The notes below the pieces were generated by a model, which was not told the DNA's origin, did not search any database, and saw only the letters and a list, made by a program, of their open reading frames with translations. From assembly GCA_048885925.1 (NCBI GenBank), contig JBHLLG010000009.1, forward strand, positions 16,051 through 80,050: a DNA stretch of 64,000 bases, given 5' to 3'. Position 1 is the first letter of the stretch. Every line of letters begins with the position of its first letter. Shown here piece by piece: positions 1 to 64,000 of the stretch. Made by a program: the position numbers and the translations under genes. Source of the DNA: Candidatus Hermodarchaeota archaeon (GTDB lineage: Archaea > Asgardarchaeota > Lokiarchaeia > Sigyniarchaeales > SOKP01).

Positions 1-390
1 TTATTTTTAAAATAATCCAAAATTAAATCAAACTGTTTTGGCCAAATTAAAACGTCATTCCATAATATAGAGATATAATTAAATTTTCGATTTTTATAAT
101 TATATATGGTTTTAAAGAAACAAGTTGTACATTTGTCGGATATAAATAAGGTTTTATCTTCTTTTGGGCAGTTATAACAATCTATAATTAAAATAATATC
201 CTTATTTCCATCTAACTTTTCTTTTTCTTTAAAATATACTGGATTGTTTAAAACCATTTAAACCTTTTTTGATAAAGATAGATTTAAATTACCCATTTTT
301 ATTCTTGAAGGACTGTTAAGAAATAAAAATTTTAATGAAAAAATTTATTTATTTTAAAAAATTCATTTCCAAAAGTTAATGTGATAAATT

Positions 391-1410
391 ATGGGTCATC
401 GTAAAAGACATGCGCCTAGACACGGTTCATTAGCATTTCTACCTAGAAAGAGAGCTGCACAAATAAAAGGTCGAGTAAGACATTGGTTAGATAGTTCTGA
501 TGAGATAAATTTTCTTGGTTTTGCTGGGTTTAAAGCGGGCATGACTCATATTACATACATAGAGGACCAAAGAGACAGTCCGTATTTTGGAAAAGAACTA
601 ATGAAACCAGTATCTGTAATTGAAGTTCCCCCATTAATCCTCATTGGAGTGAGAGTATATAATAACGATGAATATGGAAGATTTATTGTTGGAGAACTCT
701 ACACTAATGAATTTAACAAATTTATATTAAGGAAAATTAATATTCCAAATTTAGAAAATCAGGATTCTGAGAATATAAAAAAAGAAATTTTAAAAAAGTT
801 AAATAGCAAAAGTGAGATTAGAGGTGTTTTTCAAACACAGCCATATAAAACATCTTTACCAAGAAAAAAGCCTAATATCATTGAAATTAAGATTAATTCA
901 ATTAAACAACCCAAAAAAGAATTTGAATTTGCTTACAATAATTTAGGAAAAGAAATTAGAGCAAGAGATGTTTTAAAAGACGGAGAGTTAATAGATGTAA
1001 TCGCCGTTACTAAAGGAAAAGGATTTGAAGGTCCGGTCAAAAGATTTGGAGTTAAGATTCTTACTCGCAAAAATAGTAAGATCCGAAGAGCTGTTGCATG
1101 TATAGGTCCTTGGCATCCAGCTAGAGTTCTTTATACTGTTCCACGTCCAGGTCAATTAGGTTTTCATCAAAGGACAGAATATCATAAAAGAGTAATGTTA
1201 ATCGGTGAGAATGAGGAGGAAATTAACCCAAAAGGAGGATTTATAAAATATGGGAAAATTAAAGGCGATTATATACTTATTTTAGGTTCTATTCCAGGTC
1301 CTAAGAAAAGATTAATCAGAATAAGAAAAACAATTAGACCTGTAAGATCTTTTATTACAAGTACTCCTGAGATTACATTTATCAGTCGAGAAAGCCAACA
1401 ACAAAAATAA
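391..1410 (+). CDS. rpl3: 50S ribosomal protein uL3
   Basis: PRHGSLAFLPRKR N-terminus, GFKAGMTH, TKGKGFEGPVKRFG, CIGPWHPARV. Confidence 0.98.
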   Translation: MGHRKRHAPRHGSLAFLPRKRAAQIKGRVRHWLDSSDEINFLGFAGFKAGMTHITYIEDQRDSPYFGKELMKPVSVIEVPPLILIGVRVYNNDEYGRFIVGELYTNEFNKFILRKINIPNLENQDSENIKKEILKKLNSKSEIRGVFQTQPYKTSLPRKKPNIIEIKINSIKQPKKEFEFAYNNLGKEIRARDVLKDGELIDVIAVTKGKGFEGPVKRFGVKILTRKNSKIRRAVACIGPWHPARVLYTVPRPGQLGFHQRTEYHKRVMLIGENEEEINPKGGFIKYGKIKGDYILILGSIPGPKKRLIRIRKTIRPVRSFITSTPEITFISRESQQQK

Positions 1411-1431
1411 TTACTAAAACTAAGTGATATT

Positions 1432-2220
1432 ATGGAAAAAATAAATGTATATAATCTAGAAGGGAAAAAAAAAGGACTTATTGATAAACCAAAAATATTC
1501 GAGATAAACCCCAGATTAGATATGATTCAAATTGCACAATCAATTCATCAAAGCAAAAATAAACAAGTACAAGGAAGAGATAAAAGAGCAGGTTTAAGAA
1601 ATACCGCTGAAAGTTGGGGAACTGGACATGGATTGTCACGAGCGCCAAGAATTAAAGGTGGAGGTTTTATAACTGCCCGAAATGTTGGAAGAGTACCTTT
1701 TGCTAAAGGAGGAAGAATAACACATCCTATCAAAAATGAAAAAAAAATTAAAAAAAAAATCAATACAGGGATGAATAAGTTATCAATAATCTCTGCCATA
1801 GCTGCTTCTGGAAATAGATATTTCGTTCAAAAAAGAGGGCATAAGATCAACGATATTCCTGAAATTCCATTAGTTATTGATGATAAGATTCAAACTATCA
1901 AAAAAACATCAAAAATGTATTCGATATTGTGCAATATGGGATTAAAGGAAGATTTAATTAAGATTAAAGATTACAGAAAAATTAAAGCAGGTAAAGGTAA
2001 ATCAAGAGGACGAAAATACAAAATTAAAAAGGGAGTTTTAATTGTGATTAAAGATGATTTTGGAATAATTAATGCCACAAGAAATATTCCTGGAACTGAT
2101 GTAATTAAGGTTCAAAATCTATCTATTAATGATTTAGCACCAGGGGGTGCATCAGGTAGATTAATTATTTGGTCCCAATCTGCCTTCAATGAGTTAAATA
2201 ATTATAAGGTGTTAGTATAG
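1432..2220 (+). CDS. rpl4: 50S ribosomal protein uL4
   Basis: TAESWGTGHGLSRAPR, AGKGKSRGRKY, RNIPG, LAPGG..GRL; follows uL3. Confidence 0.97.
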   Translation: MEKINVYNLEGKKKGLIDKPKIFEINPRLDMIQIAQSIHQSKNKQVQGRDKRAGLRNTAESWGTGHGLSRAPRIKGGGFITARNVGRVPFAKGGRITHPIKNEKKIKKKINTGMNKLSIISAIAASGNRYFVQKRGHKINDIPEIPLVIDDKIQTIKKTSKMYSILCNMGLKEDLIKIKDYRKIKAGKGKSRGRKYKIKKGVLIVIKDDFGIINATRNIPGTDVIKVQNLSINDLAPGGASGRLIIWSQSAFNELNNYKVLV

Positions 2221-2484
2221 ATGGAAAAAATTTATAAAATTATTAAGAAGCCTTTAATTACTGAAAAAACTTTTGATTTAATTGAAAAAGAAAATAAATT
2301 AGTATTTATTGTTGACAGAAAAGCTAATAAAAGTCAAATAAAAAAAGCAGTTGAGAAATTACATAATGTAAGAGTAAAAAAAGTTAATACTATGATTACC
2401 CCACAAGGAAATAAAAAAGCTTTTGTCAAATTACATCCAGAATTTTCTGCTCAAGACATCGCTATTGATTTAGGTATATTTTAA
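2221..2484 (+). CDS. rpl23: 50S ribosomal protein uL23
   Basis: PLITEK...ENKLVFIVD..ANK.QIK.AVE...KVNT...KKAFVKL. Confidence 0.97.
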   Translation: MEKIYKIIKKPLITEKTFDLIEKENKLVFIVDRKANKSQIKKAVEKLHNVRVKKVNTMITPQGNKKAFVKLHPEFSAQDIAIDLGIF

Positions 2485-3594
2485 TTATTGAATATTTTTA
2501 AAATCTTCATAATTAATTTTCTGAACTTCTTCTAGGTTAATTATTTTTACGTTTTTTATCAATTTTATTTGCGTTGTATCTAAAAGACTTTCATATCCTA
2601 AATTATTTAATAATAAAATGTATATGAAATATTTAGGATAGTATTTTTCAATAATTCCTTGAATGAAATTAGAGTCTAGATTAGGTAATGTTAAAAATAA
2701 GCAATTTTGTTCAATCAATAATAAATTCTTACTTAGTCTTAGATATTTAATTTGATGATTGGTTAAATTGTATTCAATTGAGTCATTTATATCGGATATA
2801 TCTACTAGATGATCTAACATTTCAGTAGAAAATAAAGAATAATAATCATTTAATAGAAAAAAACTATCATTTATTCCGATCCTCCAAATAAAATTTAAAA
2901 ATTCCTTTAATTGCATATTATACCTTTTTATTAATTCACAGTGAAAAAAAGTGTTTACAATTTCCTCTATTTTTTTTAATGGTAAAGTTGTTTTCCATAT
3001 CTCGACAAAATAACAAGAAAATTTAATATTTTCATTACTATTTTTAGTAAAATGAAATATTAAGAATCCCTTCCTTCCGAGATCATTAATTAATTTTAGA
3101 AAATTAGATATAAAAGTAGTTTTCTTTTTAATAAAATTTAAATTAATTTCGTAGAAATCAAAACCAATAGATTTTTTTTCACTAGAAATTATGAAAGATA
3201 ATAAATCTTTCATAATTGAGGTATTGGAATTAATATCTTCAAAAATATTTGTTAAGAAATGTTCTTCTAAAACTTTTCCCTTTAAAAATTTATGATAATT
3301 TCCAATTTCGCCCAATTTTTGCTGAACAAGATTAAAAGTCTTGATAATTCCTTCTTTATTAGAATCTTCAAAATTTAAAATAAAAAGATTTTTTCCAGTT
3401 CCTAATTGGATAGAATAATGTTGAATTAAATTCTTTCTTAAAAATTTATTTAAAAGAGTCAAGTTTAAATTTACATCTTTAGATATTAATAACGCAAATG
3501 CAACTATTCTATTGTATTTGCTTATACTTTTATAATAAATTAAATGATTTTCAACTAAATATGAAAATAGTTTATATTTACCTTTTTTAACCAT
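2485..3594 (-). CDS. hypothetical protein
   Basis: 369-aa ORF with no motif recognised. Confidence 0.6.
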   Translation of the reverse strand: MVKKGKYKLFSYLVENHLIYYKSISKYNRIVAFALLISKDVNLNLTLLNKFLRKNLIQHYSIQLGTGKNLFILNFEDSNKEGIIKTFNLVQQKLGEIGNYHKFLKGKVLEEHFLTNIFEDINSNTSIMKDLLSFIISSEKKSIGFDFYEINLNFIKKKTTFISNFLKLINDLGRKGFLIFHFTKNSNENIKFSCYFVEIWKTTLPLKKIEEIVNTFFHCELIKRYNMQLKEFLNFIWRIGINDSFFLLNDYYSLFSTEMLDHLVDISDINDSIEYNLTNHQIKYLRLSKNLLLIEQNCLFLTLPNLDSNFIQGIIEKYYPKYFIYILLLNNLGYESLLDTTQIKLIKNVKIINLEEVQKINYEDFKNIQ

Positions 3595-3859
3595 TTCAAA
3601 AATATTTCTGATAACATTTATAAAAACTTAAATATTTTATTTTTATCAAATCATAAAGGGGATTTAAAGATTTAAATTTATTAAGAAAGCAAAGATCTTA
3701 AATCTCTAAAGCTTTTTAGTGTTTAAAAATAATAAATTTTATCAGCTTTTTTAAATCCTAATAAGAAGAATTTTTGATTTTATAATAGTTTTCAAATCTT
3801 AAAGATTTATTTAAAATAAAACTTAAAATTCCATCTATTTTATAATTAATTAAATTTTA

Positions 3860-5137
3860 ATGCGGGTAATTAAATTGTTAAACTCTATCAAAAATTTTTT
3901 TTTAAATTTAAATCCTGGTATAATAATTCAAGCTCCATCAAGAATAAACTTAATAAATCCTTTAGATGCTGTTGAGGGTGATTTCTGGATGCCTTCTGTT
4001 GCGATTAATGGTAAAATAAATCCACTTTGTGCATTTTTTTATATTAAAGAAATTGATCAAGAGAGCAGGTTAAAAGTATATAAATTGAAGAATTTATCAA
4101 ATAAATATGTCATTGAAATAGATTCTGAAGATCAACTTCCAAAAAACCAAAAAGAAATCAGAAAAAAAATAAGAGGAGAAAATAAACTAGTTTATGCCAG
4201 TATAAATAGATTCTTAGAAATGAGTTCCTATTTTAAAGAAAAATATTTAAAGACTAATATTGAAATAGGTTTAATTTCAACAATCCCATTACAAAGTGGT
4301 TTAGGTGGAAGTGCTGCCATAATAATTGCTATACTCTATGGCTTTGCAAAATTTTTCAATATTTATAATAATCTAACTATTCTTAATCAAAATGAATTTC
4401 CAATAAATAGAGATATAATCGCAGAGATGGCTACTAAGATCGAGGATAGTGATTTAAAAATTACAGCAGGTTATGGTGATCGCTATGTAATTAGCAGAGG
4501 AGGATTAAGCTTTTGTTCTTATTACGGGAAACTTTATCATAAAGACATTTCAAAAGAACCTTTAGCAATTTATGATAGAATTGATGATGTTTATGAATTA
4601 GATGACATACCTATAATTATTTGTTATTCAGGAGTATTTCATGAAAGTGGTAACATTCATGGAAAATTAAGACACCATTATTTACAAAAGGATCAAATTC
4701 TTTTAGAAAGTTATAAAGAATTAGCAGAATTAGCATGGAAATCGAGATTTGCGATAATGCGCCGTGATTGGGAGTTATTAGGAAAATATTTTAAAGCAAA
4801 TACAAAAATAATGAACAAAGTTATGAAACACGTAGGATTTAAGCATGGAATTGGATTAGCAAATAATATTTTAATAAAAATTATAGAAGACCATCCTGAA
4901 GTCTATGCTGCAAAATTGACTGGTGCAGGTGGGGGAGGTTCTGTTTTTGCTTTAGTTAATCCAAATAAAATAGATGATATTTTAAATTATTGGAAAAATA
5001 AATTAATTGAACTTATTGATGATGAAGATACGTTCTTTACGAAATTTCCATTAGCCACGATTGAAATAATAACCAAATTTAAAAAAGCTCAATTTTTTCA
5101 AATTAATATTGATAAAAAGGGTGTGAAAACATTATAA
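3860..5137 (+). CDS. GHMP-family sugar kinase (HddA/glucuronokinase-like)
   Basis: APSRINL, PLQSGLGGSAA ATP loop, GYGDRY, AKLTGAGGGGS. Confidence 0.85.
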   Translation: MRVIKLLNSIKNFFLNLNPGIIIQAPSRINLINPLDAVEGDFWMPSVAINGKINPLCAFFYIKEIDQESRLKVYKLKNLSNKYVIEIDSEDQLPKNQKEIRKKIRGENKLVYASINRFLEMSSYFKEKYLKTNIEIGLISTIPLQSGLGGSAAIIIAILYGFAKFFNIYNNLTILNQNEFPINRDIIAEMATKIEDSDLKITAGYGDRYVISRGGLSFCSYYGKLYHKDISKEPLAIYDRIDDVYELDDIPIIICYSGVFHESGNIHGKLRHHYLQKDQILLESYKELAELAWKSRFAIMRRDWELLGKYFKANTKIMNKVMKHVGFKHGIGLANNILIKIIEDHPEVYAAKLTGAGGGGSVFALVNPNKIDDILNYWKNKLIELIDDEDTFFTKFPLATIEIITKFKKAQFFQINIDKKGVKTL

Positions 5138-5179
5138 TTCATATATAATTATATTAACTAAAATAATTGGAGATTTAAT

Positions 5180-5368
5180 GTGAGTAAATTCGAAAGATAT
5201 AAAACAAAAACTGATATCTATATTTATCCTCATAAACATTGTAAAAAGTGTGGAGAAATGATATCTGAAGCTTTTAGCTATTGCCCTGAGTGTTATAAAA
5301 CTTTAAAAGAAAAGAAAAAAAGAAGATTTTTTAGAAAAAAAAATAAAGAGCTAAAAAGTTCAACTTAA
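5180..5368 (+). CDS. DUF2116-like Zn-ribbon protein
   Basis: HKHCKKCG..I....YCPEC followed by a basic helix; GGAGA RBS upstream. Confidence 0.75.
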   Translation: MSKFERYKTKTDIYIYPHKHCKKCGEMISEAFSYCPECYKTLKEKKKRRFFRKKNKELKSST

Positions 5369-5372
5369 AAAA

Positions 5373-7079
5373 TTAGATGTTAAGTCTTTCTAACAACCAA
5401 TTTTTCTCTAATAAGGACAAAAATGGTCCTAAACGGGGACCACTTTTTTTGCCCAAAATAAGCTGATAGATCGCTTCAAATAATTTTCTTGGAGGTAATT
5501 CTATATCATTTTTTGCAATTGAGAAAATATGATTTTGAACAGAATCAGCTTCTAACTCTTCTGTTTTGTTTATATATTCTCTTAATAGATGTATTCCTTC
5601 AATTTGTTTATCATTCATCTGTTTTACAATATTTTTATCTACGTCATTGGGAATAGTAAATAATTCTACTTTATTTAAAATTTCTCTCTTAATTTTAGAA
5701 TCCTTTTCCTTCTCTAATATTATTCTAACTTCCTCTAACCAATTACTTGTCTGGGTAAGAAGCTTTTCGAATTCTTGAAATTTAATTATATGGCTAAAGT
5801 GATGGTTTTCCATATAGGTTTTAGCTTTTTCATAAAGCTTATCTAGACTTAAAATATTTTGAACTTGCGCCAGAAACGCTAAGAGTTTTAATGGTAATTT
5901 ATTTAATTTTGTTTTAGTAATATCGCTTATCTGGGTTAATGGGAAAATATAATTAACAAATTTACTTTCTTCATAATCTTCTACTTGTTCTAAATTATAA
6001 TAAATATTTTCCATTTTTTCATAATAATCGTAATATTGAGGAATCTCTTCAATTCTAAAGGTAATATGTTTCATTGGATTCGTCCTTAAAATAATTGTTC
6101 TATATATCCTTGGATCTGCAATTTCTAAATATTTCTTTGGTGTAAAAATATGTCCTTTAGAAGTTCCCATATCTTGATCTCCTAATCTCAACCATTCATA
6201 AGGGACTTTAACTGGTCCCTCATAATCATAAACTTTTTGACATAATTCAATTCCGGTATCATATGCCCCTCCTTTAACACTATGGTCTTTACCTGCTGGT
6301 TCACATGTAGTTTTATAAAGAGCCCATTTAGCAGGCCAATCTACTCGCCAGTTGAGTTTTAATCTCCCACTCCAAATAGAGATCTTTCCAGAGTACCCAC
6401 AAGTTTTACACTCATATGAGACGGCTTCTTCATTTTGAAAATATTCTTTAATTCTATTTGGTTTTATAGATCCATCTTTATCTCGATGTTGAATTCTATC
6501 ACATTTCTCACAAATCGCCATTACTGGTTGCCAATATTTCTGCATATGTATGAATTCTTCCTTATCTTCTTCTTTTAAAGTAGGAAGTATATATTTTCTT
6601 AAGATTTTTTTAATTTTATGAGTATTTTCAAGAGCTATTTTTATTTGTTCTTGCATACTTTTAGTTTTATATAACTCATGAGACCAAATTATTTTAGTTT
6701 TAATTCCAAAATCTGGAAATGTACTAATTAATTCATTACCAAAATGATTAGCATAACTCTCACAATTGCAATCTTTATATGGGCATGGAATCATTGCAAA
6801 TGGCTTTCCTATATGCTCATTTTGAAAATTTATTGGTATATATGAAGGAAATCGTTTGGCTGCATCTAAACTATCAAAGAACAATAAGTTATTAACAATT
6901 TTATCATCTTTTTCAAAGATTCTTCTTAGTGCATCACAAATTATTATCTCTCTTAGTATTCCTAAATGGATATGACCTGATGGAGTTTTACCTGTCGATA
7001 ATGTTATTACTTGAGGTTTACGTGAATAAATTTCTTCTATAATTTCTTCAATCCAATGAATTGGAAAATCTTCATTCAA
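5373..7079 (-). CDS. lysS: lysine--tRNA ligase, class I
   Basis: GKTPSGHIHLG, KLNWRVDWPAKW, EPAGKDH, GPRLGPF. Confidence 0.96.
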   Translation of the reverse strand: MNEDFPIHWIEEIIEEIYSRKPQVITLSTGKTPSGHIHLGILREIIICDALRRIFEKDDKIVNNLLFFDSLDAAKRFPSYIPINFQNEHIGKPFAMIPCPYKDCNCESYANHFGNELISTFPDFGIKTKIIWSHELYKTKSMQEQIKIALENTHKIKKILRKYILPTLKEEDKEEFIHMQKYWQPVMAICEKCDRIQHRDKDGSIKPNRIKEYFQNEEAVSYECKTCGYSGKISIWSGRLKLNWRVDWPAKWALYKTTCEPAGKDHSVKGGAYDTGIELCQKVYDYEGPVKVPYEWLRLGDQDMGTSKGHIFTPKKYLEIADPRIYRTIILRTNPMKHITFRIEEIPQYYDYYEKMENIYYNLEQVEDYEESKFVNYIFPLTQISDITKTKLNKLPLKLLAFLAQVQNILSLDKLYEKAKTYMENHHFSHIIKFQEFEKLLTQTSNWLEEVRIILEKEKDSKIKREILNKVELFTIPNDVDKNIVKQMNDKQIEGIHLLREYINKTEELEADSVQNHIFSIAKNDIELPPRKLFEAIYQLILGKKSGPRLGPFLSLLEKNWLLERLNI

Positions 7080-7217
7080 TTTTTATTCACGATGCAGCTT
7101 ATTGGTTAAAAATTGGATTTTTTATTACAAAAACTTTTCTATTATGTACAATAGTATATTTAACGACAGTATATTATAAATGATCATTTTTAATTTTAAA
7201 TAATGGTAAGTTAAGTA

Positions 7218-9059
7218 ATGAGGATTGCTGTATTAAATAAGGATTTTTGTAAACCAGAAAAATGTAGTCCCTTTGGAGAAAAACCATGTATAAAATATTG
7301 TCCTAGAGTTCGAACTGGTGATAAAACAATAGTTCTAAGCCCTGATAAGAAATATGTTATAATCACAGAAAGCTTATGCTCCGGAGAAGGTATCTGTATT
7401 AAAAAGTGTCCTTTTAATGCAATAAATATTGTAAATCTACCAGATCCATTAGAAAGTCAAATATCTTATAGATATGGTAAAGATCAATTCTCTTTGTTTC
7501 GAATGGCTATACCCAAAAAAGGAAAAGTTCTTGGAATCATAGGACAAAACGGAATTGGAAAAAGTACATTATTAAAATTGCTTTCAAATGAATTACATGT
7601 AAATTTTGGTAAATTTGATGATGAAACTCCTAATTGGAAAGAAATAATTGAGCATTTTAAAGGCTCTGAACTTCACCAATATTTCAGTGATTTGAAAGAA
7701 GACAAAGTAAAAGTTGTCCATAAACCTCAAAACATTACTATGATTCCTAAGTTTGTTTCTGGAAAAGTCTTTGATCTTTTAAATAAAAATGATGAAGAAA
7801 AAAGACTTGATGAAATTTCTCAGAAAATTAATCTTGGGGAGATTTTAGAAAGAGAAATTTCAGTTTTATCAGGAGGAGAACTGCAAAGAGTGGCTATAGC
7901 GGCTGCTTACCTTAAAGATGGAGACATTTACTTATTTGATGAACCAAGTTCCTACTTAGATGTAAGTGAAAGAATAAATATGGCAAAATTAATTCGAACG
8001 TTATCCGAAAAAAACAAAACCATAATAGTTGTTGAACATGATTTAGCTATTTTAGATTATTTAAGTGATTATGTTTCAATTTTATACGGACAGCCTGGTG
8101 TTTATGGAATAGTATCTCATCCTCAAGGTGTTAGAGTGGGTATAAATATTTATTTAAATGGATATATAAAAGATGAAAATGTAAGATTTAGAGAAGTTCC
8201 TGTTATATTCCACGAACGTCCACCACAAGAGTCATTATTTGATGCTGGGGATATTGTATTTTCTTATGAGGATATAGGTATTTCCTTAGGAAGTTTTCAT
8301 TTAACAGCCTTAGGGAGTGAAATCCATGCCGGTGAAATTATTGGAATATTAGGACCTAATGGGATAGGTAAAACTACATTTATAAATTCTATTGCAAATA
8401 CTTTAAGTAGTGAAATTAATGGTTCTATAAATGAATTTAAAATAGAGGATGAAGTAACAAGGGAAAAGTTAAAAGTTGCTATAAAACCACAATATATTAA
8501 AATCGAAGATGATGATCATGTATCTGATCTCATTACAAAGATTAAATTAGCTCCACATCTTAGTCAATCTTATAAAAAAAGACTTATTTATAACTTAAAT
8601 TTAGAAAGTATAAAAGAGAGACGTTTTTCTGAATTAAGTGGAGGGGAATTGCAACGAATCGCAATTGCTAAATGTCTTTCAACTGAAGCTGATATTTATT
8701 TATTAGATGAGCCTTCAGCATTCTTGGACGTTGAAATGAGGTTACAAGTTGCTCAGTTGCTAAGAAAGTCCATTGAAGAATTAAAAAAATCTGGTTTTGT
8801 AGTAGAACATGATATTATTACACAAGATTTTATAGCAGATTCAATTTTAGTATTCAAAGGTATTCCAGGAGTAGAAGGTACTGCTTTACCCCCCCAAAAT
8901 TTAAGAGATGGTTTTAATACCTTTCTTAAGATTATGGGAATTACATTTAGGAGAGATTCAACAACAAAAAGACCCCGGGTGAATAAATTAGGGAGCAATA
9001 AAGACGTTTATCAGAAAAAAATAAATGAATATTATTATATTCCGAAATATAAGAATTAA
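7218..9059 (+). CDS. rli: ribosome recycling ATPase ABCE1/RLI
   Basis: N-terminal Fe-S domain, two ABC domains (GQNGIGKST and GPNGIGKTT, LSGGELQR twice), C-terminal ITFRRD...RPRVNK. Confidence 0.96.
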   Translation: MRIAVLNKDFCKPEKCSPFGEKPCIKYCPRVRTGDKTIVLSPDKKYVIITESLCSGEGICIKKCPFNAINIVNLPDPLESQISYRYGKDQFSLFRMAIPKKGKVLGIIGQNGIGKSTLLKLLSNELHVNFGKFDDETPNWKEIIEHFKGSELHQYFSDLKEDKVKVVHKPQNITMIPKFVSGKVFDLLNKNDEEKRLDEISQKINLGEILEREISVLSGGELQRVAIAAAYLKDGDIYLFDEPSSYLDVSERINMAKLIRTLSEKNKTIIVVEHDLAILDYLSDYVSILYGQPGVYGIVSHPQGVRVGINIYLNGYIKDENVRFREVPVIFHERPPQESLFDAGDIVFSYEDIGISLGSFHLTALGSEIHAGEIIGILGPNGIGKTTFINSIANTLSSEINGSINEFKIEDEVTREKLKVAIKPQYIKIEDDDHVSDLITKIKLAPHLSQSYKKRLIYNLNLESIKERRFSELSGGELQRIAIAKCLSTEADIYLLDEPSAFLDVEMRLQVAQLLRKSIEELKKSGFVVEHDIITQDFIADSILVFKGIPGVEGTALPPQNLRDGFNTFLKIMGITFRRDSTTKRPRVNKLGSNKDVYQKKINEYYYIPKYKN

Positions 9060-9371
9060 ATTGTAATTAGATTCCTATGATTTTATTGTTATAAATTTCT
9101 TTATTATACTCCTTTTTTTCAACTGGAAAAATTATTTCAAAATTAAAGTAGAATTCAAGAATCAAAATTATTTAATTTTTAATAAAATAATTTAAATATT
9201 TTCTAAATTAAAGTAACTGGGCCTTATTCTAAATATTATAAGTTATTGACTTTTAACTTACTTCTAAAGATAGTTTACAGTCGAAATTCAAGTGTATATC
9301 CTAATATTAATAATTTCTTAACATTAATTTTAGAAATCTTATAATTATATAAAATAAAAAAAATTAATTTT

Positions 9372-9626
9372 TTAATTTTTAATTTTCCAAAAAACAAGTG
9401 GACGTCCTCTTTTCCCGTCATTACGAGAAAATTTTTCAATTACTTTTCTTTTTTGAAGTTTAACTAAATTATCATATATAGTGGTTCTAGGAGACTTTAA
9501 TTCTTTTACTAGATCTCTACGAGTTAAGGGTCCAATTGCCTTTAAAGTTTTAATTAAATTAAATTGAATTGGAGATTGATATTCATTAAAATCAGAAAGA
9601 TTTTCAATTGATGTTTTATTTCCCAT
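9372..9626 (-). CDS. small winged-helix DNA-binding protein (TrmB/ArsR-like)
   Basis: GPLTRRDLVKEL..PRTTIYDNL..L...GRP..FW; GGAGGA RBS. Confidence 0.8.
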   Translation of the reverse strand: MGNKTSIENLSDFNEYQSPIQFNLIKTLKAIGPLTRRDLVKELKSPRTTIYDNLVKLQKRKVIEKFSRNDGKRGRPLVFWKIKN

Positions 9627-9835
9627 AATTTATTCCTCCATTATTTTAAAAAAATTTTAACACGACAATTTTTCGACTTTTTAATTTTTTAAGTGAAAAA
9701 TTTTATCCTCATAATTTAATAAGTTCAAAATTATATTTAAATGATGTTTATTTATGCATTATTATCATCAATTAGCATAAAATTTAAAAGAATTAATTTT
9801 CCTTTAGATTATATAGAATGACTAGTTTTTAAAAA

Positions 9836-10207
9836 ATGACGGAAACAACAAGAACAACAGTTACCTTAAATAAGAGTTATATGAAATTAATTGAAGAATT
9901 GGTTGATGTTTTTGGAGCGACAAAAGCGCAAGTGATTAGTAATATTGTTGAATATTTTTTTAACGATAATAAAAATGATCCTTTATTGGAGAAATTACGA
10001 GCAAGGAAAAGGAAAGAAAAATTACCTGATAAATCTGAACTTAATAGTAGGATTCAAAAATATTTGAAAATTTCTGATAAAATACCTTTTGATGTATTCA
10101 TTGATCATTTAAATTTAGATTCTGATTTTGTAATTAATCATCTTGATGAATGGGGAGAAAAATACAACTTTAAGGTTATTGATAATAAGATTGTTAAAAT
10201 TAAATAA
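9836..10207 (+). CDS. putative ribbon-helix-helix (CopG-like) protein
   Basis: RTTVTL strand followed by two helices (..LIEELV..FGATKAQVI..IV). Confidence 0.6.
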   Translation: MTETTRTTVTLNKSYMKLIEELVDVFGATKAQVISNIVEYFFNDNKNDPLLEKLRARKRKEKLPDKSELNSRIQKYLKISDKIPFDVFIDHLNLDSDFVINHLDEWGEKYNFKVIDNKIVKIK

Positions 10208-10236
10208 AGACTATATTTTAGTAGTTTTTCCAAAGG

Positions 10237-10437
10237 TTATTTGAATACTTGAAGAAAGTCATTTGATAATCCTACGGTCCAATCTAACATTGAGCTTACT
10301 ACCCCAATAATGATGAAAAAGATAAATAACGCAAAACCAATTAATAAAGCATATTCTACAAGATTCCCACCAAATTCATCTGAAAAGAATTCCCTCGTTT
10401 TAGAAAAAAATTTTTTAAGAATTTTTTTTAAATTCAT
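10237..10437 (-). CDS. Flp-like class III signal peptide protein (pilin-like)
   Basis: Basic leader, FFSDEFG|GNLVEYALL, then a hydrophobic helix; 66 aa. Confidence 0.7.
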   Translation of the reverse strand: MNLKKILKKFFSKTREFFSDEFGGNLVEYALLIGFALFIFFIIIGVVSSMLDWTVGLSNDFLQVFK

Positions 10438-10510
10438 TGCTAATTTTATTTATAATTTAAATATTTAAACTAAACTTTTTGTAATGAAAAAAATTTTTAA
10501 AAACTTAAAT

Positions 10511-10924
10511 CTAAGATTTTAGGAGCTTAAAGGCTTCATCAAGATCTTCTTCCGAAGCTTGCGTTCTGGGTATTTTAATTCTAAATTTATCATCTTCAAT
10601 ATTTCTTGGTATAATATGAACATGAAAATGTTGAATTACTTGGCCAGCAGCTTCAAAATTGTTTTGAAGAATATTGTATCCATCAATTTTTAATTTTTCA
10701 TGGATTTTTGTTGCTAAAAATTTTACTACTTTATACAATTCAGTAAGGTCATACTCAGGTATATCTTCTAAATTTGAATAATGATTTTTAGGTATAACAA
10801 TTACGTGGCCTTTAGAAATTGGCGATATGTCTAAAAAAGCAAGATTTAAATTATTCTCAAAAATTATTTTTGAAGGAATTTCTTTAAATGTTATTTTACA
10901 AAAAATACAATTTTCGTATTTCAT
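10511..10924 (-). CDS. HIT family nucleotide hydrolase
   Basis: CIFCKI, AFLDI.P, GQVIQHFHVHIIPR. Confidence 0.95.
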   Translation of the reverse strand: MKYENCIFCKITFKEIPSKIIFENNLNLAFLDISPISKGHVIVIPKNHYSNLEDIPEYDLTELYKVVKFLATKIHEKLKIDGYNILQNNFEAAGQVIQHFHVHIIPRNIEDDKFRIKIPRTQASEEDLDEAFKLLKS

Positions 10925-11050
10925 TTTTTTCCCTCTTTATATTTTAAGATGTTTTCAATTTAATTTAACATTTGACTCAAAATTAAAAAATCTTTACTCA
11001 GTTTCATCATATTAGAATATTCAAATTTTCCATCTTAAACCCTTTATAAG

Positions 11051-11875
11051 GTGTTTATAATGTTTCTTCATGAGATAAAAACTATTTTAACAAAAAAGTT
11101 ATGTCCCAAGGTATTTAAATTGAATTCTGAAATATACGGATTACATTATGACCAAGGTAGAACAAATAAATTAATAAAAAAAGTGATGTTAACAATAGAT
11201 TTAAGTTTAGAAGCAATCCATTTTGCGATAATCCACAAAATAAATCTAATAATCTCTCATCATAGCTTAATAAATAATCCCATAAAAAATTTCGAGAAAA
11301 ATATAATAAATAAATTATCTTTACTCTCCAAATACCCTATTTCGATATTTATATTAAATTCGTCATTAATTGCTGCAGAAGGAGGAATTTCAGATACAAT
11401 AGCGAATGCTCTTTATCTAAAAGTAGAAAAAGCTTTTGAAATTAAAACTAAATTCGAATTAAAGATCCCAATTGGTAGAATTTGTTTACCATTAAAATAT
11501 TTAAATAAAAATAATCCCTTTACTTTAGAACATTTAATACAAAGGATAAAAACGAATTTAGATTTAAATTATGTTTCATATGTAGGAGAACTCACCAATC
11601 TTATAAAAAGAATATGTATTGTTGGAGGAGACATATTAAAAACAAAATATATCAATAAAGCTATAAATATGGGATGTGATTGTTTTATCTCATGTAAATT
11701 GGATTATTATAGTGCAATTTTAGCTAGGGATTTAGGGATTAATTTAATAGAAGTATCTCACTATAAAACCGAAATATTAGCGATGAAAAAATTAAATAAT
11801 ATTTTGAGTTTAGAATTCCCTGAAATCGAGTTTTTATTATTTGAATCAAAGGACCCGTTTAAAACTTATATGTAA
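11051..11875 (+). CDS. Nif3/YbgI-like protein
   Basis: LTIDL..EAI, IISHH, IGRI, SHYKTE; start may be the ATG at 11060. Confidence 0.8.
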   Translation: MFIMFLHEIKTILTKKLCPKVFKLNSEIYGLHYDQGRTNKLIKKVMLTIDLSLEAIHFAIIHKINLIISHHSLINNPIKNFEKNIINKLSLLSKYPISIFILNSSLIAAEGGISDTIANALYLKVEKAFEIKTKFELKIPIGRICLPLKYLNKNNPFTLEHLIQRIKTNLDLNYVSYVGELTNLIKRICIVGGDILKTKYINKAINMGCDCFISCKLDYYSAILARDLGINLIEVSHYKTEILAMKKLNNILSLEFPEIEFLLFESKDPFKTYM

Positions 11876-11965
11876 GTTTAATAAAAGTTTAAATTTTTTA
11901 AGATATAATTGAATTTAAAAACTATTTTTTTAAATAATCTAATTAAAATACCCGATAGAAAAAGC

Positions 11966-12547
11966 ATGCCGCTGTTAGAATATAATGGTAAAAAACCACA
12001 AATAAGCCCAAATAGTTATGTATCGCCAATGGCAACATTAATAGGAGATATAAAGGTTAATGATAATGCAATAATTTGGCCAGGATCTATTATTCGCGCT
12101 GAAAATTCACCAATTAATATAGGTGAATATACAACAATCTTTGATGGAGTAATGATGTTTACACGTTCACAAAAAAGTTCAATAAATATAGGAAGATTTT
12201 GTATTATTGAATCGGGGGTAACTCTTTTGGGATGCTTTTTAGAGGATTATGTCCAAGTTAAAGAAGGATCATTACTATATGAAGAAGCATCAATAGGTGA
12301 AGGTGTGATTATTCTTAATAATAGCCAAGTTCCCCCAGGTTTAACAATTCCAGCAAGAACAGTTGTGAGAGGAATTCCAGTGGAACCTGTAAGAGAGCAA
12401 ACCCGTAATGATATGCTTAAACAGAAAGAAAAAGCAGAAAATTATTCTCATCTTTTCATTAAAATCAAAGAATTATTGCCAAATGCTCAAAGTTATTTAT
12501 TAACTTTACCAGATTTCATCAAATTAATATTAAAAGAAAAAGATTAA
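11966..12547 (+). CDS. gamma-carbonic-anhydrase-like left-handed beta-helix protein lacking Zn-binding His
   Basis: KPQI...YV.P.ATLIGDI.....IWPG.IIRAE..PI.IG...G.P...R; start taken at the ATG of MPLLEY. Confidence 0.8.
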   Translation: MPLLEYNGKKPQISPNSYVSPMATLIGDIKVNDNAIIWPGSIIRAENSPINIGEYTTIFDGVMMFTRSQKSSINIGRFCIIESGVTLLGCFLEDYVQVKEGSLLYEEASIGEGVIILNNSQVPPGLTIPARTVVRGIPVEPVREQTRNDMLKQKEKAENYSHLFIKIKELLPNAQSYLLTLPDFIKLILKEKD

Positions 12548-12570
12548 AAAAAATTATTAAATTTTTAACT

Positions 12571-13458
12571 TTATACCATAATATTTAACATCTTCACAAG
12601 TTCTTTATATCTCGAACGAAGAGTTACCTCAGTTACTCCTACTAAATTAGCAATTTCTTTTTGTGAAATTTTTTTATCCTTCTTTTTGCATACTAGATAT
12701 AATGCTCCCGCACACAAACCTTTAGGATCTTTCCCACTGGTAGAAAATTGAGATGTAAATGATTGCAAAATCTTTATTGTTGTATTTTCTGCATCAGCAT
12801 CTAATTCCAATTCTGCTATAAATCTTGGAATAAGAGAAATAGGATCAGTAGAAGGTGCTTTTAAATTTAATTCTCGTATTAAAGTTCTATAACATCTTCT
12901 TACATTTTTGGCACTAATAGATGTCTGCTCTAAAATCTCTTGTAAAGTTCTGGGAATTTTTCTTTCTCTACAAGCAAAATATAAACAAGCAGCGACCATT
13001 CCATTAATAGACCTGCCACGGAGTAATTTTTTTTTAAATGCTTCTATATATAATCTTATTGCGGTCTTTTTAACATGATTTGGTAAATTTAAATTACTAC
13101 CAATTCGCTTTAATTCAGTAGTAGCAATTAACATATTTCTCTTGTCCCAAGTCATGCGTGAATTCCATTTAGCCGCTCTTTTCAAATCAGGACTCTTGAT
13201 ACTAGATTTATCTATAATTGTGCTTAAACCCATATCTGGTAATAAAATTGAAATTGGAGATCCCGTCCTCTCCCTACTTTCTTTTTCTTGTTTTGTAAAA
13301 GCTCTTTTACCACTATGAGAAATATCAACTATTCGCTCATTTATAACTAAACCACACTGACCACAAACATTTTCTCCTTTCTCATGAAGTAAAATAACCT
13401 TGCCTCCACATTCGGGACATAAATTCGAAAAATTACTTAAATCGGATTCAACTTCCAT
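12571..13458 (-). CDS. tfb: transcription initiation factor IIB (TFB)
   Basis: CPECG..CGQCG Zn ribbon, RTG.P, RGRS, PRTL.EI, GKDP.G..AG..Y, VTEVTLR.RY. Confidence 0.95.
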   Translation of the reverse strand: MEVESDLSNFSNLCPECGGKVILLHEKGENVCGQCGLVINERIVDISHSGKRAFTKQEKESRERTGSPISILLPDMGLSTIIDKSSIKSPDLKRAAKWNSRMTWDKRNMLIATTELKRIGSNLNLPNHVKKTAIRLYIEAFKKKLLRGRSINGMVAACLYFACRERKIPRTLQEILEQTSISAKNVRRCYRTLIRELNLKAPSTDPISLIPRFIAELELDADAENTTIKILQSFTSQFSTSGKDPKGLCAGALYLVCKKKDKKISQKEIANLVGVTEVTLRSRYKELVKMLNIMV

Positions 13459-13707
13459 AATCTTAACCCTATTTTATTTTAAAAATTATAAATATTCCAA
13501 TTATCTTACTAATCAATTTTTCAAAACAGATTTTAACCCGTGTACCGAAGAAAATATTGTTATTAATATTGAATAAATCTAATATGACTGAAAATCTAAT
13601 ATATTCTTTGATGCAAATAATATAAATATAAATATATTATATAAATGTTTCGCTCAAAATGTGATTATATGTAGTGAGTAGAACAATCATTTTTAAAAAT
13701 TTAATCA

Positions 13708-14340
13708 TCATAGAAAAAACGGAAGACAAGTGTTAAATCCAAATAAAATCGCTCCAATCACGCCTGAGATTAAATATGTAAGAGCCTTACTTGGATTAGT
13801 TATCAAACGATTATTATTGATAAGGTACCATAAACTCAATAATATATTTAATATTGATATTAATGAACCAAACGAAAAACAATAATATATCGTTTTTTCA
13901 TGTGGAAATTGGGAAGCATTAATCTCTTTTATTCCATTCAAATAAAAAGGATCAATTCCATTAAATGATATGAAATTATAAATTAGTCTATCCGGGAGAG
14001 GATCTAATATCCAGATTAAAAAGTATGTAATATAATTAAATAAAATTCCAAAACCTAAAACAATATAAGAACATCCTAAGATTAATCGTGTTTTCATTAA
14101 AAAATCTTCTTCTTTTTCAATGTTAGAAGTATTAGATCGACGATAAATCCCTCTTAATCTTAATAGTGTTAAGATTCCAATAGATAAAATTATAAAAACA
14201 AAAATATATTTCAAAAATTTACATAAAATTATAAAAAAATCATTAAAAGCAATACACCAATTTTCTAAACCGCTAATTATATCCTTAAATAGATCATCTG
14301 CAGATAAAAGCGTCCTACTATCTAGACCAAAAAAACCCAT
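13708..14340 (-). CDS. hypothetical membrane protein
   Basis: About four hydrophobic segments. Confidence 0.65.
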   Translation of the reverse strand: MGFFGLDSRTLLSADDLFKDIISGLENWCIAFNDFFIILCKFLKYIFVFIILSIGILTLLRLRGIYRRSNTSNIEKEEDFLMKTRLILGCSYIVLGFGILFNYITYFLIWILDPLPDRLIYNFISFNGIDPFYLNGIKEINASQFPHEKTIYYCFSFGSLISILNILLSLWYLINNNRLITNPSKALTYLISGVIGAILFGFNTCLPFFL

Positions 14341-14394
14341 ACTACAATAATATTTAATAATGTGTATTTAAAGTCTACAAAATCTTATATCTGT

Positions 14395-14826
14395 TTAAGA
14401 GATTTTTTCACATTCTTCATTAATAATCTTCATTGTAGCGTTAAAATCCTGCCACCAATCTTGTCCCTGTTGAGCTACTAGCATTGGATCTAGTTTTCGT
14501 GTGTCCAAGCATCTTATCTCTTCTTTTTGGGCTTTAATTTTACCTTTCCATATCTGAGAAATAATATTTGTCAAATTAATTTTTACTTTCTTCACTAATT
14601 CCTCATATGGTACAGATACATCTTCAGTTTTTTGTAACCTTTGAAGCTGATCAAATTTTACCTTTTCTTTTGCCCTATTTAAATCACCACAGCTGATTTT
14701 AATAGAAAAAGGGTCATCTTTGCCGAATTTACAAAACTTTTGAATCTCACATAAAGAACAATAACTTTCAAAACTGATTGTGTAATCCTCAAGACCGATG
14801 ATAGAATAATTTAAAATTTTTGGCAT
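14395..14826 (-). CDS. hypothetical Cys-containing protein
   Basis: 143 aa with CxxCxxxxxC and three further Cys. Confidence 0.65.
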   Translation of the reverse strand: MPKILNYSIIGLEDYTISFESYCSLCEIQKFCKFGKDDPFSIKISCGDLNRAKEKVKFDQLQRLQKTEDVSVPYEELVKKVKINLTNIISQIWKGKIKAQKEEIRCLDTRKLDPMLVAQQGQDWWQDFNATMKIINEECEKIS

Positions 14827-14876
14827 TTGTCTAATTATGTTCTTTAATTATAGAATGTACTTTCAAAACTAAAATA

Positions 14877-15051
14877 TTTTAGGTTGTCCACTTTCATTGA
14901 TTTTATATTCTTCAATTAAATTTTTGTACATTATTGAAAGTAGTTTTGTCATTGGCTTAAAAGGCGAAATTGTTGCCATACATTGGATAATAATCATTTT
15001 TGAATTAATAATCTAAATGTATACAAAAATCATAGGTGGGACAACTGAAAA
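14877..15051. other. multi-stem inverted-repeat element (candidate structured RNA or miniature mobile element)
   Basis: Nested stems GTTGTCC/GGACAAC, TGATTTT/AAAATCA, TTCAAT/ATTGAA, TGGC/GCCA, ATACATT/AATGTAT. Confidence 0.35.
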
Positions 15052-15223
15052 TTATCATGATAAGATTTTTAAAACTTCATATTTAGACTTCGAAAAAAAT
15101 TCAATAAAAGCAAGGGATATATAAAATCTTTAAAATTTTACTTATTTCTAAAGAATTAGGCCCTTCTCTCTAATATAATTTTTGTTTTCTTTAAATAACT
15201 ATTATTTAAATAGATATTATCTT

Positions 15224-16450
15224 ATGTTTAAATCGAAGAGACTTAAATCTAAAACCTATTATAATCTGAACTTTATTTCTTATGTATGTATTTATTTAGT
15301 ATATTCATCCATTTTTGTTTTTCTTAATAATTATTTTCCAATTCTTTTTTTTGACGTATTACATATTAATAGATCCATATTGGCATTAATGCAATTTCTT
15401 GCTTATTCTATTTTATTATTGCGTCCCGCTTTTGCGGCGATAACTGATAAATATCGAATTAAAGGATATCAGCGGAAATATTATATCATATTTTCAGGAT
15501 ATTCAGTAACTCTAATATACATCTTTATTGGACTTACTTTTAGCAATATCTTGATTTTCGGAGTATTGTTAATATTAATTTATCTTTCAAGCACTATGTT
15601 AGATGTGTCTACAAAATCATTAGTTATCGATATTTCACCGACAAATGAAATTAAGAAACGTCATCTTTTTTTTATGTTTGTTGGGGAAGCTTTAGGAAAG
15701 TTTTTCCCTTTCTTTCTATTTTTTCTTTTAATCAGTGATATCTATTCAATAAGTTCTTGGGAGACTTTAATTATCTATAGTTATCTTCTTCTAATACCAT
15801 TGGTAAGTATTTTACCATTTATCACTGAGAATAATCAAAAAAAACCTCAAACTATTGGAAGCTCAGAAAATTTTAATATTTCTGGGAATAATAATTTAGA
15901 TTTTTCTCCAAGATCTAAAATTACAATCATTTTACTTTGCATTTTTGTATTTTTTGCGTTCAGCGATGCAATTTTCATTTATCCTTTCTTTCCGTTTATA
16001 TTAAGTAAATTTGGACTCGAGAATTTTAACCTTTTCAATTTTTTTTTAATTTTCTACTTCCTTATAAGTATAACAAGTAGTGCAATAGGAAGTTTTATTA
16101 TTAGAAGAATAAAACCTAAAAAAATTATATTCATTTTAATTCCAGTAATTGGAATTATATATTCCTTATACAATATTGTCCCCTTTACTTTTTTTACTAT
16201 ATTATATTTTATTGGATGTTCTTTAGGAACAATTTGTAATCTTAATATTTCAGTTTATATAATGAAATATAAAAAGGAAAAAAAATCAATGTATTTTCAC
16301 TTGATTGCATCATTCAGACATCTATCAACCTTCATTTTTCTTCCTTTAGGAACTTTACTCTCTAATTTCGTTACTACAGAATATCTAATTATCATTGGAG
16401 CGATTTTATTAAATCTATCACTGATACCTTTAATATATATAAAACTCTGA
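15224..16450 (+). CDS. MFS transporter (AmpG/BT1-like)
   Basis: About 12 hydrophobic segments in 6+6 layout, RPAFAAITDKY...RKYYI loop, DVSTKSLVID; ORF track starts at 15182. Confidence 0.8.
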   Translation: MFKSKRLKSKTYYNLNFISYVCIYLVYSSIFVFLNNYFPILFFDVLHINRSILALMQFLAYSILLLRPAFAAITDKYRIKGYQRKYYIIFSGYSVTLIYIFIGLTFSNILIFGVLLILIYLSSTMLDVSTKSLVIDISPTNEIKKRHLFFMFVGEALGKFFPFFLFFLLISDIYSISSWETLIIYSYLLLIPLVSILPFITENNQKKPQTIGSSENFNISGNNNLDFSPRSKITIILLCIFVFFAFSDAIFIYPFFPFILSKFGLENFNLFNFFLIFYFLISITSSAIGSFIIRRIKPKKIIFILIPVIGIIYSLYNIVPFTFFTILYFIGCSLGTICNLNISVYIMKYKKEKKSMYFHLIASFRHLSTFIFLPLGTLLSNFVTTEYLIIIGAILLNLSLIPLIYIKL

Positions 16451-16472
16451 TATTATTGGTATTAAAAAAAGA

Positions 16473-18122
16473 CTAAGGAAAAATTATATGTTGTTTCCAG
16501 CTTTCAGGAATAAATGAATAATAATCAACATCCCTATTTTTATACATATAGCTAATTTTAAAATATCCTTCTCTTAAAATTTTGAAATCGCCCTTATCGT
16601 AAAATGGTGTTTTATTTTTTATTTGATGCTGTACAAATTCTTTTAACCATTCATAATTAAGTCTTAAAGATGTAAGAAAATCTAAATTTTTACTCGGTCT
16701 TACAATCTTGTTATAGACTCGATGATTTGCTAGAGGTTTTCTCCACCAATTTTTATAATATATTTTGCCTCCAAACTTTTTCTCACAGTCATTATAAATA
16801 ATGGATCCTGGGAGTGCTTTATAATGTAAAATACTTAAAATAATTTTGTATCTTTCACTTAAACCCTTTCCATTAAATCTCTTTTCTAAGAAAAATCTTT
16901 GATTATCTTTTATAACTTCTTTCGTTTCACTAGGAAGGCCTATAATTAAGTTAACCCATATAATCAAATTAATTTCATTTGAATATCTGATGAGATTCTC
17001 TACTTTCCTTATATATGTTTCAAAATGTCTGTCATTCTTAGAACTAATTTTATTTATATTTTTTAACATTGGAATTGAGGCAGATTCAAAACCAAGATGA
17101 GGTTGGATGTTAAACTTTTTGTAGTGAAGTAGGTCTTCTTTTGTGCATATATTAACTCTATCATAAATTGATATAGTGTAGGGAAAACCCCCTTCCTCGT
17201 TTATAAACTTTCTAAACTTTTCATAGAATTCATTACGAAGCCTTCTTTTTGGGAAGAAAACTGGATCACTAATCATAATTGCCTTAGTTTCTAACCATTT
17301 AGTATCTCTAATTATCCTTAATTCTTCAATACACTTATCTATCGATTTAAACCGGACCCGTTTATGATAAGGTAACTCTCTTCCAGTAGCAGGAGGGCAA
17401 ATCTTACAGTGAAACATACAGTTCCGTCCAAAGTCAATATTCAATCGTCTACCCTTCAATTTATCTTTATATCGTTTTAGAAGGCTAAGATCAATAATAG
17501 GCAACTCATCAAGTGAAGGAAACATTTTTCCTTGAATTATTTCTAAGTCTTCTTTTCTATTTGTCCTTTCTGTTGATTCAATATTCATAAGGTGCTTAAT
17601 TAACTCAAAAAACGCGATTTCACCCTCCCCGGTTATCAAATATTCAAAGATTTTTTTAATTTTTGGAAAAGTTTCATAAATAAAGCTTGGGAATTTATCT
17701 GATTGAAAATCTTCAGGAATAATGGTGGGATGATATCCTCCAACTATGATTTTAATATACGGATTTATATAAGACTTTATTAGGCACGCTATTATTACTG
17801 AATTTAAATATTCATATGAAGAATAACAAGAAATCGCAATGATACTAAAAGGGAACGCTTTATAAAGTTTTAATAAAAACACTTTTGCCTCCTCTAAATA
17901 AGGAGCTAAATCTTTAAAACTAAAAGGTGGTAATTCCTCGAGTCGTAAATCAACATAGATTTCCTCAATCTCCCCTGATAATTCCTCTTTTCTAGAATTT
18001 AAATAATTAGAAATTCTTAAAAAATAGGTATAGATTGCATTATGTCCTTTGAAATCTCCTACTTCTTGTGGGAATAGATAAATAATTCTAAATTTTTCTT
18101 TTTTTTGAGATAGTTTTTCCAT
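16473..18122 (-). CDS. cobalamin-binding radical SAM protein
   Basis: AISCYSS..IVGGYHPT..GEGE B12-domain pattern; GRNCMFHCKIC; GFESAS; IIGLP.E; GGAGGT RBS before the ATG at 18122. Confidence 0.9.
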   Translation of the reverse strand: MEKLSQKKEKFRIIYLFPQEVGDFKGHNAIYTYFLRISNYLNSRKEELSGEIEEIYVDLRLEELPPFSFKDLAPYLEEAKVFLLKLYKAFPFSIIAISCYSSYEYLNSVIIACLIKSYINPYIKIIVGGYHPTIIPEDFQSDKFPSFIYETFPKIKKIFEYLITGEGEIAFFELIKHLMNIESTERTNRKEDLEIIQGKMFPSLDELPIIDLSLLKRYKDKLKGRRLNIDFGRNCMFHCKICPPATGRELPYHKRVRFKSIDKCIEELRIIRDTKWLETKAIMISDPVFFPKRRLRNEFYEKFRKFINEEGGFPYTISIYDRVNICTKEDLLHYKKFNIQPHLGFESASIPMLKNINKISSKNDRHFETYIRKVENLIRYSNEINLIIWVNLIIGLPSETKEVIKDNQRFFLEKRFNGKGLSERYKIILSILHYKALPGSIIYNDCEKKFGGKIYYKNWWRKPLANHRVYNKIVRPSKNLDFLTSLRLNYEWLKEFVQHQIKNKTPFYDKGDFKILREGYFKISYMYKNRDVDYYSFIPESWKQHIIFP

Positions 18123-18281
18123 ATACAACCTCCGTTATTAGTTTGGTTTAATTTAGATTTTTTTTGTTGTATATTATTTTCTATAATTCCTTTTTTAAAC
18201 AACTAAGATTTCTAAAATTAGGTTCATTTTTTTAAAATCTATTAGTTTACTAAATTTTAAAAAACAATTAAGAGTGATAAT

Positions 18282-18353
18282 ATGAAAATTCCAGAGAAAA
18301 AAGCAATTATAACTTTATTATCTGCTATCTTTTTTATTATTTCAAATATTTAA
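18282..18353 (+). CDS. putative 23-aa hydrophobic peptide or signal-peptide remnant (MKIPEKKAIITLLSAIFFIISNI)
   Basis: GAGTGA 4 nt before ATG; basic N-terminus then hydrophobic stretch. Confidence 0.25.
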   Translation: MKIPEKKAIITLLSAIFFIISNI

Positions 18354-18372
18354 AGAAAAGAGGTAAAATATA

Positions 18373-18391
18373 AGAATCCTATTTGGATTCT
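18373..18391. terminator. hairpin between two tiny convergent ORFs
   Basis: AGAATCC-TATTT-GGATTCT, followed by a pyrimidine-rich tract on the minus strand. Confidence 0.35.
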
Positions 18392-18399
18392 AAAACAAG

Positions 18400-18429
18400 T
18401 TAAGCATTTGGTTCTCCAGATAAAGGCAC
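18400..18429 (-). CDS. putative 9-aa peptide MPLSGEPNA
   Basis: GGTGAGGAGGTTGA RBS 6 nt before GTG; TTTAAATA upstream; hairpin downstream. Confidence 0.45.
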   Translation of the reverse strand: MPLSGEPNA

Positions 18430-18769
18430 TTTTTATCAACCTCCTCACCGTTATTTACGTTGAGTAACTTTATATCGTCATTTTGATATTTAAAGTGAAC
18501 GAAAAAAAATTATAATTTTATACGGAAAATTATAAAAATCTCCCCTATAAAAATAAAAACTATTAAGATCAATTAAACTTAAGAAATTTGATTATGTGGG
18601 TAATTTAAAATTAAAAATATCTATTTAGATTTACATCGAAATACTAAAACCGATTATTTTAAAAGAATTTTATTTTTTCACATAACAATTATATGATAAA
18701 ATTATCATAAGCTTATATAAAAAATAAAAAATATCTAATAATTAGGTAAAGAAAATTTGATTTTCTTAT

Positions 18770-21700
18770 ATGTCTGGGTATTTTGATTACAAAGGTCTAG
18801 AAGAATTATCCAAAGGAAAAGGATTAACACAAATTCAGTATGTTTTTAACATTCTTATTTCTGAATTGGCAGATCATCTTAAATTAGAACCTATATACCA
18901 AAACATATTAATAGAATTAATTGAAAATGAAAATTTCTCAAAAGGAGAAAACCTCTCTATCCTTGATTTTGGCGTTAGAAGAGTTGTTCAAAATAATAAT
19001 TTAATAATAAAAATAAATCTTATCAATACAAAATGGTTTGCGTTTCTTTTGCTTAGAGAGGCATATTATTCATTTATTCCTATTGATGTCAGTGAACTTG
19101 TTAAAATTTGCATCAACCAAATTATAGAAAATGACCTCAAGAGAATACCAAGATATTTAGAATGGAAAAAACTGATAAGAAAATCTTTGTTGGACAGACA
19201 ATTTCTTCACTCTCAGTTTGACAAACTACAAAAGTTTTTTAAAATTGAAGCGAATGAACCCTTAGAGAGTGCAATACAATTTTTTTTTAGAGAAATAAGA
19301 GAAAACATATCATTAAGTCAGGATGGAAATTTAGATCACTTCTATGATTTAATTTTTGAAAAATATACCTACCAAACCTCCCGAACGTTATTTAATTCAG
19401 AGATTATAGAAACAGTAAGACTACTTGCAAAACTGTTTTATGAAAATAAATTATACCTTCATTTATCCGATTATCAAGATTTATTTAAGAAATCAAAGGA
19501 AAATCAACAGATTAACTCTGATTTAAGTTTGAGAAAATTTATTGAAAGTTTACAATGGATTAACAAATGTTCTTCAATTGCGCCGTCTTATGATATATTT
19601 TATAATCTTCTTGATTTAAATGTAATTTTAGCTGTAATTTATTTTAATCCTCTTTTAGAGAAGAATAAAATTAGATTGATATTAGAAGAATGGCCTTTTT
19701 ACCTCTCCTTAAAATTTTCAGAAAATAGTTTCAAGGCAGAGATATCTTTGATTTTCATAATTCCTAAGCTATACTTTAAAGATTTATTGACTTATTTAAA
19801 TATCTTGGAAGAATCTGGATATATAATTAAAGTGGATTTATACCATTATTTTAAAAAAAAATCACTTATTAATCTAAATTATTTTACAGAATTATCAAAT
19901 ATAAAGAAAGTTATTGATCCATCTAATATTCAATATGAGAAGAAATATGAAATTGAAACAAATATTAACTGGGATCCAACTATTTCAAGTTCGATACCCC
20001 TTTCTCTTTTCGAATTTAAAATAATTGACCGTGTAAAAAATCTATCAGTTGTAGGTTTAACTTTTGATAAAAGAATAGAAACATTGAATGCAATTAAGGA
20101 AGATATTGAAAATGAGTTAAGTAAAAATAGAATCTTTAATCAAAAGTTTAAAAAATATTTCGATAAAATCCTAAATTCAAATAAATTAAAACAACAGTTT
20201 TTAAAATTTTTAGAAAAAAATAAGAACAAAGGATTTTTCTATACATATTATCAACTAAGTCATATTCTTGATTATATAAATTTAATTAGAGATATCTTAC
20301 ACAAGCACCCTGACATTACGAATAAATATCAACTCCAGATGTTACTAAACACATCCTTAATTTCTAATAATATCGAAGAATATCAATTGATTCGCAATAA
20401 AGATGTTAAAAATACAATAATTCGGGAATTACTTCCTCTACGTTTTCGATCTATAAAAACATTTAGAGAAGAAGTGGAAAAAGTTCAATCCTTCTACAAT
20501 GTGTTAGATGTATGTTATAACTTTAAAATTTTACATTTATACAAAATTAAAAAAATTATAAATGAACCCTCGTTAGCTAAAAAAATTCATCAAAAAAGAG
20601 TGAAAAGATATTATGATATATTTAAATCCTTAAGGTCATATAAAATAACAAATGAGAAAATTGAATCTACAATCGAAGCTTTTTTAAAACATGAGCCTCC
20701 TCTATTGAAACCATTCTTAATAAATACGATATTAACTAGTACCTTTGCAAAATATTATATAGAACTAATATTAAAAGAAAAACCTGATGTCAATAAAGGG
20801 CTCACAAAGTTGAGATCAATATTTCCAAAAATTTTTATTTCTAGAATAACTGAAGCAGCTACTAATAGAATTTTAATTTATGTTTCAACCTATTTTTTAA
20901 ACATAAATGAAAAAAGATTATTTTTTTCTATTTTATATTCTTTTTTTGGAGATTCAATTATTTCAATTAAACGCTATTTTTGGAGAGGTGTTACCCGATT
21001 ACACAAGCATGAACTAGGAGATTTTTATGATTTTAAGGAAAAACGATTTTTTTATTCAGAAGATTTTTTTAAACAACTTTTAATCTATACTCAAAAAATC
21101 TTCGGTGAAAAACTAGAATGGCCTAAATATCCATTGAATAAAAATGTAATGGGACTCTTTTGGCCAAACAAACAAAATATTGATACATTAATAATGACTG
21201 TAAAGAATAGAATATCATATGAGGACTCAACTATTAATTTAAGGGAATTATTTGAACTTTCTAATTTCTATAAAAATTTAGAAACCCATTTAATTGATCA
21301 ATCAAAGTTTCTAAATATTAAAACGAAACAATTCTTCAAGAGATATGTAAAATCAATAAAATTTATTCCAGCGTTACAACAATTTGGCTTTTCGCAGTAT
21401 TATTTATATTTTCGTCCTTTTTTATATAAATCTTCAACTTTTGAAATTGATTTCAGAATTTTCTTTATAAATTCATTCCAAAATATTAAATACCCTGCTT
21501 GTATTGAACCAAATCCTGCAATTTTTATCGAATATATCTTTCCCTTCAGAAATCCTAATAAAACTTATTTGAACTGGCTCACAAAATCGAAAAAAAATGT
21601 TTCTGAGTACTGTTTATTCTATAAAAAGAAAATATATGAGATAATCCACTTTAATCGCAATTTAACGAAAGAAGGTTGGAGTTACTCTTCTCTTAGTTTT

Positions 21701-22414
21701 AAATCTTTCATGCAAAATGTTTTATTCAATCCAATCTATGATCCAAAGATTACTGGACTAAGAGAATTTGATCTTAGTGAGATCCTCGAATCAAATATTT
21801 TAGGATATGATACAAAAGAGTATCAAGCATTAACTAATATTTACAATACTCAATCACTTGACATTAAATCGTATTTAGGAACAAGAAATTACACCATTAT
21901 TAACAATATTACTGAACTCCTTAACAATAAATTAATTTTCCCTTACATATCTTTAAAAAATTTAGATTTCCAAGATAAGATCTCAATTATTTTGCCTGAG
22001 ACTAAACAAGAGTTTAATGAAAAAATAATAAAGATATTTAGTTTTTTTAACATGAGTCGAATATATGAAATTGAGGGAGAATTTTTTATATATGGTTTTG
22101 AAAAAGAAAAAAGCTTCGAAAATGGGTTACTTATTGAGATTTGGTTCCCAAAATGTGAATTAGATGAATTTTTTAATGTATTTGATTTACTTTTTCAATA
22201 CTTTGAGATTAATCATTATATAGTTTTAACCGATTTAGTTAACGGAAAGACATTATTAAAATCGGTCTATGGAAACTTAGATTTTTTAAAAGAATATAAT
22301 CCTTTATTGAACCTTAAATGGAATGATAATGATAAGATATGGATGAACCATAAACTATTTAATGAAAAATTCGAGCCTATTTACCCAAATTTGATTAGTA
22401 AAGAAAAAAAATAA
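18770..22414 (+). CDS. large hypothetical protein, possibly tandem Lrp/AsnC-like modules
   Basis: 1214 aa; recurring I.P....LG/LD-hydrophobic strand pattern (IAPSYDIFYNLLDL, FIPALQQFGFSQYYLYF, IFPYISLKNLDF). Confidence 0.6.
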   Translation: MSGYFDYKGLEELSKGKGLTQIQYVFNILISELADHLKLEPIYQNILIELIENENFSKGENLSILDFGVRRVVQNNNLIIKINLINTKWFAFLLLREAYYSFIPIDVSELVKICINQIIENDLKRIPRYLEWKKLIRKSLLDRQFLHSQFDKLQKFFKIEANEPLESAIQFFFREIRENISLSQDGNLDHFYDLIFEKYTYQTSRTLFNSEIIETVRLLAKLFYENKLYLHLSDYQDLFKKSKENQQINSDLSLRKFIESLQWINKCSSIAPSYDIFYNLLDLNVILAVIYFNPLLEKNKIRLILEEWPFYLSLKFSENSFKAEISLIFIIPKLYFKDLLTYLNILEESGYIIKVDLYHYFKKKSLINLNYFTELSNIKKVIDPSNIQYEKKYEIETNINWDPTISSSIPLSLFEFKIIDRVKNLSVVGLTFDKRIETLNAIKEDIENELSKNRIFNQKFKKYFDKILNSNKLKQQFLKFLEKNKNKGFFYTYYQLSHILDYINLIRDILHKHPDITNKYQLQMLLNTSLISNNIEEYQLIRNKDVKNTIIRELLPLRFRSIKTFREEVEKVQSFYNVLDVCYNFKILHLYKIKKIINEPSLAKKIHQKRVKRYYDIFKSLRSYKITNEKIESTIEAFLKHEPPLLKPFLINTILTSTFAKYYIELILKEKPDVNKGLTKLRSIFPKIFISRITEAATNRILIYVSTYFLNINEKRLFFSILYSFFGDSIISIKRYFWRGVTRLHKHELGDFYDFKEKRFFYSEDFFKQLLIYTQKIFGEKLEWPKYPLNKNVMGLFWPNKQNIDTLIMTVKNRISYEDSTINLRELFELSNFYKNLETHLIDQSKFLNIKTKQFFKRYVKSIKFIPALQQFGFSQYYLYFRPFLYKSSTFEIDFRIFFINSFQNIKYPACIEPNPAIFIEYIFPFRNPNKTYLNWLTKSKKNVSEYCLFYKKKIYEIIHFNRNLTKEGWSYSSLSFKSFMQNVLFNPIYDPKITGLREFDLSEILESNILGYDTKEYQALTNIYNTQSLDIKSYLGTRNYTIINNITELLNNKLIFPYISLKNLDFQDKISIILPETKQEFNEKIIKIFSFFNMSRIYEIEGEFFIYGFEKEKSFENGLLIEIWFPKCELDEFFNVFDLLFQYFEINHYIVLTDLVNGKTLLKSVYGNLDFLKEYNPLLNLKWNDNDKIWMNHKLFNEKFEPIYPNLISKEKK

Positions 22415-22544
22415 GTTTAGAACTGTTAAATTAAACTGAAAACTATATTTTATTCTTAAATAAAAAATTTTAAATTGTGATAATAAAATTTAAACGATAT
22501 TTTAGATATTTTAATAAGTATAAAGCATTAAATATATAAAGATT

Positions 22545-22619
22545 GGACCTATAGCCTAGCCTGGATAGGGCGTCGGACTTCTAATCCGAAAGTCGCAGGT
22601 TCGAATCCTGCTAGGTCCG
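22545..22619 (+). tRNA. tRNA-Arg(TCT)
   Basis: Acceptor GGACCTA/TAGGTCC; anticodon arm TCGGA-CTTCTAA-TCCGA; T arm GCAGG-TTCGAAT-CCTGC; no intron, CCA not encoded. Confidence 0.97.
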
Positions 22620-22622
22620 CTC

Positions 22623-23780
22623 TTATTTCGAAGCTTTTATTTTTAAATCAACAACAACTAATTCAGATTTTGGCGAATAATGTTTTACAATTTTCGAATT
22701 ATCAATAGACTTAATATCCCAATTAAGATGAGTTAATTCTCTCTCAAGCTTTTTTATAGATTTTTCTAAAGGATTTGGTTTTTCGGAGAATTGATAAAAA
22801 TGTAAATTCCCGCCTGATTCTTTCATTAAGAAACAAGCAATATCAATATAATTAATTGATTCTTCGGGTAAATTCATGATGATCCTGCTTGCTTTATTAT
22901 ATAATAATTTTCCTAATTGGTTTTTAGCCTCAAGAAGTTTTTTAACATCAATATTTTCTGGGAAAATCTCTCCCTTTAACTTATTTAATTTAATGTTTTC
23001 TTTCAGATATTCATAGGCATTAGAATTAGTATCAAAAGCATAAATTTTGATATTCTTTTTTTTCGCAATTTGAATTGAAAAAGTCCCAACTCCTGCAAAA
23101 AGATCAATTATTAATTCATTATCCTTTATCTCACTTGAGGCAATCCTATGGCGTTCAAAGACTAATCTTGGAGAGAAATATGTATTCTTAACATTAAGCT
23201 TAAAAACACAATCATTTTCTTTATATATTGTTTCAGGCTTATCTTCACCAAATAGAAGACTTAATTCTCGTAAGCGATATTTTCCCTTAATTTGACTTTT
23301 TTTCTCATAGACAGTTTTAATATTCTTGTTTATTATTGAAATAGCTTCAGCAATCTTTTCTTTATAATTATTGGATTTTTCTTTATTAATACTTTGAAAT
23401 TTATCAAATTCAATCAATGCGATATGTCCAATGATGTCATATGATTTTGGAATTAAGTTTGAATATCTTTCTGGGAGTTTATCTTCTAAAGCTTCTTGAA
23501 GAGTTTTGTATTTATAATTTTCATTGTAAACACCTTCTCTAGAGATTAGTTCAAAATTAATTTTTCTATCTACTAGTGAAGTTACTCTATTGATTAGAGA
23601 TTGCTCATTAATAATTGGAAATAGTATATTGTCATTCTCATATAAAATTTTAAATTTATGGTTAATAAATCGAGTATTTTTTAGCCTATTCTTTAAGAAA
23701 TTAATGAAAGCTTGTCCATCTGCTTTTTTAAACTTAATATATAATATCTCAGCTTGGCTATTATTTCCCATTTCTCTCAT
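22623..23780 (-). CDS. trm5: Trm5/Met-10+ family tRNA methyltransferase
   Basis: SYDIIGHIA, YFSPRL..ER.RI, DLFAGVG.F, IIMNLP. Confidence 0.88.
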   Translation of the reverse strand: MREMGNNSQAEILYIKFKKADGQAFINFLKNRLKNTRFINHKFKILYENDNILFPIINEQSLINRVTSLVDRKINFELISREGVYNENYKYKTLQEALEDKLPERYSNLIPKSYDIIGHIALIEFDKFQSINKEKSNNYKEKIAEAISIINKNIKTVYEKKSQIKGKYRLRELSLLFGEDKPETIYKENDCVFKLNVKNTYFSPRLVFERHRIASSEIKDNELIIDLFAGVGTFSIQIAKKKNIKIYAFDTNSNAYEYLKENIKLNKLKGEIFPENIDVKKLLEAKNQLGKLLYNKASRIIMNLPEESINYIDIACFLMKESGGNLHFYQFSEKPNPLEKSIKKLERELTHLNWDIKSIDNSKIVKHYSPKSELVVVDLKIKASK

Positions 23781-24195
23781 TTGTTTCGAATATGATTGAT
23801 AATTTTTTTCCTGGATTTTTTAGTTTTTCGATTAGTTCACGACTTATTTCATTTGATGATTTATTACAATTTACTAAAACTGTTCTATCACAGATAAAAT
23901 TACTTTTGCGAAAAACCATATCTTTTTTATTCAATAATCTTAAATCTTTACTTCCAAATCCAAAAAAAGAATCTTGGAGATCTTCTAATTTTAAAGTAAT
24001 TTTTATTTTATTTCCATCTTTTATTTTTTGTTTCAAATTCTCATTTAAATCAAAACAAGCTTTTGAAGCATTAATTCCTATAATACAGTTTCCTGTCTCA
24101 GTTAAACTTTTTTCTTTTGTAATTTCTACTGTAGTACTATGCGTACACAGAATGTTTTCATGTCCATAAGCAGTAATCTTTTCTAATATCACCAT
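23761..24195 (-). CDS. DUF371 family protein
   Basis: A.GHENI..TH..T.EITKE..LT..GNCIIGI.A.K, MVFRKS.F. Confidence 0.88.
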   Translation of the reverse strand: MVILEKITAYGHENILCTHSTTVEITKEKSLTETGNCIIGINASKACFDLNENLKQKIKDGNKIKITLKLEDLQDSFFGFGSKDLRLLNKKDMVFRKSNFICDRTVLVNCNKSSNEISRELIEKLKNPGKKLSIIFETNERNGK

Positions 24196-24200
24196 ATACT

Positions 24201-25847
24201 TTATTCATCTCTAAAAAATAATAATAAGTCGTTTAATTTAGTAAAAGTAGAATAATTTGATTGAAATTTAGATTTTAAAATAGAATCTAATCCAAAAATC
24301 GGATTTGTAAAATTAAATTCTACAAGCTCATTAAATTGATTTATATATTTTTCTGGAATTAACACTCCACATTTATAATATTTTTCATAATTATGAATTA
24401 TGAAAACACTTGACTTCTTTACTGAGCTCATATAAAGTTCATCATTCTCTTCTAAGGCTGTTATAGATTCAAATTGCCCCATTGGATACGTACTTATTAA
24501 TTCAAGTGGAACTATTCCAAAATATAAAGAATTAAATACAATATGTATGCTTTCACGAGGGATTAATATATTTTTATTTAACTCTTCAAGCCAATTTTGG
24601 ATCATTGGAGAATTTTCAGCTCTAGTATCTAATTCTGGTAAAATTATTAAAAATCTTACTTCTGTTGGAATACGATAATTCGTGTTAATCCTTTTCTCGT
24701 ATCTGTTAATCAAAGGTCTATAGGTATCTTCATAAGAAACTAATAATCTCCCATGTTTCTTATAGATTTTTTCATAGAATTCAAAAGTTGGAGCTTCTTT
24801 CTTTAAGATACGTAGTGCTTTAACTAGATTTGGATGTGATCTTATTCGTTGATTAACTAGTTCCCACAAATTCCCCTCTCTTATCGCTTGCCTAATTGTT
24901 TTTAATTCAGAAAAAGAGAGATATAAGTTATGTTCTGCTAAAAGTTTAATTTGCAAATCCTTTTCAAAATTCTTTAATTCGGTTGGATTATATGTAGTAC
25001 ATATCGGACAATGGCATGGAAATTCCTCTAATTCCTCAAGATCTTTAGTACCACTTGAAAGTGTGAAATACCGGTTTTCTTTAGCATAGAGAATATAAGC
25101 TGCTGAATCCATTAAATCACATCCAAACGCGGTAGCTAAGGAAAAAAATTGAGGTAGTCCTAAACCAAACATATGGATAGGTTTATTAGGATTAATGTTT
25201 TTTTTTACAGTTAATAATATATCGAGAGCTAATTCAAATCGATAATCTAAAAAGGCTTTAACAAGCCCTCCTATCGCATAGATAGCAAAATCTAAATTAC
25301 TCATTTCAATTGCGCTTCTTTTTAATAAATCTTTATATTTTCCTCCGTGAACAGGTCCAAACCAGTTGCATTTTTTATTTTTACGTCTTTGAATATTATC
25401 TTTAGCTCTTTTAATCGTTTCATTAACTTTCATTTCAGCTTTTTCATAAGAATCTTCAAGTTGAACTGGTATATCTAAAATAACCGGGAAATCTGAATCG
25501 ATCTCTTCTTGGAATCTTTCAATATCAATAGGATTAATACCCAATTCTTTATCATTATACATATATTGTTGAAAAGCACCGCTATCAGTAGCGACCAATC
25601 CATTAAAATTTAAAAATTCATGAATTCCCTTCTCTAAGACGATTTCTCTTTTATTCTGATTCTGAAAAATGATGTAAGCATTTGTAAAAACAGCTTGAGC
25701 ACCTAATTTTTTCAAATCTATCATAGGTAGCAAATTCTTATAAGGATGCACAACAGGAAACAAGTTTGGTGTAATCATTTCTTTTCCATTAACAATAATC
25801 GTTCCAATTCGCCCTAATGCATCCACATCTATTATCTCATATTTCAA
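24201..25847 (-). CDS. tgtA: archaeosine tRNA-guanine(15) transglycosylase
   Basis: D..GRIG, TP.LFPV, TDSGAFQ, HMFG.G.P, D.MDSAAY, CHCPIC..HN, LWELV..R.RSHP. Confidence 0.93.
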   Translation of the reverse strand: MKYEIIDVDALGRIGTIIVNGKEMITPNLFPVVHPYKNLLPMIDLKKLGAQAVFTNAYIIFQNQNKREIVLEKGIHEFLNFNGLVATDSGAFQQYMYNDKELGINPIDIERFQEEIDSDFPVILDIPVQLEDSYEKAEMKVNETIKRAKDNIQRRKNKKCNWFGPVHGGKYKDLLKRSAIEMSNLDFAIYAIGGLVKAFLDYRFELALDILLTVKKNINPNKPIHMFGLGLPQFFSLATAFGCDLMDSAAYILYAKENRYFTLSSGTKDLEELEEFPCHCPICTTYNPTELKNFEKDLQIKLLAEHNLYLSFSELKTIRQAIREGNLWELVNQRIRSHPNLVKALRILKKEAPTFEFYEKIYKKHGRLLVSYEDTYRPLINRYEKRINTNYRIPTEVRFLIILPELDTRAENSPMIQNWLEELNKNILIPRESIHIVFNSLYFGIVPLELISTYPMGQFESITALEENDELYMSSVKKSSVFIIHNYEKYYKCGVLIPEKYINQFNELVEFNFTNPIFGLDSILKSKFQSNYSTFTKLNDLLLFFRDE

Positions 25848-26437
25848 TTGAAAAAGTCACCAATTTTATCCTTCTTGAATAATTCCTCCAGCCAATCAAT
25901 CTTTCCTAATGATAGATCTTCATCTATTTCAGTCTTATTAATAATCTTTAGAATTTTTTCTGAAATTTCAGTAGGAGAAGTCTTACTTGTATCAATTTCA
26001 TATATTGGAATATCTAAACTTTTCTGAAATAAGAAGTTCGCACAATTTCCCAAAATTTCACTTTGAACATTCTCAATTACTTTTTCTTTAGAATAATTTC
26101 GTTGGTCTAATCTTTTCATTAACTCATAAGGATCACATCTTAATACAATAGCAACATCAATAAATTCATTAGGTATTATATCAGCAAAATGACCTTCAAT
26201 TAAAATAATTTGCTCATTTGATTGTTTGAAATTTTTAATTAAACTAATAACATATTGAAGTAATTTTTCTGTATTAATAACCTTAGTATTTCTTTTCTTA
26301 TCGTATTTAACTATATAATTTTCCGAAATTGCTAATTGGTTTAATGATATTACCTTGCCGTTAATCATATTTGATAGAATATTAGAGACCGTAGTTTTTC
26401 CAGTTCCCGGGGTCCCAGAAATTACAATTATTTTCAT
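25844..26437 (-). CDS. adenylate kinase AK6/Fap7 family
   Basis: SGTPGTGKTT, IEGH, VLRC.P..L..RL..R.Y...KV.EN...E. Confidence 0.9.
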   Translation of the reverse strand: MKIIVISGTPGTGKTTVSNILSNMINGKVISLNQLAISENYIVKYDKKRNTKVINTEKLLQYVISLIKNFKQSNEQIILIEGHFADIIPNEFIDVAIVLRCDPYELMKRLDQRNYSKEKVIENVQSEILGNCANFLFQKSLDIPIYEIDTSKTSPTEISEKILKIINKTEIDEDLSLGKIDWLEELFKKDKIGDFFN

Positions 26438-26514
26438 CTATACTTTATAATAAAGATTTTAAGTTATAAAATTAATGGAATAGAAGTATCTTCCATAACA
26501 ATATAAAAAAGTAA

Positions 26515-26588
26515 TGGGAAAGGGGGGCTTTGAACCCCCGACCTCACGGTTATCAGCCGTGCGCTATACCAGGCTAAGCCACTCTCCC
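26515..26588 (-). tRNA. tRNA-Ile(GAT)
   Basis: Reverse strand GGGAGAG...CACGG-CTGATAA-CCGTG...GGGGG-TTCAAAG-CCCCC-CTTTCCCA. Confidence 0.97.
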
Positions 26589-26743
26589 TTAAAGAGAACC
26601 TTTATAATTACGTAAAAAATTATTTTAAAAAACGTTAATTAACGAATAAATTTAATAAATAGTATTTAAAAAATTTTTTGACCAAAAAAATAATAAAATA
26701 TGGTTATTTTTAATTCATATTAATTCATAAATTCGGATCTAAA

Positions 26744-27328
26744 ATGAAGTCTGGATATAGCTACATAAAAGAAACGTTTGAGAAACATGAAAAAGGATAT
26801 CAAACACCACGATGGTATCGTGGAATAGAATATAGAAAAGGTAAATCAATTCAAAGAGTAGAAAAACCACTCAATATTCATCGAGCAAGAACATTAGGCT
26901 ATAAGGCAAAGCAAGGATATATTATTGTTCGAGCAAGAATAAGGAAGGGTGGAATGCATAAAATTCGTCCAAAACGGGGAAGAAAACCAAGGGCAATGGG
27001 GGTTTCTAAGTATACTACTGGAAAGAATCTTCAATGGATTGCTGAGGAACGTGTTCAAAGAAAGTATCCAAACATGCAAGTACTAAATTCATATAAAATC
27101 TATTCTGACGGGAAACATTGGTATTATGAAGTTATCTTAGTTGATCCAAATCATCCAGTAATTAAATCAGATCCAAAAATAAATTGGATTTCTGAACCCC
27201 AACATACTAAAAGAGTAACTCGTGGTCTTACATCTGCCGGAAAAAGAGCTCGTGGTCTTCATAAGAAAGGGTGGGGATCAGAAAAAACACGACCAAGTAT
27301 TAGGGCTAATAAAGGTCGGGGAAAATAA
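26744..27328 (+). CDS. rpl15e: 50S ribosomal protein eL15
   Basis: RARTLGYKAKQG, IAEERV.RKYPNM.VLNSY, YEVILVDP.HP, RGLTSAG. Confidence 0.97.
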   Translation: MKSGYSYIKETFEKHEKGYQTPRWYRGIEYRKGKSIQRVEKPLNIHRARTLGYKAKQGYIIVRARIRKGGMHKIRPKRGRKPRAMGVSKYTTGKNLQWIAEERVQRKYPNMQVLNSYKIYSDGKHWYYEVILVDPNHPVIKSDPKINWISEPQHTKRVTRGLTSAGKRARGLHKKGWGSEKTRPSIRANKGRGK

Positions 27329-27381
27329 TGAGATTATCTCTTTTAAGAACTTGAAATAGAGTTTCAATTTTTATTTATTTT

Positions 27382-28176
27382 CTACAAGGTATTTACTGAA
27401 ACAGTCATTCCGCCATCTAAAATGATATTATGGCCTGTTATATAATCTGACGCCGGTGAAGCCAAAAATAAAGCAACATCAGCAACCTGTTTTGGTTCCC
27501 CAATTCGATCTAACGGAAGTTTAATATTTCTTTTTTTCATAAATTCTCGAATAAATTCAGGATTGTTCTTGTACATTGGTGTTAAAAATAAACCTGGGCT
27601 AATCGCATTCACAGTAATATTACTGGATCCGAGTTCCAGAGCCCAAAGTTTTGTAAAACTAATGAGCGCTGCCTTACTTACACTATATATCCCAATATAT
27701 GGATTAGCGCCGACTTCTGTACCTGCGCATGATGCTATATTAATAATTTTTCCTGCTATGGGTTTGAAATCTTGTTTACTCATTTTTCTATAAAAAGCTT
27801 TTGTGACATTCCAAGCACCTTTAACATTTACATTTATAATTTTATCAAAATCTTCTTCTTTTGTAACAAGTGAAAATGTACTCATTCTAATACCTGCATT
27901 ATTAACCAATACAAAAATATTATCAAACTTTTCAAAAACTTCTTTTCTCATCTTTTTAACTTGATCAAAATTAGAAATATCTGCTTGAGCTAATAATATC
28001 TCTACGTTATAGGATTTTAAAATAATATCGCGAGTTTCTTCAATGTTTTTAATATTAATATCATTTAATACCAAATTCGCATCTTTACTAGCAAAAGCAA
28101 TAGCCATTTCACGACCAAACCCACTCCCTGCCCCCGTGACAAGGGCTACTTTTCCCTCTAAAAAATTTCCGTTCAG
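27382..28176 (-). CDS. short-chain dehydrogenase/reductase
   Basis: TGAGSGFG, NNAG, YSVSK, VNAISPG, YITG; start placed at the CTG 8 nt after GGAGGTGA (ORF track start 28257 overlaps the upstream gene). Confidence 0.92.
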   Translation of the reverse strand: MNGNFLEGKVALVTGAGSGFGREMAIAFASKDANLVLNDINIKNIEETRDIILKSYNVEILLAQADISNFDQVKKMRKEVFEKFDNIFVLVNNAGIRMSTFSLVTKEEDFDKIINVNVKGAWNVTKAFYRKMSKQDFKPIAGKIINIASCAGTEVGANPYIGIYSVSKAALISFTKLWALELGSSNITVNAISPGLFLTPMYKNNPEFIREFMKKRNIKLPLDRIGEPKQVADVALFLASPASDYITGHNIILDGGMTVSVNTL

Positions 28177-28216
28177 AAAATTTGTCACCTCCAAAAAAAT
28201 ATACATTAAATCATAA

Positions 28217-29953
28217 TTATTTACTAAATAAACCTTTATTTTTCTTATAGAGACCAAGTAATTTCATTGCAGGAGGGGTTTCGAATTCGATATCTACATC
28301 AAGAACTGCTGTTTTTTTAGAGTCGATGGCTCGCTGTAAGGCAGGTTTAATATTTTCTGGTTTTTTTATTTTTTCAGTATAGCATCCAAACCCTTTTGCA
28401 ATTTCAGCATAATTGATCGGTGGAAAGTCAACATCACAATATCTTCCTTCGACATTATTTTTTTGAAAACTTTTAATCATACCCCAAGCACAATTATTCG
28501 CAATAACAATAATTATTGGAAGATTTAATCTTACAGCAGTTTCTAGTTCTTGTATAGAAAACATAAAACTACCATCTCCTGTAATACATAGTACAAGTTT
28601 ATCTGGTTTCGCCATTTTAGCTCCAATTGAATAAGGAATTCCCGTCCCTAAATGTGACATTGACACAGAACGAAAGAAACTTCTCGGAGGTCGATTTTTA
28701 TAATTTATTAGATCCATCGTAAAGATAAATATATCTCCCCCATCAATCACTAATAGAGTATCAGATGGAATAAAATCTAACACTTCAAATACCAATCTAT
28801 GAGGCTTCATAGGTAATTTATTGTATTTTAATATTTTCTGAATTGCTAGTTCATCGTTTTTTCTAATTTCTTGTAAATAATCATTCCACTCAGACCATTC
28901 TGAAACTTTTTCTTTAGGGAGGGTTTCCTCCATATCTTTCAATAATTGTTGGATAACTGCTTTCACATCTCCAATAATACCAACATCAATAGATCTGTTT
29001 TTACCTATTTCTTTTGGATCGATATCTACTTGTATTACTTTTTGATTTTGATTCCAAATTGGTGGTCCCCCATAAAGTAATGTGTAATTCCATGTACAAC
29101 CAAGCGATAAAACTACATCTGCCCTAGATGCAGCAACTCTATAGACATTTGCAGTTAATTTAGAACCAATAAAGGTTTTATTATCTCTTCCAATTGTACC
29201 TATTCCGTTAAATGATGTTCCTGTGGGGATTAAATACGTTTCAGATAATTTTATTAGATCTTCATGCGCATCTGAAGCATTTACACCACCCCCAGCTATG
29301 ATTATAGGTTTTTTTGCAGTTTTTAATATACTAATTGTCTTTTTTATTAACTCTGGATTACCAGCAGGACGAAAAATAGGGCGATACTTTTCAGGACTTA
29401 TAATTTTTTTTAAATCATCTTCACTCGCATCCCTCACTAATGCAGTTTCTCTTAATTCAAGGAAAACTGGACCTCTTCTTCCAGACATAGCAATTTTAAT
29501 ACACTTTTGTACAGCATGAGGTATTTCATATGGTTCTTCAACAGAAATCTGTAGTTTTGTTATAGGTTTCATTAAAGCCATTTGGTCAACGCCCCCTTGT
29601 AGGATTCCAGTATCTTCAAACATACGACCTATTTGTGCCCCAATTACTAGTATTGGAATTGAATCAGCATTTGCCGCGGCAATAGCGGGCACTAAATTAG
29701 TTACTCCAGGTCCCACAGTACCCATGCAAACTCCAATCTCCCCAGTTGCCCTTGCCCATGCATCTGCCATATGTCCTGCTGCCTGTTCATGTCGAACCAT
29801 TACTGTATCTATACCTTCCTCACGACCCCATCTTTCTATAGCATCATATATTCTCGATAATTCTCCTCCTATAACTCCAAAAATTTTGCTAACACCTTCT
29901 TTCAAAAGGCATTTAACGACTAAATCCCCACCATTTAATGTTTGAAAACTCAT
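28217..29953 (-). CDS. ThDP-dependent enzyme, acetolactate synthase/2-hydroxyacyl-CoA lyase family
   Basis: RHEQAAGHMADAWAR, GPGVTN, GDGSF..NN ThDP motif. Confidence 0.9.
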   Translation of the reverse strand: MSFQTLNGGDLVVKCLLKEGVSKIFGVIGGELSRIYDAIERWGREEGIDTVMVRHEQAAGHMADAWARATGEIGVCMGTVGPGVTNLVPAIAAANADSIPILVIGAQIGRMFEDTGILQGGVDQMALMKPITKLQISVEEPYEIPHAVQKCIKIAMSGRRGPVFLELRETALVRDASEDDLKKIISPEKYRPIFRPAGNPELIKKTISILKTAKKPIIIAGGGVNASDAHEDLIKLSETYLIPTGTSFNGIGTIGRDNKTFIGSKLTANVYRVAASRADVVLSLGCTWNYTLLYGGPPIWNQNQKVIQVDIDPKEIGKNRSIDVGIIGDVKAVIQQLLKDMEETLPKEKVSEWSEWNDYLQEIRKNDELAIQKILKYNKLPMKPHRLVFEVLDFIPSDTLLVIDGGDIFIFTMDLINYKNRPPRSFFRSVSMSHLGTGIPYSIGAKMAKPDKLVLCITGDGSFMFSIQELETAVRLNLPIIIVIANNCAWGMIKSFQKNNVEGRYCDVDFPPINYAEIAKGFGCYTEKIKKPENIKPALQRAIDSKKTAVLDVDIEFETPPAMKLLGLYKKNKGLFSK

Positions 29954-30107
29954 ATTAAAAAATTATTAAAAATGAAAAATAAACCTTGTTAAAACGTCAA
30001 ATTCGTAAAAAAAAGAGTAATATTTAAAAAATAATAATTCTAAATAAAAAAATGAATAGCCTCTTATTATTTAAATAGAGAAAGCTTAGATTAATATAAA
30101 ATTATCT

Positions 30108-31397
30108 TCATTTAATACTTTCTGCAAAATCTAATTCCCCTGTTGGTTCGTTCAAGAGGAATTTACCCTTTAAAATCATGGATTTTAATTGCTCAGCTAA
30201 TTTTATTGCACCATATCTATCAGATTGTCTCAAAACTATTGGTATATCACTATCTTCAAACTTAATTGATTTCAGATCTAGATTAAATGCTTCTGGGCAT
30301 AAATGTGTACAATTCCCACAATTAAAGCAACGAGAACGATCTATAGCCGAAATCATACCTTTATTTATTATAAAAGCATTAGTAGGACATTTATCAATAG
30401 CCTTACAATTTTCACAATCTTTACATGCATCTGGATTGAACTTCATAAAAAAATTATTATCCCAAACATCACCATAAGTAATTTCACCAACTTTTTCTCT
30501 TCCTACAAGACTTAATATTGTTAGAGGAACATCTTTGTCAGATTTAATTATATTATTAAAGATTTTTTCATTAAGAATTGGAATTGGGACTGCAATACTA
30601 CAAATTGGCTCTAATCCATATGATGTTTTAAAAGCTCCCATATATTCCGGTTTCATACCATTCATTGTAGCTATTGTCATCATATTAGGTTTAGCTATAT
30701 AATTTCGAGTACCAGGTCCTATAAGATAACCAATATTACCATTAACCAATATAGGGAGTCCAACACCAAGAGTCTCAAAATCTGGATCGTTTTGGAAAGG
30801 ATTTAATGCACCACACCCAGAAAAGGTGATTTCAGCTTTATTAGGTTCAAAAGGTAAACAAGAAAATATAGTATCAACTTTATATGATTCACAATTAATC
30901 ATTGCATTATAATTTTTAATAGCTTGTCTTGTACCCATTAACTTAGCAAATTGCATATCTTCAAGCTTCATTTTTTTTTCAACTATTTCCCCTTCAGCAC
31001 TTTTAGCCACAATTTTTATTAGTTTTCCCTCAACCATTTCTCTGAAAAGAGAACCTCCACAATAATTATTCATAGTTTTACTTTGAGTAGTTCCATAAAT
31101 TATTAAATCTGCTATACCTAAATATTCATTTGGGCATGGACCAGGAAATGCAGGTATTCCATTAATACTAATTTCAGTAAACTTTCTTAATGTTTTAGGT
31201 GGTGAGAGTCGAAATGAGAATATTCCCATAATTCCACTCATAAGTCCTTTAGTTGCTGTTGTAATGACATCTACATCTTCAAATTTAACCTTCTTACCTT
31301 CACTAATAGAATCTAATAATTCTTGAACAGTTAATATAACGGCAGAACCGTTTTCGATCTTTTTTCTTATTTCTGGAAGCTTTCTTTCCTTAATCAC
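30108..31397 (-). CDS. DUF39/COG1900 protein with C-terminal 4Fe-4S dicluster (methanogenesis marker 16-like)
   Basis: VDVITTAT.GLMSG, GPCPNE.LG, FSGCG.LNP.QNDP, CxxCxxCxxxxxCP and CxxCxxCxxxCP. Confidence 0.82.
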   Translation of the reverse strand: MIKERKLPEIRKKIENGSAVILTVQELLDSISEGKKVKFEDVDVITTATKGLMSGIMGIFSFRLSPPKTLRKFTEISINGIPAFPGPCPNEYLGIADLIIYGTTQSKTMNNYCGGSLFREMVEGKLIKIVAKSAEGEIVEKKMKLEDMQFAKLMGTRQAIKNYNAMINCESYKVDTIFSCLPFEPNKAEITFSGCGALNPFQNDPDFETLGVGLPILVNGNIGYLIGPGTRNYIAKPNMMTIATMNGMKPEYMGAFKTSYGLEPICSIAVPIPILNEKIFNNIIKSDKDVPLTILSLVGREKVGEITYGDVWDNNFFMKFNPDACKDCENCKAIDKCPTNAFIINKGMISAIDRSRCFNCGNCTHLCPEAFNLDLKSIKFEDSDIPIVLRQSDRYGAIKLAEQLKSMILKGKFLLNEPTGELDFAESIK

Positions 31398-31517
31398 TAG
31401 AGATAATCACTTAATTTCAAAAATTAACATTTTAAATATTTATTGATAATAAAATTTATTTATTTTTCCAATTCTTAAGATAATTATAAAGAGTCAAGAA
31501 GTTCTTTCGAGGTTATA

Positions 31518-32252
31518 TTGTTTTTGCCATATTTTGAGTCAAGATTACCCGTAGATTTCGATGATTTAAATGATATTCAGAAGAAATTAAAATTTTGTGA
31601 AAAATTGGGGATAAAAAATGTAATTTTGGAACCTAAAAACAACCTGGTTATTATACCAAATCATATGAAAAAATTATTAAAAGAAGAACTCAAAATAAAT
31701 ATTTTTTATCGTGTAAATTTAAAAGTAGATCAACCTGAGGATTTTAAAAAAAGAATTAAAAATTTTAATAATTTTTCCGATATTCTTTCAATTGAATCTT
31801 TAAATAAAGAAGTTCAATTGATTTCTGCTAAAGACTCAAGAGTAGATATCGTTTCTTTTTCTAACCTTGAAATGATAAAAACACTAACTCCTGGAGTAAT
31901 TTCACTTACTATACAAAATAATTCATTCATAGAGTTTTCACTTGCCCCCGTTATGGTGAGAAATAAAGCAATTCAATCAAAAAATTTTAGAGTTTTATAT
32001 AGATCCATACAATTAGCCCTAAAGCTCAAAGCAAATTTAATTATAAGTGGAAATTTTGATGATTTATATGACCTTAGGAATCCAAGAGCTTTGATAAGTA
32101 TATGTAATTCTCTTTTAGGAATTCCTTTAGATGTAGCCAAAAGGATATTCTCTACAAATCCTAAACTTTTATTAGAAAGAAGTAATAGAAAAAGAAATAT
32201 TAATTTTGAATCAGAAGTTAAATTAATTAAAGGAAAAGATGATAATGGTTAG
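31518..32252 (+). CDS. rnp3: ribonuclease P protein Rpp30
   Basis: AKDSRVDI, IEFSL, IISG....YDLRNPR; adjacent to Pop5. Confidence 0.85.
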   Translation: MFLPYFESRLPVDFDDLNDIQKKLKFCEKLGIKNVILEPKNNLVIIPNHMKKLLKEELKINIFYRVNLKVDQPEDFKKRIKNFNNFSDILSIESLNKEVQLISAKDSRVDIVSFSNLEMIKTLTPGVISLTIQNNSFIEFSLAPVMVRNKAIQSKNFRVLYRSIQLALKLKANLIISGNFDDLYDLRNPRALISICNSLLGIPLDVAKRIFSTNPKLLLERSNRKRNINFESEVKLIKGKDDNG

Positions 32253-32571
32253 AAAAGAAAGACAAAGATATATCTTTTTTAAAATAATAAAAGATAATAA
32301 AATAACACTTGCTCAAAATTCTATCCTAAAATCAATTTGGAAATCTATTTGGCGATATTTTGGAATGAAGGAAGCGAATAAAATTGGATTATGGCTAATC
32401 GAGCTAGATTTAGATGAAAATTATGGAATTATAAGATGCACTCATAAAACTAAAGAAATAATTATTTCTGCATTAACCTTAGTAAAAGAAATTGATGGAA
32501 TTAAGATTATAATTTCGCCTACAAAAACTTCTGGAACAATAAAATCATTAAAAAATAAAGCGTTAAAGTAA
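32245..32571 (+). CDS. rnp2: ribonuclease P protein Pop5/Rpp14
   Basis: RQRYIFF, YFG, GIIRC.H, TSGTIK. Confidence 0.88.
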   Translation: MVRKERQRYIFFKIIKDNKITLAQNSILKSIWKSIWRYFGMKEANKIGLWLIELDLDENYGIIRCTHKTKEIIISALTLVKEIDGIKIIISPTKTSGTIKSLKNKALK

Positions 32572-32618
32572 ATAAACAAAACTAAAAAATTAAGAGAAAT
32601 TGTATTTTAAGATTTAAA

Positions 32619-33059
32619 ATGAGTAAATCTAACTTCACAAGGGCATATATTCAGCGTATTGATGATATACAACAAACTACAGTGAATATTTCACTATTAA
32701 AAATTAAAGATTTGGAAAATTATCCGTATCTTTTAATAATACAATCAAATATTGAAAATGCCTTAAAGATTTCAATCTATCCAATAAAAAAAGAGAAAAT
32801 AATAAAGGTTACATTTTTTGGTTTCAATGTTTCTACCCAATTTTTTGATGAAATTTCCAGATTCCTCCAAAATTTTCAAGTTATTCACACCTCTGGAGTT
32901 CTATTAATTCAAGAACAATTACTCTATGAATGTTATTTAAACTTAAACCTAAAAGATATTAAAGCAAATGATCTAAAAAAATCACTAGATAAAATTAAAA
33001 ACATATTTAAAGATATAAAAATAGAAGAAATTGGTATTAAAAAAAGCATAAACAATTAA
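32619..33059 (+). CDS. hypothetical protein, possible C-terminal ACT-like domain
   Basis: VIHTSG...YECY beta-alpha-beta-beta-alpha-beta pattern. Confidence 0.55.
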   Translation: MSKSNFTRAYIQRIDDIQQTTVNISLLKIKDLENYPYLLIIQSNIENALKISIYPIKKEKIIKVTFFGFNVSTQFFDEISRFLQNFQVIHTSGVLLIQEQLLYECYLNLNLKDIKANDLKKSLDKIKNIFKDIKIEEIGIKKSINN

Positions 33060-33061
33060 TT

Positions 33062-33511
33062 ATGAATAGTTGGAGAGTCTTTTTAAAATCAACAGATTCT
33101 ATCGAAAATAAGATCGAATTATTTGATGCAAAAACGTATTTTGGAGGATACCTTAAGATAAAAAGGAGTTATTTTAATTCGCTTGTTAAAACAGTTAATA
33201 TTACAAAACGATATATTATAAAAAAAGTAATAGAAAAGGTTATAGGCCCCGATAATGAGGATTGGACACTTAATCCTTGGATGCTTATTGTTGCTAAAGA
33301 TGATGAAAAAAGAAATCCATTCTGGTTTTTTATTAAAAGAGAAAAAGATTTATCAGGAATACTTGTTGCTATCGGTCCAAAACCTTTTGTTGAGTATAAC
33401 AATAAGAATCAGTCAGAAGCTAGACGTGAAATTAAACGCTTGATAAATTATATTATTTCCTATTTAAATAAATTTAGTTGTATCATTATGCTTCCGAATT
33501 ATCTCCAATAA
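33062..33511 (+). CDS. hypothetical protein
   Basis: 149-aa ORF starting 2 nt after the previous stop. Confidence 0.6.
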   Translation: MNSWRVFLKSTDSIENKIELFDAKTYFGGYLKIKRSYFNSLVKTVNITKRYIIKKVIEKVIGPDNEDWTLNPWMLIVAKDDEKRNPFWFFIKREKDLSGILVAIGPKPFVEYNNKNQSEARREIKRLINYIISYLNKFSCIIMLPNYLQ

Positions 33512-33708
33512 AATTAGATTAATTTAAATTAATTGAATGGTTACATCTTTATATTCAATTTTTAATAACAATCTTTTATGTTCAAATTCTTTCTTTTTAG
33601 AAAAAAGCAATGAATATGCGAAAAATATTAAATTAAATTTTAATTATCAATTTTAATATTGAGAAATACGGATAATAGAGATAATTAAAAATACATGGCT
33701 TTTTAATC

Positions 33709-34509
33709 TTGAAGAAATTAATCTTTAAAGTATTAACCTATATTATTATATTAAATATTATTACTAATTCATGCTTTTTTATATCTAATGGTTATGGAAT
33801 ACTTAATGAAATCGATTCTGAGTTTGGAGAATCTCCGGTAATCGATGGATTCATTGATTATACAAAAAACGAATGGAATAAAGCAACAAAAGTTCCGATG
33901 TTATTAGAAGGACTACCAATCACTCTATGGGTTATGCAAGATGATAAAAACCTTTTCATTCTAGTAAAATTTGATTTAGAAAGTTATGAAAGTGAAGACA
34001 CGGAATTTATAGGAATAATAATTTCAAATAGCTCATCTATTTTACCAGAAGAGTTCATAGATGCAAAAATAATTCAATTTTATAATAAAACCTCTAATGA
34101 TTTTGATTACCTTGATTATCATATTAATAATAGTGTATTTTTAAATGACACTTACTATGATGGATTAGGTGCTGCCAAAAAAGAAGGTAAATATTCAACT
34201 TATGAATTTAGTATTCCACTTAAAAATGCTGATAGAGAGAATATTGATGAAGATGTTTTTTTAGATTATGGAAATCAGCATGCATTTAATCTTACTTATG
34301 GTAACGCTCCAATTTATCCTGAGGGTATTAGAAAAAGAAATACAATTATAATTAATATTAAATCCCCATCCACATCAAAGCCTCTAATTACTAATTTGGC
34401 TATGTTCATTCTTGCAATAGTAATTTTTAGTATTATTGCAATTATTTATGGATTTTATATTTATAAAATTTTTAAATTAAAAGAAAAAATTGAAAGAATT
34501 AAACGATAA
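33709..34509 (+). CDS. membrane-anchored extracellular protein, CBM9/DOMON-like
   Basis: Signal peptide, PVIDG...EW..A, QDDKNLFI, YEFSIPL, C-terminal TM; several NxS/T sites. Confidence 0.65.
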   Translation: MKKLIFKVLTYIIILNIITNSCFFISNGYGILNEIDSEFGESPVIDGFIDYTKNEWNKATKVPMLLEGLPITLWVMQDDKNLFILVKFDLESYESEDTEFIGIIISNSSSILPEEFIDAKIIQFYNKTSNDFDYLDYHINNSVFLNDTYYDGLGAAKKEGKYSTYEFSIPLKNADRENIDEDVFLDYGNQHAFNLTYGNAPIYPEGIRKRNTIIINIKSPSTSKPLITNLAMFILAIVIFSIIAIIYGFYIYKIFKLKEKIERIKR

Positions 34510-34927
34510 AATGTCAAAAATTCCTAAAAAATCAGGAAAAGAAGTAAAAACAAGCAAGCAATATTACACAGATGAAAATTTCGCCTATAGAAGCGTGATC
34601 ATATCAACAATTTTCGGTGGTATCTTTTATTTAATTTCTTTATTGTTTAATCTTGGAATAGTATCAATCCTTCCTAATCAAAATATACTTTGGAATATTA
34701 TTGATATATTCATTAAAGTATTAGTAATACTTCTATTTTTTATGTTTATGATTACTAGTATCGGTAATTATAAAGAATTAACAGGCAAACCATTAAATTG
34801 GAAAGAATTAATTCTTCTTATTTCCCTTTCTATTGGGCAAACTATTCTTAACCTATGGATTTTTATTTTTACTTTATTCGGTTTACTAATAGTTTTAATA
34901 TATTTATATCTGGTACAAGAGTTATAA
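34490..34927 (+). CDS. hypothetical membrane protein
   Basis: 3-4 hydrophobic segments; true start may be slightly downstream. Confidence 0.6.
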   Translation: MKELNDKMSKIPKKSGKEVKTSKQYYTDENFAYRSVIISTIFGGIFYLISLLFNLGIVSILPNQNILWNIIDIFIKVLVILLFFMFMITSIGNYKELTGKPLNWKELILLISLSIGQTILNLWIFIFTLFGLLIVLIYLYLVQEL

Positions 34928-34954
34928 AAATTAGAATGCAGATCTAAATTAACA

Positions 34955-35698
34955 ATGTGCTCAAAATTCTTATATATTGGACATCGAGGTACTAGAACTG
35001 ATTTTGACGAAAATACCATTCAAGCGTTCAAAAAAGCTATTGAATTTGGAGCAAATTATATTGAATTAGATGTAAGAAAGACTAAAGATAATAAATTGAT
35101 TGTTTTACATGATCCAACTTTAGATAGAACTACAAATGGGTCTGGTGATCTCCATAATTTTTCTTTATCAGAACTTAGATTACTTAAAACAAAATTAAGA
35201 AAAAAAAAAATACCACTTTTATCAGAAGTCTTAGAAATTTTTCGATCAAAAGTAGGATTTATGATTGACTTAAAACAGAGAGATATAGAAGATGAAACTT
35301 TCAATTTTATTAATAGTATTGGATTATTGAACGAATGTATTTTTAGTGGGAGGAGTTTAGAAGAATTACAAAAACTAAAGTCAAACGATCCACAACTGAA
35401 AGTATGTTATAATATCACAAAAGGAGATCCATTGAGTAAAGATGATTTTTTAGAGTTAGGTAGGCAAAAAAAACTTTCTCTTGATATAGATCTGATATCT
35501 TTAAGATCAGATTTAATTACTTCTGAATTTATTAATATTTGCCATTTTAATAATATATTAGTGTTATCTTGGGATTTTTTATCTTACAAAAATCCTTTGG
35601 AAAAAATTAAAAACCTAATAAATTGTCAAATTAATGGTATTCTTTTTGATAATTATAAGAATATCCAATTAATTAAAAAACAGTATAAAAAGGCTTAA
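34955..35698 (+). CDS. glycerophosphodiester phosphodiesterase
   Basis: GHRG...ENT..AF..A...GA.YIELDV..TKD..LIVLHD.TL.RTT. Confidence 0.93.
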   Translation: MCSKFLYIGHRGTRTDFDENTIQAFKKAIEFGANYIELDVRKTKDNKLIVLHDPTLDRTTNGSGDLHNFSLSELRLLKTKLRKKKIPLLSEVLEIFRSKVGFMIDLKQRDIEDETFNFINSIGLLNECIFSGRSLEELQKLKSNDPQLKVCYNITKGDPLSKDDFLELGRQKKLSLDIDLISLRSDLITSEFINICHFNNILVLSWDFLSYKNPLEKIKNLINCQINGILFDNYKNIQLIKKQYKKA

Positions 35699-37764
35699 AA
35701 TGAACTTTTTATTTTAGAATTACCCGTTGGGAGACATAATATAACATCATCAAGAGATATTAAATTCACCCATTTCTTTAATTCCTTTTCTGAATTATTA
35801 ATAAAAAAAGATTTTATTTCTTTTGCTAATTTTCCCTTACTCATTCCTGTTTTTGAGGGAATTATAACAATATAATGATTAAATTTCCTATTAATTACAT
35901 CTGTAGGACCATAGATTAACATTGGATACATTGATTCAATCATATTAGTTTGATTATCTTTTATCTCAACTAAATCCAATCCAACTGCAAGTTCTGTTTT
36001 TGCATTTTTAATAAAATTCTTTTTTCCAGAGATCATAAATGACCCTTTCGGAAGAAATTCACCTGGAGGTGGGCTTTTAGAAATTTGTCCGGGGTTTATA
36101 TAATATACGTCTACATAACCCCAGTTCTCTTTCCAGGCTCTCGAAAAGCTTGCAACGAAATCAGCAGCCTCTTTTATAGTAGAATATGGAATTCTTTTAT
36201 TCTCTGGATTTTTTATTATAGTCAAAGGTGATCCAGCGAATTCTGTATGAAGAACTAAATCATTAGATTCTAAGTATTTTTTAAAAAGATTTTCATTAGA
36301 ACTAGCATCTCTTCCTCCGATCACTAAAAATCCTTCAGAAGAATGAAACCATCTGAATTTTCCATACCATTTCTTTTTTGGTTTTTTAATTAGGATATCA
36401 ACTTTTGTTGCTATTGTCTCCTTTTCAAGCTTCAATTTATCAATTTTTTCTTCAGTTTTGTTAATTGCGTTAATTGTTCCTTTTATTTTCTTTTCAGCTT
36501 TTTTTCCCTTTAAATATATGTAATTAGCATTTTCTCCAATACTTTTCCTTAAATCGATATAGACATCATCGTTGTCGATTTTTATTAAGAGTTGACTAGT
36601 TGAAGGAATAATTCTCTCGAAAAATTCAGTTCCATTCACATTTTCTACTTTTGCTAATTCTAATTTAGTGTTGATTTCTCCCCATTCATAACCTTTGTGT
36701 TTTGCTTCCAATATCACGGATTTTAGTTTTTCTAATGAATCTAATTTAGTAAATAATAAATCTCCAATTTTATAATATTTTTCTTTTTTACTCTTCAGCT
36801 CTTTAAGATATTCTTGCTGACTTTTTAATATTTTTTGAAGAGATTTTATTTGATTCTCAACTTTTTGATCTTTTGGATCCATTATAGCATCAGAATCAAT
36901 TTTTGAGAAATATTCATCAACCGCGTTGTTAAAGGTACTAAACTTTTTTCTTTCATATCCTTTGAGAATTTCTAATTCAAAAGGAAGTACATAAATTGGA
37001 TCTCCATATTGATTAAAAACGATATGTGCATTTATATCCCCAAATAGTAATTTATTTCTTACCTTTTTGAATGATTCGTATAATTGTTCGTATTCTTTAA
37101 TATTAAGCTCTTTTCCATGAAAATTTTTGTCAATTTTAGCTCTATAACATACCTCCTCACTGTATAAACCTGAAATGTGGACATTTCTTGATATATCCCT
37201 TACGATCTCAACATCAGAATCTTTAAATAAATCTATAAAATCCTCTTTCTTTATTGTTAAGAAATCTATTTTCTGGGATTTTGGAAAATGATATTCTTTT
37301 TTAGGAAGAATATCTCTATCTCTAAATTTTTTATATTTTTTAGCAAGAAGTATAAAGTTATTATCATCAAGAATTAAATAATTTCCTTTATTAAATAATT
37401 CAATTACAAATTTCCATGGCTTATTATCTATATTACTTAATTCAATTATAATAATTCTATCAAAATTGTGCTGGGAAATTTTTAATATTCTTCGATTTTT
37501 TAGAAATTTTCTTAGAGAAATAATGTATTGGCTAGGATATTTTGGAATTGGATACTCATATTCCGTTAAATTGATCCGAGAATCTTTTTGAATAATTAAT
37601 TTTTTCTTACCAAAATCGGTATGTATTTTTAAAATGAGCAAACTTCCCACTTTGTAAACATTTAAAATTGAACCATCTCGCAAGATTGAATCTAATTCTT
37701 TAACAATTACGAAAACATCAAAATTCGAGAATTCACTTGCTGCTTTTATCATCTTAACATCCAA
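35695..37764 (-). CDS. rqcH: ribosome quality-control protein RqcH/NEMF
   Basis: FDRII, IELF.KGN..L, ENA..Y...KK, WY.KFRWF.SS.G.LVIGGRDA..NE, LPKGSFMI.G. Confidence 0.93.
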   Translation of the reverse strand: MDVKMIKAASEFSNFDVFVIVKELDSILRDGSILNVYKVGSLLILKIHTDFGKKKLIIQKDSRINLTEYEYPIPKYPSQYIISLRKFLKNRRILKISQHNFDRIIIIELSNIDNKPWKFVIELFNKGNYLILDDNNFILLAKKYKKFRDRDILPKKEYHFPKSQKIDFLTIKKEDFIDLFKDSDVEIVRDISRNVHISGLYSEEVCYRAKIDKNFHGKELNIKEYEQLYESFKKVRNKLLFGDINAHIVFNQYGDPIYVLPFELEILKGYERKKFSTFNNAVDEYFSKIDSDAIMDPKDQKVENQIKSLQKILKSQQEYLKELKSKKEKYYKIGDLLFTKLDSLEKLKSVILEAKHKGYEWGEINTKLELAKVENVNGTEFFERIIPSTSQLLIKIDNDDVYIDLRKSIGENANYIYLKGKKAEKKIKGTINAINKTEEKIDKLKLEKETIATKVDILIKKPKKKWYGKFRWFHSSEGFLVIGGRDASSNENLFKKYLESNDLVLHTEFAGSPLTIIKNPENKRIPYSTIKEAADFVASFSRAWKENWGYVDVYYINPGQISKSPPPGEFLPKGSFMISGKKNFIKNAKTELAVGLDLVEIKDNQTNMIESMYPMLIYGPTDVINRKFNHYIVIIPSKTGMSKGKLAKEIKSFFINNSEKELKKWVNLISLDDVILCLPTGNSKIKSSF

Positions 37765-37823
37765 AATTAATGGTTTAATATATATAATGGTTTTTATAAT
37801 AATTAATATTTATAATAATAATT

Positions 37824-38264
37824 ATGGGAAAACGCAAGAAAATAGATATTAGAAAAAGGAGACAAAAATTATTAAAAGAAAAAAAGAAAGAATTAAAACA
37901 AAAATCAATTCAAATTGAAAAGAAACCGACTAAAGCAATAGATATTCGCTTAGAGAAGGAGACAAAATTATATTGGATTCGCGCTCTTACTGGAATTTTG
38001 AGTGCGATTATCGGAAGACTTTTGTTTGGATTTATAGGGTGGTTTTTATTTCCATGGATGCTAGGATGGTGGTTTTTATTTCCTTTTTTTGTGAGTTTTA
38101 TTATATTAAAGTATGAGTATGATAAAGAAGAGTGGACCTGGAAAAATATTATTTTACCGGGAATAGGTATTTTTTTCTTTTTATTTATGATTTCTGGAAT
38201 TTTAATTCATACTTTTCTATATTTTCTTCCCAATTTTTCGTCAGTTTTAGAACTCTTCTTATAA
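37824..38264 (+). CDS. EMC6-like membrane protein
   Basis: Basic N-terminus, YWIR...GI...IIG, three TMs, G.G.FF....S.IL.HT. Confidence 0.55.
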   Translation: MGKRKKIDIRKRRQKLLKEKKKELKQKSIQIEKKPTKAIDIRLEKETKLYWIRALTGILSAIIGRLLFGFIGWFLFPWMLGWWFLFPFFVSFIILKYEYDKEEWTWKNIILPGIGIFFFLFMISGILIHTFLYFLPNFSSVLELFL

Positions 38265-38283
38265 ATTTAAATTATTTTATGAT

Positions 38284-38796
38284 TTATAATTTAATTCGCT
38301 GTTTTACTTTTTTTTCTTTTTTTTCTTTAGAAGTAAACACTATTTCTTCTAATTTATATATACGTTCACAATAAACACATTGTATCTTTAGAGGTTTTTC
38401 TTCTAAAACTAAAAATTCCGTGTCAATAGGTTCTTTTTCTGAATTTGTAATACAAGTTTGATTAACACATAAAATTAATTTTTTAATTATTTTTGGAATT
38501 TTTACCTTTTTTTTCTCTATAACTTTAAAATTTTCAATTAAAGAAATTGTAGCATTGGGAGAAAGAATAGATATCTGTTGCATTTGAGTCTTATTTAAAA
38601 AAACATTCTCAATTTTAATTATATCTTTTGTTTGATATTTTTTTGATGAAACATTAACACCTATAGTCATCAGGTTTTTAGATTCATCAAGACCAGTGAG
38701 ATTTAATATTGTTAAAGCATATCCTGCATCAATGTGATCGATTACTGTTCCTTTAGAAATTTTATCAATTTTTAATTTTTCTTCTGACATTTTCAT
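38284..38796 (-). CDS. pyrI: aspartate carbamoyltransferase regulatory subunit
   Basis: I..GTVIDHI, KDIIKIE, P.AT...I, C.N..CITN, C.YC. Confidence 0.95.
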   Translation of the reverse strand: MKMSEEKLKIDKISKGTVIDHIDAGYALTILNLTGLDESKNLMTIGVNVSSKKYQTKDIIKIENVFLNKTQMQQISILSPNATISLIENFKVIEKKKVKIPKIIKKLILCVNQTCITNSEKEPIDTEFLVLEEKPLKIQCVYCERIYKLEEIVFTSKEKKEKKVKQRIKL

Positions 38797-38857
38797 AAAA
38801 AAAATTACCTTAATTGAAAAAATTTATGCTAGTGACAAAATAATAAAAAGGATTTAT

Positions 38858-39928
38858 CTATAAAAGAGAAAATGAAATAAAAAATAATATTGTGCATGAA
38901 CAGAAATTATAAGATAGATTATCGTCTATTTCTAAACTTATATAATCCAATAAACCAATAATTAGAGCACCTATAAGAGGAATAAGAAATAGACCTAATA
39001 ATGTGAATTCATAATAAGCTCGTAAAAAATATAATACTATTACGCCTGATATAAAGGCACTAATAAGACCTGCAAAAAGACCCTCATAAGTTTTTTCTGT
39101 TTTTCTAATTTTTCTACTCCCTATTGTTCTTCCAACTAAATTAGAGAAAATATCGCCAAAAATAGATATTGCCATTGAAGTACAAATTATCACAGGTCCG
39201 ATTGGTTGGAATAAACCATACAATAAAATTATTGAAAAACACCCAATACTCATAGATATGTGAGGACCTAATCGTAAATGCAATTCCTTTTTACGTAATA
39301 ATTGATTAACAGGTTTCAAAGGATATAACTCTGGGCTTATTATCCTTACAACGTCGGCGGTTAATAATCCAATAAAAGATATCCCCACCAAAAATAAAAC
39401 CAAATTCTGAGTAAAAATCATCATATTTCCTTGAATATAAAATAAATTTGAAATGAAATCAGGAACAAATTCAAAGATATATATAAAAAAATTCTGTATC
39501 AGAAATCCAAGTGTAAAATAAAAGAATATTATACCTAATACAATTAAATGAGTGATTTTTCTATATAGATCATATTTAAGTGGGATTTCAAATAAGGATT
39601 CATTATTAATTTTGAACTCTTTCTTCTTAATTTTTATGTTTCTTTTTTTTTCACGATAAATAAAAATAGAGAATAAAGGAACATATATACAAATAAAGAT
39701 AATCATTAATATATTGAAGGGAAAAACTATGAACTCTTTAAGGGGAAGTTTTAAAATTTCAATTGAGATGAGATTTATTGTAATTGAGAAAATTAAAACT
39801 AACCCATTTGTTAAATTGTTTATAAACGCACTTTTTTCTCTATTTTTTTTTGCTAAATAGGTAATGTATAAAATAATTAATCCAGAAATATAAAGGATGC
39901 TTAATATAATAATTGAAAAGATATTCAA
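38858..39928 (-). CDS. CTP-dependent polyprenol/diacylglycerol kinase family membrane protein
   Basis: RKITH, GD....VGR..G, KTYEG, DDNL. Confidence 0.8.
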   Translation of the reverse strand: MNIFSIIILSILYISGLIILYITYLAKKNREKSAFINNLTNGLVLIFSITINLISIEILKLPLKEFIVFPFNILMIIFICIYVPLFSIFIYREKKRNIKIKKKEFKINNESLFEIPLKYDLYRKITHLIVLGIIFFYFTLGFLIQNFFIYIFEFVPDFISNLFYIQGNMMIFTQNLVLFLVGISFIGLLTADVVRIISPELYPLKPVNQLLRKKELHLRLGPHISMSIGCFSIILLYGLFQPIGPVIICTSMAISIFGDIFSNLVGRTIGSRKIRKTEKTYEGLFAGLISAFISGVIVLYFLRAYYEFTLLGLFLIPLIGALIIGLLDYISLEIDDNLSYNFCSCTILFFISFSLL

Positions 39929-40143
39929 TAACTAACAAACTCGTCAAATTTTAATATTTAAAAGTTTCTTTTATTTTAAGATTTTCTTGAACATAAAAAG
40001 AAGTATCTAATAATTTTCTTTTATGTATATTCTGAATTAAATTAACTTTTAAAATAATTTAATTTGTTCTTAGAGAAATATTTGAACTAAAATCATCAAA
40101 AAAGCTTATGATATGAATCAGAAATAATAAAAAAATGTAAAAT

Positions 40144-40548
40144 TTATCGGCCTTCAAAAATTTTATAAAGATTTTTTGCTGCAATCCGCATAACTTTTAC
40201 AGTCTTCATTAAGGTATCAATCATTGTTCCCGCACAAACAATAACCAAACGTCCTGCATTGGTAATAACTATATAACCATTTTCGGCTCGTACAATAATC
40301 TCACTTAAATCTTCCTGAAATAAAGTTTGAATTGTTGATCTCCCTGTCATTAATAACGCACTAGCAAGACCGCAAAATTGGTCTCCATCGACATGATATT
40401 GTGGTAATGCTGAAAAAGCAATTTGATACCCTTCAAAACTTACAAGTGCTATTGCTTCTATATCTGCGTTAGAGGTTATAAATGTAATTTGGGGGCTTAT
40501 TTTTTCAATATCATCTTGGTTGATCCCTAAATCAGACCCAAATTGAAT
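40144..40548 (-). CDS. Roadblock/LC7 domain protein
   Basis: Frame open from 40560; DIEAIALVSFEGYQIA...DQFCGLASALL..G...IIVRAENGYIVI..AG; probable ATT start after AAGGTG. Confidence 0.85.
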   Translation of the reverse strand: MQFGSDLGINQDDIEKISPQITFITSNADIEAIALVSFEGYQIAFSALPQYHVDGDQFCGLASALLMTGRSTIQTLFQEDLSEIIVRAENGYIVITNAGRLVIVCAGTMIDTLMKTVKVMRIAAKNLYKIFEGR

Positions 40549-40935
40549 AAACTTGCACCTTTACTGTTTTTAGATTTTATAAAGATTATTATAAATATAA
40601 TAATTTTTTTCTTATTATATTTTTATTTTTAAACTTGAAATTTCCTAGAAAAGTAATATATAATTAATTGTTAATGCTTTTAAATCTATTTTAAATTTAA
40701 ATATAGTTGTAAATCTCCTTATTGATGTGATGTATGCTTAAAATTTACCACAAACTGAATCAGATATGTTTTTATTCCTTTTTCTTATTATTGTATTCCT
40801 ACTGTAATATTTTTATAGAAAAGCTTTAAAAACAATTCAAAAGTAAATTTTAATACTTTATAAACTTAAAAATATTTAAAACAACCTTTTTATTTTTAAA
40901 GATGGTATTAAATATTTTGAACCTATAATTAGATT

Positions 40936-43242
40936 ATGATAACTACACGTGAATCTTTGGGTTACCAATTTTCATTGATATTTGGATATTCATCTCCTAA
41001 TGATGTTATTGTTGGAGATGTAATTGGACCAGGAAGGTTAACAAAAAAAAAAGTTAATGACCTCGCAGAAGAAGTAATTCAATTTTTAACTATGTATAAT
41101 GCAATTTTAAGGGATTATACAGGTGCAGAATTGTTTAGTATTGAGTTTAATTTATACAATATTGATGAAAAAAGAGCTAGAATTAATATATACCCTCAAT
41201 CTATGATTTTTATTCCAGGTGTATTTAAAGATTGCGAAAGTTTATTACTTGCTTTAAAACCTGAAACAGGAGTATTAGATATTCACAAATCTCGGGAATC
41301 TCTTAATAATATAAGTAAACTATTTTTTGAGGTTGAAGAATTTACTAATCGTCCGGAATTAAATAATGATAATAAACGTTTAGTATATAATAAATTTGCT
41401 TCTAGATTTAGTAAAAGGCTCTATGGTGAATTAATCGAAGATAAGTGGAATAAAAAGTTAATTGGTATAACTAAAACACTTCCCACAGAAAAGGAGATGT
41501 TGAATACATATATAAAAGCAATCTCTAATGTGAAAATTCTTTGGTATAAAAAACCTATGGAGATTAACTTTAATAGTACTAAGTTTCAAATGATTAAGCC
41601 ACCATTTAGTGGGCAACAAGGTATTGAACATATCAAATTTTCAATTTCTGAACCAAGTATTAATTTTATTGTTGATAAAACTCTAAAATTAGGTACTAAT
41701 CTCATCAATTTAGCAAATACAGGTACTTTAGATGAATCCCAGGATGAATTAATTGTTTTTATAATTAATTATATTAGGGAAAGGTTAAAGGAACATAGTG
41801 AACCATGTACAGCAGAATGGCTAGTATCCAAAATAAAGAAATTACTAATTGATTTCCATGGATATATCAATAAATTTCTAGAATACTCTAAAGATTTTCT
41901 AAGTACTGGAGAAATGGGAGATCTAAATGAATTATTAAGAAAATATCGTCATTTTATCTTAAATAAAGGAGAATTAGAAAATATAAATTTTGAAGATATT
42001 TATATAATCATAAAAAAGTTTATTGAACAGACAATTTCTCAAACAGAAAGATTAAGAGTAATAGAATTAAACTCTATCTTTAATTATTTTTCAGAAATTG
42101 TCAATAAAAGTCTTAATTTAATTGAAAGTATATTACCAAAATATCTTTCTTATCGACGATTAAAAGTGCTTACTATAATTTTAATGAAAAAATTATCTGA
42201 AAAATTTGATCAAGAACAAAAACCAGCAAGAATCTTAGGACAAAAATTATTAGAAGAATTTAAAATCTTTCTTTTCAATCAAATTGAAACACATCCCTTC
42301 CTTTTAGAGAAGAATGTTAAGTTTAATGAGAAAGAGATCTTAAATGAGTTTTCTTCTTTAATTAACAACAACATTGACACATTCTTTAATGAAATTCAAT
42401 TAGGAATAGACAATTTAATATCTTTCGCTGAGATTCAGATGGAATCAAATATACAAAAAATAAGTGATCATATTCGAAAATTTAAGAAGTTTTCGAGGGA
42501 GTTGAATTATTTATTAAGTTATATTTTAAGACATTCAACAATAAATCGTTATATTAAAGAGGAACCTGATAAGGAAATCAGTGACCCCGTAACATTTTCT
42601 AATAGGTTTCATAGATTTTTAGAAAAGAGAATTGGTGGTATAAATCTTGAATGGAAGTTTTATATATTAGATTGGATAAAAGACTATTCTAAACAATATC
42701 TTAGACCAGAAAAACAAAGAACTTGGACATTATCAGAGATATATAATGACTTCATTAGTTATTTTGAAGTGAGAGAATTTGAGGAAAAAAAAATAAACAA
42801 TTTTTTAACATTTCTTGATACTTATATAGCAAAGATACCTGATCTTGAAGAAAAAAGTCTATTAATTGAATTTTATAGGAATTATGAACATAGTATTGAT
42901 ATTAATATAGAATTTCCAAAATACGTGAAAAATAGTATTAAAAACGAGTTAAAAAATCAAAATTTCCAACAAGAGAATATAGTACCACTCAAATATTTTA
43001 ATTTAGATGAGATTGAGACTTTTTATGATTATATTAAAAATACAGAATTGAAATATTTTTCAAAACTAGTCCCTAGACCCCTAACAGTAACTCTAAAACA
43101 TAATCTAACTAATGAAGAAAAAGAATTATTTAAAGGTGATCTATTTCACGTAATAGATTTTAAATTTTGGCATAATAATGCTAGATTTGAATTATCAGAT
43201 AATTTTAAGGAAGTATATAGAGAATGGGTGACTGAATTATGA
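40936..43242 (+). CDS. large hypothetical protein, mostly helical
   Basis: 768-aa ORF with no motif recognised. Confidence 0.75.
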   Translation: MITTRESLGYQFSLIFGYSSPNDVIVGDVIGPGRLTKKKVNDLAEEVIQFLTMYNAILRDYTGAELFSIEFNLYNIDEKRARINIYPQSMIFIPGVFKDCESLLLALKPETGVLDIHKSRESLNNISKLFFEVEEFTNRPELNNDNKRLVYNKFASRFSKRLYGELIEDKWNKKLIGITKTLPTEKEMLNTYIKAISNVKILWYKKPMEINFNSTKFQMIKPPFSGQQGIEHIKFSISEPSINFIVDKTLKLGTNLINLANTGTLDESQDELIVFIINYIRERLKEHSEPCTAEWLVSKIKKLLIDFHGYINKFLEYSKDFLSTGEMGDLNELLRKYRHFILNKGELENINFEDIYIIIKKFIEQTISQTERLRVIELNSIFNYFSEIVNKSLNLIESILPKYLSYRRLKVLTIILMKKLSEKFDQEQKPARILGQKLLEEFKIFLFNQIETHPFLLEKNVKFNEKEILNEFSSLINNNIDTFFNEIQLGIDNLISFAEIQMESNIQKISDHIRKFKKFSRELNYLLSYILRHSTINRYIKEEPDKEISDPVTFSNRFHRFLEKRIGGINLEWKFYILDWIKDYSKQYLRPEKQRTWTLSEIYNDFISYFEVREFEEKKINNFLTFLDTYIAKIPDLEEKSLLIEFYRNYEHSIDINIEFPKYVKNSIKNELKNQNFQQENIVPLKYFNLDEIETFYDYIKNTELKYFSKLVPRPLTVTLKHNLTNEEKELFKGDLFHVIDFKFWHNNARFELSDNFKEVYREWVTEL

Positions 43243-45638
43243 TAAGTGGGGTTAAAAGAAAAACAACTGCTGTCGAAAGCACATTTAGATTTTTTCAAAC
43301 TGTTGACTTAATAATTTCACATTTTAAAAGGGAAGCTGATAAAAAAAAGATTTTTGAACTCATTAATCAAAAAACAAGCTTTCATAATTTACTTATAGCT
43401 ACTGCCACTATTCATATTTACCACAATCTAGGAATTCGAGTTCAAAAACTCGCAGAAATGGATAAATTCACATTCGATTCAACTAAAAATTTAGAGATTG
43501 CAGAGAAAAGAATTATTATTAAAGAAGTTGAATCCTTATTAGATGGCTCCTTGTCTCTAGAAGTAAAACTTCTTAACAAGATAATTGATTTAGAAAATAT
43601 GTTTATATCTTTTTTAATTGAAGAAAGAAAGGAAGAACTTCAAGAGATTCAAAAGGAGAAAATGGTTAAGGATATGGAAGTTCAAATCGAAAAAGAATTA
43701 CAGGAAATTATAATGAATTATCCTTCTTTCTACTTTTATGATTTTATAGGAGATTTAATAGGCTTGAGTAATGAATTAAAAAAAGAAATCTTAGAAGAAA
43801 CTGCTGCTTTTAAAGATATCTCTGTTGAACTAGAGAAAAAATTAGATTCAGAAGAAAAAGAGGATAAATTCATAGAATTAGCCACATTAAATCGATTAAT
43901 TAATAAAACACAAACCGATTTTGAGTTTAAATCATATAAAGAGTTACAAATTGAAGCGATGCCAGTAAGAATGATAAAAAGAAGAATATTAGATTTTAAT
44001 TTAGACCAATTTCCTATTTCAATACCGGGTTTGAAAGTCTTTATGGAAGCTAATAATCTAAAAAAGCAGTTACTGAAAAAAATAGATAATGCACTTCAAG
44101 AAGAAATAGAATATGATGAATTCGAGAAAAAAATACTTAATTATTTAAAAGAAGAATTAATTGAAAAACTAAAAAAGAATCCAAATGATTTTATCTACTT
44201 TTTACAATGTATAAATGAATCAGATTTTGAAGATATAATCTATATATTACAAAAGTATGGAGTTTATAATATTTTACATTTCTTAAATATGGATGAAGAT
44301 CTGGTAGAAAAGGTAAAAAAGAATATGATTAGATATAACATAAAAAAACTGGATCTTGTATCTTTAAATGATTATAAACAGAATTTAATATACTCAGCCA
44401 AAAAAGCTGTTTCTCAATTAAATTTCCAAATTATCCAAGAAAATATTGATACCTCTACTATGAATTTGGAATATGGAATAATCAATCTTATCAATCAAGA
44501 TGCTAAAATATCCCCTGCTATTTTAAGAATCATAGAAGAAAAGACAGGTAAGAATATTGATTATTTAAAAGAATATATTAGAAAAAAACAAGCAATTGAC
44601 AATATCTTTCTAAAAGAATTAAAGCTTGAAAATTACTCTCACTTATTATTTATATTAGAATTTGATGATATTCTTAATGACCTAGTAAAGGATATTTTTT
44701 TTTATACCCTATCCAAGATTTTAAGGCAACTTAGTAGGATAATCGAGTTATATCTTAAAGTGTCTAATGATAGATCTTTATTTCTATTAGCCTTAAAAAA
44801 AATGGGTGGAACTACCGAGTCTGAAGAATGGATTAAAATCAAACTCGAAGAACTTATGATTAAACGCTTAAATCAGAGACAAGAAGAATTAGTTATAGTA
44901 TTTAATGCATATAATCAGCCATTTTTAGTTAATGGATTTATTTTAGCTCGATTGATGGAAATCTCTTTAAATGAAGCTAATTTTGAATTGAAAAACAATG
45001 TTAGTCCGATATATGATGATATAGCTGAAATAAGGCTTAAATCTGATTTAATTTCTCCAATATCGTATTGTATAGGATACGATATAATTAAACGATTTGA
45101 AAAATTTGAAGAAAAGCATAAGTTAGAAGTTGAATCTATAATTGAATCGAAAGAGAAAGAAAAGGAGGAAAAAGCTAAAAGAATTCGTGAAGAACAGGAG
45201 TTAAGTACTTTAAATTGGATTGAACGCAGAATTACGAGTTCTATGATGAGAATTAATAGCCCCGGTATTAATCCAAATCAATTATACTGGCAAGAAAAAG
45301 ATACTAAAATAGCTACTGATAATATTAAATTACATAGCGAATTAAGAGGAGAACCAATTGATTTAATCAGCCAATTTTTTAATTTTGCAGTAGAAAAAAT
45401 TGGAAATTTCAATTTAGATGTAAAGTTACCTGATTCCGAAAGTATTAAGAAAATGGTAAATGACATTACAGAAAACACGTTAATGAAAAGATTTAAAGTA
45501 AAACCAACTGATGATCAAAAAAGAAATTTACTCGATGGGGAGAGATATGAAATTGGGAACCAAATTGCGGTAAAAATTGGACGTTTATTAGATAAAGCTC
45601 TCTATGCAAAATTTAAAAGTAAACAGAATTCTATTTAG
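43239..45638 (+). CDS. large hypothetical helical/coiled-coil protein
   Basis: 799-aa ORF whose start overlaps the previous stop by 4 nt. Confidence 0.75.
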   Translation: MISGVKRKTTAVESTFRFFQTVDLIISHFKREADKKKIFELINQKTSFHNLLIATATIHIYHNLGIRVQKLAEMDKFTFDSTKNLEIAEKRIIIKEVESLLDGSLSLEVKLLNKIIDLENMFISFLIEERKEELQEIQKEKMVKDMEVQIEKELQEIIMNYPSFYFYDFIGDLIGLSNELKKEILEETAAFKDISVELEKKLDSEEKEDKFIELATLNRLINKTQTDFEFKSYKELQIEAMPVRMIKRRILDFNLDQFPISIPGLKVFMEANNLKKQLLKKIDNALQEEIEYDEFEKKILNYLKEELIEKLKKNPNDFIYFLQCINESDFEDIIYILQKYGVYNILHFLNMDEDLVEKVKKNMIRYNIKKLDLVSLNDYKQNLIYSAKKAVSQLNFQIIQENIDTSTMNLEYGIINLINQDAKISPAILRIIEEKTGKNIDYLKEYIRKKQAIDNIFLKELKLENYSHLLFILEFDDILNDLVKDIFFYTLSKILRQLSRIIELYLKVSNDRSLFLLALKKMGGTTESEEWIKIKLEELMIKRLNQRQEELVIVFNAYNQPFLVNGFILARLMEISLNEANFELKNNVSPIYDDIAEIRLKSDLISPISYCIGYDIIKRFEKFEEKHKLEVESIIESKEKEKEEKAKRIREEQELSTLNWIERRITSSMMRINSPGINPNQLYWQEKDTKIATDNIKLHSELRGEPIDLISQFFNFAVEKIGNFNLDVKLPDSESIKKMVNDITENTLMKRFKVKPTDDQKRNLLDGERYEIGNQIAVKIGRLLDKALYAKFKSKQNSI

Positions 45639-45746
45639 CAAAATCCCATTATAAACATATCAATTTTAAAATTTCTTTGGGAAAAAAAGATATTAAAATA
45701 CCCTTTCGTTAATTTAATAATAGAATAAATTGAAGAGGATCAACTC

Positions 45747-46022
45747 ATGGTATCTATATTTTCATGGATTAAAAAAGAACTAGTATATTTAAAAGATTCT
45801 TTTTTTGAAGTTATTAAGGGAATTATTTTTGTAATTTTAGTATCTATTGGTTTGGGGTGTGCATTATTTTTAAGATATTTGGGTTTTAATGGAACAATTA
45901 TTTCATTTTTCGGTATTCTTACAGAGTTTGTTTCTTTATTTTTATGTTATTTTTTATTTCGGGGATATTTAAAATCAGAGGAGAAATCTGAACTTTCTAA
46001 ATCGAAAGGAGAGAAAATATAA
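45747..46022 (+). CDS. small two-TM membrane protein
   Basis: GAGGA RBS; two hydrophobic helices. Confidence 0.65.
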   Translation: MVSIFSWIKKELVYLKDSFFEVIKGIIFVILVSIGLGCALFLRYLGFNGTIISFFGILTEFVSLFLCYFLFRGYLKSEEKSELSKSKGEKI

Positions 46023-46024
46023 TT

Positions 46025-46771
46025 TTAATAAAAATTTTCCCAAGGTCTTTCATCAATTCGTAGAGAAATTAAATAATCTCTAATCTGTTTTTTTAAAATA
46101 CTAGGATCATATTCCCAACCGCCTTCCTTATTAAATGAAATACATTTAATCTTATTGATATTTAATTGAGATTTAACTAATAAACCATACATAGCAACCT
46201 GAGGCAGAGAAATTAAAAAATTACCTTCGGGTTTATAATCAATAACTTTTACAGTATCATTTTCAATTTGGATTAAATCAATATGTCCTGTGAGATATTC
46301 ATTTTTCATTTTTTTCCAAATTGGTACTTCTTTTGCAATTGAATCTTTATCATTAATTAAAATATACTTTAAAATAGGATCGTGTTTTGGGGGGATATTT
46401 AGATTTTCTTTAATAAAATTTTCATGAACAATTTGAGCGTATTTGGGAAGGTTTGATTCGGAGTCAAGTTTTTCAATCTTTCTACTTTGAATGAGTTTCT
46501 TGCTCAAACTCCTTATAAAAGCACTTTTTAGTCCAGAAATTTTAAATTGCGAAACTCGAGGATATTGTCTTTTATTAAATATACTATTCATATGTTTAAA
46601 ATATTTTTTATTTAAGATTTTATGGAAATGTGTTTCAAGTTTCTCAAATTCATATGCGCGGGGATTAAATATAGAAATCTTATTTAAATGATGCTTATAA
46701 TTCCAACTAAAGGAATATCGTATATGTTGATGATAAAAATTTTGATGATAAAGATTTAATTTTTTTTGCAA
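46025..46771 (-). CDS. PD-(D/E)xK nuclease family protein
   Basis: EVPIW..GHIDLI..VIDYK..PQV.MY (RecB-type motifs). Confidence 0.8.
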   Translation of the reverse strand: MQKKLNLYHQNFYHQHIRYSFSWNYKHHLNKISIFNPRAYEFEKLETHFHKILNKKYFKHMNSIFNKRQYPRVSQFKISGLKSAFIRSLSKKLIQSRKIEKLDSESNLPKYAQIVHENFIKENLNIPPKHDPILKYILINDKDSIAKEVPIWKKMKNEYLTGHIDLIQIENDTVKVIDYKPEGNFLISLPQVAMYGLLVKSQLNINKIKCISFNKEGGWEYDPSILKKQIRDYLISLRIDERPWENFY

Positions 46772-47138
46772 AATAAAAACTTTTTTTGATTTACCTTCCT
46801 GAAAAATATATTTGATATAATTCTTAAATTAAAATAAAGAGTTGTATTTATTAAAAAGGATATGTTAACAATTTATTAATTTATCAAGAAGCTTATTAAT
46901 TTAACCAGCATAACTTAAGATCTGACAGATTTTGAGATAATTAATTGAATTTTTAGATTTTAATTATTTTCTTATTTTATTGGATTTTCTAAATAATTAG
47001 TAACTCTATAGTCCAATTGATTGAGATTTATATTTATTCCCTAACTACTAGATCTAAAAAATAAACATGCTAAAAATATATAAAGAAGTATAAAATTTAT
47101 TAATTTGAAGAAGCAAAATAAAGGAGTTTCTAAAATCA

Positions 47139-47624
47139 GTGAAAAAGAATAATAGAAATAAAAAAGTATCAAAAAAAATAAAAACAATGGATGATGAAGG
47201 TCTCACTGTCTCCTATAATAATGAGAATTTAAAACAGCTTTTCCCTCATTTATTAAAAGAAATGGCCGAAAACACAAAAATTATAAAAATAAATTCGAAT
47301 ATTAATGGAAATTTTCTAAAAAATATCCCTGAACATAAAAATATTAATAAAATATATCCTAATGAATTATATAATCCTACCGCCATTGATTTTATTAGAA
47401 GGTGTACAAAGAAAGAGGAGGCAATAGCTATTTTAGATTATTTATTGAAAAGGAATGAAATTAGTGAGAAAGATTATAACAAATACAGAAATATCATTTC
47501 AAATGAAGAAGGATTAAATCAACTTATTAAGGAAAGTGGTGGTCAAAAACAACCTGGTTACTATATGAGAAAATATTATATGAAGAATTATAAAAATCAA
47601 ACATTAAAAACAAATGAGGATTAA
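47139..47624 (+). CDS. DUF2095-like protein
   Basis: FPHL.KE, YNPT.IDFIRRC...EEA..I.DYL..R.EI, K.PGYY. Confidence 0.75.
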   Translation: MKKNNRNKKVSKKIKTMDDEGLTVSYNNENLKQLFPHLLKEMAENTKIIKINSNINGNFLKNIPEHKNINKIYPNELYNPTAIDFIRRCTKKEEAIAILDYLLKRNEISEKDYNKYRNIISNEEGLNQLIKESGGQKQPGYYMRKYYMKNYKNQTLKTNED

Positions 47625-47631
47625 TATCATT

Positions 47632-47706
47632 TGACAGATGATGAACTTATGACAAAGTTAGCTACTTGCTCTGTAGCAATGATATTGTCGCCCCAAACTG
47701 ATGTCA
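47632..47706 (+). ncRNA. box C/D guide sRNA, predicted target 23S rRNA G2251 (E. coli numbering)
   Basis: TGACA/TGTCA terminal stem; C box ATGATGA 47638-47644; D box CTGA 47698-47701; guide TGTCGCCCCA complementary to the conserved P-loop UGGGGCG. Confidence 0.8.
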
Positions 47707-47719
47707 TCTAAGAAAAAAA

Positions 47720-47965
47720 TCATTTTTCTAGCCTTTTTCGAAAATTAATACCTTTTTCAGTTAAAAAATATTCGTCATTATTTTTTTTTATCAAACCTAA
47801 ATCAAGTAAAACTGGAATTCTCCCATTTATACAAGTAATTGGTAAACCAGAAAATAATTTAATAGTTTCATAATTCTTTGCGCCATTTTCTATAGCAATT
47901 AATATTTCAATTCCCATATATCCCAAAAGATTTTTTAAATCTTTATTAGTTTGTTCTTCAGTCAT
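47720..47965 (-). CDS. small winged-helix protein
   Basis: EILIAI..G...Y..I...SGL......RI..L.DLGLI......Y.LTEKG. Confidence 0.75.
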   Translation of the reverse strand: MTEEQTNKDLKNLLGYMGIEILIAIENGAKNYETIKLFSGLPITCINGRIPVLLDLGLIKKNNDEYFLTEKGINFRKRLEK

Positions 47966-47985
47966 TATTGATTAGAGTTTAAATA

Positions 47986-49197
47986 TTATTTTTTGGGAGA
48001 TCTTTTTTTTTTTGAATTTTTACCTTTTTTCCCTCTTGAAGATTCTTTTTCGTCATCAAGCTTCGTAAAATGCATATTTGCTACGACAGGTTCAGATTCT
48101 TTTGGTAATAATTTCCTCATCCATTCAGGAAAAGCAGTTGTAATTTGTAGATTTGTTTTTAATACTATATATGTTTCACCGTTATAGTTTAATTCTTCAA
48201 TTACATCATATTTTTTTAAGAATTCAATATTTTCCATCAGAGAATCCAAAGATTTTTTTGATAATAATTTAGGTAATTTATCTTTTGAAATTAAACCATT
48301 TCTTAATTCTGAAAGGACATTGTATTTTTTTGGATCAGCCATAATTTGAAACAAAGTATAAGCATCTTCTTTTAATTGTTCTTTAGTCTTTTTCTCATAC
48401 TCACTATAATATTCTTGAACTTTAGGAAGTAGGATTTCAATTAATTCTGGTTTATCATCAATATATTCTATAACACTATCGGGGGGAATTCTCTCAGCAT
48501 TTACTTCTTTTAATAAGAGAACATACTTTTCTACTAACCCGATTTGATTTATAAAAATAAATTGTTTTTCAACTAAGGTATCAATGATTTCATTAAATTC
48601 TCTATTTGGAAACTTTTTAATAAACCATTCTTTAAGGCCTTCTAATAAAACGGGGCCTTCAGATAACTTCTCTAGCGTCATAAATACATATTTATCTTTT
48701 AATAAAATTGCGATTTTCTCTTCTTCTGTTTTTTCCCTTATTTCTTCTAGAATTGCCCAATATAAATTATATACCCAATCCTTTATCAAGGATTCGCTTT
48801 TTATAATGCTTTCTTGATCGTCTTCATCAAAATTATTTATATCATTTATATAAAAAGCTGTAAAAATCTCTTCATTCGATTGTAACCTCTCTGAAAATTC
48901 ACTACATAAAATTGAGATCTTCTCTTCTACTTCAGGGATAATTAATTGATCAAGAATTATTGAAACCATTAACATTTCTTTATTTCCACGAGCCCAATCT
49001 GATTGAATTTCAAAATAATAGTTCATTGATTTTAAATTTTCAAAAGAATGTGTAAAAAAACCTTCACTAAATTGTTGATCCATGATATTTGCTATTTTTG
49101 TTGATAATTCCTTATCTAACATATCCTTGGGATAAGAATAAAACACTAAAGGACCAATTTTGCGATGAAAATATGATAAAGCGACGATTGTCTTCAA
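47986..49197 (-). CDS. longin/uDENN-domain protein with probable C-terminal winged helices
   Basis: LSYFH.KIGP...YSYP longin start; DWARG hairpin; two wH-like segments (IIDTLVEKQFI, IEFLKKYDVI). Confidence 0.7.
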   Translation of the reverse strand: MKTIVALSYFHRKIGPLVFYSYPKDMLDKELSTKIANIMDQQFSEGFFTHSFENLKSMNYYFEIQSDWARGNKEMLMVSIILDQLIIPEVEEKISILCSEFSERLQSNEEIFTAFYINDINNFDEDDQESIIKSESLIKDWVYNLYWAILEEIREKTEEEKIAILLKDKYVFMTLEKLSEGPVLLEGLKEWFIKKFPNREFNEIIDTLVEKQFIFINQIGLVEKYVLLLKEVNAERIPPDSVIEYIDDKPELIEILLPKVQEYYSEYEKKTKEQLKEDAYTLFQIMADPKKYNVLSELRNGLISKDKLPKLLSKKSLDSLMENIEFLKKYDVIEELNYNGETYIVLKTNLQITTAFPEWMRKLLPKESEPVVANMHFTKLDDEKESSRGKKGKNSKKKRSPKK

Positions 49198-49394
49198 TTA
49201 ATGAATCTCCCTTGCACTTAATTTGTTTAATAACAAAAATAGCTTACTTTTTTAGGTTTGACTTAAATTAAATTAATATTGAAGATCATATATTATTAAA
49301 GATAAATAAATTTATCTTAACTCAACCCCTTATATCTTAGAATAATTAATATAAGCTATCAACTTACTATATTTTTATGAATTTTGGATAATTA

Positions 49395-50174
49395 ATGAAA
49401 ATGAAAATGAGCCCTATAAAACTAGTTGGATTTGATTTGGATGATTGTCTGTTTGACTCAACGGGATTATCTGATAGAGCTAGAATCAAAGGATTGGATG
49501 CAATGATTAAATTAGGTTTAAAAATCGACAGAGACAAAGCAATTCAGATAATTAAAGAAATTGTTATAGAATACGGATCAAATTCTTCAAAACATTACAA
49601 TCTCTTTCTTCGAAGATTAAATCAGACGGATGAGAATATTGGATATATCTCTTATAATGATCGTTATAAATATATTGCTGCTGCAGTTATGGCATATCAT
49701 GAAGAGAAGATAAATTCAATAAAATTATATGATGATGTTGAAGATTCCTTAAAAAAATTGAAAAAGTTATCCTTAAAAACAGCAATTATCTCAGATGGAA
49801 TTCCAATAAAGCAATATGAAAAAATATTAAGACTTAAAATTGATAAATTAATAGATTTAGTAGTAATTTCTGATGAAATTGGGATTAAAAAACCTAATCC
49901 TGAACTATTCAGTTATGGTTTAAAGAAATTTGGAATTCAAGGACGAGAAACAATATACATTGGAGATCGAATTGATAAAGATATAATTCCAGCAAATATA
50001 AATAAAATTCATACTGTTTATCTACACAGAGGAGGAAAATATAATACTTATAAAAAAAATGAAAAAGCATATAAATCTTCTAAACCAGATTATGAGATTT
50101 CTAATTTAAATGAAATATTTTACATAATTGATGAGATCAACAATCTTGAAACTAAGAGTAAATTTATAAAATGA
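49395..50174 (+). CDS. HAD-family phosphatase
   Basis: FDLDDCL, ISDG, KPNP, IGDR...D. Confidence 0.92.
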   Translation: MKMKMSPIKLVGFDLDDCLFDSTGLSDRARIKGLDAMIKLGLKIDRDKAIQIIKEIVIEYGSNSSKHYNLFLRRLNQTDENIGYISYNDRYKYIAAAVMAYHEEKINSIKLYDDVEDSLKKLKKLSLKTAIISDGIPIKQYEKILRLKIDKLIDLVVISDEIGIKKPNPELFSYGLKKFGIQGRETIYIGDRIDKDIIPANINKIHTVYLHRGGKYNTYKKNEKAYKSSKPDYEISNLNEIFYIIDEINNLETKSKFIK

Positions 50175-50989
50175 GAGTAGCTTGTATTCAACCCCAGATC
50201 TTTCAAACTAGAAATAAATGTTATTTTGAAATAGAAAAGATTTTGTTAAATTTATTAGAGATACATAAAAATTGTGATATTATATGTTTACCTGAAAGAT
50301 GGGTGCCATTATCAAAGAGTTCAGAATCAAATTTCCAAAATCAAAGAGGAGATGATTATATTTTTATTAAAGGCTTAGCGAAAGAATACAATATAAACTT
50401 TATATCTGGAGCAATTTGGGAAAGAAGAAAAGAATCAAAAAAGCCAGTTATAACATGTTATTATTTTGATGATCATGGAGAAGAAGTTGGTCAACAGGAT
50501 AAAATTCACTTATATGGATATGAACGTGAAAATTTTGAGCCCGGTAAAGAATTGAAATTGTTTAGAATTGGTAAGTCTAATTATTTTGCAATTCTTATAT
50601 GTTTTGACATGGCTTTTTTAGAAACACCTAGATTGGCAGTTGAACATGGAGCAGACATTTTAATTTCCCCAACACAAATAAGGGAAGAAGGAATGGAAAA
50701 TTGGGATGTCTATCTAAAAGCACGTGCCTTAGAAAATCGAGTTCCAATTATAGCATGTAATGCTTTAGGTACTCAATTAAAGAGAAATTTTTTAGGAAAT
50801 AGTAAAATAATTTCGTTTCATGACGGTTATATATCTCCATCTAAATTAAAGATTGTAGAAGGTCCAAGAGGTTCAAGTGGATTCATTTTTGATGAAATAG
50901 ATTTAAATTTTCCGAGGAAATTAAGAGAACTTCGATTTAGAGAAAAAATTGATGAAAATAAAATAAATGTTAAAATAGTTAATAATTAA
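50171..50989 (+). CDS. carbon-nitrogen hydrolase (nitrilase family)
   Basis: LPE, KIHL, ICFD catalytic triad; ARALEN. Confidence 0.92.
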   Translation: MRVACIQPQIFQTRNKCYFEIEKILLNLLEIHKNCDIICLPERWVPLSKSSESNFQNQRGDDYIFIKGLAKEYNINFISGAIWERRKESKKPVITCYYFDDHGEEVGQQDKIHLYGYERENFEPGKELKLFRIGKSNYFAILICFDMAFLETPRLAVEHGADILISPTQIREEGMENWDVYLKARALENRVPIIACNALGTQLKRNFLGNSKIISFHDGYISPSKLKIVEGPRGSSGFIFDEIDLNFPRKLRELRFREKIDENKINVKIVNN

Positions 50990-51015
50990 GGAAAAAAAGA
51001 TTTCTATAAAAAAGT

Positions 51016-51972
51016 ATGAGTAAATTAAAAGAACTCAAAAAAATACTTTTCTGTGGGTTAGAAAGTGGAGGAAAGACATCGATCCTTTTATTATTAGATA
51101 GAAGATTCAGTCTCCTGTCAACAGTTAAGCCAACTATAAAAACAAAAAGAACATTCCATATAAATTCATTACTAGGCATAACAATTATACGTTGGGATTT
51201 AGGAGGTCAAAAAAGTTATCGAAAAATATATCTGGGCAATAAAAGTAAATATTTCACAGAAATGCAATCAATTTTTTATGTTATAGATATCCAGGCACCA
51301 GAAAAGTTTGAAGAAGCAGTAATTTTTCTTCAAGATATCATGAATATCACTTCAGAATCGCATCCGGATAACTTTCAATTATTAATTTTACTCCACAAAT
51401 ATGATCCTGATATTAAAAATAAGAAAAGAATTATTGAGAATATATCATATTTAGAAAACAAACTTTCATCTATTTTTAAAGAAGTTAAATTTTCTTTATA
51501 TAAAACCTCAATATATGATGAACCAAGTTTATTAAAAGCTTTCTCTGATGGTGTTTTTTACGCTACTCATAAATCTAAGATGTTTCAAACCTTATTAAAA
51601 GAATATATGGGTAAAACCTATAATAGCTCGACACTTCTTTTGGATCAGAATTGTTTTATAATTGCTAGTAGAAGCACAAATGAAGCTTATCAAAAGATTT
51701 GTGAGGCTATTGCTCCAAGGTTAACACAAGCATTAGAGAAACTTGAAGAATGGGATATAAATACAATTGATATTGTCACAAACATAGAATTTCCAGAAAA
51801 ACAATCAGAATTTCAAAAAGAAGGAATAATTTTTCTGAGAAAATTAGATATCGGAGACATTAGACTTTATTTGGTCGCACTTTGTTTAAATAAGAAAGTA
51901 AAAGTTAAATCCTATGAATTTTTGCCCGTATTGGCAGAAAATTTAAAAAAATTATTAGAAAGTTTTGATTAG
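51016..51972 (+). CDS. small GTPase (Rag/Arf-like) with C-terminal Roadblock/longin-like extension
   Basis: GLESGGKTS, PT, WDLGGQ, HKYD, TSI, plus about 130 aa helix-strand-strand-helix C-terminal domain. Confidence 0.85.
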   Translation: MSKLKELKKILFCGLESGGKTSILLLLDRRFSLLSTVKPTIKTKRTFHINSLLGITIIRWDLGGQKSYRKIYLGNKSKYFTEMQSIFYVIDIQAPEKFEEAVIFLQDIMNITSESHPDNFQLLILLHKYDPDIKNKKRIIENISYLENKLSSIFKEVKFSLYKTSIYDEPSLLKAFSDGVFYATHKSKMFQTLLKEYMGKTYNSSTLLLDQNCFIIASRSTNEAYQKICEAIAPRLTQALEKLEEWDINTIDIVTNIEFPEKQSEFQKEGIIFLRKLDIGDIRLYLVALCLNKKVKVKSYEFLPVLAENLKKLLESFD

Positions 51973-52187
51973 TTTTTACAAATGAATTTAGTCTATTTTC
52001 TTATTTTCGTAACACTATTTTTAATAATCTTAAGAATAAAAATACCTTAGTATTAACTTACTTTTTACTTCTTTAGCTTTCTTAGTATATAAAATAGTTG
52101 TATAATTTAATTTTACTTTTAATCACCTCTCTCTGGGTGGGGTTTAAATAGCTCTGTCTAAAATCAATTGAAATAAAGGTTAAAAAA

Positions 52188-53378
52188 ATGATAAAAAAAT
52201 TCAATATACATAAAGATTATGTAGGACCAAAAGCTCTATTTGATCCTAATTACATTCCACCTCGTTTATTATATAGAAAAAAAGAAGAAGATTCGCTTTT
52301 TTCAGTATTAAATGATTCAATTTCTGATGGATTTTATCTTAACGTATTATATGAAGGAATTAATGGGATTGGAAAGAAAGTAATAGTTAATAAAGTAATA
52401 AACGATCTTTTGAATCGAAATGAAGATATCCATAAAATTAATAAAATTTGTGTTGACTGTAGAGAAAAAAAAATTGAAGAATTAATTTTTTCATTACTAA
52501 GTGAGTTGAATAATCAAACAAATCTTAAAATCGATTTTAGATTTTTATTGAATTCAGATATTCACACTCTATGGAATACATTTAAGTTTATTTGTAACAA
52601 AACTGATTCTACTTTATTTATTGTATTTAATAATATAGAATATTTAGAACCAGAAATATTTAATAAGTTTTTACAGTTTGGAAAAGAGTCAAAAATAAAT
52701 CTTATTTCTACAGTAAATAAAATTCTACGACCAGGAACATTGGATTTACTTTCTGAATTTGATTTTAAAAATAAATTGAACCTTTTTTCTTATCATGAAC
52801 TTTATTCCATTCTTAAACAAAGAGTTCTATTAAGTTTTTCACGAGAAATTGATAAAGATTTAGTTAAATATATAACAGATTTAGTTTGTGAACAATATGT
52901 ATCTGTTCCTGGAAAGGGTATTGAAATTCTCAGAGATTTATACCCAATATTAAAAAGTGATAATTTATATAGCAATATTGAATTATTAGAGATTTCTCAA
53001 AACCTTTTTGATTCATTTCAGATTTCAGATGAATTCAGTATGTTAAATTATCTTTCTGAAGAAGATATATTAACTGTTATTTTCTTAGATAACCTATCAA
53101 ATTTTTTCATAAGTAAAAGAAATTTTTATATTTCTGTAAAAGAATTAGAAGAACTCTATGAAATTTCCTGTGAAATGTTAGAATATGAAAAGAATTTTAA
53201 CGAATTCCACAAATTAATAGAAACTTTGTTAAATATTGGAATTATAAAACCATCAAAAAGAAGATCTCACAAACTTAACGTTTATAATAGATTAAGCAAT
53301 CATAACTTTGAATTATTTTTCATTTTACTAAACCCAAAACAAATTAAAATTATAATTGATACGATTTTTAACCAATAG
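52188..53378 (+). CDS. Orc1/Cdc6-like AAA+ protein with degenerate Walker motifs
   Basis: FDPNYIPPRL.YR..E start, GINGIGKK, VDC, IVFNNIE, Y...EL..IL..R, C-terminal wH. Confidence 0.8.
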   Translation: MIKKFNIHKDYVGPKALFDPNYIPPRLLYRKKEEDSLFSVLNDSISDGFYLNVLYEGINGIGKKVIVNKVINDLLNRNEDIHKINKICVDCREKKIEELIFSLLSELNNQTNLKIDFRFLLNSDIHTLWNTFKFICNKTDSTLFIVFNNIEYLEPEIFNKFLQFGKESKINLISTVNKILRPGTLDLLSEFDFKNKLNLFSYHELYSILKQRVLLSFSREIDKDLVKYITDLVCEQYVSVPGKGIEILRDLYPILKSDNLYSNIELLEISQNLFDSFQISDEFSMLNYLSEEDILTVIFLDNLSNFFISKRNFYISVKELEELYEISCEMLEYEKNFNEFHKLIETLLNIGIIKPSKRRSHKLNVYNRLSNHNFELFFILLNPKQIKIIIDTIFNQ

Positions 53379-53553
53379 CAGAAAAAATTAAGATTTCATC
53401 TAATTATTTTCTGATTCAATAGAAAAATTCAAGTGAAAACTATTTCAAAAATGTAAATATGGAAAACAGATTTTTTTAATAAACTATATTATATATTTAT
53501 AGGTGTAATCACACTATTTTTTTAATAATAACAAGTAGAAATGGAGATTAATC

Positions 53554-56500
53554 TTGACTTACATAAAAAAAATCTCTATGAGTGGTTTTAAATCGTTTGG
53601 AGATAGAACTGTTACAATTCGTCTTTCAAGTGGATTTACATGCATTGTAGGACCTAATGGTGCAGGAAAGTCAAATATTATTGATGCTCTATGTTTTTCT
53701 TTAGGCAGATTAAGTAAAAAAACAATGAGGGCTAAGAGTTTAGAAGATTTGATTTTCGCTGGCTCACGAGGAAAAAATCCGTCACAAAGAGCATCTGTTA
53801 CCTTATACTTTGATAACTCTGAAAATATTTTTCCAGGAGCTCCAGCAGATTTTGAAATTACACGTACGATCAAGAGAGGTGGTGGCGGAGGATATAAAAT
53901 GAATGGAAAAAAAGTCACTCGTCAACAAATTCTAAATGCATTAGCAGCAGCTAATATTGATCCAGATGGTAGTAATCAATTTGTCCTTCAAGGAAAAATA
54001 GTTGAATTGACCCATATGAATTCAGAAGAACGAAGGAGATTTATTGAAGAATTAATAGGACTTCAAAGATATGATGAAATGAAAGATGCCACATTGAAAG
54101 AGTTAGAAAAAGCAGAAAGAGATTTAGGACAATTTGAAGCTATCTTCAAGGAAGTATCTGCTCAATTGAAAAAAGTTGAAAAAGAGAAGAATGACGCATT
54201 AGCTTGGAAAGAATTTGATGAAAAAATAAATTTTTTAAATTCACAGTTGATTGCATTAAAAATTTCTCAATTAAGAGCAGAGGAGGATGAATTAGAACGT
54301 AAGATCGAAAACTCCTTAAAAATTGTTGAAGAACTACAAGAAAAAATAAATCGACAAGAAGATGTATTAAAACAAGAATCATTAGTTATGGATAACATTC
54401 AAAAAACCATTACAGATAAAGAAAAGGAAAGGGAGGAAATAACTGAAAAAATAACACAAATTAAAACCCAAATATCTTCAAGTCAAACTACATTAGATTT
54501 AGCAAAAAAGTCAATTGATAAATTAACTCAAGAAATTGAAGATCTGGAAAGTAAACAAATGGTACTTGAGGAGGGTCAAACATTTGATTCAATGATAGAG
54601 AGTTTATCAAAAGAAATTTTAGAGCATGAGAATCAAATAGAAGAAGCTAAAAATGAAATTGAAAAACGACAGCAAAATCAAGCTGAATTAGATGGAAAAA
54701 TAAAAAATGCGGAGGATGAAAAATCTCAATTTAAATCTGAAATTTCCAAGATTCAACAAAAAATTTCATCAAATAATGCACAAATTAAGATGCTTAGAGG
54801 AACAATTAAAAAGAATGAAGAAAAGAGGGAAAAATTACAAAATGAATTAGAAAAATTGAAAAAAGATGCTGAGAGTATTGATGAAGCCATTGAACTTACT
54901 AAAAATGCAGAATTGGAAATTAGAAAAAAAATAAACGATATAAACTCTAAAATTTCTAAAGAAAATCAAAATCAAAAAGATTTAGAAAATAAAATAAATA
55001 ATCTTCAATCTGATAAATATCAATTGAATTCTAAATTAACAGATTTTCAATCTTCCTTATCATCTTTAACTACTGAAATTAAAATGAATCAAGACAGTAT
55101 ACAAGAATTAAATGATAAGAAAATTTCTATTGAGAAAAAAATAACGGAACTAAGTAAGGGTAGAGACGCTGAAAAGGCTGTAAAGGAATTATTAAAAGAA
55201 AATGATAATATTAATAAAGAACTAGGTCAATTGAGGGCTCAATTAAAGCAAGAAAATTCATCTTTTAGGAAAAATGAGCAAGATTTAGAATTAATGAACA
55301 TGAAGAAATATTCTAATGATTCTGAAATTAATGATAACAATGCAAAGATTGATAATATCAATACAGAATTAAAAATCCTTACAAAAGAATTAAAAAAATT
55401 AGATAGGGAAAAGAATAACTTAGATCTACAAGTTAATTCCTTAGAACAAAACCTTACAACTATTAAAAATGAAACTGAAAAATTTGAAAACAAAAAAGAA
55501 AACGTTCAAAGACGTTTAGAAGAGCTTTCACAAGAAAGAGAAAATATTTCTAAAAAAATAGAGTTAACTGAAGAAGAATATGAGAAAAATACAAAAGATA
55601 TAACCGGAATTCTACAGATATTAAACATGTTAACGCAAAATATTAACATATCAGTTGAATCTATAAAAGCTAATATACAACAGTCAAATGCAGAAGCAAT
55701 TGAATCATCTGCAGATGATTTCAAAAAATTTATTCTTGACATATTCGATATTATAAAAACAGTTGAGGATATTGGAACTGATGAGGAAAAACATGCTGAA
55801 ATGACAGAAATGATAAACTCTATTATGAAAACTTTAAAAATGTTTACAGATAATGCAGACGAAACAATAAATCAACTGATAGATAAAGTTAAAGAATCTG
55901 CAGATGTTGAGGTACAAAGTTCAACAGCTACATTCGATAGTTTTGTTCAGGATTTAATGGAAATTCTTGAAAATGTGTACCTCTCTTTACGAAAACTTAC
56001 TATGTCTAAAAGTCAAGAATTATATAAACAATTGGAAGAGATCTCACAAAATATTGAATCCCAAACAAGTGATTATAATAAAATTGGAAAACAATTATCC
56101 GAAAGTAAAATTCAAACTGACCATTATACAGAGAATCTTTCATCATATAAAAAAAGAATTGAAGAAATTAATAAAAGAAACGCCGATTTAAATGATAGAA
56201 TTAAAAAAGCTGAGAAAGAAATTAATGAAAGAGAGAAAATTATAGATAATAGACAAGTAGAATCAACTAATCTTGAAAATGATATAATTAAACTCAAAGA
56301 ACTTAAGGATACCTATTGGGAAAAAATTTCTATGATACAAGATGATATTGATATCAAACAAAAAGAACAGGAAAGTTTAAGAGAAAAATTACAGGAATTG
56401 CATGGGATTCGAAATTTATTTGATAATATTACGGAAATTGATGAAAGTGTAGAAAAAATAAAGAATGTTATAGAAGAAAAGAAAAATTTAATAATAAACA

Positions 56501-58005
56501 CAGAAGAAAGTATTAAAAATATTCAAACTGAGCAAAATTCATTAGAAAAAAGTATTAACGAGCTTATTTTACAAAAAGAGAATTTTTGGGAAATTACAGA
56601 GGATTTACGAAAACAAATGGACGAAGAAAATAAAACGCTTGAAGATACAATGGATCGTCTAAGAGCACTTGAAAACGTAATGAGGTTAATTACTTCCATA
56701 GAGGATATTAAAAAAGAGAATGTTGATGCAAATAATAAAATAGAAACTTGCCAAAATGATATTAAAGGATTAAATTCTCAAGTTGAAGAAATTCAAAAGG
56801 ATGTAGGTCAAAAGGAACAAATAATAGATTCTCTAAGAAATGAAAAAACTGAAGAACTTGAGTCACAAAAAGCAGCTCAGAAAAAATTAAACAAATTAAA
56901 TAAAGATTTACAAAAATCTCAAGGAAAGTTAAATGAATTACATAAAAATAAGGAAAGAGAACAAAAAATTATAGGATTAAAGCAAGATATTAAGGACACT
57001 GAAGAACAGGTAGATTCAATATCAAAAGAATTAGTGTCTTTTAAAGAAGACTTGGATAATGAAAACGTTAAAAAACAAGAAAAACAAAAGGAGATTGATG
57101 AATATATTCAAGAAAAAGATGAATCATGGAAAAAACAAAAACAATATCAGAAGATATTAAATGATTTAAAATCAGATCTTTCGATGGAAAACTCAAAAAT
57201 AAATAATTTTGAATCAAAAAAGTTAATGTGTACTGACCAAATTGAGACTTTATTTCACCGATCTAAAGAATATGGTTCATTACCTCCTGTAACTGATGAT
57301 CTTTCAGAACCAGAATTGCAATCAGATATCGTAGAATTGACAAATAAAAAAAAGGCTCTTGAACCAGTTAACTTAAAAGCAATCGAACAATATGACACAG
57401 TTAAAGAAAGATTTGATGAAATTGATATGAGACGTCAAACAATTCAACGAGAAAGAAAATCAATTTTAGATGCAATTGATAAAATTGAACTAGAAAAAAC
57501 AAGAACATTCATGAAAGCATACCATGAGATAAATAGAGAGTTTAGTAGGATTTTTCAAAAACTTAGCCCTGGTGGTTCAGCAAAAATGATTCTAGATCGA
57601 CCAGACAAGCCATTTGAAGGAGGTATAAGTATAGAAGCAAGACCAAGAGGTAAAAAAATTAGTTCATTAGAAATATTAAGTGGTGGTGAAAAGACATTAG
57701 TAGCATTATCTTTTATTTTTGCAGTTCAAGAATTTTATCCTGCTCCATTTTATGTAATGGATGAGATAGATGCTGCTCTAGATGGACCTAATGTGCATCG
57801 TGTTTCAATAGTTATCAAAGAATTTGCTTCACAGGCTCAATTTATGGTGATCAGTCATAGGGAAGAAAATATTGTTAATGCGGATCGTATATATGGAGTC
57901 TCTATGCAACAAAGTGGAATAACAGACATTTTCAGTGTTGATTTGGAAGAAGAAGCCAAAAGACTCCTTGAACTTGAAGATATTGAACCAACTATAACTG
58001 AGTGA
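53554..58005 (+). CDS. smc: SMC ATPase with non-canonical hinge region
   Basis: GFKSF, GPNGAGKSN, LQG Q-loop, LEPVN.KA, LSGGEK, MDEIDAALD, ISH; followed by scpA and scpB. Confidence 0.95.
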   Translation: MTYIKKISMSGFKSFGDRTVTIRLSSGFTCIVGPNGAGKSNIIDALCFSLGRLSKKTMRAKSLEDLIFAGSRGKNPSQRASVTLYFDNSENIFPGAPADFEITRTIKRGGGGGYKMNGKKVTRQQILNALAAANIDPDGSNQFVLQGKIVELTHMNSEERRRFIEELIGLQRYDEMKDATLKELEKAERDLGQFEAIFKEVSAQLKKVEKEKNDALAWKEFDEKINFLNSQLIALKISQLRAEEDELERKIENSLKIVEELQEKINRQEDVLKQESLVMDNIQKTITDKEKEREEITEKITQIKTQISSSQTTLDLAKKSIDKLTQEIEDLESKQMVLEEGQTFDSMIESLSKEILEHENQIEEAKNEIEKRQQNQAELDGKIKNAEDEKSQFKSEISKIQQKISSNNAQIKMLRGTIKKNEEKREKLQNELEKLKKDAESIDEAIELTKNAELEIRKKINDINSKISKENQNQKDLENKINNLQSDKYQLNSKLTDFQSSLSSLTTEIKMNQDSIQELNDKKISIEKKITELSKGRDAEKAVKELLKENDNINKELGQLRAQLKQENSSFRKNEQDLELMNMKKYSNDSEINDNNAKIDNINTELKILTKELKKLDREKNNLDLQVNSLEQNLTTIKNETEKFENKKENVQRRLEELSQERENISKKIELTEEEYEKNTKDITGILQILNMLTQNINISVESIKANIQQSNAEAIESSADDFKKFILDIFDIIKTVEDIGTDEEKHAEMTEMINSIMKTLKMFTDNADETINQLIDKVKESADVEVQSSTATFDSFVQDLMEILENVYLSLRKLTMSKSQELYKQLEEISQNIESQTSDYNKIGKQLSESKIQTDHYTENLSSYKKRIEEINKRNADLNDRIKKAEKEINEREKIIDNRQVESTNLENDIIKLKELKDTYWEKISMIQDDIDIKQKEQESLREKLQELHGIRNLFDNITEIDESVEKIKNVIEEKKNLIINTEESIKNIQTEQNSLEKSINELILQKENFWEITEDLRKQMDEENKTLEDTMDRLRALENVMRLITSIEDIKKENVDANNKIETCQNDIKGLNSQVEEIQKDVGQKEQIIDSLRNEKTEELESQKAAQKKLNKLNKDLQKSQGKLNELHKNKEREQKIIGLKQDIKDTEEQVDSISKELVSFKEDLDNENVKKQEKQKEIDEYIQEKDESWKKQKQYQKILNDLKSDLSMENSKINNFESKKLMCTDQIETLFHRSKEYGSLPPVTDDLSEPELQSDIVELTNKKKALEPVNLKAIEQYDTVKERFDEIDMRRQTIQRERKSILDAIDKIELEKTRTFMKAYHEINREFSRIFQKLSPGGSAKMILDRPDKPFEGGISIEARPRGKKISSLEILSGGEKTLVALSFIFAVQEFYPAPFYVMDEIDAALDGPNVHRVSIVIKEFASQAQFMVISHREENIVNADRIYGVSMQQSGITDIFSVDLEEEAKRLLELEDIEPTITE

Positions 58006-58020
58006 AATAGGTGAGTAAAA

Positions 58021-59022
58021 ATTTCAAATAATCAACAAAATTCTCAAAAAAAATATAATTTCAATGAATGGACTGTAAAAGAATTAAGAGAATTCGCCTC
58101 AAAAAATAATATAAGTATTCCTTCAAAATCGAAGAAAAAAGAGATTATAGAATTACTTCAAAATATAGTATCTAATCCTGAATTTGTAGATAGAACTCAA
58201 GAAATTGAAGAACTAAATGTAGAATTAGTTGCTGAATTTGATGAGGAGGAAGATCTTGCTTTATTGAGAAAAGAAAAGGCGGAATTAAAGTTTTGGCAAA
58301 AACCTCCATTTTCAAGCCTATTGGATACTGAAATCGCAAAAGAATCAGAAATCGCATTTTATGATTTATCAAAATTGGTTGATGAATTTTTTGACAAGAT
58401 GCTTCATGAAGAATTGATCAATTATAAGATTTCTGGAATAGCGCTTAAAACTTCAGCAACTTTGCATCATTATAAAATTTCCAGTATAATAAAAGAAGAG
58501 GAAGAAATCCAAAAAAGAGAAGAATTAGAAAAATTCAGACAAAGACATTCTAGATCAATTCCAAAAGCATTACCTCAACCAATTTCACCTAAAATGCAAA
58601 TAGCTACTAAAGATGAATTATTTGATGCAATGAGATCTGCTATTATTGAAGTTATGCAAAATAAAGAAAAATTAAGAAGAAAAAGAATGAGAAGAGAAGA
58701 ACTTAAACAACAAATGATTCAAATGAAATCTAAAGCACAATTGCCTAAAGAACTTTTAAAACATATTAGCGGAAGGGAACAAACTGTAGAAGAATTACAT
58801 GAATCATGGTATAATAGAATAAAAGCTTCAATTAATTTAAATAATAAAAATATGAGTTTTTATGATTTAGCATCAATTATAAAAGATGGAGAAAAAAGTA
58901 GTTTAGGACGTAAATTTGCATTTGTAAGATTATTTTTAGCTTTGATGTTTTTATCTACTGGAAATAGATTGAATCTATCGCAAGATGAAGATTTTCAAAA
59001 TATTTCAATTAATTTAAAATAA
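58021..59022 (+). CDS. scpA: kleisin ScpA with N-terminal HeH/SAP/Rho_N-like extension
   Basis: DLSKLVDEF..SGIAL..SA.L...K and C-terminal FLALMFL..G...L.Q...F..I.I; frame open from 58015 and includes WTVKELREFA...KKEIIELL. Confidence 0.85.
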   Translation: MSNNQQNSQKKYNFNEWTVKELREFASKNNISIPSKSKKKEIIELLQNIVSNPEFVDRTQEIEELNVELVAEFDEEEDLALLRKEKAELKFWQKPPFSSLLDTEIAKESEIAFYDLSKLVDEFFDKMLHEELINYKISGIALKTSATLHHYKISSIIKEEEEIQKREELEKFRQRHSRSIPKALPQPISPKMQIATKDELFDAMRSAIIEVMQNKEKLRRKRMRREELKQQMIQMKSKAQLPKELLKHISGREQTVEELHESWYNRIKASINLNNKNMSFYDLASIIKDGEKSSLGRKFAFVRLFLALMFLSTGNRLNLSQDEDFQNISINLK

Positions 59023-59063
59023 AAATTAAATTTTTTATACTTAATACTAAATTTGGTGATTCT

Positions 59064-59930
59064 ATGGAAAAAAATCTTGATGATGATCTTAAAGAAGAAT
59101 CAGAAGAAGATTCTGAAGAAGCTTTTAATGAATTTTCTAAAAATCTTCAAGAAGAAGAAAAAGAATTTCTAGATATTAAAGAAAGTAATCAAGAAATTGA
59201 AGAATCCCCCATAAGTAAAATTGATGAGGGTGAAATTGTAACGGAAAGTGAAGAACTTAAGATAATCAGTTTAGATAATAACGTTGAAGAACAATCTTTA
59301 GAGCATGAGATAGTTAAAGAAGTTCCGTTAGAATTAGATATAAAAGACTTTCATAGAAATTTAATTGAAGCTGCTCTCTATGCGGCGGGAGGTCCTTTAA
59401 CAATTGAGGAACTATCAACTAAATTAGAACTTCCTAAGAAAGAAGTGGAAATTTTAGTAAATGAATTAGCTTTTGATTACTTAGAGCGCGTTACAGCTCT
59501 AATTATAGCACAAATTGGAGATAGATACCAAATGCAGATTAGACCAGAATATACTGAAAAAGTTTCAAAGTTTGCTAAAGGAGGAGCCATAGCTGAACGT
59601 TATCTTAGAACTTTAACTGTAATAGCTTTAAAACAGCCAATTTTGAAGTCAACAGTTATCAAATTACGAGGAACTGGTGCATATGAACATATAAAATATC
59701 TTCTAGACAATGAATTTATCAATGCTGTTAAAAAAGGAAGATCTCATGAGTTAACCACCACAGATAAATACGCAGATATGTTTGGTTTACCAAGAGATAT
59801 CAGACAAATGAAATATGTTATGATTACTCAATTGGGAATCGAACAGGTAATGAGAAATGGTAGTTCGGATGATGTTGAACAAGGAGATCAAAATAAACCT
59901 TTAAGTGATGATGATATAGGAGAAGAATAG
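59064..59930 (+). CDS. scpB: SMC-Scp complex subunit ScpB
   Basis: IEAALYAAG.PL, LRTL.VIA.KQP.....I..RG......I..L....I...GR....TT..Y...FGL; acidic N-terminal extension. Confidence 0.93.
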   Translation: MEKNLDDDLKEESEEDSEEAFNEFSKNLQEEEKEFLDIKESNQEIEESPISKIDEGEIVTESEELKIISLDNNVEEQSLEHEIVKEVPLELDIKDFHRNLIEAALYAAGGPLTIEELSTKLELPKKEVEILVNELAFDYLERVTALIIAQIGDRYQMQIRPEYTEKVSKFAKGGAIAERYLRTLTVIALKQPILKSTVIKLRGTGAYEHIKYLLDNEFINAVKKGRSHELTTTDKYADMFGLPRDIRQMKYVMITQLGIEQVMRNGSSDDVEQGDQNKPLSDDDIGEE

Positions 59931-59938
59931 ATAAAAAT

Positions 59939-62551
59939 TCAAAAAGTTCCTTCCTTAAAAAAGTAAATTTTTATATTAAGATCTTCAAAACTTTCAATGG
60001 CATCTGGTTTTTCCTTAATAGATTTTTCTACTGATTTTTCAATTATCTCTAAATCATCTATTCTAATAGTATTTTTAATATCCTCTTTTAAATTCTTTAA
60101 AATTTTTAATTGAGCTTTATCTGATATTAAAATAATTCTCCAAATGTTTTGATTCAATGAAATCTGAAGTTTGGATTTTAGCATCCTTAAAAATTTTATA
60201 ATTTCGATACCTATTTTCCCAATTTCTGCTGACTCAATAGATATGTTTTTAAAATTCAAAGGCCATTTCTCTAAATGTATAGATTTATGATTAATAAATT
60301 TTTTAAAGAGAATAGAATATATTTCTTCCGAAATGTAAGGCATTATAACTGAAATTATAGTTAATAACTTATAAAAAAGATTTAATGCCGTTTTTAAGGA
60401 TTTTTCTCGGGTTTCTTGATCTTCAGAATAGAATCTATGTTTTATAGCTTCAACATAATTATCACATATATCATTCCAAAAAAAGGTACGAAGAATCATT
60501 GTAGCTTCATGCCAATTATATCCATCAAAAAATCCCGTTATTGAATTCAAATTTTTATTAAATTCTGAAAAGTAATAACAATCAATCGCCGATAATTCCT
60601 CAATATTAATTTTAATATCATTAATATTTATCTTCTCTAAATTTAAATATAAAAATCTATATGCATTCCAAATCTTTGTTAAAAATCTTGAGGCTCCTAT
60701 TAATTGTTCGAACTTTCTGCGATATTTTTTATTAAATTTATCTACTGGAAGTTTTTGGCCTTCTGCCAATATAAATTCATTCGAAACTGGTTGATTTGTT
60801 TGTAAGTTTATCCACGTAAATTCAAAAGGATAATCATCTCCTAAAGAACCCATTGCTGTCCAATATCTTATTGCATCAGTACCAAATTCTGGCATTACTT
60901 CTTCTGGAGCGATATAGTTTCCAAGGCTTTTTGACATATGTCTTCCATCAGGACCAGCAACCATTCCATTTATCATTGCTTCATAAAAAGGGGCTTTACC
61001 TGTTAAAATCTTGCATCGAAATAAAGTATAAAATAGCCAAGTACGAATAATTTCGTAACCTTGTGATCGATGAACTTTAGCATCAATATAAGCCCTTTTA
61101 AAGAATTCATTATCTTCATTCCATTTTGAGATTTCTAAGGGTGTAATACTTGAGTCAATCCAACAATCACAAACATCTTTTTCACCTACAATATTCTTAC
61201 TTTTGCATTTTGGACATTCCTTCAATGGAGATGAAACTTTCGTAGGATCTAATGGTAAATCTTCCCTATTTGGTGGAATTATTTCGTTACAATCCTTACA
61301 ATACCAAAATGGGATTGGAGTGCCCCAAAAACGCTGACGTGAAATTACCCAATTCCAATCTAAACCTTCTGTCCAATCTATTAGTCTTTGTTTTTGTTTT
61401 TCAGGATACCATTTCAATAATTCTCCAGATTCAATAATATCATCGGTAAAATCTTTAACATTAATAAACCACTGAAAAATAGGTAAGTATTCTATTGGTT
61501 TCCTACAAGATGAGCGTTCTGAGTGAATTATCAAATTATGTTCATAATCTTCGATTTTTTCAATTAATCCTATATCGTTTAGATCCTCAATTATTTGCTC
61601 TCGAGCTTCTAAGATAGTTAAACCTTGATATTTAGAATTTTCATTCATATGACCATCTTCAGTAAAAATTGTAATCTCGTCAAGATTATATTCAATTTTC
61701 CATTTGATATCCATCTCATCTCCATATGTGCAAACATAAACAACACCAGTACCAAAATTCGTATCAACTGTACTATCCATATAAACAGGAACAACTCGAT
61801 TAGTGAAAGGAATTTCTATTTCAGCAGCAGAAAGATCATAATAACGTTCATCATTTGGATTAATCATTACAGCAACACAAGCCTCCATATATTCAGGACG
61901 TGTTGTAGCTATAGTAACAAATTCATTTTCTCTATCTCTAATTGGTAATTTTATATACCATAACTTTCCTATCTCTTCTTGATATCCCACTTCAGCTTTT
62001 GCAACAGAAGTTTCACAATTAACACAAAAATGAATTGGGAACTTTTCTCTATAAAGTAATCCCTTTTCGTAAAAATCTAAAAGGGAAAGTTGAACTTTTC
62101 GTTTGTAATCATCATTCATCGTTCGATAAGTGTATTCCCAATCAGTGGAATAACCTAACTCATCCAATTGTCTCGTCATATTTTTGATATTCTTTTCTAC
62201 CCACTCTCTGCACTTCTCAATGAAATTTTCCCGATCACTTTTAGAGATCTGATAATTCCTTGTTACAGCTAACTCAACTGGTAATCCATGACAATCCCAT
62301 CCTTGAGGAAAGTACACATTTTCTCCTCTCATTCGACGGTATCTTGCAACAAAATCTATCCAAGCATAATTTAGATACTGTCCTATATGTAATACTCCAC
62401 TAACGAATGGAGGCGGTGTATCGATAGTAAAGATTTGATCTTTTTGTTCTTTATCAAAAGCATATATCTTATTTTCATTCCAGAATTTCATCCACTTCTC
62501 TTGAATTGCCTTAAAATTGAACCTTTTTGGATAAGTTATTCCTTGTACCAT
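59939..62551 (-). CDS. valS: valine--tRNA ligase
   Basis: DTPPP.VSG.LHIG, GWDCHGLP.E, IATTRPE, WVISRQR.WG.P.P, QGYEIIRTW, MSKSLGN. Confidence 0.95.
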   Translation of the reverse strand: MVQGITYPKRFNFKAIQEKWMKFWNENKIYAFDKEQKDQIFTIDTPPPFVSGVLHIGQYLNYAWIDFVARYRRMRGENVYFPQGWDCHGLPVELAVTRNYQISKSDRENFIEKCREWVEKNIKNMTRQLDELGYSTDWEYTYRTMNDDYKRKVQLSLLDFYEKGLLYREKFPIHFCVNCETSVAKAEVGYQEEIGKLWYIKLPIRDRENEFVTIATTRPEYMEACVAVMINPNDERYYDLSAAEIEIPFTNRVVPVYMDSTVDTNFGTGVVYVCTYGDEMDIKWKIEYNLDEITIFTEDGHMNENSKYQGLTILEAREQIIEDLNDIGLIEKIEDYEHNLIIHSERSSCRKPIEYLPIFQWFINVKDFTDDIIESGELLKWYPEKQKQRLIDWTEGLDWNWVISRQRFWGTPIPFWYCKDCNEIIPPNREDLPLDPTKVSSPLKECPKCKSKNIVGEKDVCDCWIDSSITPLEISKWNEDNEFFKRAYIDAKVHRSQGYEIIRTWLFYTLFRCKILTGKAPFYEAMINGMVAGPDGRHMSKSLGNYIAPEEVMPEFGTDAIRYWTAMGSLGDDYPFEFTWINLQTNQPVSNEFILAEGQKLPVDKFNKKYRRKFEQLIGASRFLTKIWNAYRFLYLNLEKININDIKINIEELSAIDCYYFSEFNKNLNSITGFFDGYNWHEATMILRTFFWNDICDNYVEAIKHRFYSEDQETREKSLKTALNLFYKLLTIISVIMPYISEEIYSILFKKFINHKSIHLEKWPLNFKNISIESAEIGKIGIEIIKFLRMLKSKLQISLNQNIWRIILISDKAQLKILKNLKEDIKNTIRIDDLEIIEKSVEKSIKEKPDAIESFEDLNIKIYFFKEGTF

Positions 62552-62583
62552 TAAAAATCCTCTTTATACGTGTAATGATTAAA

Positions 62584-62655
62584 TGGACCTGACGGGAATT
62601 GAACCCGTGACCTCTTGAATGCGAATCAAGCGATCTTCCACTGATCTACAGGCCC
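62584..62655 (-). tRNA. tRNA-Ala(CGC)
   Basis: Reverse strand GGGCCTG/CAGGTCC with G3:U70; anticodon arm CTTGA-TTCGCAT-TCAAG. Confidence 0.96.
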
Positions 62656-62740
62656 AGCATTTATTATGATCTATTTGTATTTTTAAAATCAGAATAACTA
62701 AAATCTTTTATTGTTTTTCTTAGTTATTTTAAAAAGGAGA

Positions 62741-64000
62741 TTAATATTGAGTTCTCTCGATTATATCATTTTGTGCGGCTGTTGTGAGTTCCGTAAACAA
62801 AACTGAATATCCAGCAATCCTTACTACTAAACCGCGATAATTTTCAGGATGTTCTTGCGCTTTACATAATGTATCTTTGCCAACAACATTAAATTGGATA
62901 TGATATCCTCCATTAGGCTTAAAATACGATTTAATCAATGGAATAAAAATATCTTGTTTGAGATTATTTGGATGAAAATCAAGGATTAATGAAGTTCCAT
63001 TAGTAATAAGTTCAGTATTCAATTTTTTAACCGAATTAAGTATTGCAGTTGGACCATTTTTATCTCTTCCGTTAGTAGGTCCTACACCATTTGAAAGAGG
63101 ATCCCTAGATTTTCGCCCATCTGCAGACGCTGCTGTAAAAGTTCCAAATGCTATATGAAAAGAAGTTGAATATACTCCTGGATTAAATTTACCGGCACGA
63201 TAATTTTCATATTTAGAAATCTCATTGCAATATTCTCTAACAATATCTACAGCAATCTGATCTACGTAATCATTATCATTCCCAAATTTAGGAGCTTTAT
63301 TTATAAAAAGTTCTCTCCACTCAGATCCTTTTTTTCCTTGATAAGATCCTCGATAATTTTTCATAAGTATTGTTTTCATCTCTTCAAATGAGAGAAGATT
63401 ATCTTCAAAAACTAATTTTTTAATTACCGCTAGACTATCAGCAACAGTTGCTAAACCAATTAACTGGGGGCCTGTAAAATTATAAATAGCACCGCCTTTA
63501 GTTACATCTAAACCACGTTCAATGCAATTATCGATCGTAGATGATAAATAGGGTTGTGGATTAATTTCGGCAATAGTTTTATCAAGTGTATTCATCGTTA
63601 ATATCATATTTTTTATGAGAAATTTCATCTGTAATAGAAATGAATTCCAAAGATCTTGATAGGATTTAATTTCTTTACCCATTTTTATCCCAATTTCTCT
63701 TCTGAAAAACATATCGCTTCCATTTGTTAAAGCTAATTCTAAACATTTAAGAATATTAAGTTGACATGCATTTGTCGAGCCAAATGATTTAGTTGGGTGT
63801 TGAGGTTCTACACATCCTATTGGTGCATACTCTCTAGCATCCTCGAGGGTAAAACCACGATTCACAAGCCCCTGAATCATTACACCATCATTAAATAAAG
63901 CGATACTGGTGCCCATTTTAACGGATTTTGCAATTTTAATTAAAAAATCTTTTGGAGTGTTTTTATGAATTCTTATTGAAAATGTAGGTTGAACTGTTTG
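62741..64000 (-). CDS. glycyl radical enzyme, PFL2/PflD-like (5' end outside window)
   Basis: GCVEP Cys loop, PKFGND, GPTA.L.S, HIQFNV, LVVRIAGY; frame open to the window edge. Confidence 0.92.
   Translation of the reverse strand, partial: QTVQPTFSIRIHKNTPKDFLIKIAKSVKMGTSIALFNDGVMIQGLVNRGFTLEDAREYAPIGCVEPQHPTKSFGSTNACQLNILKCLELALTNGSDMFFRREIGIKMGKEIKSYQDLWNSFLLQMKFLIKNMILTMNTLDKTIAEINPQPYLSSTIDNCIERGLDVTKGGAIYNFTGPQLIGLATVADSLAVIKKLVFEDNLLSFEEMKTILMKNYRGSYQGKKGSEWRELFINKAPKFGNDNDYVDQIAVDIVREYCNEISKYENYRAGKFNPGVYSTSFHIAFGTFTAASADGRKSRDPLSNGVGPTNGRDKNGPTAILNSVKKLNTELITNGTSLILDFHPNNLKQDIFIPLIKSYFKPNGGYHIQFNVVGKDTLCKAQEHPENYRGLVVRIAGYSVLFTELTTAAQNDIIERTQY

Follow-up and report, generated by a model that had tools for sequence, protein, structure and literature searches.

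The locus at positions 52188 to 59930 of the window, the whole stretch of 64,000 nucleotides that was analysed, probably encodes a lineage-specific, condensin-type Smc-ScpAB complex (hereafter type A) with a housekeeping role, in which a helical bundle forms the apex of the SMC arms instead of a hinge, the partner subunits carry add-ons and an Orc1/Cdc6-like gene is the neighbour. The hinge is seen as a universal and essential part of SMC proteins, where it is the site of dimerisation as well as a site of DNA contact. According to the predictions presented here, a true Smc-ScpAB with a duplicated four-helix bundle for this domain is maintained across an entire order of Asgard archaea and, as type A is apparently the only condensin-type SMC in the genus of the window, what the hinge is for can be tested directly on natural proteins. 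How a complex adjusts to the swap of a core domain is suggested by the modified partners, the adaptations being putative, genus-specific DNA-binding add-ons of the kleisin, an acidic extension of the kite, a probable weak ATT start and an Orc-derived pseudo-ATPase as neighbour.

Locus and lineage

Four consecutive open reading frames on the plus strand (52188-53378, 53554-58005, 58264-59022 as listed, and 59064-59930) make up the locus. A previous sequence-only reading had described each of the four genes as a departure from the standard form, and reading frames, profiles, motifs and AlphaFold2 (AF2) models bear this out. Relatives at 67-87% identity are from Promethearchaeota (Loki-type Asgard), to which the source MAG appears to belong. 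In the following, f1 and g1 designate the family and the genus of the window, and f2, f3 and f4 other families of the same order.

The SMC protein and its apex

53554..58005, plus strand, type A SMC of 1483 aa with a TTG start behind GGAG (PF02463, TIGR02168, TIGR02169)
53650-53673, plus strand, Walker A GPNGAGKS, aa 33-40 (motif search)
54064..55572, plus strand, N-terminal arm strand, coiled coil, about aa 171-673, limits estimated (195-aa period, 2 x 97-98)
55573..56013, plus strand, apex four-helix bundle of two two-helix units, aa 674-820 (AF2, hhalign)
55591-55764 and 55804-55977, plus strand, apex repeat units 1 and 2 (hhalign)
56014..57423, plus strand, C-terminal arm strand, coiled coil, about aa 821-1290, limits estimated (90-aa period)
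57676-57693, plus strand, signature LSGGEK, aa 1375-1380 (motif search)
57748-57771, plus strand, Walker B FYVMDEID, aa 1399-1406 (motif search)

The heads are those of an SMC protein. All parts of a split ABC-ATPase head, namely Walker A, Q-loop, signature, Walker B and H-loop, are present, VISHR being located at aa 1432-1436. PF02463 matches with 125.5 bits (E 2.7e-36), split over aa 3-1457, while TIGR02168 scores 619.3 bits, over its cut-off of 567.35, and TIGR02169 646.3 bits, under its cut-off of 729.4; at NCBI, some relatives are named 'AAA family ATPase' and others 'SMC'.

Distal coiled-coil arms are predicted by AF2 (aa 620-900 only), with helices 2-90 and 201-280, the outer parts of which have a pLDDT of about 95. 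Autocorrelation over 11 orthologues has its top offset at 195 (z 3.9) in the N-terminal strand and its top offsets at 90 (z 4.0) and 180 (z 3.4) in the C-terminal strand; with these periods of 195 aa and 90 aa, which include heptad multiples, the earlier description of the SMC as modular holds. Each strand comprises an estimated 450-500 residues, as compared to the 344 residues per strand given for the arm of Bacillus subtilis SMC in a passage of PMC5344682, and the arms are thus estimated at about 1.4-1.5 times the usual SMC length.

The same reading had called the SMC hinge-less, with which the apex agrees. No PF06470 hinge is found in aa 601-1000 even at E<=10, and the AF2 model of aa 620-900 consists of five helices and zero strands. 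Apex units 1 and 2 align with each other in hhalign at a probability of 98% (E 1.6e-13), which equals an internal duplication. The composition is net acidic with no Cys, hence no zinc hook, and no Pro; the central 150 residues hold 2 Gly and no glycine-rich dimer motif. A hinge is equally absent among the 42 PDB matches of a profile built from 18 sequences, PF06470 is listed for 0/120 best homologues, and all 46 PF06470 matches in 40 related genomes lie outside open frames of >1253 aa. In structure comparisons of the apex, Foldseek against the PDB gave nothing at E<=0.001, the ESM Atlas unnamed clusters only (scores <=0.89) and VIA-align only generic four-helix bundles with Z up to 16, such matches being common for helical models. 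PF24161, although listed for many homologues, was discarded, as it is a coiled-coil family (CCDC39) with no match anywhere in the genome.

The models and alignments indicate that a four-helix bundle replaces the hinge at the arm tip of the type A SMC. It is scarcely credible that a hinge diverged past Pfam recognition sits there in an SMC of canonical architecture since, while drift is possible given E-values of just 1e-5 to 1e-8 for the hinges of the type C SMCs (see below) in the same genomes, the predicted all-helical, strand-free centre, its composition without the dimer motif, the two homologous two-helix units, the generic nature of the bundle matches and the lack of a PDB hinge for the 18-sequence profile argue against it.

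ScpA and ScpB

58010..58023, plus strand, Shine-Dalgarno-like GGTGA followed 6 nt on by ATT, the probable scpA start (conservation)
58021..59022, plus strand, ScpA kleisin of 333 aa (profile versus PDB, AF2, Foldseek)
58060-58170, plus strand, ScpA HeH-like module (sub-threshold Pfam matches, AF2)
58282-58548, plus strand, ScpA N-terminal helical domain (profile versus PDB)
58747-59019, plus strand, ScpA C-terminal winged helix (profile versus PDB, Foldseek)
59064..59930, plus strand, ScpB kite of 288 aa (PF04079, TIGR00281)
59064-59348, plus strand, ScpB acidic N-terminal extension (charge counts)
59361-59795, plus strand, ScpB core (PF04079)
59799-59927, plus strand, ScpB short acidic C tail (charge counts)

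By profile and predicted fold ScpA is a kleisin, in which an HeH-like module is followed by an acidic linker, the N-terminal helical domain, a long charged middle and the C-terminal winged helix. PF02616 matches the C-terminal part only, below the cut-off (E 0.016, 15.7 bits versus 24.6). A profile of 11 orthologues finds in the PDB the N domain of Thermococcus onnurineus ScpA (6ivh_A, E 2.1e-4) and ScpA C domains (E 0.024-0.029). The top seven Foldseek matches of the model are C-terminal winged helices of ScpA/Scc1 (TMt 0.64-0.81, none at E<=0.001), with 4i99_C as the best (TMt 0.81, rmsd 2.5) and the top matches being SMC-head-bound.

The HeH proposed for ScpA stands as HeH-like. Of the HeH/SAP/LEM-type families tested (PF12949, PF02037, PF07498, PF10281), all match aa 13-49 below the cut-off given in brackets, with 25.3 bits for Ish1 (26.6), 24.3 for Rho_N (24.9), 22.2 for HeH (28.9) and 15.5 for SAP (23.9), and the AF2 model contains a helix-extension-helix with helices 19-28 and 39-50 at pLDDT 82-86.

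These matches, of which those to Ish1, Rho_N and HeH cover aa 14-48, lie in a frame that is open already before the TTG listed as the start of scpA. The region is coding, as 314/158/902 differences at codon positions 1/2/3 in 51 loci indicate. The stretch from the in-frame stop (58012-58014) to 58264 is devoid of ATG, GTG and TTG, 35/51 orthologous loci likewise have no canonical start ahead of the conserved motif, and the orthologous locus L046 has ATG where the window has ATT; contigs of two studies span the region with no indel. Gene scpA probably starts at the non-canonical ATT at 58021 and not at the listed TTG 58264. Readthrough from the SMC into ScpA was considered and rejected, since the window has two stops in frame and the phase of the spacing is not the same in all orthologues.

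ScpB matches PF04079 at aa 100-244 with 113.3 bits (cut-off 27.4) and TIGR00281 with 93.5 bits (cut-off 89.2). It had been portrayed as acidic-tailed, and a short acidic C tail is indeed present (aa 246-288, 10 D/E vs 4 K/R), but according to the charge counts the main acidic part is the N-terminal extension (residues 1-95, 36 D/E vs 9 K/R).

Distribution and evolution of type A

Judged from sequence matches, type A Smc-ScpAB occurs throughout the order of the window and almost nowhere else. The apex domain is found in 130/152 genomes of the order (the window's own excluded) versus 3/246 other genomes of the phylum, distributed over the families as 113/133 f1, 14/14 f2, 1/1 f3 and 2/4 f4 genomes. 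Most of the 20/133 f1 genomes without a match are incomplete bins, while some are 91-98% complete. Named records of the cultured Promethearchaeum syntrophicum MK-D1 and of Ca. Lokiarchaeum ossiferum contain the domain, and the apex profile retrieved 40 representatives from the whole library, the taxonomy of part of them being established. Tandem copies of the domain also occur in proteins of about 920-1180 aa; P0023 and P0028, two of these proteins, terminate with a lysine-rich tail.

Within the order, type A is a syntenic single-copy system of near-universal occurrence, and f1, f2 and f4 preserve the gene arrangement SMC-ScpA-ScpB. The type A SMCs form a separate clade (FastTree, support 1.0), which, together with their own apex domain, substantiates the proposal of a distinct Smc-ScpAB subtype; the deep placement is weak, with an f16 SMC as sister (support 0.43). 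Insertions are frequent at the 3' end of the SMC gene.

The suggestion that the four traits diverged jointly could not be upheld, as on the sequence evidence they appear nested and acquired stepwise. Mapped on the lineages, the hinge-less SMC and the extended ScpA and ScpB are order-wide. On the other hand, the N-terminal add-on of ScpA varies, as most f1 genera have HeH, g12 has a Cys/His motif, and the add-on is lysine-rich in f2 and Pro/Ala-rich in f4. The Orc-like paralogue, while order-wide, is adjacent to the SMC in most f1 genera only.

With respect to a second canonical SMC, a strong canonical hinge is present in 0/52 genomes of g1 and in 13/134 genomes of the family. The window's own genome has no hinge match at all, which is probably due to an assembly gap holding an SMC5/6-like second SMC. 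In several f2 genomes, type A is accompanied by type B, a canonical SMC-ScpB pair, and by type C, an SMC5/6-like operon whose hinge and ScpB-like kite are both weak. From this coexistence it follows that type A arose as an additional paralogue, and its role could be a specialised one. A type B pseudogene in genome G174, suggested by a match with '2 TAA inside', was dismissed, as an intact 1196-aa frame is found there. Given the proximity of Loki-type archaea to the eukaryotic stem, the set of types A, B and C also bears on SMC multiplication before eukaryotes.

The Orc1/Cdc6-like neighbour

52188..53378, plus strand, Orc1/Cdc6-like AAA+ plus winged-helix protein of 396 aa (TIGR02928, alignments)
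52356-52379, plus strand, degenerate Walker A GINGIGKK, aa 57-64 (alignment with true Orc1/Cdc6 and orthologues)
52617-52640, plus strand, Walker B place FIVFNNIE, aa 144-151 (alignment with true Orc1/Cdc6 and orthologues)

The Orc-like protein shares a full-length alignment, the AAA+ module, the lid and the C-terminal region with archaeal Orc1/Cdc6 initiators. It differs from them in that TIGR02928 scores 42.5 bits (E 3.8e-11, aa 16-358) versus a cut-off of 181.3, and in Walker motifs with GKK for GKT and NN for DE, both conserved in orthologues. The view of a degenerate Orc1/Cdc6 is thereby corroborated, and a pseudo-ATPase is probable. Three bona fide Orc1/Cdc6 genes elsewhere in the genome reach 387, 264 and 197 bits.

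A functional tie to the SMC complex is suggested by gene order and is the weakest step of the proposal. The gene is located directly upstream of the SMC in the same orientation in 58/60 evaluable loci (50-74% identity), while the next upstream gene varies, a 318-aa GTPase gene being missing in many loci; this conservation argues against a mere neighbour. Yet a gap of 175 bp with an AT-rich promoter-like stretch separates the two genes, the paralogue is located away from the SMC in 11/11 f2 and 3/4 f4 genomes, and it does not adjoin the SMC in genus g12 and 3/4 g21 genomes, so that the tie can be proposed only tentatively. Slightly favoured is that the Orc-like gene, as a diverged paralogue with a replication or regulatory function and a separate promoter, only stands next to the SMC gene and plays no role in the complex. 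A repeat search for origin-like boxes around the gene recovered only AT-rich chance repeats. It would be a long shot that the dead Orc1/Cdc6 descendant acts as a site-specific loader or targeting factor of the hinge-less SMC in most of the family, an archaeal counterpart of ParB/parS, with the DNA role of the hinge passed to kleisin add-ons that, depending on the genus, are HeH, zinc-finger-like or lysine-rich. If true, SMC loading would be linked through an Orc-type loader to DNA recognition of the replication-origin type, and this in the prokaryotes most closely related to eukaryotes.

Proposed function

In the proposed mechanism, the SMC would keep a working ABC-ATPase head, the N-terminal helical domain of ScpA would bind the SMC neck and its C-terminal winged helix the SMC cap, and the ScpB kite would complete the complex, while the duplicated bundle at the tip of the elongated modular arms would replace the alpha/beta hinge. 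DNA contacts of the hinge may have shifted to the partners, as to the HeH-like module at the ScpA N-terminus, which the acidic ScpB extension may counter or regulate. The probable ATT start, preceded by a strong Shine-Dalgarno site, would be weak and may keep ScpA below SMC levels, and the Orc-derived pseudo-ATPase may direct the complex to specific DNA sites or load it there.

As no canonical hinge-bearing SMC was found in g1, where type A is the sole condensin-type SMC found, type A most likely performs housekeeping chromosome organisation, and the earlier preference for housekeeping over defence remains the best reading. An accessory SMC acting on mobile elements, in repair or in a second chromosome-organising task, with type C or others covering the basic role where a canonical SMC is missing, is unlikely. 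It would fit the coexistence with types B and C in f2, the long-branched separate clade, the apex tandem copies, with lysine-rich tails in two of the proteins, and the insertions at the SMC 3' end. However, type A is retained in g1 while no canonical SMC was found in 52 genomes of that genus, its single-copy, syntenic and near-universal occurrence is at odds with such a role, and no nuclease or defence gene adjoins. Wadjet and Lamassu comprise JetABCD or LmuABC partners and a nuclease, which are absent at this locus, in line with the initial statement on Wadjet-type nucleases; the genes flanking the locus, for a HAD hydrolase, a CN hydrolase, a RagA-like GTPase and a class I aaRS, are housekeeping genes. 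In PADLOC, the Orc-like protein, ScpA and ScpB match no family and the SMC obtains only generic head/coil matches, with mad3 at 163 bits versus 619-646 bits for the SMC models.

Comparison with known systems

With canonical Smc-ScpAB of B. subtilis and Pyrococcus (PF02463 plus PF06470, PF02616, PF04079), the housekeeping complex proposed here shares heads with all motifs, antiparallel arms, a two-domain kleisin, the ScpB kite and the smc-scpA-scpB order. It differs in the duplicated four-helix bundle for the hinge, the HeH-like add-on of ScpA, the acidic 95-aa add-on of ScpB, the probable ATT start and the Orc-like neighbour. Rad50/SbcC and MukB/JetC are long-armed SMC-superfamily ATPases that dimerise through apexes other than the SMC hinge. 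Type A is distinguished from Rad50 by its scores, as Rad50 models reach <=111 bits, and by an apex without the Cys of a Rad50-type zinc hook; its partners are ScpA and ScpB instead of Mre11 or MukEF/JetAB.

A hinge-less SMC of archaea was not described in the literature searched. A comparable case is a 'hinge-less' SMC clade in ocean Actinobacteria (Sussfeld et al. 2025, PMC12153180), which in the passages considered is likewise characterised by SMC-type heads, coiled coil, no hinge, no CXXC zinc hook and a coherent environmental clade, but is bacterial, with no partner genes or apex domain described in these passages. Several complete SMC-kleisin-kite operons per genome have been reported for Asgard and TACK archaea (van Hooff et al., bioRxiv 10.1101/2024.01.07.573240; Yoshinaga and Inagaki 2021, PMC8665677), and the passages considered of these studies do not mention a hinge-less SMC, while their supplements may list such genes. 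With its weak hinge and weak ScpB-like kite, type C resembles the SMC5/6-related operon as these passages describe it.

The locus and its neighbours

The locus lies in a stretch of 27% G+C, in a genome bin of 3.9 Mb that is 95% complete, and its relatives at 67-87% protein identity are recorded as Promethearchaeota (Loki-type Asgard archaea). The ORF listing gives four genes:

52188-53378, +, Orc1/Cdc6-like ORF
53554-58005, +, SMC ORF (protein P0002)
58264-59022, +, ScpA ORF as listed, with a TTG start
59064-59930, +, ScpB ORF

The genes flanking these four are housekeeping genes, namely those for a HAD hydrolase, a carbon-nitrogen hydrolase and a Gtr1/RagA-like GTPase on the 5' side and, on the opposite strand of the 3' side, a class I aminoacyl-tRNA synthetase, tRNA-Ala and a glycyl-radical enzyme. 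With such neighbours, and with PADLOC assigning no defence family to the Orc-like protein, ScpA or ScpB, the statement of the sequence-only reading that no Wadjet-type nuclease is adjacent holds. The gene of the small GTPase (318 aa, 51016-51972 (+), PF04670 E 5e-24), directly 5' of the Orc-like gene, occupies this position only in closer relatives.

A true SMC head and a helical apex in place of the hinge

P0002 (1483 aa) has a true SMC head, which is split (PF02463, 125.5 bits, aa 3-1457) and retains Walker A, Q-loop, signature motif, Walker B and H-loop as judged by motif location; the protein scores 619.3 bits against TIGR02168 (cut-off 567.35) and 646.3 bits against TIGR02169, below the cut-off of 729.4. 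The type A SMC, as we call this Loki-type protein, is without a hinge fold. No SMC_hinge match was found in P0002, even with aa 601-1000 alone at E<=10, and the 42 PDB matches of a central-region profile of 18 orthologues comprise only coiled coils and designed helical proteins, the hinge not being among them. An AlphaFold2 model of the central region, built from the 18-orthologue alignment, has five helices and zero strands at a mean pLDDT of 81 (around 95 where the outer helices pair, 65-77 within the bundle). Foldseek with this model gave no match at E<=0.001, and a wide VIA-align search, with matches covering model residues 55-201 (SMC aa 674-820), retrieved generic up-down four-helix bundles and nothing else, the best with Z 16.0, rmsd 3.0 and 140 aligned residues, a level common for helical models. 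The two halves of the bundle, aa 680-737 and 751-808, are homologous (hhalign probability 98%, E 1.6e-13, 58 columns), and the apex (aa 672-842) carries a net charge of -20 and lacks Cys and Pro.

The arms are longer than those of a usual SMC: by our own estimate, from heads ending at about aa 170 and starting again at about aa 1290, they measure some 450-500 residues per strand, compared with the 344 residues reported for the B. subtilis SMC by Bürmann et al. (PMC5344682). Among 11 orthologues, the sequence of the C-strand arm has a period of 90 aa (z 4.0), also of 180 aa (z 3.4), and the N-strand arm one of 195 aa (z 3.9). The initial description of a hinge-less, modular SMC is thus confirmed by the missing hinge match, the helical apex and the 90- and 195-aa arm periods.

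Distribution of the SMC types

The apex profile matches 113 of 133 further genomes of the window's family (f1), and 14/14, 1/1 and 2/4 genomes of three other families of the order (f2, f3 and f4, respectively). Elsewhere in the phylum it matches 3 of 246 genomes, two of which look like mis-binned Loki contigs, the third match being weak (E 1e-4). An HMM search of the whole library (1.84 billion representatives) returned just 40 apex-bearing proteins at E<=0.001, some of them SMCs (about 1460-1500 aa), the others a second set (about 920-1180 aa) with tandem copies. According to their named records, Promethearchaeum syntrophicum MK-D1 and Ca. Lokiarchaeum ossiferum Loki-B35 have the domain as well. 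Members of the second set (P0019, P0022, P0023, P0028 and others), found mainly in f2 (for example G037:C1:980327-981553), carry at least two tandem apex units near the N-terminus, followed in the two sequences inspected (P0023 and P0028) by a middle part rich in beta structure and a tail with a very high lysine content; no Pfam family was found in the four members scanned.

Related genomes carry up to three SMC types. Besides type A, these are the canonical type B (about 1200 aa, hinge E around 1e-30, TIGR02169 828 bits, adjoining ScpB) and the SMC5/6-like type C (about 1140-1190 aa, weak hinge with E 1e-5 to 1e-8, own small partner genes). The 46 hinge matches from 40 genomes all lie in frames of at most 1253 aa. 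In a FastTree phylogeny of 33 SMCs, the type A sequences group together (support 1.0) on a long stem, separate from type B (support 1.0), which falls among other Asgard SMCs; the deeper position of type A, with an f16 SMC as its sister, has a support of 0.43.

Of the 134 genomes of the family, 13 have a strong hinge match (E<=1e-15), none of them belonging to the window's genus (g1, 52 genomes) or to another genus, g22 (42 genomes). The sequence-only reading had asked whether the genome has another, canonical SMC. No hinge match was obtained from this 95% complete bin, and because the counterpart of the gene that lies 3' of type C in a congener (82.5% identity) is cut by the start of contig C99, the type C gene was probably lost in an assembly gap. 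In the genus g17, the open frames that contain the strong hinge matches (G189:C72:87110-87448 and G190:C96:12793-13134) are just 238-247 aa long and may be what is left of a canonical SMC in decay.

No description of a hinge-less archaeal SMC was found in the parts of the literature searched, and the supplements of the van Hooff preprint may list such genes. A 'hinge-less SMC' clade has been described from ocean Actinobacteria (PMC12153180); it likewise lacks the hinge, but is bacterial, whereas the present proteins belong to Loki archaea. What the locus adds are the changes in the partner genes, a stepwise history of the traits, the probable ATT start described below and the apparent loss of canonical SMC from the genus (strong hinge in 0/52 genomes).

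ScpA and its start codon

The scpA frame is open from 58015, 5' of the listed TTG (58264), and encodes in this upstream part the conserved motif W-T-V-K-E-L-R-E-F-A. Over the 36 codons from the motif onward, differences at codon positions 1/2/3 among 51 orthologous loci number 314/158/902, a pattern to be expected of translated, constrained sequence. From the 5' in-frame stop to the motif, 35 of the 51 loci lack ATG, GTG or TTG. In most, GGTG is followed after a few bases by an Ile codon, and locus L046 has ATG at exactly this position. Contigs from runs of two studies, one run possibly being the source sample, span 57800-58277 and 57804-58352 with zero indels and 58021-58023 unchanged. Because of the coding signal 5' of the TTG, the absence of canonical starts and the indel-free contigs, we infer that translation starts at ATT 58021, after GGTGA at 58010-58014. 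In most genera of the family the kleisin start appears to be ATT, ATA or ATC after a strong GGTG(A), a few having ATG there instead, and this may represent a conserved near-cognate start in an archaeon.

From the ATT, ScpA has 333 aa. The sequence-only reading called it HeH-bearing; the model has a helix-extension-helix (pLDDT 82-86) near the N-terminus, and Ish1, Rho_N, HeH and SAP each match aa 13-49 below threshold. Next in the model come an acidic, disordered linker, the N-terminal helical domain, a long middle rich in charged residues and, at the C-terminus, a winged helix. The Pfam ScpA model matches the protein below threshold; an 11-orthologue profile aligns with the T. onnurineus ScpA N domain (6ivh_A) at E 2.1e-4 and with ScpA C domains at E 0.024-0.029. 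The best seven Foldseek matches, none at E<=0.001, are C-terminal domains of ScpA or Scc1 in complex with SMC heads (4i99_C: TMt 0.81, rmsd 2.5).

ScpB and the Orc-like protein

ScpB scores above the cut-offs of PF04079 and TIGR00281. The acidic tail ascribed to it is present as a short C tail, and acidic sequence is also found N-terminally, in an extension of 95 residues with 36 acidic and 9 basic ones.

The Orc-like protein aligns with Orc1/Cdc6 over its entire length, yet at 42.5 bits, and the genome has three true Orc1/Cdc6 genes at 387, 264 and 197 bits. Its Walker A reads GINGIGKK and the place of Walker B is taken by FIVFNNIE, changes which orthologues of the family retain and which bear out its designation as degenerate; in f2 orthologues Walker B is likewise degenerate. 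No origin-like repeats were seen beside the gene. The true Orc1/Cdc6 gene scoring 264 bits (G000:C9:8601-9680) is on the contig of the locus, outside the window and around 60 kb upstream.

The four traits as a package

The order SMC-ScpA-ScpB is conserved in f1, f2 and f4. The joint divergence of four traits that had been proposed is not borne out, as the ScpA add-on and the linkage of the Orc-like gene vary among families and genera of the order. Most f1 genera have an HeH-like add-on and genus g12 has a Cys/His motif; in f2 the add-on is rich in lysine, in f4 in Pro/Ala. Type A loci of f1, f2 and f4 encode ScpB with a long extension, which is acidic in the first two of these families. The Orc-like paralogue was found in 23/23 genomes of g1, 11/11 of f2 and 3/4 of f4. 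Of 71 loci, 11 had too short a 5' flank to be evaluated; in 58 of the other 60 the paralogue is encoded directly 5' of the SMC, as it is in 10 of another 15 f1 loci. Two misses among these 15 are on the same contigs as the two misses among the 60. The paralogue is absent from this position in 2/2 g12 and 3/4 g21 loci, and in f2 and f4 is unlinked to the SMC. In the single-contig congener G006, the SMC frame (G006:C1:2197392-2201840) has one in-frame TAA and the Orc-like gene is split, its first 143 codons lying around 27 kb away (G006:C1:2224851-2225279), which reflects a sequencing error or a disrupted locus.

Proposed mechanism

Kleisin and kite are encoded together with the type A SMC, in a locus that is conserved under selection. 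Two SMCs would be held together by the bundle or by aligned arms, and the HeH-like module of ScpA would supply a DNA contact that the acidic ScpB extension may regulate, with kleisin output possibly limited by the ATT start. The type A complex is probably the housekeeping condensin of the window's genus. That the Orc-like protein acts as targeting factor, a role suggested by gene order, is improbable.

Insertions at the SMC 3' end

The 3' end of the SMC gene in the window is without insert. In several congeners the last 47-75 SMC codons are repeated, at 86-91% identity, 6.7-17.5 kb downstream of the SMC:

G016:C85:28392-28616, SMC 3'-end repeat
G008:C82:63522-63749, SMC 3'-end repeat
G004:C98:91086-91307, SMC 3'-end repeat
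G012:C63:34964-35107, SMC 3'-end repeat

It looks as if elements have integrated there. In eleven loci (L028, L033, L048, L050, L055, L059, L068, L070, L072, L077 and L088) scpA does not follow the SMC within the at least 2.5 kb examined downstream, and the insert of L033 encodes a 603-aa zinc-finger protein and a T2SSE/VirB11-like ATPase.

What the first reader, a model, noticed from the sequence alone, without database searches (positions are those of the whole stretch)
55582..56016. SMC with no canonical hinge: a duplicated 71-aa helical module at the apex
Seen: the midpoint of the coiled coil (about aa 677-821) lacks the Gly-rich alpha/beta hinge (no GX6GX3GG), and the protein has no CxxC hook. 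It has an ungapped internal repeat, ILNMLTQNINISVESIKANIQQSNAEAIESSADDFKKFILDIFDIIKTV versus TLKMFTDNADETINQLIDKVKESADVEVQSSTATFDSFVQDLMEILENV (12 of 49 identical, 71 aa apart). Heads, ScpA and ScpB are standard condensin type. Inference: an Smc-ScpAB complex that dimerises through a new all-helical domain or has an open apex, which bears on loop-extrusion models and on SMC evolution near the eukaryotic root.
Basis: partly seen in the sequence, partly recalled or inferred. Interest (0 to 1): 0.85.

Follow-up and report, generated by a model that had tools for sequence, protein, structure and literature searches.

The report
Hinge-less, long-armed SMC of Lokiarchaeia
An Asgard archaeon's chromosome-folding SMC protein has a much longer all-helical arm with a conserved, duplicated helical tip where the usual globular hinge should be, which makes it a natural test case for what the hinge and the arm length do.

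Summary
The 1483-aa SMC at 53554-58005 has intact ATPase heads, but no SMC hinge was found by Pfam, by PDB sequence search, by my own profile of canonical Asgard SMCs, or in two all-helical AlphaFold2 models. It has no CxxC hook. The 71-aa repeat is real at profile level (hhalign 97.6%, E 3e-12; arm controls at most 3.8%).

About 415 residues of helical hairpin stand where the hinge should be. Each arm grows from about 343 to about 564 residues. The tip is the only strongly conserved part of the arms, and it is hydrophobic and acidic.

The protein is a paralog. I found it only in one order of Lokiarchaeia-type Asgard archaea (52 of 61 genomes of its family). It has its own divergent kleisin and its own ScpB. 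In some genera it coexists with a canonical hinged SMC and an SMC5/6-like SMC. In the window's genus no canonical SMC was found.

Dimerisation through the tip is my inference. It is not shown: the complex prediction gave no verdict. I found no support for a link to the eukaryotic root. Six full-text searches found no description of this protein. I rate it a new variant of a known kind, interest about 0.6.

The parts
53554..58005 (+). Gene of the 1483-aa hinge-less, long-armed SMC (TTG start, stop included)
   Evidence: ORF and translation. SMC_N spans 3-1457 with no SMC_hinge. TIGR02168 619 bits is over its cut-off; TIGR02169 646 bits is under its cut-off.
53554..54102 (+). N-terminal half of the ATPase head (aa 1-183), with Walker A at aa 33-40
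   Evidence: Matches the Pyrococcus SMC head N-fragment 1xew_X over aa 2-183. The motif was read.
54103..55155 (+). N-strand of the arm up to the first helix break (aa 184-534). The part up to about aa 400-495 aligns with canonical arms.
   Evidence: My profile of 13 canonical Asgard SMCs covers residues 1-396 of this protein and up to about 494-498 of two other long forms. Tandem repeats at offsets 98 and 195.
55156..55167 (+). Conserved helix break, aa 535-538 (Lys-Gly-Arg-Asp), 207 residues before the tip
   Evidence: Break in AF2 model 2. A Gly-containing motif is conserved in the family consensus.
55168..55575 (+). N-strand of the extra hairpin (aa 539-674), variable coiled coil
   Evidence: All helix. 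Column entropy 1.05-1.74 over the windows 541-660.
55576..55764 (+). Tip module 1 (aa 675-737)
   Evidence: hhalign aligns it with module 2 in register. Entropy 0.34 at aa 691-720. Hydrophobic fraction 0.41 and net charge -8 for aa 668-741.
55777..55794 (+). Turn of the hairpin (aa 742-747)
   Evidence: The only non-helical stretch between the strands in model 1. Break at 742-744 in model 2. This is the lowest-pLDDT region.
55789..55977 (+). Tip module 2 (aa 746-808), the repeat of module 1 at +71
   Evidence: hhalign 97.6%, E 3.1e-12, 63 columns. 12 of 49 identities. Net charge -11 for aa 742-812.
55978..56073 (+). Conserved stretch after module 2 (aa 809-840), with a helix break at 816-819
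   Evidence: Entropy 0.57-0.68 over aa 781-840. Break in model 2.
56074..56403 (+). C-strand of the extra hairpin (aa 841-950)
   Evidence: All helix. Entropy 1.3-1.8. 90-aa repeats.
56404..56406 (+). Gly951, a helix break 207 residues after the tip, opposite the break at 535-538
   Evidence: Model 2. The Gly is conserved in the family consensus.
56407..57486 (+). C-strand of the arm (aa 952-1311). It aligns with canonical arms from about aa 983.
   Evidence: My profile covers residues 983-1469 against profile positions 695-1182. Repeats at offsets 90 and 180.
57487..58005 (+). C-terminal half of the ATPase head (aa 1312-1483), with the signature motif at about 1375-1380 and Walker B at about 1399-1406
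   Evidence: Matches Pyrococcus SMC head chains 3kta_B and 1xew_Y over aa 1312-1474. Motifs were read.
58015..59022 (+). Kleisin-like gene. The open frame is 335 codons. The first ATG/GTG/TTG is the TTG at 58264. The upstream part encodes an HeH/SAP-like motif.
   Evidence: Stop-to-stop frame. 52% identity to the gene in the same position in G040, starting 54 nt before the TTG. The profile hits the ScpA N-domain chain 6ivh_A at E 0.0036 and ScpA C-domains at E about 0.3. SMC_ScpA matches 2 of 4 orthologs and Rad21_Rec8 matches 2 of 4; Ish1/Rho_N/HeH match at E 2e-5 to 6e-4.
59064..59930 (+). ScpB (kite) with an acidic N-terminal extension of about 95 aa
   Evidence: PF04079 E 1.1e-32 over aa 100-244. 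TIGR00281 93.5 bits, over the cut-off of 89.2. It is the only ScpB over the cut-off in the assembly.

Best explanation
The gene encodes a condensin-type SMC ATPase that belongs to a conserved paralog family. As far as I searched, the family occurs in one order of Lokiarchaeia-type Asgard archaea.

Shown:
- The ABC heads are intact.
- A kleisin-like gene and an ScpB gene follow directly.
- The globular hinge of canonical Smc is absent.
- In its place stands an all-helical hairpin of about 415 residues (aa about 539-950). It lengthens each arm from about 343 to about 564 residues, roughly 50 to 83 nm.
- The tip of the hairpin (aa about 675-840) is the only strongly conserved part of the arms.
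- The tip consists of a tandemly duplicated module of about 71 aa, one copy on each strand.
- The tip is as hydrophobic as a globular domain, and it is acidic.

Inferred:
- Two subunits are held together at the tip by a helical bundle. This would replace the hinge, in the manner of other hinge-less SMC-like proteins.
- The result would be an SMC-kleisin-kite ring or rod about 1.6 times longer than usual.
- It would otherwise act on DNA through heads, kleisin and ScpB as Smc-ScpAB does.
- DNA contacts normally made by the hinge are either dispensable or supplied by the basic or HeH-like N-terminal appendage of the kleisin.
- In the window's genus this complex is probably the main condensin.
For: Identity.
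- Head chains of Pyrococcus Smc match at 404 bits, as well as they match a canonical Loki SMC (411 bits).
- Walker A, the signature motif and Walker B are present.
- ScpB scores over its cut-offs.
- A divergent kleisin lies between the two genes.
- The same gene order is found in G040 and G147.

Hinge missing.
- My profile of 13 canonical Asgard SMCs leaves positions 522-674 uncovered in the 4 long forms I printed. The hinge lies at about 541-652. Both controls are covered across it.
- Two AF2 models (aa 611-880 with pLDDT 82.2; aa 440-1040 with pLDDT 82.9) are all helix with no strand.

Arm length. Boundaries come from PDB matches. The long form has arms at aa 184-744 and 745-1311. The canonical form has arms at 182-510 and 678-1034.

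Constraint on the tip.
- Entropy is 0.34 at aa 691-720 and 0.57-0.68 at 781-840. It is 1.0-1.8 over most of the arms and 0.1-0.5 in most of the heads. This is from 107 sequences.
- Hydrophobic fraction is 0.41 in the modules and 0.27-0.31 in the arms. Net charge is -8 and -11.

Real duplication.

Real family.
- 171 homologs, mostly about 1470-1487 aa.
- 52 of 61 genomes of its family, in 13 of 13 genera.
- Only 29 representatives among 1.84 billion proteins.

Main condensin.
- No strong hinge match in 4 of 4 genomes of the same genus.
- It is the only SMC-sized PF02463 match in the own assembly.

Plausibility. A Rad50 hook is reported to be interchangeable with an SMC hinge (PMC6969161; I saw only the title and the start of the abstract in the listing).
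Against: - Dimerisation at the tip has no direct support.
- The tip has the lowest model confidence (pLDDT 52-79), and the two models place its helix breaks differently.
- An acidic tip cannot replace the DNA-binding surface of a hinge.
- Fold searches gave only generic antiparallel coiled-coil hairpins.
- The SMC5/6-like paralog present in 4 of 4 genomes of the same genus was not found in this assembly. The SMC set of this organism may therefore be incompletely assembled.
- The kleisin assignment rests on weak scores and on gene position.
- TIGR02169 is below its cut-off.
Confidence: 0.6

Rival explanations
1. The conserved tip is not a homodimerisation element. It is a docking site for another protein, or the apex is open. 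In that case two SMC subunits would meet only at the ATP-engaged heads and through the kleisin.
For: - The tip is conserved and hydrophobic, but nothing shows self-association.
- In the sister family f2 a head-less protein of about 930-1290 aa carries two tandem copies of the same double module plus a Lys-rich, H1-like tail. The module can therefore work outside an SMC and could pair heterotypically.
- The best weak structural analogues, chemoreceptor hairpins and dynein stalks, use their tips to bind partners (their function is recalled).
Against: - No head-less partner was found in the window's own family. All matches in f1 were cross-matches to the long SMC itself, in 38 of 41 genomes.
- Every well-studied SMC-type complex has a constitutive dimer contact distal to the heads (general knowledge).
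- A pseudo-symmetric duplicated tip is what a bundle-forming contact would look like.
Confidence: 0.25
2. It is not a condensin-type SMC. It is a Rad50-, RecN- or ASRP-like repair protein that merely resembles SMC in its heads.
For: It has long arms and no hinge, as in Rad50 and RecN. There are weak NCBIfam matches to ASRP (171 bits) and to Rad50 models (57-111 bits among the five with E at or below 1e-15).
Against: - All those scores are far below their cut-offs (300 and 700-1087).
- There is no CxxC hook.
- The heads match Smc chains at 404 bits and Rad50 chains at 28 bits or less.
- The neighbours are a kleisin and ScpB, not a nuclease.
- On the tree the family groups with canonical Asgard SMCs (SH-aLRT 98).
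Confidence: 0.05
3. A hinge is present but has diverged beyond recognition by sequence.
For: The SMC5/6-like paralog shows that Asgard hinges can be weak (28.7 bits).
Against: - No match at E<=1.
- Profile positions 522-674 are never covered.
- There are no strands in 601 modelled residues.
- There is no Pro and there are only 13 Gly in aa 193-1240.
- The region is an uninterrupted hairpin with matched breaks.
Confidence: 0.02
4. It is a decaying or misassembled gene, for example a chimera or a redundant paralog on its way out.
For: A canonical SMC coexists with it in two genera. The kleisin frame lacks a canonical start codon before 58264.
Against: - Full-length open frames of about 1480-1500 aa occur in dozens of genomes and on contigs up to 2.3 Mb.
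- Heads and tip are strongly conserved.
- The ATPase motifs are intact.
- In most genera of the family it is the form that is kept, while no canonical SMC was found.
Confidence: 0.02

Closest known systems
Canonical archaeal/bacterial Smc-ScpAB (for example the Pyrococcus and Bacillus subtilis Smc; TIGR02169/TIGR02168)
   Same: - ABC heads (404 bits to 5xei).
- Antiparallel coiled-coil arm.
- Kleisin and ScpB genes beside it.
- Groups with canonical Asgard SMCs on the tree.
   Different: - No PF06470 hinge.
- About 415 residues of extra helical hairpin.
- Arms of about 564 residues instead of about 343.
- A conserved acidic helical tip.
- A divergent kleisin with an HeH-like N-terminus.
- TIGR02169 below its cut-off.
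Rad50/SbcC
   Same: An SMC-like head, very long antiparallel coiled coil, and an apex without a globular hinge that joins two arms (general knowledge).
   Different: - No CxxC zinc hook.
- Rad50 models score far below their cut-offs.
- The partners are a kleisin and ScpB, not Mre11.
RecN and archaea-specific SMC-related proteins (ASRP, arcadin-4)
   Same: SMC-like ATPases without a hinge. RecN is recalled to dimerise through the ends of its coiled coils; that comes from memory, not from a call.
   Different: - Much shorter proteins.
- Scores of 36 bits (RecN), 171 bits (ASRP) and 46 bits (Rkd4) are all well below their cut-offs.
- They have no kleisin/ScpB operon.
'Hinge-less' SMC clade of marine Actinobacteria (Sussfeld et al. 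2025, PMC12153180; I read passages)
   Same: Described as SMC-type heads and coiled coil with neither a hinge nor a CxxC hook.
   Different: - Bacterial.
- The passages I read describe no conserved duplicated tip, no arm lengthening and no operon with ScpAB.
- Relatedness was not tested, because I had no sequences.
Archaeal SMC paralogs: canonical aSMC and SMC5/6-related aSMC (PMC8665677), and the extra Asgard SMC-complex duplication mentioned in preprint 10.1101/2024.01.07.573240
   Same: Asgard genomes hold several SMC-kleisin-kite operons. This one is a further such operon with an ScpB-type kite.
   Different: - The passages I read mention neither hinge loss nor long arms.
- The extra duplication is described there through Nse3-like kites, and its details are in supplementary text that I could not see.
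- The SMC5/6-like paralog of this lineage keeps a weak hinge and is the outgroup on my tree.

Membership tests
Prokaryotic Smc (Smc-ScpAB condensin) | Bipartite ABC-type ATPase head with Walker A, signature motif and Walker B | tested here: met
   SMC_N 2.7e-36 across residues 3-1457. Smc head chains match at 404 bits. The motifs were read in the translation.
Prokaryotic Smc (Smc-ScpAB condensin) | Long intramolecular antiparallel coiled-coil arm | tested here: met
   AF2 models of aa 611-880 and 440-1040 are helical hairpins. This is a prediction, not a measurement.
Prokaryotic Smc (Smc-ScpAB condensin) | Central globular hinge domain (Pfam PF06470) | tested here: not met
   No match at E<=1. 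No hinge chain among the 61 PDB matches. Hinge positions of my own profile are never covered. No strand in the models. The positive control L002 scores 116 bits.
Prokaryotic Smc (Smc-ScpAB condensin) | Whole-protein score over the curated NCBIfam cut-off | tested here: inconclusive
   TIGR02168 scores 619.3, over its cut-off of 567.35. TIGR02169 scores 646.3, under its cut-off of 729.4, and is split into 7 stretches. The canonical L002 scores 835 bits in one stretch.
Prokaryotic Smc (Smc-ScpAB condensin) | Kite subunit ScpB encoded with it | tested here: met
   PF04079 1.1e-32 and TIGR00281 93.5 bits, over the cut-off of 89.2, two genes downstream.
Prokaryotic Smc (Smc-ScpAB condensin) | Kleisin ScpA encoded with it | tested here: inconclusive
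   PF02616 E 0.016, 15.7 bits, below the cut-off of 24.6. A 4-sequence profile hits the ScpA N-domain chain 6ivh_A at E 0.0036 and ScpA C-domains at E about 0.3. 2 of 4 orthologs match SMC_ScpA and 2 of 4 match Rad21_Rec8. The gene position is conserved.
Prokaryotic Smc (Smc-ScpAB condensin) | Constitutive homodimer joined at the end distal to the heads | not testable with these tools
   This needs a multimer structure or solution measurements.
Rad50/SbcC | CxxC zinc hook at the apex | tested here: not met
   Cys only at 30, 47, 1066 and 1226. None of 107 family members has CxxC in residues 501-1000.
Rad50/SbcC | Score over the curated Rad50 model cut-offs; nuclease partner gene | tested here: not met
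   The best Rad50 model scores 110.8 bits against a cut-off of 700. Pfam gave no nuclease family for the neighbouring ORFs scanned: kleisin, ScpB and a class I tRNA synthetase downstream; a HAD hydrolase, a CN hydrolase, a Rag-like GTPase and a 396-aa ORF without a family at E<=0.001 upstream.
Archaea-specific SMC-related protein (ASRP, NF045487) | Score over the curated cut-off | tested here: not met
   170.9 bits against a cut-off of 300.
RecN (TIGR00634) | Score over the curated cut-off | tested here: not met
   36 bits against a cut-off of 407.85.
SMC5/6-related archaeal SMC | Groups with the SMC5/6-like paralogs of Asgard genomes | tested here: not met
   8 SMC5/6-like rows form a separate clade (SH-aLRT 99). 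The long forms group with canonical SMCs (98). BLASTP against the paralog of the same genus gives 25% identity in the N-head only.
Hinge-less SMC clade of marine Actinobacteria (PMC12153180) | Sequence relatedness to that clade | not tested
All named homologs are labelled as Asgard lineages.

The most novel reading that the evidence does not exclude
In most genera of this Lokiarchaeial family the principal chromosome-folding motor would be an SMC-kleisin-kite complex that has given up the hinge. It would be closed by a new, constitutive four-helix, acidic tip, with arms lengthened by about two coiled-coil superhelical periods through tandem duplication of 90-98-aa units. That would be a natural demonstration that neither the hinge fold nor hinge-DNA contacts are needed for SMC function, and that arm length changes in quantised steps.
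Probability: 0.35. Interest if true: 0.8.

Novelty: new variant of a known kind. Interest (0 to 1): 0.6.

Why it matters
The hinge and an arm of about 50 nm are treated as hallmarks of SMC-kleisin motors, and models of DNA entrapment and loop extrusion give both of them roles.

This is a conserved natural SMC with ordinary heads, a kleisin and a kite. It has no hinge, its arms are about 1.6 times longer, and it has a new conserved tip. Paralogs with a hinge exist in sister genera for comparison. Together these make a ready-made comparison set for three questions:
- Does loop extrusion or loading need the hinge?
- How is arm length constrained? Burmann et al. 2017 (PMC5344682, passages read) found allowed lengths in steps of about 91-99 aa.
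- How do several SMC complexes divide the work in Asgard archaea?

It does not by itself inform the origin of the eukaryotic SMCs.

Tried and rejected
Complex prediction. I ran two copies of aa 641-860 with alignment A1. The result was no verdict (score 0.00 in both runs, controls not run). I use it neither for nor against binding.

Fold searches with model 1.
- Foldseek against PDB found 0 matches at E<=0.001. The top rows were chemoreceptor hairpins, Smc arm fragments and dynein stalks.
- VIA-align wide gave a best Z of 13.2 (dynein stalk). That lies within the range the tool calls common for long helices.
- Neither search found a specific fold for the tip.

ESM Atlas search with aa 668-830. 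The best score was 0.89, to unnamed clusters. It was not informative.

Raw repeat score as evidence. I rejected it because arm windows score as high. I replaced it with the profile test.

Timing of the duplication.
- The free tree puts the long clade outside all 13 canonical Asgard SMCs sampled (support 83).
- A tree that holds the long clade together with the four canonical SMCs of the same order is not worse (lnL +1.31, p-AU 0.528). The timing is unresolved.
- No non-Asgard SMCs were in the tree. Coiled-coil columns were kept (1162 of 1648). L027 was dropped for the AU test.

PF24161 and PF23649, listed for family members, turned out to be the generic coiled-coil families CCDC39 and FKBP15. 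They gave no match in the own genome.

Literature. I ran six full-text searches and read passages of PMC8665677, PMC7055376, 10.1101/2024.01.07.573240, PMC12153180, PMC12993045 and PMC5344682. None of the passages describes this protein. Subscription papers and supplements are outside the search. The supplementary text of the preprint on a third Asgard SMC complex may bear on priority, and I could not see it.

Not used: the look-up of sequencing runs, read laying, the search for related loci, RNA tools.
Full report
**The gene and its neighbours.**
- The window is AT-rich, with GC 0.25-0.31.
- ORF 53554..58005 (+) encodes a 1483-aa protein, P0001.
- Pfam places SMC_N across residues 3-1457 and reports no SMC_hinge at E<=1.
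- NCBIfam gives TIGR02168 619 bits, over its cut-off. TIGR02169 scores 646 bits, under its cut-off of 729, and is broken into 7 stretches. The ASRP, Rad50 and RecN models all score far below their cut-offs.
- PDB head chains of Pyrococcus Smc match at up to 404 bits. None of the 61 matches is a hinge chain.
- Walker A (aa 33-40), the signature motif (about 1375-1380) and Walker B (about 1399-1406) are present in the translation.
- Downstream lies an open frame of 335 codons (58015..59022). Its first ATG/GTG/TTG is the TTG at 58264.
- Next comes ScpB at 59064..59930 (PF04079 1.1e-32; TIGR00281 over its cut-off).
- A class I aminoacyl-tRNA synthetase then lies on the other strand.

**Checking the observation.**
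- The finding's coordinates correspond to aa 677-821.
- Cys occurs only at 30, 47, 1066 and 1226. The Gly-rich hinge pattern is absent. There is no Pro between aa 137 and 1244.
- Residues 689-737 and 760-808 share 12 of 49 identities at offset 71.
- Offset 71 is the best diagonal, with score 88. Shuffles gave mean 36.6 and maximum 63, and 0 of 300 reached 88.
- Other coiled-coil windows of the same protein score 77-134 and reach 9-18 identities. The single-sequence repeat is therefore not special.
- I aligned 107 full-length family members and compared profiles. Module 1 (668-741) against module 2 (739-812) gives 97.6% probability, E 3.1e-12, with 63 columns in register. Sixteen controls against arm segments gave at most 3.8%. 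The duplication is real.

**What stands in place of the hinge.**
- I built a profile from 13 canonical Asgard SMCs. It has 1186 positions, with the hinge at about 541-652.
- The profile matches P0001 at residues 1-396 and 983-1469.
- The middle gives only weak arm-to-arm matches.
- Positions 522-674 are never covered in the four long forms I printed, out of 12 searched. A divergent canonical SMC and an SMC5/6-like SMC are covered across the hinge.
- AlphaFold2 with family alignments gives a helical hairpin for aa 611-880 (pLDDT 82.2). It gives an all-helical model without any strand for aa 440-1040 (pLDDT 82.9).
- In the larger model the helices break at aa 535-538, 710-712, 742-744 (the turn), 782-783, 816-819 and 951.
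- The breaks at 710-712 and 782-783 are equivalent positions of the two modules.
- The breaks at 535-538 and 951 lie 207 residues on either side of the turn. Both are conserved Gly sites in the family consensus.
- The two models disagree on the inner breaks, and the tip has the lowest confidence (pLDDT 52-79). The fold of the tip is therefore not settled.
- With head and hinge boundaries taken from PDB matches, the arms run aa 184-744 and 745-1311, a mean of about 564 residues. In the canonical SMC of G040 they run 182-510 and 678-1034, about 343 residues.
- At about 0.15 nm per residue (general knowledge) that is about 83 nm against 50 nm.

**The tip is constrained.**
- Column entropy over 107 sequences is 0.34 at aa 691-720 and 0.57-0.68 at 781-840. 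It is 1.0-1.8 over most of the arms and 0.1-0.5 in most of the heads.
- The two modules have a hydrophobic fraction of 0.41. The heads have 0.37-0.41 and the arms 0.27-0.31.
- The modules carry net charges of -8 and -11.
- This fits extra buried surface, such as a bundle. It does not fit a DNA-binding surface.

**Distribution and paralogy.**
- The apex region finds 171 proteins, mostly 1470-1487 aa. Those that carry a name are labelled as Asgard (Promethearchaeota, Lokiarchaeia and similar) MAGs. None lists PF06470 among the 120 rows shown.
- An exhaustive search of 1.84 billion representatives finds 29 proteins. In the full-length ones the module sits at the same position.
- In genomes of the window's family the module is found in 52 of 61 genomes, 51 of them at E<=2e-50, in 13 of 13 genera.
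- In a phylum sample it is found in 28 of 151 genomes: G000 itself, 23 of 25 in f1, 2 of 2 in f2 at about 30% identity, and two marginal hits in f4. It was not found in 121 genomes of 24 other families.
- Cross-matches suggest it also occurs in two more families of the order.
- PF06470 is found in 107 of the same 151 genomes.
- Within f1, five genomes of genera g3 and g6 have a strong hinge in frames of about 1196-1200 aa. Nineteen genomes have only a weak hinge (E 1e-5 to 1e-10) in frames that are mostly about 1150-1170 aa.
- The strong one is a canonical SMC (hinge 116 bits, TIGR02169 835 bits) with its own ScpB next to it.
- The weak one is an SMC5/6-like paralog (hinge 28.7 bits) whose neighbours have no Pfam family.
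- G040 and G147 also hold the long form, with the same gene order as the window.
- Some genera therefore have three SMC systems.
- The window's genus has the long form and the SMC5/6-like one in 4 of 4 genomes. No canonical one was found there.
- In the window's own assembly (95% complete) only the long form was found.

**Origin.**
- On a quick ML tree of 35 rows the 12 long forms are one clade (SH-aLRT 100, stem 0.78).
- They group with canonical Asgard SMCs (98) and sit apart from the SMC5/6-like clade (99).
- The free tree places them outside all 13 canonical rows (83). Holding them together with the four canonical SMCs of the same order is not worse (p-AU 0.528).
- A duplication inside the order followed by fast change fits the distribution, but it is not shown.
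- The arms carry tandem repeats.
- On the N-strand, offsets 98 and 195 give hhalign 97.2% and 96.3%, E 3e-11 and 2e-9.
- On the C-strand, offsets 90 and 180 give 92.8-96.9%, E 4e-7 to 1.5e-10.
- Controls between strands give 64-84%, E 6e-5 to 8e-6.
- The same peaks appear in 6 of 6 long forms on the N-strand. On the C-strand offset 90 is the top peak in 5 of 6. They do not appear in two canonical SMCs.
- The unit is close to the 91-99-aa period that Burmann et al. report for allowed arm lengths (PMC5344682, passages).
- The extra length is about 221 residues per strand, roughly two such units. This link is my inference.

**Kleisin.**
- The frame after the SMC gene is 52% identical to the gene in the same place in G040. 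The similarity begins 54 nt upstream of the TTG.
- A 4-sequence profile hits an ScpA N-domain chain (E 0.0036) and, weakly, ScpA C-domains, in the right order.
- 2 of 4 orthologs match SMC_ScpA and 2 of 4 match Rad21_Rec8.
- The N-terminal parts differ between orthologs: HeH/Ish1/Rho_N-like in the window (E 2e-5 to 6e-4, below the cut-offs), a Cys/His motif in G040 and G147, and a Lys/Ser-rich tail in G089.

**How it probably works.**
- Shown: a condensin-type SMC with its own kleisin and kite, no hinge, longer helical arms and a conserved duplicated tip.
- Inferred, at about 0.6: the tip is the constitutive dimer contact, a helical bundle of two hairpin tips. The complex otherwise works like Smc-ScpAB.
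- Main rival, at about 0.25: the tip binds another partner or the apex is open.
- The head-less f2 protein that carries two copies of the double module and an H1-like tail shows that the module works outside an SMC. It was not found in the window's family.
- Other rivals are a cryptic hinge, a Rad50-like repair protein, and a decaying gene. The evidence above makes each unlikely.

**Comparison and novelty.**
- Hinge-less SMC-like proteins are known: Rad50, RecN, ASRP, and a marine actinobacterial 'hinge-less SMC' clade (PMC12153180, passages).
- Multiple SMC operons in Asgard archaea are also known (PMC8665677; preprint 10.1101/2024.01.07.573240; passages).
- I found no description of this long-armed, hinge-less Asgard family or of its tip in six searches. 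Supplements were closed.
- I file it as a new variant of a known kind: an SMC that fails one defining feature of the family, the hinge, while meeting the others.
- Interest is 0.6. A specialist would be surprised by a probably principal condensin without a hinge and with arms of about 83 nm. However, hinge substitutes are known, and the central mechanistic claim is still untested.

Noticed in passing
L027:678-3755 (-) = G089:C26; proteins P0141, P0143, P0147, P0148: A head-less family of about 930-1290-aa frames carries two tandem copies of the whole double tip module (in P0141 at about aa 70-224 and about 320-470). A domain that is not coiled coil follows, then a Lys-rich tail with a weak histone-H1-like (HC2) match. 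Strong orthologs were found in 9 of 14 genomes of family f2, plus one fragment. None was found in 41 f1 genomes or in G000. The neighbour in G089 is a JAB/MPN protein.
   Followed up: partly
window 54298-55446 (aa 249-631) and 56149-57213 (aa 866-1220): The SMC arms are built of tandem repeats: offsets 98 and 195 on the N-strand, 90 and 180 on the C-strand. The peaks are conserved across divergent family members. They were not seen in two canonical SMCs.
   Followed up: partly
window 58015-58263: The 83 codons upstream of the kleisin's first TTG are open and encode an HeH/SAP-like motif, but they hold no ATG, GTG or TTG. Homology to orthologs begins 54 nt before the TTG. This points to an unusual start codon or an error in the sequence. 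Orthologs carry different N-terminal appendages (a Cys/His motif; a Lys/Ser-rich tail).
   Followed up: partly
window 55156-55167 and 56404-56406: There are matched, conserved helix breaks 207 residues on either side of the hairpin turn (aa 535-538 and Gly951). This could be a joint or elbow at the base of the extra hairpin.
   Followed up: no
window 59064-59360: ScpB has an acidic N-terminal extension of about 95 aa before the ScpB domain, which spans aa 100-244. The G040 ortholog has one too.
   Followed up: no
G000 whole assembly; L001 (G008:C44): The SMC5/6-like paralog (about 1160 aa, weak hinge) is present in 4 of 4 genomes of the same genus but was not found in the window's own assembly. 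This could be an assembly gap or a real loss.
   Followed up: partly
window 51016-51972 (+): A Gtr1/RagA-family small GTPase (E 5e-24) lies about 1.6 kb upstream of the SMC gene. It is one of the eukaryote-like GTPases typical of Asgard genomes.
   Followed up: no
G008:C86:56065-56262 and G177:C41:171524-171712: Small frames of 141 aa match part of the tip module weakly (42% identity, E 2e-4 to 7e-4) in two genomes of the same genus.
   Followed up: no
window 52188-53378 (+): The 396-aa ORF directly upstream of the SMC gene has no Pfam family at E<=0.001. Its only hit is a weak AAA_22 match at E 0.0037.
   Followed up: no
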